A stretch of DNA of 20,547 nucleotides from sequence record DRR723986_5306; one strand, written 5' to 3'. Made by a program: the position numbers and the translations under genes. Below are positions 1 to 20,547 of this stretch, one piece after another. Each line of letters starts with the position of its first letter. Position 1 is the stretch's first letter. The notes below the pieces were generated by a model that was given only the letters and a program-made list of their open reading frames with translations, had not been told where the DNA came from and ran no database searches.

Positions 1-1
1 C

Positions 2-1195
2 ATGACCGAGAACCCCTGCGCCCTGGCAAGTGATGCAACACTTTTCGATGCCGTGTTGGAGATGACCAATCGCGGCGTGCACCATCTGCCGGTATTGGGC
101 GAGGCGCAACAGCTGCTCGGTGTGCTGACCACCTCCGATGTCAACGTGGCAAGGGAAGACGACCCGATCTACTTTGTGCAGCGGGTATCGCGGTTGAGCA
201 CTCTTACAGCGCTTCAGGAGCAACTAGCGCGCCTGCCGAACCTGTTCCGCCAATGGGTAGAGGCCGATACGCCGGTGACGCAGATTACGCAAATGACAAC
301 CGCGGTAAGTGATGCCTTGACGCGGCGGCTTATCGACCTTGCCGAACAATCGCTTGGCCCCGCTCCCTGCGACTACTGCTGGTTGGGCTTTGGCTCCCAG
401 GCTCGGGGCGAGCAGTTACTCGGTGGTGATCAGGACAACGGTTTGCTGATTGATAATTCTGCAACCGACGACGACATGGCGTGGTTTGCGAAACTCGCCG
501 ACTTTGTCTGTGCTGGGCTTAATGACTGCGGCTATGATTACTGTCCGGGTGACGTGATGGCCAAGTCGGAAAAGTGGCGCAAGCGCGCCGCCGATTGGGA
601 GGCGATGGTCGACGGCTGGATGACCAGCCCCAGCGCCAGTGCCGTGATGCACATCAGTATTTTCTTCGACCTGCGTGCCATTGCCGGTAGCCGCAGCCTG
701 GCTGAGGCCTTGCAGCAACATATGTTGGCCCACAGCCAGCGCAATACCATTTTCCTTGCCGCGCTGGCAGAGAATGTTCTGGCAAGCTCGCCGCCGCTAA
801 GCATGTTTGGCCGTTTTCTGTTGGAGCGTAGCGGCGAGCACCAACACAGTCTTGACCTGAAAAAACGCGGCGTGCTGCCGGTGATAGAGCTCGCCCGGCT
901 GCATTCGCTGGCCAACGGTATCCCCGCGGTAAATACCCATAAGCGCTTGCAGGCACTGGCGCGCGCGGGTCAGATGAGCTTGGCAGATAGTCGCAACCTT
1001 GAGGATGCATTTACTTTGATCAATGGCATCCGTTTGCAACAGCAGGCCGCACAAATTGCCGCTGGCGACGAGCCCGATAATTACTGCGATCCCCGCCAGC
1101 TTACCCGGTTGCAGCGCAGCCACTTAAAGCAGGCATTCAGGGTGGTTCATCAGGCCGAGGATATTATCAAGCTGCGCTACCGAGCGGGTAACTGA
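2..1195 (+). CDS. CBS + DUF294 (GlnD-like nucleotidyltransferase) + DUF294_C protein; probably 5'-truncated by the window edge
   Basis: Starts within a CBS domain (MTENP...GVHHLPV...LLGVLTTSD); NT motif GSQARGEQLLGGDQDNGL; GY..CPGDVMA; IFFDLR; LDLKKRGVLP..RLHSL typical of DUF294_C. Confidence 0.88.
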   Translation: MTENPCALASDATLFDAVLEMTNRGVHHLPVLGEAQQLLGVLTTSDVNVAREDDPIYFVQRVSRLSTLTALQEQLARLPNLFRQWVEADTPVTQITQMTTAVSDALTRRLIDLAEQSLGPAPCDYCWLGFGSQARGEQLLGGDQDNGLLIDNSATDDDMAWFAKLADFVCAGLNDCGYDYCPGDVMAKSEKWRKRAADWEAMVDGWMTSPSASAVMHISIFFDLRAIAGSRSLAEALQQHMLAHSQRNTIFLAALAENVLASSPPLSMFGRFLLERSGEHQHSLDLKKRGVLPVIELARLHSLANGIPAVNTHKRLQALARAGQMSLADSRNLEDAFTLINGIRLQQQAAQIAAGDEPDNYCDPRQLTRLQRSHLKQAFRVVHQAEDIIKLRYRAGN

Positions 1196-1196
1196 C

Positions 1197-1841
1197 ATGT
1201 CGGCGTTCTGTCAGGCGTTGCGGCTGCAATTTAAACGCTATCAGTATCGCCGGCGTGCCGCGCGCGCGCTGCGCGACTGCTGGCAGTTGTCACCGCCCTG
1301 TTGGCAGTCGCCTGCCAGAGATGCGGCCTACCTCGCAATTGATCTGGAAATGACCTCGCTGGACCCAAGTACAGGGGAAGTCGTGAGTATTGGCTGGGTG
1401 CCGATTACTCATTGCGAGATCGACCTGTCGGCGGCGCGCCACCACCTTTTACGCGCTGAATCGCTGGTAGGCGAAAGTGCCGTTATCCACCAACTGCGCG
1501 ATTGCGACCGGGTAGGCGGTGAACCCCCGGCGGAGGTGTTGCAAGCGCTGCTCAAGGCCGCCTCTGGCCGAGTGTTGCTGTTTCACTGCGCTGAGCTGGA
1601 TATCGCTTTTCTCAACGCGCTTTGCCAAACGCACCTAGCGGCGCCTTTGCTGCTGCCCTATGTCGACACCCTGCAAATTGAGCACGGCCGCCGTGAGCGC
1701 GCTCATCAACCGGTTCGCAACGGCGAGCTGCGCTTGGCTGACTGCCGCGAACACTACCATTTGCCCGCCTATCCCGCCCACAATGCACTCAGTGATGCCC
1801 TGGCAACGGCCGAGTTGTTTTTGGCGATTAAGTCTCGGTAA
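1197..1841 (+). CDS. DEDDh 3'-5' exonuclease (DnaQ/epsilon-like), the usual partner of DUF294 genes
   Basis: ExoI AIDLEMT, ExoII HCAELD, ExoIII HNALSDA; starts 1 nt after the upstream stop. Confidence 0.88.
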   Translation: MSAFCQALRLQFKRYQYRRRAARALRDCWQLSPPCWQSPARDAAYLAIDLEMTSLDPSTGEVVSIGWVPITHCEIDLSAARHHLLRAESLVGESAVIHQLRDCDRVGGEPPAEVLQALLKAASGRVLLFHCAELDIAFLNALCQTHLAAPLLLPYVDTLQIEHGRRERAHQPVRNGELRLADCREHYHLPAYPAHNALSDALATAELFLAIKSR

Positions 1842-1872
1842 ACTGCCGCGCTGAATTGTAATGGGAGTTGGT

Positions 1873-2370
1873 ATGGCTCTGGATCTTCAAGAGTTACGTC
1901 GCTTTGTGGATGTGGTACTGCAGTCGAACCCCGGCGATCACTTCACGACCTTGGGTATCGCTGTCGAGGCCGTAGAGCACCACCACGTGCAAATGAGTAT
2001 GCCCTATCGAGAATCGCTAATTGGAGACCCCGATACAGGAGTGCTTCACGGCGGCGCTATTACCGCGCTGTTAGACACCTGCTGCGGGTTTGCCGCGGCC
2101 ACCGCCCTTGATGACCTGGGCATGACGCCCACGATTGACCTGCGCATCGATTACATGCGTGCGGCGACGCCGGGCAAAAGCGTGATCGCCGATGCCGAGG
2201 TGTACCGCGTTAGTGAGAGCGTGATATTTACCCGCGCTCTTGCCCATCACGGTGATGTTCAACACCCGATCGCCTCTGCGGTAGGTAATTTCTTCCGAAT
2301 GGAGTCAGCGCTGTTTGAGGAGATGCGCCGAGAGTTTCGACGTGCCGAAGCGACAGAGGGAGGGGCGTAA
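1873..2370 (+). CDS. PaaI-family (hot-dog fold) thioesterase
   Basis: LIGDPDTGVLHGGAITALLDT and TIDLRIDYMRAA motifs. ATG 1873 follows GGGAG (1863-1867); ATG 1861 is an alternative start. Confidence 0.85.
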   Translation: MALDLQELRRFVDVVLQSNPGDHFTTLGIAVEAVEHHHVQMSMPYRESLIGDPDTGVLHGGAITALLDTCCGFAAATALDDLGMTPTIDLRIDYMRAATPGKSVIADAEVYRVSESVIFTRALAHHGDVQHPIASAVGNFFRMESALFEEMRREFRRAEATEGGA

Positions 2371-2766
2371 ATGACAGACGATTTTCAAGCGCGTATCGAC
2401 CGCGTGCCCTATGCGCGAACGCTGGGCATCCAAATGATCAACGAAGACGGCTGTTTTTTACTGCCGGCGCGGAAAAGCAATATTGGTAACCCGACTCTGC
2501 CTGCCTTGCACGGCGGTGCCATCGCCGGGTTTATGGAACTGTCGGCGATGATTCATGTGTTGAGTCAGGGAGGTAGCGACAGTACGCCTAAAATCGTCGA
2601 TTTTGCGGTGGACTTCGTGCGTGCCGGAAAATTTGAAGAAACCTTCTGCCGGTGCGAGTTGGTATTTTTTGGGCGCAAAATGATCAACGTGAGTATCACA
2701 GCCTGGCAGGATGACCCAGGTCGTCCCATTGCCAAGGCGCGGGCGCAGTTCTTAGTAAAAGACTAG
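2371..2766 (+). CDS. PaaI-family (hot-dog fold) thioesterase, second of a tandem pair
   Basis: NIGNPTLPALHGGAIAGFME and PKIVDFAVDFVRAG; ATG directly follows the upstream TAA; GGAGG SD upstream. Confidence 0.85.
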   Translation: MTDDFQARIDRVPYARTLGIQMINEDGCFLLPARKSNIGNPTLPALHGGAIAGFMELSAMIHVLSQGGSDSTPKIVDFAVDFVRAGKFEETFCRCELVFFGRKMINVSITAWQDDPGRPIAKARAQFLVKD

Positions 2767-2837
2767 CGCGGGTGAGTTTGAGGCGGACCGGGCAAAAGCC
2801 AGGCCGCCGTTACCCGTGCAGCGTGCTATCGGCGATG

Positions 2838-3116
2838 CTAGGCAACCTCGTTCAGCTCCCGGCTGACGTTGGCAATATCCCGGTGTAAGCTTTCCAGTGC
2901 GGCGCGGTCGGTGGTGCTAAAAGACAGGGTATTGTGGAAATTAACGGTAACCGATGCGCGACGGTTTTCCAGGGTAATGGTGTAGCCATCGATCCCTGAA
3001 CTTACCTTGATGGGGCCGTATTCCCGCCCCCAGCCATCACTGCTCGCCACGCCGTATTGCTGAACCAGTTCAAAGCTGCGTAACAGCTCGGCTGGCCTGA
3101 ACTTGCGTTTTTCCAT
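2838..3116 (-). CDS. DUF3081-like small protein
   Basis: 92 aa; LL..FE.V..YG, DGYTITL and FHN motifs recalled for DUF3081. Confidence 0.6.
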   Translation of the reverse strand: MEKRKFRPAELLRSFELVQQYGVASSDGWGREYGPIKVSSGIDGYTITLENRRASVTVNFHNTLSFSTTDRAALESLHRDIANVSRELNEVA

Positions 3117-3246
3117 GGGAAGTCGCCCTTTCGTCGTTCAGTATTACTACGTCGCGAAGCGAAGGGCCGGATGTTACCGCCTTTGCTGCCCAACAGGCTG
3201 TGCCGCATCGCGTTGCTGGCGAGCAAACGCGGCGTCTGGCGTAGCA

Positions 3247-6200
3247 CTACTGGACGGCACTGCTGCGTCGCTGGCGCTGGCTTTGCCACCAGAGGCGGAT
3301 ATCGCTGTCGATGGCCAGCATCAGCGGCACGGTATACAGGGTGGTGATCGCGCCGACAATCCCGCCCCAGAACATCACCATGATCATCGGCGTCTGTGTG
3401 GGGTGCGCACCGGCAATACCGTAGGCTGCAGGGCCGAGCCCGGCGCTGGTGGTAAGGGCGGTAATTAAAATGGGGCGCAGCCGCACGGCGGCGGCTTCGG
3501 CAATGGCGCTGCGCTCAACAATCGCACCTGGCTGCCCACTTTGGTGGTGTAGCTTATTCACTTTATCCACCAGAACCAGTGAGCTGTTCACCAGCACGCC
3601 GGCCAAGCCAAGGAAGCCGACAATGGCCGAAACGCCCAGCACGAAACCATGCAGGGTCAGCACGATCAGCACGGCGACAAAGGCCAGCGGGATGACCGCC
3701 ATAATAATCAAAGGCTGACTGAGGGAATTGAACAGCAACACCATCAGGAAAAAGATGCTGACCAGTACAATCATCAGACCGGTGCCCATCGACTCAGCGG
3801 TTTCGGCCTGCGCGACCAGTTCGCCGCCCAACTCAACTCGGACTCCCGGGTATTTCGCTGCAAATTGTTTTTCATCTAACCAGGCTTGTAGGCGGTGATT
3901 GATGTCCACCACCGACAGTTGGTCGCGGTTCACCTCCGCGCGGATGGTTTCAGCGCGGCGACCGCCATAGTGGGCGATAACCGCTTGGCCCTGGCGTACC
4001 TGGAATTGGGCAATATTGCGCAGTGGCACTTGCTCGCCACTTGGGCTCAATACAGTGAGTGAGCGCAGCGCATTGATGTCGTTGCGGTACTTGTCCTGTA
4101 GCTCCAGGCGATAGCGAATGCGCTCCTCGACGGTTTGCAACTCTTCGACCAGCAGACCGTCGTAGGCAATGCGCAGTGCGCGGGTGACATCCGCGACTGC
4201 GATACCGGCATTGGCGGTTGCGGCATAATCCAGTTTGAGTTCAATCAGGTTTTTGCCGGGGGTGTAGCTGGTCCATACCTCGGTAACACCGCGCTGTTCA
4301 CTCAGCCAGGCCATCAGCGCGTCGGCAATTTCGCCGCGCACTTCATCGGAGTGGGCTATCACCCGCGCTTCAACCGGCGTACCCACCGGCGGTTGCTCGT
4401 TTTCAATGTCGACGACAAAGCGAATCGCCTGCGTAAACTCCGGCCGCAGTTGTTTGAGGCGGTCGCGAATCTCGGCGGCGCTCAGCTCCCGGTGTCGCCC
4501 GGACACTAGGGTGAGTTGCACTTTACCCAGCGACGGAGATTTAACTTGGATCATATCGTCGCTATTTGGGTCGCTCCATTCACCCACAACAGAGAAGTGG
4601 CCGGTGATAATGCCATCGGGAATGGTCTCCAGCGCGCGTTGCTCAATGCGGTTGATCACGGCGGCGGTGGTATCGATAGTCGTGCCTGCGGGCATCTCGA
4701 TGCCAATGGTGATGTCGGTGGCATCGGTGTCGGGGTAGCTTTCAAACTGCAGGTAGTGCGAGAGCATGACGATGGACAGGAAAAAGAGTGCCAGCCCGCC
4801 CGACATGGCGATCATGGGTCGCCTCAGCATGGGCGTCAGGGTGGCGGCATAGAAGTGTTGCACATGGCGAAACCAGCTTGCCTTGTCGCGCCCGGCCTCG
4901 GCGCGTTTCAGCGATTCGGCGATGTGGGAGGGCAGTAAAATCAAACACTCGAAGAGCGAGGCGAGAATAATCAGCACGACGGTTGCCGGGATCACCCACA
5001 TAAACTTGGCGTCTTCCCCGCCGATCAGGAGCAGGGGCATCATGGCAAACACGGTGGTTAAGGCACCGGTAATAACCGGGCTGGAAACACTGTTTACCCC
5101 GTTCACAGCAGCGTCTCGAATCGACATGCCTGATTCAAAATGGCTGTAGATACTCTCGCTGGTGACAATGGCGTCGTCCACGAGCAGGCCGAGCATAAGA
5201 ATGATGGCGACGAAGGCGACGGTGTTGTAGGTCACGCCAAAGATCGGCATCAGCGCGATGCCGAGCAGCACGGCGACGGGTATGCCGACGACAACCCAGA
5301 AGGTAGAGCGCCAGGGGAAGAAGAATAACAGCACTAAGGTGATCAGGATCGCGCCCAGCATGGCGTTGTCCAGCAGAGTCGAGATCACCACCTTGGTAAT
5401 ATCGGCGCCGTCGTCGACGACCGATAACTGCACGGTGCTGGGCAGGTTTTTCCTAAATGTATTGAGCAGGCTTTTAATATCTTCCGACAGCGTCAGGTCG
5501 TTGCTGTCTGCCTGCGCGCGAACGGTGAGCACAATGCCCTGCAAGCCACCCTTGTAATACGAGACGGTGGCTTCGGAAAAGCCCTCGGTCACTTGTGCCA
5601 GGTCTTTTATTCGCAAGTGGTTGCCGTAGCCGTCGCTGCGCACGATCACCGAGGCGACTTCTTTGGGTTCGCTAAACTCGCCCACTGCAACGATGTCTTG
5701 TTCCCCGACAAAGGAGGCCAGCGAGCCGCCCGTTTCAGTGACATTGCGGCTTTTGATGGCGCGTTCTATTTCTGCGTAGGACACGCCAAGGCGGTCCAGT
5801 TTCAGGGGGTCGAGTTGAATATGGATTTCGCGGTCGCGATACCCCAGGCGGTCGACACCGCGCACGCCGCGAAGCGAGCGCAATTGGTCTTGCAGCGAGC
5901 GCGCCAGTTTGCGCAGCGTGGCTTCCGGCGCTTGGCCGTACAGCATCACGATGGCCACAGGGAAGTCTGCCGACTTGGCTTCCACCAGCAGGGGTTTTTC
6001 CAGAAGGTCTGTTGGCAGGCGGGATTGGGCGCGGTCTATGGCGCGCTGCAGGTCTCTGGCCATTTCGGCCAGCTGCGCCTTATCCGCCTCGGGATCGGCG
6101 TTGACCTGAATCAGCGACATGCCTTCGGCGCTATTCGAGCGCAGTTCGCGAATACCGTCGACAGACTCCAGCTCTTCCTCCAGCGGCACGGTAACGCTGA

Positions 6201-6384
6201 GCTCCATTTTCTCGGCGCTGGCGCCGGGCCGCAGCGTGGTGATGGAAAAGCGGCCGTTGGACAGGTCGGGGGCGCTCTTAATGGCGCCGGTTTGCAGGCT
6301 GTAAAAACCCAGCAAAATGCCCATGATCATCACCAGATTGACGATCAGGGGGCGGTCGATAAACCAAGCGTAAAAGGACTTCAT
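3247..6384 (-). CDS. RND efflux transporter permease (AcrB/AcrD/AcrF family)
   Basis: 1045 aa; N-terminal TM then large periplasmic loops; TM4 GLLVDDAIV; RLRPILITALTT near TM11; ATGA overlap with the adaptor gene. Confidence 0.93.
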   Translation of the reverse strand: MKSFYAWFIDRPLIVNLVMIMGILLGFYSLQTGAIKSAPDLSNGRFSITTLRPGASAEKMELSVTVPLEEELESVDGIRELRSNSAEGMSLIQVNADPEADKAQLAEMARDLQRAIDRAQSRLPTDLLEKPLLVEAKSADFPVAIVMLYGQAPEATLRKLARSLQDQLRSLRGVRGVDRLGYRDREIHIQLDPLKLDRLGVSYAEIERAIKSRNVTETGGSLASFVGEQDIVAVGEFSEPKEVASVIVRSDGYGNHLRIKDLAQVTEGFSEATVSYYKGGLQGIVLTVRAQADSNDLTLSEDIKSLLNTFRKNLPSTVQLSVVDDGADITKVVISTLLDNAMLGAILITLVLLFFFPWRSTFWVVVGIPVAVLLGIALMPIFGVTYNTVAFVAIILMLGLLVDDAIVTSESIYSHFESGMSIRDAAVNGVNSVSSPVITGALTTVFAMMPLLLIGGEDAKFMWVIPATVVLIILASLFECLILLPSHIAESLKRAEAGRDKASWFRHVQHFYAATLTPMLRRPMIAMSGGLALFFLSIVMLSHYLQFESYPDTDATDITIGIEMPAGTTIDTTAAVINRIEQRALETIPDGIITGHFSVVGEWSDPNSDDMIQVKSPSLGKVQLTLVSGRHRELSAAEIRDRLKQLRPEFTQAIRFVVDIENEQPPVGTPVEARVIAHSDEVRGEIADALMAWLSEQRGVTEVWTSYTPGKNLIELKLDYAATANAGIAVADVTRALRIAYDGLLVEELQTVEERIRYRLELQDKYRNDINALRSLTVLSPSGEQVPLRNIAQFQVRQGQAVIAHYGGRRAETIRAEVNRDQLSVVDINHRLQAWLDEKQFAAKYPGVRVELGGELVAQAETAESMGTGLMIVLVSIFFLMVLLFNSLSQPLIIMAVIPLAFVAVLIVLTLHGFVLGVSAIVGFLGLAGVLVNSSLVLVDKVNKLHHQSGQPGAIVERSAIAEAAAVRLRPILITALTTSAGLGPAAYGIAGAHPTQTPMIMVMFWGGIVGAITTLYTVPLMLAIDSDIRLWWQSQRQRRSSAVQ

Positions 6385-7454
6385 GGCTGAGTCTCGACAG
6401 TAACGGCTAGCCCGTCGGTAATCAGTTCCAGGGGAGAAAGGATCAGCATTTCATCGGGCTCGAGGCCAGACAGCACTGGAATCTCGTCGCCACTGGGTAG
6501 GCCAAAGCGGGGCTCGCGGCGCTCGGCGATTCCTTGGTTGACCACAAAAACTACCGCCTTACGCTGTCTGTCGACCACGGCTGTGCGAGGAATAAAGAGC
6601 ACTTTACGGTTGCTTTCAACGTCTATGCGCACACTGGCTGACATGCCCTCTCTAAGCAGCACATCGGCGTCGGACAGGCGGCACTTTACTTCAAAGTTTC
6701 CCGTGCGGGGGTGGGCTGACTGGGCAATCGCCTCTACTCTGGCGCGGTACACCTTATTGCTGGCATCGCTGCGCACCTCCACGGGGGTGCCCAACTTTAG
6801 CTGATTCACTTCGGCCTGGTTGACCCATGTGATGACTTGCAGGGCTTCCTGAGCCTGAATCTCGATCAGTGCCTGCCCCGGTTGTACGCGCTCGCCTTGC
6901 TCGATGGGCTCGCCGTCAACCACACCCGCTATCGGGCTGCGTATATCTCGGTCGGCGAGTTCTCGCTGTGCCAGCTCTAACTCCGCTTGCGCAGACTGAA
7001 ACCGTGCTTTCAGCGCGTCGTAGTGGGAGCGCGCATTGTCCAACTGGTCATCAGAGACCGCGCCGGTTTCTCGCAATTGGCTGAATTTTTGCCATTGCCG
7101 CTGCGCCTGATCCATGTCGGCCTCACTGCTGGCACGAATGGCACGGGCGCGCTCGACACGCAAATTTTGCTTCTCGTTATCCAGGCGCATGAGCAGCTGG
7201 CCTTGCTGAACCGCTTGGCCTTCTTTGACGAGAACCTTCGTCACCACGCCGGCAGCCTCTGCGGCAATATCGACCGTTTCCGCCGACTGCAGTACTCCGG
7301 AGGTTTCCAGTGGGTAAGACCAGGGGACGGCGGGGAAGCGTTTTACGTTGACGGATAGCTGCTCAACGGCAGCCTCGGGCACGGGCGGTGGCGGCTCGGA
7401 ACAGGCGGATAGAAAATTGACGATTGCCAGCAGCAGCCACGGTTTTTTATTCAT
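6381..7454 (-). CDS. RND periplasmic adaptor (membrane fusion protein), lipoprotein
   Basis: Lipobox FLSAC; lipoyl-like GVVTKVLVKEGQAVQQGQLL; helical hairpin; IRSPIAGVV; LREGMSASV. Confidence 0.92.
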   Translation of the reverse strand: MNKKPWLLLAIVNFLSACSEPPPPVPEAAVEQLSVNVKRFPAVPWSYPLETSGVLQSAETVDIAAEAAGVVTKVLVKEGQAVQQGQLLMRLDNEKQNLRVERARAIRASSEADMDQAQRQWQKFSQLRETGAVSDDQLDNARSHYDALKARFQSAQAELELAQRELADRDIRSPIAGVVDGEPIEQGERVQPGQALIEIQAQEALQVITWVNQAEVNQLKLGTPVEVRSDASNKVYRARVEAIAQSAHPRTGNFEVKCRLSDADVLLREGMSASVRIDVESNRKVLFIPRTAVVDRQRKAVVFVVNQGIAERREPRFGLPSGDEIPVLSGLEPDEMLILSPLELITDGLAVTVETQP

Positions 7455-7460
7455 TGTTCG

Positions 7461-7484
7461 TCCTCTTCCTCAAGGGGGAGAGGA
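7461..7484 (-). promoter_or_regulatory. Anti-Shine-Dalgarno hairpin over the adaptor gene ribosome-binding site
   Basis: Minus-strand leader UCCUCU-CCCCCUUGAGGA-AGAGGA-CGAACA-AUG; UCCUCU is the exact complement of the SD AGAGGA. Confidence 0.4.
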
Positions 7485-7613
7485 TACCTGTTTACTTCAC
7501 AATATAAATTACCAGTGAATTAATTATCCGTTTGCAAACGGGGGCCATAAGGCCGGAAGGGGCGGGGAGAAGCCGGAGAGCGGTTTCCGGCTATAGGGAG
7601 TGGCTGCGCATGA

Positions 7614-7645
7614 GCTGCCGCCAACGACGGGGCATTGGCGGCAGC
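7614..7645 (-). terminator. GC-rich stem-loop just after the YVTN gene stop (terminator or mRNA-stabilising hairpin)
   Basis: GCTGCCGCCAA-N10-TTGGCGGCAGC perfect 11-bp inverted repeat with no U-tract; a second hairpin AGCCGGA..TCCGGCT at 7571-7592. Confidence 0.4.
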
Positions 7646-7649
7646 GGCG

Positions 7650-8933
7650 TTATTGTGGGTTGGCGAGCAGTAGCTGGCCGGTGCGAATGCGCTGGGGATG
7701 GTTGCCGACGGGCACACTGGCGACCTGCTCGGCGGTTTCGAAGTCGATGACGACCACGCGGTCCTGCTCGCTACTGGATACATAGCAGTGTCTGCCGTCT
7801 TCACTTTCTGTTGACCAATACGGCTTGGAGCCCAGTGGCTGCTCTGACAGGGTAACGGTCTTGTATTCGAAGGTTTCCCGGTCAACGATCGCGGCATAGC
7901 CGGACATGGTGGCCGCGACGCAGAGCTTGGTGCCAGCGTGATTCAGCGCCAGCCCGTGGTGGGCGGAATTAAGCTGGTATTTGCGCAGTGGCAGGGCGGC
8001 GATTTGGGGCGGCACTGGCAGGTCGATGTGACGGGTGATGCGGTGCGCCTTTAGGTCGTACTCGAAGAAGCCATGAAAGAAAGAGATTTGCAGGTAGGCA
8101 AAGCTCTCATCGGGCATTACCGCCATCGGCCGCACTGCTGAGTCCACCCAGTCCATGCCGTACTCTTCGAGCTTTTCGCGCATATCAATGGTGTTGAGCA
8201 CCTTGTAGCTGTTGGCGTCGGCTATCACAAAGCGCCGCTCGCCCTTCAGCCAATCCAGCCAGTCAGACGTGGTGGGGACGAACACGCGGCCAATCGAGGC
8301 GTGATAAATGCGCTGGCCGTCTTTGGAGTAATTGCTTTCATGGGGCTGATCGCCGGGATAGAAATTGTCGACGATCTCGCCGGTGGCGGTATCAATGGCG
8401 TGTACAACGCCCCCCGTTGAGGCGGAAATCAGGAAAATACTGCCATCCGGCGACAGGGCTGCGTGATCGGAACGCACACCCTTCACTTTGGTGCGCCAGG
8501 CAATTTTCCCGGTCAGCACATCCAGGGCGATGGCATCGGCAAGGCTGGGGCGCGACACATAGAGGTAGCGGCCATCTTTAGATGGAAACAAGTCGTCGAC
8601 CAACTGGTCGTTGCCTTCACCAATGACGTGGCGAATAAAACGCGCGGCAATGCGGCGGTACAGGCTGTCATTAATTTCGGCGAAGCGCTCGTCGATATCC
8701 GGCACTAGGTTAAAACGCGCCAGCACGTCAAAGGTCTCCGGGTCGAAAACTTCGGCCGTTCCATCCCAGTTGCTGCCGACAACAACGGCGTTGCGCAGCG
8801 TGGTGGTGTCGGGGTCGATCGGCGTGTTTGCCGCCAGCTGCGGGCCTACGGGGCTCAACGGCCGGGAGAGAAGAAACAGTGCGATGGCAACCACCACCAG
8901 CAATGACAGCAGCAAAGTCTTAAACAGTCGCAT
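7650..8933 (-). CDS. Exported or membrane-anchored YVTN/YncE-type beta-propeller protein
   Basis: Hydrophobic N-terminus; blade repeats [41 protein letters not shown]-terminal VPVGNHPQR. Confidence 0.8.
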
Positions 8934-8985
8934 GATGAAACCCTTTAGTTATTAGTCAGGCGCAGCAATCGCGCTTTCGGGCTGA

Positions 8986-9028
8986 ATCATATCAAAAGGG
9001 GAGGTGTGTAATTGTCGCCTTGGTGACA
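8986..9028 (-). promoter_or_regulatory. Putative extended -10 promoter of the YVTN gene with an upstream palindromic operator
   Basis: Minus strand TGaTATGAT at 8994-8986; near-perfect inverted repeat TGTCGCC-TT-GGTGACA at 9013-9028, at the upstream edge of a poor -35. Confidence 0.4.
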
Positions 9029-9071
9029 GTTCGCCAAGTGTCGCTAGGGCATTAGGGCCTGTTAACTGGCC

Positions 9072-10196
9072 CTAAGTTGCTCCCGCTTGCTTCATGGCCT
9101 CAGGGTCGAGGCCCAGGCTGGATAGGATGTCGTGATTGTCCGCCCCCAGTACATGGGCCTGGTGGGGCACGTCCGGTTGGGTGCGGCTAAAGCGGGGGGC
9201 GGGGGCAGGCTGCTGTACGCCGTCGATATCAAGCAACACCCCGCGCTCGCGAACATGCTGATGCTCCGCCACTTCAGACATTTTCAGCACTGGGGTTACA
9301 CAGGCTTCCTTACCGCTGAATTGCTCGGCCCATTCGTCGCGGCTGCGGGTTGCCACCGCGGCAGCTATTTGGGCTTTCATCTCTGGCCAGTGTTTTTGGT
9401 CCATCTGGTGGGGGAGCGCTTCTTCACTAAGGCCGAGCCCGCTCAGCATCGCTGAATAAAATTGGGGTTCTATCGCGCCGATGGCAATGTACTCACCGTC
9501 TGAGCATTCATAGGTGTCGTAGAACGGTGCTCCGCCATCGAGGATGTTGCTGCCGCGTTGCTCCTGCCAGAAGCCGGTTTGCAGCGTCGAGAAGAAGGTG
9601 GCCATCAGCGTGGTGCTACCATCTAAGATCGAGGCGTCGACGACTTGCCCTTTCCCCGAGGTTTTGGCCTCCAGCAGCGCGCAAACCATGCCGTAGGCAA
9701 GCAGCATACCGCCGCCACCGAAGTCGCCGACTAGGGTGAGAGGCAATATCGGCTTACCTCCCTTTTCGCCTATTGAATACAGCGCACCTGAAATGGCGAT
9801 GTAATTGATGTCGTGACCGGCCTCGCGTGCCCAGGGCCCCTGTTGTCCCCAGCCGGTCATACGGCCGTAAACCAATCGCTCATTGATTGCGGTTGCGTCT
9901 TCTGGGCCGATGCCCAGTTTTTCAGTAACGCCCGGGCGAAAGCCCTCAATCAGGCCGTCTGCCGACTTGCACAGCTTTAGCGCCGCATCGATGCCCTGGG
10001 GGTGTTTTAAGTTAAGGCTGATGCAGCGTTTGCCGCGATTCATAAAGTCCAGTTTGGCATCGAGCGGGAAGGTCGGCCCTGTTGGCCGTTCAATGCGTAT
10101 GACCTCTGCACCCATATCGGCCAGCAACATACCGGCAAAGGGCCCGGGGCCAATGCCGGCAATTTCTATTATTCGCAAGCCTTTGAGTGGTCCCAT
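9072..10196 (-). CDS. CaiB/BaiF family III CoA-transferase, alpha-methylacyl-CoA racemase-like
   Basis: GPLKGLRIIEIAGIGPGPFAGMLLADMGAEVIRIER; EGFRPGV.EKLGIGP; AMACR-type catalytic motifs AGHDINY and LVGDFGGG; PAPAPRFSRT. Confidence 0.92.
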   Translation of the reverse strand: MGPLKGLRIIEIAGIGPGPFAGMLLADMGAEVIRIERPTGPTFPLDAKLDFMNRGKRCISLNLKHPQGIDAALKLCKSADGLIEGFRPGVTEKLGIGPEDATAINERLVYGRMTGWGQQGPWAREAGHDINYIAISGALYSIGEKGGKPILPLTLVGDFGGGGMLLAYGMVCALLEAKTSGKGQVVDASILDGSTTLMATFFSTLQTGFWQEQRGSNILDGGAPFYDTYECSDGEYIAIGAIEPQFYSAMLSGLGLSEEALPHQMDQKHWPEMKAQIAAAVATRSRDEWAEQFSGKEACVTPVLKMSEVAEHQHVRERGVLLDIDGVQQPAPAPRFSRTQPDVPHQAHVLGADNHDILSSLGLDPEAMKQAGAT

Positions 10197-10301
10197 GAAA
10201 TGGCTGACCTCGAGTAATTGTTATTATTTGTCGCGTCTAAAATGCGCTATACGAAGCGCTCAGCCTGTACCCTCATCGCTGGCTTAGCAAGTTACGAGGC
10301 A

Positions 10302-10817
10302 TTAAAAATTCATAATAATATTGGTCAGTTTCCAGCTCAGGTTGCGCCGGCTTAATACGAAAATGCCTTGCTCTGCTGTGCCTTCATGCAGCGTGATATG
10401 AAAGGTGTCCCAGGCGGCGTATGCCAGTTTGGCATCTTTAAACGTTTCTCTGAATTCTGCTTTTTGCGCCTCTTGTTGCTCGCGGCTTTTGGCTTGCTGG
10501 CCCTCGTTGGTGTCGAGCATGCGGCCAATGGCTTCCGGGGTGATGAACGCATCCACCATAGAATTGACGACCACCGAGCCAAATGCGGCACCCATGGCGG
10601 CAAAGGGATTGTCATTGCTCGTGCTGGCGAGCTGCTGCGAAAGGGAGGCGTTTAACTGGCTTTTTACGTTTTCCCGCAGGATCGGGAATTCGATGTTTTC
10701 GGCCAGCGCCTCGGCATCCTTGTTTTCTGCAGACGTGAACAGTTGGTATGCGGTGAGGTAGGGCGATGCGGCGACATACGCAGCGAATACTATCGCGATG
10801 ACGACAACTTTCTTCAT
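10302..10817 (-). CDS. DUF2939 domain exported protein
   Basis: Start ATG 10817 with GGAG SD (MKKVVVIAIV...); ASPY motif, IEFPILRENVKSQL, MVDAFITPE, C-terminal WKLTNI. Confidence 0.78.
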   Translation of the reverse strand: MKKVVVIAIVFAAYVAASPYLTAYQLFTSAENKDAEALAENIEFPILRENVKSQLNASLSQQLASTSNDNPFAAMGAAFGSVVVNSMVDAFITPEAIGRMLDTNEGQQAKSREQQEAQKAEFRETFKDAKLAYAAWDTFHITLHEGTAEQGIFVLSRRNLSWKLTNIIMNF

Positions 10818-10998
10818 GGGGGCTCCATTAAAACACTCGGCGCTCGCATCAGTGCCTGGCCACTTCCTGCCTGGCTGATTTGCGCACGGGGCGCGCATTG
10901 TAAACAAAGATACGTTTCGGCACGACTTTGGCCAGTTCCCGGCAATGCCGTGAAAGTCGCGAAGATGGCGATGGCTGAACAGCCGTTGGGGAGGCGCC

Positions 10999-11676
10999 CT
11001 AGTCGTTTACCGGGCTGAGCAAGCGATAGCCCACGCCGCGCCGGGTCTCAATGATGGACGTCGCGCCCGCTGCGCTGAGCTTTCGGCGCAGTCGGCTGAT
11101 ATACACATCAACAACATTGGTTTCGGGCTCCGCTGTGCTGGGCCACACACGGCTCATGATTCGTTCACGGGACCAAAAACGGTTGGGGTGGCGGGCTAAC
11201 AATTTAAGAAGGTCGAATTCCAGGGCAGTGAGGGGCACGTCCACCCCGCGCAGCTGCGCGGTATGTTCCTCGGTGTTAATGGACAGGTCTCCGCATTGCA
11301 GCTTGGGGCTTTCAACCTGGGGGGCGGCTCGTCGCACCAGTGCTTCCACGCGCGCAAGCAGCTCCTCAAAGTCGAAGGGTTTTCCCAGGTAGTCATCGGC
11401 GCCGGCGCGCAGGCCGTCGATGCGCTCATCCACGTCGGCCAGCGCAGTGAGCATAATAATCGGCACGCGGTTGCCTTTGGCGCGCAGCTGACGGCAAAGT
11501 TCTACGCCATCACCACCGGGCAGCATGCGGTCGAGGATAATAAGGTCCACGTCTGTTGCGGCGGCGAGCCCACTTGCCACATTTTCCGCAATCGAGCAGG
11601 AATAGCCCTCCGAGGACATGCCTCGCGAGATCATTGCCGCCAGTCGTTTGTCGTCTTCAACAATTAACAGCTTCAT
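10999..11676 (-). CDS. OmpR/PhoB-family response regulator
   Basis: REC (LIVEDD, LIILDRMLPGGDG, GADDYLGKPF) plus winged helix (NVVDVYISRLRRKL, IETRRGVGY); ATGA overlap with the kinase gene. Confidence 0.95.
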   Translation of the reverse strand: MKLLIVEDDKRLAAMISRGMSSEGYSCSIAENVASGLAAATDVDLIILDRMLPGGDGVELCRQLRAKGNRVPIIMLTALADVDERIDGLRAGADDYLGKPFDFEELLARVEALVRRAAPQVESPKLQCGDLSINTEEHTAQLRGVDVPLTALEFDLLKLLARHPNRFWSRERIMSRVWPSTAEPETNVVDVYISRLRRKLSAAGATSIIETRRGVGYRLLSPVND

Positions 11677-13244
11677 GGTCGTATTGGTAAGGTGATGGTC
11701 ATCGTCGTGCCGCTATCGGGGTGACTGTCTGCGCGGATATCGCCGCCGTGGGCCAGTGCGATCGCTTTGGCAACTGCAAGGCCCAAACCGAGCCCTGCAC
11801 TTTCACTGTTGTCGCGACTATTGGCTGAGGTGCCGCGGAAAAACCGGTCGAAGATATAGGGCAATTCCTGAGGGTCGATGCCCGGCCCCTGATCTTCAAC
11901 GGTGATTACAACGCCTTGATCTTCGCGTTTTGTTTGCAGGTGAATGCATCCCTGCGAGGGGCTAAAGCGTCGGGCATTGTCGATGAGAATTACCAACAGC
12001 TGACGAATTCTCGCCGGGTCGAGCAGTAAATCGGGAATGGCAGGGTCAAGGTTTGTGTGTATCGCGACGTGATTATCGGCCGTTAGCACACTCGACTCTT
12101 TGACCACGCTTTCCAGTAGCGTATTCAGCGCCACGTTTTCGCGCATTAAGCGAATTCGCTCGGCGTCTGTTCGGGCGATAAATAACATGTCGTCAACCAG
12201 TCGGCTGAGGCCGATAGACTGCTCGAGCACAATGGCCAGGGCATCCTGATAGTCTGCTTTGGTTCGGGAGTCGCCACGCAGTGCAACCTGTGCCTCACCG
12301 CGAATGACGGTGAGTGGGGTTCGCAACTCATGACTAACGTCGGCGAAAAATTGCCGCCGCACATTGTCCGAGCGCTCCAGCGCTTGGTTGGCCTCCATCA
12401 ATTCTCGCGTTCTGGAATCCACGGCCTCCTGCAACTCGCGCTCGGTGCGTGCCTGCTGGGCGGTAAATCGCGCGAGGCGCTCAGCCATCGTGTTGAAATT
12501 GGTGCTGATCTGGTTGAACTCCGCATCGGGGGTGGATGGAATGCGGTAGTCAAATTTGCCGTCAATCCAAAGGTTGGCCGCGTGGTTTAGGGTATCAAGC
12601 GGCCGCGCAATCCCTCGCACCAATACCCATGCCATTGCCAGACCCAGCACGGTAGTAATCAGTACCAGCCCAACGGCAACGCCCAGCGCTTGAGAGTGAA
12701 CGCTTTGAATCCGGTTGTTCATCAGCGCAACGACCGAGCGCTGACGTGCCAGGGCTGCATTCACTTGTTCGCGAAATCCAACGTCAATGCGCTCCTCCAG
12801 GATCGCGTCAACGCGCTGTGAGCGTTCGGAGCTGGGCGGTAACTGCAGTGCCGACGTAAAGTCTCGAATGATCAGGTCGATAAGCTGTTCCAGTTCTACG
12901 GTGTCCTCTACCGCGCCGGGTGCAAATTCCTCGCCTATTGCGTCGCGCTGTTCTATCTCCAGTGCTTTAATTTTGCCCAGCGATTCCGCGATCGCTTGAC
13001 GCTTGTTGCGCACCACACTCTGGTTGGCCGTGCTGCCCAGTAGCACTTCGTCGGTAAGTTGTTTGAAAAGCCGGTATGTGTGAACAGAAAGCTGCAAGTG
13101 TTCGTTTAATAAGTCTTGTGCGAGGTTGGCTTGATGGATGTGGCGGTCGGTGGCTTTAACCGACCAAATAGACAAGACCGCGGCCAGTAAAACCGCAAGC
13201 GTTGAAAACGCGACGACGACGCCAATTTTTGATCGATAAGTCAT
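11673..13244 (-). CDS. Membrane sensor histidine kinase (TM-periplasmic helical sensor-TM-HAMP-HisKA-HATPase)
   Basis: H-box FFADVSHELRTPL, N-box LIDNARRF, G1 DQGPGI, F-box IFDRFFRG, G2 GLGLGLAV. Start uncertain: 13244 preferred, 13286 possible. Confidence 0.93.
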   Translation of the reverse strand: MTYRSKIGVVVAFSTLAVLLAAVLSIWSVKATDRHIHQANLAQDLLNEHLQLSVHTYRLFKQLTDEVLLGSTANQSVVRNKRQAIAESLGKIKALEIEQRDAIGEEFAPGAVEDTVELEQLIDLIIRDFTSALQLPPSSERSQRVDAILEERIDVGFREQVNAALARQRSVVALMNNRIQSVHSQALGVAVGLVLITTVLGLAMAWVLVRGIARPLDTLNHAANLWIDGKFDYRIPSTPDAEFNQISTNFNTMAERLARFTAQQARTERELQEAVDSRTRELMEANQALERSDNVRRQFFADVSHELRTPLTVIRGEAQVALRGDSRTKADYQDALAIVLEQSIGLSRLVDDMLFIARTDAERIRLMRENVALNTLLESVVKESSVLTADNHVAIHTNLDPAIPDLLLDPARIRQLLVILIDNARRFSPSQGCIHLQTKREDQGVVITVEDQGPGIDPQELPYIFDRFFRGTSANSRDNSESAGLGLGLAVAKAIALAHGGDIRADSHPDSGTTMTITLPIRP

Positions 13245-13296
13245 GAACACAACGATAGCACGTTCCCGGTGGCTTGGTGTTTTCATACGCGGCGCT

Positions 13297-13352
13297 GTTC
13301 ATGTTCGGTTCATCTTCTGAACAGGCGCAGTTCATCGAACTCTCCTTAATAT
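13297..13352 (+). promoter_or_regulatory. Phased direct-repeat array (putative OmpR-family binding site) plus -10 element of the carbonic anhydrase operon
   Basis: GTTCAT at 13297, 13308 and 13330, with degenerate GAACAG at 13319 (11-bp period); TAATAT at 13347-13352. Confidence 0.6.
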
Positions 13353-13411
13353 TCATCTCGAGGCGCGGCAATGACCGCCGAGCGTGTTACTAAACCATCT
13401 GGAGATGAACG

Positions 13412-14005
13412 ATGAAAACCATGAAATCTAACAAACTGGGCAAAGGGCGCTTTACTGCCAAAGCGGCTACCGCGGTGATCGTTGGATCAGTCGCGCTGGG
13501 ATTAACTGCCTGTAGCCAAACAGAGGCCGGTTATAAAAACTCGGCGGCAATTTCTAAAGCGGATGTTCTGGCCGCGCAAAAGGCCTGGGGTGACGGGATC
13601 GTAGCGATTGGCGATGTTTATGAAGAAGGTGGTGATTACGCTGCCCGCGCCAGTGAGCACATCAGCAGCCTGTACTCCTACGGCAAATCTGAAGTGCTGT
13701 TCAAGCCGACGCTCGCCAGCGATCAGCAGTTCCGCGACAGCTTCGGTGGTGCACTGTCTTACTTTGTAGGCGGTGAGATAGAAGAAGACAAGGGCTTCGC
13801 TATCAAGCCGTGGTCGAAGGTGCGCTTTGGCGAGCAGCAAATCATTACCGACTCCGACTCGGCGGTAGCGATGGGGAACTACTTCTTCACGCCCGAGGGC
13901 GCGAGCGACGAAGTGAAGGTGGAATTTACCTTTGGCTATGTTCGCGATGAAGACGGCAACCTGCGCATCAATGTGCATCACTCCTCGCTGCCTCACAGTG
14001 GCTAA
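13412..14005 (+). CDS. COG4337 / iota-class carbonic anhydrase (NTF2/SnoaL-like fold), predicted lipoprotein
   Basis: V.AAQKAWG..IV.I, VLFKPTLA, GALSYFVGG, EDKGFAIKPW..VRF, AMGNYFF, KVEFTFGY, C-terminal LRINVHHSSLP; lipobox GLTAC (Cys34); GGAGA SD at 13401. Confidence 0.8.
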   Translation: MKTMKSNKLGKGRFTAKAATAVIVGSVALGLTACSQTEAGYKNSAAISKADVLAAQKAWGDGIVAIGDVYEEGGDYAARASEHISSLYSYGKSEVLFKPTLASDQQFRDSFGGALSYFVGGEIEEDKGFAIKPWSKVRFGEQQIITDSDSAVAMGNYFFTPEGASDEVKVEFTFGYVRDEDGNLRINVHHSSLPHSG

Positions 14006-14026
14006 TGAGAGGCTAGCAACCCAGGC

Positions 14027-14057
14027 CACCCCGCATACTTGCTATGCGGGGTGTTTT
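14027..14057 (+). terminator. Intrinsic terminator or attenuating hairpin between the carbonic anhydrase and barrel genes
   Basis: CACCCCGCATA-CTTGC-TATGCGGGGTG perfect 11-bp stem followed by TTTT. Confidence 0.7.
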
Positions 14058-14079
14058 AAGTAGCGAAACCGGTGACGTG

Positions 14080-14808
14080 ATGAAGAGTAAACTCCCCCAG
14101 CTTAGTTTTTTGCTCGTCAGTGCACTCGCGAGTACGTCGATATATGCCAACACCTCGTCGGTGTTTAGTCCCGATGTAAAGCGCGGTGACACCAGCGCCG
14201 AATACCGCGCCAGTCATGTGCCCACTGACGGTTCGCGTGGCAGTGAATTCAGCCAGCGCGTACACCTGCAGCATGCTTTTAACGACACTTGGCGGCTGCG
14301 CTTTATCAGCGCTCAAAGTAAAGATGCCGGTGAAGATTTCGCCTTCGACTACAGCAGGCTGGAGCTACAGCAGCAGTTGCTGGAAAGCGAGCATGCCGGT
14401 TGGGATGCCGCGCTGCGTTATGAGCTGCAATTGGGTGCCAATGGCAATGCGCCGGATCGCTTCCGCGTTGCCGCAACGGGAAAATGGGACTTTACCAGTG
14501 GCTGGCAGTTCAGAGCGAACCTGCTGCTGGGTAAGGAGTTTGGTAGCAATGCCGACGATGAAACGTTGCTGGAAGCGCGCAGCCAGATTACCGCGCCCTG
14601 GCAGGGCATGCGCGTGGGCGTAGAAGCCTTTAACGATTTTAACTACGACAGCGGCGTGATTGCCTACAACGAGCAAGACCACCAAATAGGCCCCATTCTT
14701 AAAGTCAAAGCGGCAGGCTTCTCCATTACCGCCAGCTATTTGATGAGCGCGTCAGACGCCGCGGATCAGCACAATTTTCGCCTGCATGTGTCCAGAGCAA
14801 TTCACTAG
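14080..14808 (+). CDS. Uncharacterised exported protein, predicted outer-membrane beta-barrel
   Basis: Sec signal MKSKLPQLSFLLVSALASTSIYA; many amphipathic strands (QRVHLQHAF, WRLRFIS, ALRYELQL, WQFRANLLL, FSITASYL, FRLHVS). ATG 14044 lies inside the hairpin, so 14080 is preferred. Confidence 0.62.
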   Translation: MKSKLPQLSFLLVSALASTSIYANTSSVFSPDVKRGDTSAEYRASHVPTDGSRGSEFSQRVHLQHAFNDTWRLRFISAQSKDAGEDFAFDYSRLELQQQLLESEHAGWDAALRYELQLGANGNAPDRFRVAATGKWDFTSGWQFRANLLLGKEFGSNADDETLLEARSQITAPWQGMRVGVEAFNDFNYDSGVIAYNEQDHQIGPILKVKAAGFSITASYLMSASDAADQHNFRLHVSRAIH

Positions 14809-14867
14809 CGTATTTGGGTGAGTCGCAAGTTTTAACAGGGCGCTCGACTAAAGAGATTGGATGTGGA

Positions 14868-14944
14868 TGGTGGGCCCGGACAGACTTGAACTGTCGACCT
14901 GCCGATTATGAGTCGGATGCTCTAACCAACTGAGCTACGGGCCC
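14868..14944 (-). tRNA. ileX: tRNA-Ile2 (CAU anticodon, lysidine-modified, reads AUA)
   Basis: 77 nt GGGCCCGTAGCTCAGTTGGTTAGAGCATCCGACT-CAT-AATCGGCAGGTCGACAGTTCAAGTCTGTCCGGGCCCACCA; acceptor stem GGGCCCG/CGGGCCC with C4-G69 and C5-G68; encoded CCA; downstream of rpoD. The tRNA itself is certain; Ile2 rather than Met is inferred. Confidence 0.9.
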
Positions 14945-14990
14945 TGGGAAGGTGGTTGCCAAGCCGCCACTGATGCCGGCTTTTGACCAA

Positions 14991-15026
14991 GCGCGCATTA
15001 TAAAGAGGCCTTGTCTGCAATGCCAG
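14991..15026 (-). promoter_or_regulatory. Sigma70 promoter of the tRNA with GC-rich (stringent) discriminator
   Basis: Minus strand CTGGCA-N18-TATAAT-GCGCGC. Confidence 0.65.
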
Positions 15027-15055
15027 CGACAGTCGTGCGCTGGCGTTATTCTCTG

Positions 15056-15083
15056 TGTAATTTTACAGCGGTGCTGCCATAAT
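15056..15083 (+). promoter_or_regulatory. Putative extended -10 promoter and palindrome upstream of the cyclase operon
   Basis: TGcCATAAT at 15075-15083; TGTAA-TT-TTACA inverted repeat at 15056-15067. Confidence 0.35.
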
Positions 15084-15113
15084 TGGCCTAACCACGCTGG
15101 CGCGGAGTCTATT

Positions 15114-16982
15114 TTGAAAGATCAACAACGCATAGAGAAGGCGTACCTGGACGATGTTCGCCAAAGCTTGTATGCCTCTTTGGCGGCGATGCGCAGCCGC
15201 TTGTCCTCGGTGGTTGCTGAGTTGCAGGGCCAGCCCGATGTGCTGGCAGATCTGGAGCGAGTGGTCGGTGCTCTGCAAGCGCTGGAGGCTTCCCTCAGCG
15301 CTGCTGGTGAACACGATGACGACACGGCACTGGCGAGGCTTCGTCATGACCAGCGCAATCATATCGGCGTGGTTGAAGGCTACCTTGAAATTGTATTGGA
15401 TGACTTGGCCGACGATGCACCGCAGGCAGTGGCATTGCGAGAAATTGCTGACTTATCCCGACAATTCCATGTAGCGCTGGAAAAATTTCGCCGCCCCAAC
15501 CAGCAAAGCGATGATACGGATCCGGTCTCGGCAATATTTAAGAGCTTTCGCCGAGGTTTGTCGTCGGGGCCGCGCAGCGCCGAGCCGGCGACGATTTTGG
15601 TGGTCGATGATAACGACAGTGGACGAGAGCTAATCGCACAGCAATTGCAGCGCCAGGATTATCTGGTGGTGGAGGCGGCGAGTGGCGAGCGCTGCCTGGA
15701 GGTTATGCGCAGCGCCAGGCCTGACCTCGTGTTACTGGACCTAGTGATGCCGGGCTTGAATGGCTACGAGGTACTGCAGGCAATTCGCGATGATGAGGAG
15801 CTGCGACGCATTCCGGTGGTGGTGATCAGTGGTGTGCAGGATGAAGTTGGCGCGATTCATTGCATCGATGCTGGCGCCAGTGATTACCTGATTAAGCCCG
15901 TTAATGCCACGCTGCTGAACGCCAGGGTGTCGGCGCTGCTGGAGCGCAAGGCCTGGCAGGATCGCGAACGGGAGTATCTTGCCGAGCTGGAGAAGAGCCA
16001 GCGGTTTATCCGCAAAGTGTTTGGTCGCTACTTATCCGATGAGATCGTTCAGCGCCTGCTGGATGATAACGATGGGCTGACGCTGGGCGGCGAGCGTCGC
16101 CGTGTGACGGTGTTGATGGCTGACATTCGTGATTTTTCCACCATTAGTTTGCAGTTGGAGCCGGAGCGCTGTGTAAGCCTGCTGAACAACTATCTCGCGG
16201 TGATGACTGAGGTGATCCAAGCCTATCGCGGCACGGTGGATGAGTTTGTTGGCGATGGCATTTTGGCCGTTTTCGGCGCGCCGCTGCGGGAAGATGATGA
16301 CGCCGACCGAGCGCTGGCCTGCGCAGTGGCCATGCAGCAGGGAATGGCTAAGGTGAATGCGCGCAATGTGGCCGAGGGCCTGCCCGCGATTGAAATTGGC
16401 ATCGGCTTGAATACCGGCGATGTTATTGCGGGCAATATCGGTTCCGAGTTGCGCAGTAAGTACGGTGTGGTGGGGCACAATGTGAACCTGACCTCGCGTA
16501 TTGAGTCGTGCACCGCTGCTGGCCAGATACTCGCATCGCCCAGCACCCTGGCATTTAGCCGTGTTGAAGTACTGTGCGGCAAGCGCATTAGCGTTTCGGT
16601 GAAGGGGCTCGACGAGCCGTTGGAGCTCAGTGAGGTGCTGGGTGTTGGCCTGCCTTATGACCTGCTGCTGGAGGGCAGAGACGAGCCCTGGCACCAGTAT
16701 GCGCAACCGATAGCAATGCATATGAGCGTGCTGGTGGATAAGCGTTTGGGGGCTGAGCGCCTCCCGGTAAGCTTGCACGCTTGCCGCGATAATGCGCTGT
16801 TAGTGGCCTGCGACACAGCGCTTCAATTGCCGGTCGATGTCTGCTTGTTTGGTCCCGACGATACGCTCTCTCTGTACGGCAAGATTGTCGGTCAAGAGGC
16901 GGGAAACTACGAATTAAGAATGACCGTTAACCCCAGTTTGCACGCGCAGTTGTTGGCGCTGGATAGCCGCGACGCTAAGTAA
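15114..16982 (+). CDS. DHp(HisKA-like)-REC-class III nucleotide cyclase, predicted guanylate cyclase (Cya2-type), with a C-terminal beta-rich extension
   Basis: TTG start at 15114 after GGAG; H-box-like LRHDQRNHIGVVEGYLEIVLDD; REC ILVVDD..LVLLDLVMP..DYLIKP; cyclase LMADIRDFS, VDEFVGDG, GNIGSELRSKYGVVGHNVNLTSRIES. Confidence 0.88.
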   Translation: MKDQQRIEKAYLDDVRQSLYASLAAMRSRLSSVVAELQGQPDVLADLERVVGALQALEASLSAAGEHDDDTALARLRHDQRNHIGVVEGYLEIVLDDLADDAPQAVALREIADLSRQFHVALEKFRRPNQQSDDTDPVSAIFKSFRRGLSSGPRSAEPATILVVDDNDSGRELIAQQLQRQDYLVVEAASGERCLEVMRSARPDLVLLDLVMPGLNGYEVLQAIRDDEELRRIPVVVISGVQDEVGAIHCIDAGASDYLIKPVNATLLNARVSALLERKAWQDREREYLAELEKSQRFIRKVFGRYLSDEIVQRLLDDNDGLTLGGERRRVTVLMADIRDFSTISLQLEPERCVSLLNNYLAVMTEVIQAYRGTVDEFVGDGILAVFGAPLREDDDADRALACAVAMQQGMAKVNARNVAEGLPAIEIGIGLNTGDVIAGNIGSELRSKYGVVGHNVNLTSRIESCTAAGQILASPSTLAFSRVEVLCGKRISVSVKGLDEPLELSEVLGVGLPYDLLLEGRDEPWHQYAQPIAMHMSVLVDKRLGAERLPVSLHACRDNALLVACDTALQLPVDVCLFGPDDTLSLYGKIVGQEAGNYELRMTVNPSLHAQLLALDSRDAK

Positions 16983-17002
16983 GCCGATTAAAGAGATGTG
17001 AT

Positions 17003-17374
17003 ATGGCCACCCTGTTGTTGGTAGAAGACAATGAAATGAACCGGGATATGCTGAGCCGGCGTTTGCAGCGTCGCGGATACGACGTGTTGCTTGCGGTAGA
17101 TGGCCAGCAAGGTATTGATATGAGCCGGGAGCATGGGCCGGACCTGTTGCTGTTGGATATGAGCTTGCCGGTAAAAGATGGCTGGCAGGTGGCCAGAGAA
17201 ATGAAGGCCGATCCGGCGCTGCAGGGCATTCCATTAATAGCGCTCACAGCTCATGCCATGGCCGACGACCGGATGCGGGCAATGGAGGCGGGTTGTGACG
17301 ACTACGATACTAAGCCGGTTGATCTGCCTCGCTTACTCTCGAAGATTGATGCCTTACTCGGGTCCGGCGAATGA
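17003..17374 (+). CDS. Single-domain response regulator (DivK-like receiver)
   Basis: [42 protein letters not shown]. Confidence 0.93.
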
Positions 17375-19599
17375 GTTTTACACGCCGCCTGACCTTTTCA
17401 TTCGTCGCAATTTTGCTGCTGTCTCTTGGCAGCGTACTCGTGCAGGTGTGGGGCAACGATAGCCGCCGCCGCAATGTCTGGCTGCTGCAAAGCGTGATCA
17501 ATACCCAGGCAGAAATGAATGCCTTCAGCCAGCAGCTCTACGGCCTGCAGCGAAAAATGCGCGTGGTCGAAGCGCTTAATCAGTCTGCAGCCAACCAGCA
17601 ATTGAGCGAAGATGAGCGCAACGAGATCTTGCAGGCCCTTGAGCAATTGCGCGCTTTGCAGCGCCAGCTTAGTCGCGACCTGAAGGAATTTATGCGGCCT
17701 GAGGATTTTGCGCCGCTGCGCGTCGATACGCTGCTGGATGGGTGGCAGCGCTATGTGATGGCGACAGAGCGCGGTGACGGCGATGCCGAGGCCCTGCAGG
17801 CCCCCAGTGAGTTGGCGGAGTATTACCTGCGCATCAGCCGTCAGCTGAGCGAAAACGAACTCCTGCTCCTTATTCGCTCTGATGAGATCAATGCCAAATT
17901 GAAGGACATTGTTAGCCTCACTAACAAAGTGGCGCTGGCGGTGTTTTTACTGGCACTGATCGTGACCTTCGTGCTCGGGTATTACATGACGCGCTATACC
18001 CGTCGCTCTATCCGCCAATTGCAGAAAGGGACCGCTGAATGGGGTAGCGGCAACTTTAACTACCGCATTGCGGATATGGGGCATGACGAATTCGGCCAGT
18101 TGGCAACCTCCTTTAACGAGATGGCGTCCAACCTGCGCAATGCCATGGCGCGGGTGCGCGAGGCCAGCCGTCGAGCCGATGCTGCAAACCAGGCGAAAAG
18201 CGGTTTTCTGGCGAATATGAGTCACGAGCTTCGCACGCCGATGAACGCGATTATTGGCTATTCGGAGATGTTGCTTGAGGAGATCGAGGACGATCCCCAG
18301 CTCCCGGCCGAGCAGCTTCAAGCGGATTTAGAGAAGGTGCAGCTGGCCGGTAAGCACTTACTGACGTTGATCAACGATGTACTGGATATATCCAAGATCG
18401 AGTCCGGCCGCATGGCGGTGTTTTGGGAGACGGTGGAACTCACCTCGGTGCTGCGCGATGTTGAGGTAACCGCTCAACCATTGGTCGCAAAAAATAATAA
18501 CCGCCTTCACTGCAGTTATCACGTCGAGGAAACGCCGCTGCGCACTGACGTTACGCGCCTGCGCCAAGTGTTGCTGAATTTGCTGAGCAACGCTGCCAAG
18601 TTCACCCGCGGTGGCGATATTCGCTTGAAAGTCTGGGCGGAGCAAGAGGCGCCCGACGAGCTTTGCTTTGAAGTGTCTGACAGCGGCATAGGTATGAGCC
18701 AGGAGCAGTTGGAAAAAGTCTTCGACGCGTTTGTACAGGCTGACTTGTCGACAACGAAACAATATGGCGGCTCAGGCCTGGGCTTAACCATTTCGCGCAA
18801 ATTTGCCGAGCTGCTGGGCGGCAGCCTGAGCGCGGAGAGTCGCGAGGGGGAGGGCAGCCGCTTTTTGCTTAAACTGCCTGTTAACGGCGAGCAAAGCAGC
18901 GCGATGCAGGCGGCAGTGGTCGGTGAGGAATTGGCCGATGTACTGGTTATTGATGACGACAGCAATACTCAGGAGATTGTTCGCCGACACCTGCAGCGAG
19001 AGGGCTACGGTGTGCGCCTCGCTAGCTCCGGTGCAGATGGCTTGGCGCAGGCTCGCCAGCAGCGCCCGGACCTGATTGTACTCGATGTGATGATGCCGGT
19101 TATGGATGGCTGGCAAGTGCTGCATGCGCTGCGCAGTGACGCAGAGCTGAGCTCGGTGCCGGTGCTCATGCAGTCGATGTTGAACGAGCGCGACCTCGGC
19201 CTGTTGCTGGGGGCCAATGAATATCTGGTGAAACCTGTGGAGCGCGACGAACTGACGGCGGCGGTACGCGAGCTGATTCCTGCCGGCGCGGCCGGGAACC
19301 TAATGCTGTTGGAGCAGGGTGGGGTGCTGGCGAAGGTGATCGCCAAGTCGCCGGGTGCGCAATATTGGCGAGTGTATCAAGCGGAGTCGGTTGAACAGGC
19401 GCGCAGTATGCTGGCGGAGCGGCCGTGGCAGTTATTTGTGGTGGGGCCACATGCCGACGAGCAAGGCGTTGGTGAATTTTTGTCAGAGCTGCGAGGCGGT
19501 CAGTGGCGGTCCGTGCCGATCATGCTTGCGCGGACCGAAGAAGACACCAGTGTACTTGAACAGCAGTTGGCGCTTTATTTACGACGCGCGGGGCAGTAG
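17371..19599 (+). CDS. Hybrid sensor histidine kinase (2TM-HAMP-HisKA-HATPase-REC plus degenerate REC)
   Basis: [83 protein letters not shown] overlap with the receiver gene. Confidence 0.94.
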
Positions 19600-19603
19600 G
19601 GCG

Positions 19604-20134
19604 TTATTGCAGCGACAGCTGGCGGAGCTTGTCCAAGGCCAATTGCAGGGCTTGAATTTCTTGCTCAAGCTGTTGCTGGCGCTGCTGAGAAATGTCTGCC
19701 TGCCGCTGGGCCTGCTCCAGCAAAATTCGAGCTTCAAGGGCATAGCCCAGTGCTTCAAACAATACGGTCTGTTCGTTCTGACGGCCGTTATGCAACACAT
19801 TGAGCTGATCGAGGCTACGGGTGGCGCGCGAGGTGCTGGCGCGTGGGTTGTCTTTGTTCAGGTAAAGCAGGGTTAGATAACTCAGTGCTTGCTGGCGGAT
19901 GCGGGTGGCGTTGCGCGGCTCGTGTGCGAGGGTGCTGAGTTGGTCTTCGGCCACGTAAAAATGACCTTTGTTGACGAAGTTGATCGCGGTTTGCAGGGCC
20001 TCTTCCAGCTGCTTTGCTTGCACTGCATGCTCATCCATAACTGGCGGAGCGGGTGCTTCTTCCGGCGTTGATCCGCAAGCGGTAATAGCAAGCGTCAGGC
20101 AAACGGTAACATGGCGTAATGTGCGAGCTAACAA
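19604..20134 (-). CDS. Hypothetical helical lipoprotein with C-terminal coiled coil
   Basis: TTG start; lipobox LAITAC-G; Pro-rich linker; Gln/Leu-rich heptads QQLEQEIQALQLALDKLRQLSLQ. Confidence 0.7.
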   Translation of the reverse strand: MLARTLRHVTVCLTLAITACGSTPEEAPAPPVMDEHAVQAKQLEEALQTAINFVNKGHFYVAEDQLSTLAHEPRNATRIRQQALSYLTLLYLNKDNPRASTSRATRSLDQLNVLHNGRQNEQTVLFEALGYALEARILLEQAQRQADISQQRQQQLEQEIQALQLALDKLRQLSLQ

Positions 20135-20167
20135 GGTCGTTCTTCCGCTGTTTTCGGGGCTGACAAG

Positions 20168-20187
20168 GGCGGCTCGCAGGAGCCGCC
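20168..20187 (-). terminator. Stem-loop downstream of rpoD (weak U-tract)
   Basis: GGCGGCTC-GCAG-GAGCCGCC perfect 8-bp stem, 11 nt after the rpoD stop, followed by CTTGTC on the minus strand. Confidence 0.5.
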
Positions 20188-20198
20188 GCTACAGAGCT

Positions 20199-20547
20199 TT
20201 ACTCGTCGAGGAAGCTGCGCAGATGATCTGAGCGCGTAGGGTGACGCAGTTTACGCAGTGCCTTGGCTTCAATCTGACGAATCCGCTCACGGGTAACATC
20301 GAATTGTTTGCCAACCTCTTCCAGAGTGTGGTCGGTGTTCATATCGATACCGAAACGCATGCGCAGCACCTTGGCTTCGCGGGCGGTAAGCCCTGCCAAT
20401 ACATCCTTGGTTGCTTCGCGCAGGCCTTCACCCGTGGCCGAGTCTACCGGCGAGGAGATCGTGGTGTCCTCAATGAAGTCGCCCAGATGCGAGTCTTCAT
20501 CGTCGCCAATTGGCGTCTCCATGGAGATCGGCTCTTTGGCGATCTTC
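20199..20547 (-). CDS. rpoD: RNA polymerase sigma factor RpoD (sigma70), 3' part; continues beyond the window
   Basis: [27 protein letters not shown]...[60 protein letters not shown]. Confidence 0.98.

Follow-up and report, generated by a model that had tools for sequence, protein, structure and literature searches.

A candidate envelope carbonic-anhydrase regulon in marine bacteria, with a sensor family encoded beside unrelated carbonic anhydrases

What does a two-component system control when its genes lie back to back with that of a predicted carbonic anhydrase? We analysed a window of 20,547 nucleotides from a marine bacterium (record DRR723986_5306), in which regulator and kinase genes diverge from those of an iota-class carbonic anhydrase lipoprotein and a 12-stranded barrel, with 11-bp-phased TTCAT repeats between them (Table 1). 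The initial annotation had described a four-gene module with phased repeats in the shared promoter, and both the four open reading frames and the repeats, TTCAT hexamers at 11- and 22-nt spacing, were found as described. It also knew of no regulator or porin partner for this enzyme class; none was found in the literature searched, nor was any description of such a sensor/regulator/anhydrase module in the literature searched on this question. Our proposal, which we consider probable, is a self-contained regulon built around an envelope carbonic anhydrase.

Table 1. Features of the locus (positions are those of the window)
Feature	Position	Strand	Description
OmpR/PhoB-family response regulator, 225 aa	10999..11676	-	receiver and winged-helix DNA-binding domain
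Sensor histidine kinase	11673..13286	-	TM1, periplasmic four-helix bundle, TM2, HAMP, HisKA, HATPase
Candidate operator of the regulator	13298..13357	+	TTCAT repeats in the divergent promoter
Predicted iota-class (COG4337-type) carbonic anhydrase, 197 aa	13412..14005	+	lipoprotein
Hairpin, perfect 11-bp stem, 5-nt loop, then TTTT	14027..14057	+	terminator-like scan
12-stranded outer-membrane beta-barrel, 242 aa with signal peptide	14080..14808	+	AlphaFold2 model

The anhydrase, whose sequence contains a lipobox, L31-T32-A33-C34 (LTAC), with Ser35 following Cys34, is predicted to face the periplasm. The COG4337-type motifs reported earlier (FKPT, SYF and HHSS) can be read directly from the protein, which matches the NCBIfam model NF047901 'metal-independent carbonic anhydrase' (E 1.9e-37) with a score of 128.7 bits, under the 350-bit equivalog cut-off, and matches the solved iota-class enzymes 7c5x (E 3.1e-112) and 7c5v (E 9.1e-32). 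Its T100, Y117, H189 and S191 correspond to Thr106, Tyr124, His197 and Ser199 of all2909, and all four catalytic residues are invariant among 42 homologues. CO2 hydration by the module's enzymes is a prediction, and the annotations of OmpW and of the Pfam families distantly related to the barrel mention uptake of small hydrophobic compounds, which would suit a detoxification or assimilation module for another small substrate (COS, CS2 or cyanate-derived carbamate) with the barrels as entry channels. However, the invariant residues are those shown to be necessary for CO2 hydration, and this reaction is what is common to the unrelated iota, delta-like and alpha classes that occupy the same genomic role; we therefore regard such a substrate as very improbable.

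A collection scan that took the sensor domain alone as its anchor yielded 116 confirmed loci, of which 80, from marine Gammaproteobacteria, were kept. A relative of the regulator follows the kinase in 76 of these, and in 50 a carbonic anhydrase is encoded at most one or two genes away from the kinase or regulator (35 delta-like, 15 iota), with such adjacency in 19 of the 25 named genera. No other anhydrase class was found among 37 scanned neighbours. The expectation that kinase and regulator would be co-conserved with a periplasmic carbonic anhydrase is thus supported in silico, whereas the barrel adjoins the system in only 2/80 loci, OmpW is commoner and the anhydrase is more often delta-like, so that the four genes do not form a conserved unit. 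The conserved unit consists instead of sensor, regulator and anhydrase; with this change, the idea of the initial annotation is largely supported.

The delta-like enzymes match PF10563 (E 5.8e-72 on checking) and have five invariant histidines, which makes them look like metalloenzymes. On a tree of 79 kinases, adjacency changes between iota and delta-like enzymes at least five times, a pattern that would represent non-orthologous displacement. The third class, alpha, appears beside a barrel homologue (locus L122; PF00194, E 3.6e-42), 12 nt upstream of it. In the wider taxonomic family, the system is present at 4/4 iota-anhydrase loci and 4/5 barrel loci, in three gene orders; in an order-wide sample, 13/19 iota-anhydrase loci have no such system within ~8 kb, 4 of these 13 being at contig ends. 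No anhydrase is found nearby in 30 of the 80 sensor loci, 18 of them in one Alteromonas clade, as might be expected if adjacency were incidental, with the two-component system controlling other genes and the repeats not being its binding site. Against this stands the adjacency in most loci and genera, with linkage kept despite rearranged gene order.

The divergent promoter bears on the same question. TTCATG (13298-13303) is followed by TTCATC at 13309-13314 and 13331-13336, at spacings of 11 and 22 nt, and by a fourth TTCATC at 13352-13357, with a candidate -10 element, TAATAT, at 13347-13352. PhoB/OmpR-type regulators activate from 11-bp-phased direct repeats (pho-box logic); the regulator of this locus probably binds the TTCAT repeats. 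The window has 7 copies of the heptamer GTTCATC (1.97 expected), a count that none of 100 shuffles reached, and the repeat block is kept in a diverged relative (proteins 74-84% identical) while its flanks diverge. Of the 50 related loci with an anhydrase, 42 have a tandem TT(A/C)AT(C/G)-N5 repeat upstream of its gene or of an OmpW gene at the head of its operon. The pattern TT[ACT]AT[CG]-N5-TT[ACT]AT[CG] has 76 matches in 2.87 Mb, counting both strands. The 37.6 kb that directly precede genes for an anhydrase, OmpW or the barrel account for 47 of them, against an expectation of 1.0; shuffled, these zones gave 0.2 sites on average and never more than 2, versus 46 observed. TTAATC and TAATCT rank at the top of an unbiased 6-mer enrichment, and two same-strand operons have two copies of ATTAATCT ahead of the anhydrase.

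In the nearest genome, only 5 matches to the operator pattern were found, one of them at the window promoter, which suggests a narrow regulon with the anhydrase operon apparently its main target. The motif alone is weakly specific, since a control pattern has 3 matches in the same genome, and this could also be read in favour of incidental adjacency. Nevertheless, the concentration of operator sites upstream of the expected genes, together with the operator beside the regulator gene in the Alteromonas clade that lacks the anhydrase, leaves us with very little confidence in that explanation.

The regulator matches Pfam Response_reg (E 2.7e-25) and Trans_reg_C (E 5.4e-26), and its best NCBIfam matches (PhoB, 206.6 bits) all lie under curated cut-offs. 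Its reading frame overlaps that of the kinase by 4 nt. The kinase, whose true start is likely ATG 13244, where its relatives begin in an alignment, has Pfam matches (HAMP, HisKA and HATPase_c) restricted to residues 222-536, and its periplasmic sensor domain of ~150 aa belongs to a family without annotation and without a Pfam match. Modelled with a pLDDT of 88.4, the sensor consists of four long helices; structurally closest, at Z 12-15, are TorS, HK9, MCP ligand-binding domains, QseE and NarQ. Its fold, a generic four-helix bundle, is uninformative on the ligand. An alignment of 47 sequences has 37 invariant columns, which include His63 and many acidic residues.

The best scores of the kinase core, under cut-offs, are with kinases of the heavy-metal and phosphate types, and COG4337-type iota-class enzymes function metal-free (PMC8132391), which raises the idea that the kinase responds to limitation of a trace metal (Zn, Co or Cd) by turning on a metal-sparing alternative anhydrase. 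However, the similarity to heavy-metal kinases is confined to the cytoplasmic core, the sensor is a four-helix bundle, and the sensor family is linked more often to the delta-like, apparently metal-dependent enzymes than to iota ones; we find this account hard to credit.

Between the anhydrase and barrel genes lies a hairpin (stem-loop 14027-14053) that overlaps the longer barrel reading frame as called (14044-14808, plus strand); ATG 14080 is the most probable start of the barrel. The hairpin resembles a weak terminator or attenuator, and separate transcription of the barrel is possible given this terminator-like element, although the 74-nt spacer folds no better than shuffles (-24.4 kcal/mol, z -1.14). 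In an RNA library, an 856-nt contig covering 13369-14223 runs through the hairpin and bridges anhydrase and barrel, but it cannot prove a single transcript, and RNA libraries can contain DNA.

The earlier prediction of a barrel agrees with the AlphaFold2 model (mean pLDDT 89.9, pTM 0.82). The window protein has no Pfam or NCBIfam match; a word-indexed search gave a family of 35 proteins, and 13/36 barrel-family members match PF13557 (best E 2.7e-9). Foldseek matches are FapF, OmpG, NanC, COG4313 (4rl8) and KdgM. The invariant residues R43, R60, H62, Q64, R74, R113 and R167 are predicted to face the lumen, with the Arg and His located on the strands' polar face in the model. Such an Arg-rich conserved lumen suggests anions rather than hydrophobic substrates, and inorganic carbon may be what the barrel carries; phenol-pathway uptake is what its only Pfam relatives are annotated for, so another substrate is possible. 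Two barrel homologues adjoin modABC, a molybdate oxyanion importer identified above curated cut-offs. Barrel-anchored metagenome loci carry the sensor system in 3/15 cases, and OmpW, at the barrel's operon position in 19/80 sensor loci, is the usual outer-membrane partner.

Based on these findings, we suggest that the kinase would read an extracytoplasmic signal through its periplasmic bundle and phosphorylate the regulator, which would bind the phased repeats and drive transcription of the anhydrase, and of the barrel by read-through of the weak hairpin. Activation is the direction of regulation that we infer, and the signal would most likely be the periplasmic inorganic-carbon state (HCO3-/CO2 or linked pH). 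The enzyme would accelerate CO2/HCO3- interconversion in the periplasm, while the Arg-lined barrel (in most other taxa, OmpW) would offer inorganic carbon a dedicated path across the outer membrane. Enzyme and channel together would raise the inorganic-carbon supply to a heterotroph whose cytoplasmic beta-class anhydrase and SbtA-type bicarbonate transporter are encoded elsewhere. The nearest genome encodes one beta-class anhydrase and SbtA, the latter with a P-II-like gene. A RuBisCO was not found there, which fits the heterotroph presumed by the initial annotation.

Periplasmic pH homeostasis, in which the kinase would sense acid or alkaline stress and the anhydrase would buffer the periplasm, is an alternative that we hold to be unlikely but worth weighing. 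It has a precedent in Helicobacter pylori, where hp1186, a periplasmic alpha-class anhydrase, belongs to the ArsR~P regulon (PMC2736386); pH homeostasis is a proposed role of bacterial COG4337 proteins (PMC8132391); and His63 and the invariant acidic residues of the sensor could titrate. However, seawater pH is well buffered, neither urease nor other acid-acclimation genes were found among the scanned neighbours, and some loci carry SbtA with a P-II-like gene and outer-membrane channels, a combination more in keeping with carbon supply than with buffering. Inorganic-carbon supply thus remains our preferred reading, and the occurrence of this sensor beside unrelated anhydrases in many marine bacteria points to undescribed CO2/bicarbonate sensing and handling.

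How does this locus compare with known systems? A regulator of an iota-class enzyme is undescribed in the literature searched, but the novelty of the arrangement is tempered by ArsRS, in which an OmpR-type regulator and sensor kinase control a periplasmic anhydrase (PMC2736386), as predicted here. ArsRS governs a global acid regulon with the anhydrase as one of many targets (PMC2736386), whereas the anhydrase operon here is adjacent and apparently the main target, the sensor is apparently a different one, an unannotated four-helix bundle, and the hosts are marine heterotrophs. The kinase has the predicted topology of TorS, NarX/NarQ, McpN, Tar and QseE (TM, antiparallel bundle, TM, HAMP), with Z scores of 14.6 for TorS, 12.4 for NarQ and 12.2 for McpN that are common for helical bundles; unlike these sensors, it belongs to no recognised sequence family, and all Foldseek E values are 0.017 or worse. 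Nitrate and bicarbonate, as planar oxyanions, may offer an analogy.

The promoter resembles those of PhoB/OmpR-type regulators in having tandem hexamers, phased at 11 bp, immediately before a -10-like element; it differs from a pho box in its candidate half-site, TT(A/C)AT(C/G), and the regulator lies under both PhoB and OmpR cut-offs. The whole enzyme domain aligns with Anabaena all2909 (PDB 7c5v) and Bigelowiella natans Bn86287 (PDB 7c5x), with the active-site Thr, Tyr, His and Ser kept, and it has only one domain, preceded by an N-terminal export signal, an arrangement predicted for most bacterial COG4337-type members (PMC8132391). This putative metal-independent enzyme differs from known iota-class enzymes in falling under the equivalog cut-off, in being a predicted lipoprotein and not a soluble periplasmic protein, and in its place in a predicted regulated operon with an outer-membrane barrel. 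That barrel shares its 12 strands with COG4313/PF13557 (PDB 4rl8; Foldseek E 1e-5, TMq 0.60), although FapF, OmpG and NanC score equally well or better and the protein itself has no match to that family's model; unlike small COG4313/PF13557 and OmpW channels, its conserved lumen is, as modelled, rich in Arg.

The initial annotation placed a regulator, a kinase, a lipoprotein and a predicted barrel in one compact module, and all four genes are present in the window where it put them. The explanation with the best support is a dedicated regulon, made up of a periplasmic carbonic anhydrase together with an outer-membrane channel and governed by the two-component system. All Pfam domains of the regulator and the kinase exceed their cut-offs, and the pair is an OmpR/PhoB-family two-component system. 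Every listed match of either protein to NCBIfam equivalogs (PhoBR, CusRS/CopRS, BaeSR, OmpR-EnvZ, CpxAR and others) falls below its cut-off (e.g., PhoB, 206.6 versus 296.2 for the regulator; cztS_silS_copS, 189.8 versus 292.55 for the kinase). The real kinase start may be ATG 13244, as relatives begin at the position of M15.

Features of the module and of a related non-coding unit (window coordinates unless a comparison locus, L, is named)
Feature	Coordinates	Strand	Remarks
Response regulator	10999-11676	-	225 aa; receiver and winged-helix domains (Pfam)
Histidine kinase	11673-13286	-	537 aa; 4-nt overlap with regulator; HAMP, HisKA and HATPase domains (Pfam)
Predicted iota-carbonic anhydrase lipoprotein	13412-14005	+	197 aa; divergent from kinase; lipobox L31-T32-A33-C34, then Ser
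Hairpin, 11-bp stem and TTTT	14027-14057		between predicted iota-carbonic anhydrase and barrel
Barrel ORF	plausible start ATG 14080	+	242 aa including signal peptide
tRNA-Met gene	14868-14944	-	right edge of module; sole match in an Rfam search of the window
Alteromonas non-coding unit	L061:12300-12567	-	also in L063, L086, L088, L038, L040, L028, L074

The closest named record is a Spongiibacter marinus contig with an identical sensor domain. Similarity and synteny to the nearest genome stop at ~14848, beside the tRNA gene. Past that gene come three that the nearest genome lacks at the corresponding place; they encode a receiver-adenylate/guanylate-cyclase protein (14952-16982), a single-receiver protein (17003-17374) and a hybrid kinase (17371-19599). 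We rejected the receiver-cyclase gene as a module member, since its cyclase domain matches none of the 80 sensor loci described below and synteny has already ended before it; the DUF2939 gene on the other side (10302-10907) was likewise rejected, being present in one of the 80. Farther away, an AcrB-family pump and HlyD-type adaptor (3247-7454, minus strand) make up a typical RND efflux pair with no connection to the module.

The FKPT, SYF and HHSS motifs named in the initial annotation are found in the lipoprotein, which by sequence and active site we class as a putative carbonic anhydrase of the iota (COG4337) type. It matches the Bigelowiella natans enzyme 7c5x with an E value of 3.1e-112, residues 43-196 aligning to each of the three repeat domains, and the Anabaena enzyme 7c5v over the whole domain (E 9.1e-32); all its close homologues carry a precomputed match to PF27546. 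The study of these enzymes (PMC8132391) gives Thr106, Tyr124, His197 and Ser199 of all2909 as required for activity, and through the 7c5v alignment (7c5v chain numbering, offset +27) these correspond to T100, Y117, H189 and S191, all four invariant in 42 sequences. The match to NCBIfam model NF047901, ‘metal-independent carbonic anhydrase’ (E 1.9e-37), scores 128.7 bits, below the 350-bit equivalog cut-off, which none of 401 genomes of the order exceeds; NF047901 seems to be fitted to cyanobacterial members.

No Pfam model covers kinase residues 1-221, which include the periplasmic sensor domain. A structural model of residues 1-225 (pLDDT 88.4) consists of a transmembrane-helix hairpin around a four-helix periplasmic bundle (helices 6-83, 89-117, 125-147 and 153-224). 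The same antiparallel bundle between two transmembrane helices is found in TorS and NarQ (Z 14.6 and 12.4), which were recovered in a wide structural search together with HK9, chemoreceptor ligand-binding domains, QseE and McpN at Z scores of 12-15, values that are ordinary for helical bundles; Foldseek returned nothing for this model at E 0.001 or better. Thirty-seven columns are invariant in 47 sequences, including H63, Y71, R72, K75, R93, K95, R114 and R181. Of 1.84 billion cluster representatives the sensor profile matched only 156, for 69 of which the E value was 1e-10 or lower; full-length matches were ~445-650 aa long, mostly 510-550 aa, the length of the window kinase. We regard the sensor as a narrow family of its own, without a Pfam model.

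Anchoring a survey on this domain, with one genome per species, yielded 116 confirmed loci, of which 80 were kept. A carbonic anhydrase lies within one or two genes of the kinase or regulator in 50 of the 80, and this linkage is seen in 19 of 25 named genera; the enzyme is of the iota class in 15 loci and delta-like in 35. OmpW occurs in 19 loci, every one an anhydrase locus (6 iota, 13 delta), and the barrel in only two. Thus, of the co-conservation proposed for the four genes, the part joining kinase, regulator and anhydrase stood, but the part that included the barrel did not. In a quick maximum-likelihood tree of 79 kinases (L082, a shortened ORF, was excluded), adjacency switches between iota and delta at least five times, and Spongiibacter and Zhongshania kinases fall in separate deep branches, suggesting that the module moves between lineages. 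A single Alteromonas clade accounts for 18 of the 30 loci without an anhydrase. A further locus without an anhydrase, from Salinimonas (L025:5119-9731), has two genes immediately before the kinase, one coding for 497 aa and one for a Proton_antipo_M protein of 1039 aa; the pair may represent an Mrp-type antiporter or a DAB-like CO2 pump.

The delta-like enzyme is represented by L006:10044-10958, which matches PF10563 (E 5.8e-72) and is itself matched by phmmer in 35 loci; H103, H105, H110, H166 and H288, identical in at least 34 of the 35, resemble metal ligands. These histidine-rich proteins bear on the alternative that the system serves as a metal-sparing switch, an explanation that is weakened because the same sensor accompanies them as well as the iota enzymes.

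Among 40 genomes of the wider taxonomic family, four carry the iota enzyme and five the barrel, with kinase and regulator present at all four anhydrase loci and at four of the five barrel loci. Sensor identity there is 86% in the closest locus (L003) and 41-43% in diverged ones, and the gene order varies: divergent as in the window, anhydrase-kinase-regulator, anhydrase-barrel-kinase-regulator, or barrel divergent from kinase-regulator. In the barrel-only loci a secreted delta-like anhydrase adjoins the regulator, followed by OmpW, a P-II-like gene and an SbtA-family transporter. Zhongshania-type loci (L006:10044-13360, L029 and L111) have the barrel on one side and, on the other, the delta-like anhydrase, OmpW, the P-II-like gene and the SbtA-family bicarbonate transporter, the fullest inorganic-carbon gene set we encountered.

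The reverse view, anchored on the iota enzyme, is weaker than the sensor-anchored linkage. In an order-wide sample of 401 genomes, 18 encode the enzyme at 19 loci, and the sensor is adjacent at five of these, which are five of the seven whose enzyme is closest to that of the window. A class-wide sample, with the sensor in five of 400 scored genomes, was too sparse for neighbourhood statistics. At one further locus (L090:5486-8480), an iota anhydrase of the other subfamily is divergent from a regulator and a kinase that keeps the layout but is 27% identical and has a diverged sensor. TTCATC-N5-TTAATC, an operator of the same type as in the window, precedes this anhydrase by 88 nt, so that the system may reach beyond the sensor family as we define it.

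A shared candidate operator, tandem TT(A/C)AT(C/G) repeats phased at 11 bp, points to regulation of the anhydrase by the adjacent system. In the divergent promoter of the window the block TTCATG-N5-TTCATC-N16-TTCATC is kept in a relative whose intergenic flanks have diverged, and in two same-strand operons ATTAATCT occurs twice, 11 nt apart, upstream of the anhydrase. Unbiased 6-mer counts upstream of 50 anhydrase genes placed TTAATC (27 loci versus 4.3 expected) and TAATCT at the top, and half-site spacing was 11 nt in 28 cases. In 2.87 Mb there are 76 occurrences of the tandem pattern, and 47 of them are concentrated in 37.6 kb of sequence preceding anhydrase, OmpW or barrel genes, where uniform chance would give 1.0 and shuffled zones averaged 0.2 and never exceeded 2; the 47 fall in 42 of the 50 anhydrase loci. 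Where OmpW precedes the anhydrase, the site is located upstream of OmpW, and Zhongshania-type loci have an additional site upstream of the barrel. We consider the predicted regulatory link itself probable.

The regulon seems to be local, since across the nearest genome the operator pattern has five matches (versus three for a control pattern), the anhydrase promoter being the sole target-like one and none of the other four lying in a convincing promoter. An SbtA-family transporter and P-II-like gene in that genome (G001:C9:26500-32500) were considered as a further regulon member and rejected, because the divergent gene encodes a LysR-type regulator and the TTCAT operator is absent. The Alteromonas clade whose loci have no anhydrase nearby carries a triple operator, phased at 11 bp, just past the regulator gene. 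It is followed by TATAAT (in L061, L063 and L086), by ~170-190 nt that are poorly conserved and share no ORF, and by a conserved hairpin and T-run, the unit and the regulator gene being convergent. Such an arrangement resembles a small RNA controlled by the same regulator; an Rfam search of the unit gave no credible family (E 0.64).

In one marine RNA library an 856-nt contig (13 mismatches) spans 13369-14223, through the hairpin into the barrel, and begins shortly after the candidate -10 element, although such contigs prove neither a start nor a single transcript. Among RNA-library contigs, those from two runs of one sample cover kinase and regulator and hardly anhydrase and barrel, and a further run has the opposite coverage; contig depth cannot rank genes, and we take nothing about induction from it.

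The barrel protein itself matches no Pfam or NCBIfam model (no Pfam family at E up to 1). A word-indexed search of 5.8 billion found a family of 35 proteins, and 13 of 36 aligned members, the window protein not among them, match PF13557 (Phenol_MetA_deg; best E 2.7e-9). AlphaFold2 with the family alignment predicts a 12-stranded barrel (pLDDT 89.9, pTM 0.82), for which Foldseek returned FapF (E 7e-8), OmpG, NanC, the COG4313 channel 4rl8 (E 1e-5, TMq 0.60) and KdgM; FapF, OmpG and NanC rank equal to or above 4rl8, and the likeness is a generic small-channel one. Because the family's invariant residues (R43, R60, H62, Q64, R74, R113 and R167) occupy the alternating polar face of the strands, we infer a place for them in the lumen lining and a preference of the pore for anions.

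A metagenome scan with a 5-row alignment as query gave 15 barrel-anchored loci: three with the two-component system, one with an alpha-carbonic anhydrase, two with modABC, one with a receiver-cyclase and four too short to assess. Clearly, members of the barrel family also occur independently of this regulator. At L122:5147-6693 the alpha enzyme (PF00194, E 3.6e-42) lies 12 nt upstream of the barrel homologue, with no two-component system near. At L112:2918-6699 and L110:1991-5739 the homologue is immediately preceded by modA, modB and modC (NCBIfam scores higher than the curated cut-offs), which hints that the family may pass small oxyanions. An oxyanion channel would suit both kinds of neighbour, a third class of anhydrase and an importer of oxyanions. 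At L114 the receiver-cyclase gene lies 1 kb upstream of the barrel homologue.

The initial annotation's ‘probable heterotroph’ agrees with the nearest genome, in which RuBisCO was not found. One beta-carbonic anhydrase and the SbtA and P-II-like pair are encoded there, a content that fits a heterotroph importing and trapping inorganic carbon. That the module is a dedicated regulon whose signal is inorganic carbon, or the pH tied to it, seems to us somewhat favoured. A rival reading, in which pH only would be the signal, is founded on the precedent of ArsRS (PMC2736386).

Going beyond the dedicated regulon, we tentatively speculate, with appreciable doubt, that bicarbonate or CO2 is sensed directly by the kinase in the periplasm. 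Invariant Arg and Lys are plentiful in its four-helix bundle, which would bind the planar oxyanion as NarX and NarQ bind nitrate. The regulon would then pair an exchangeable periplasmic anhydrase (of the iota, delta-like or alpha class) with outer-membrane channels dedicated to carbon, either the arginine-lined 12-stranded barrel or OmpW; in one Alteromonas clade a small RNA would be the output instead. If this is so, no two-component system dedicated to sensing inorganic carbon would have been described earlier in heterotrophic bacteria.

How non-photosynthetic bacteria sense surrounding CO2 and bicarbonate is a largely open question, to which the module brings three handles: a sensor family of its own, a defined operator and a very small predicted regulon. 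The core of that regulon is a periplasmic carbonic anhydrase, irrespective of the enzyme class that supplies it, and the signal is therefore directly testable with the ~150-aa sensor domain and a reporter fusion. OmpW and the small arginine-lined barrel are candidate routes for inorganic carbon across the outer membrane. Our findings indicate that marine heterotrophs such as Alteromonas, Pseudoalteromonas, Glaciecola, Thalassolituus, Alcanivorax and Haliea regulate the carbon chemistry of their envelope, which is relevant to dark carbon fixation and anaplerosis in the ocean.

A literature search, with subscription journals outside its coverage, returned no two-component system associated with carbonic anhydrases of the iota or delta class. 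As separate parts, the OmpR-type system, the iota-carbonic anhydrase and the small barrel are all of known kinds; in the literature reached, what is undescribed is the sensor family, its operator and its conserved association with outer-membrane partners and with anhydrases of interchangeable class.
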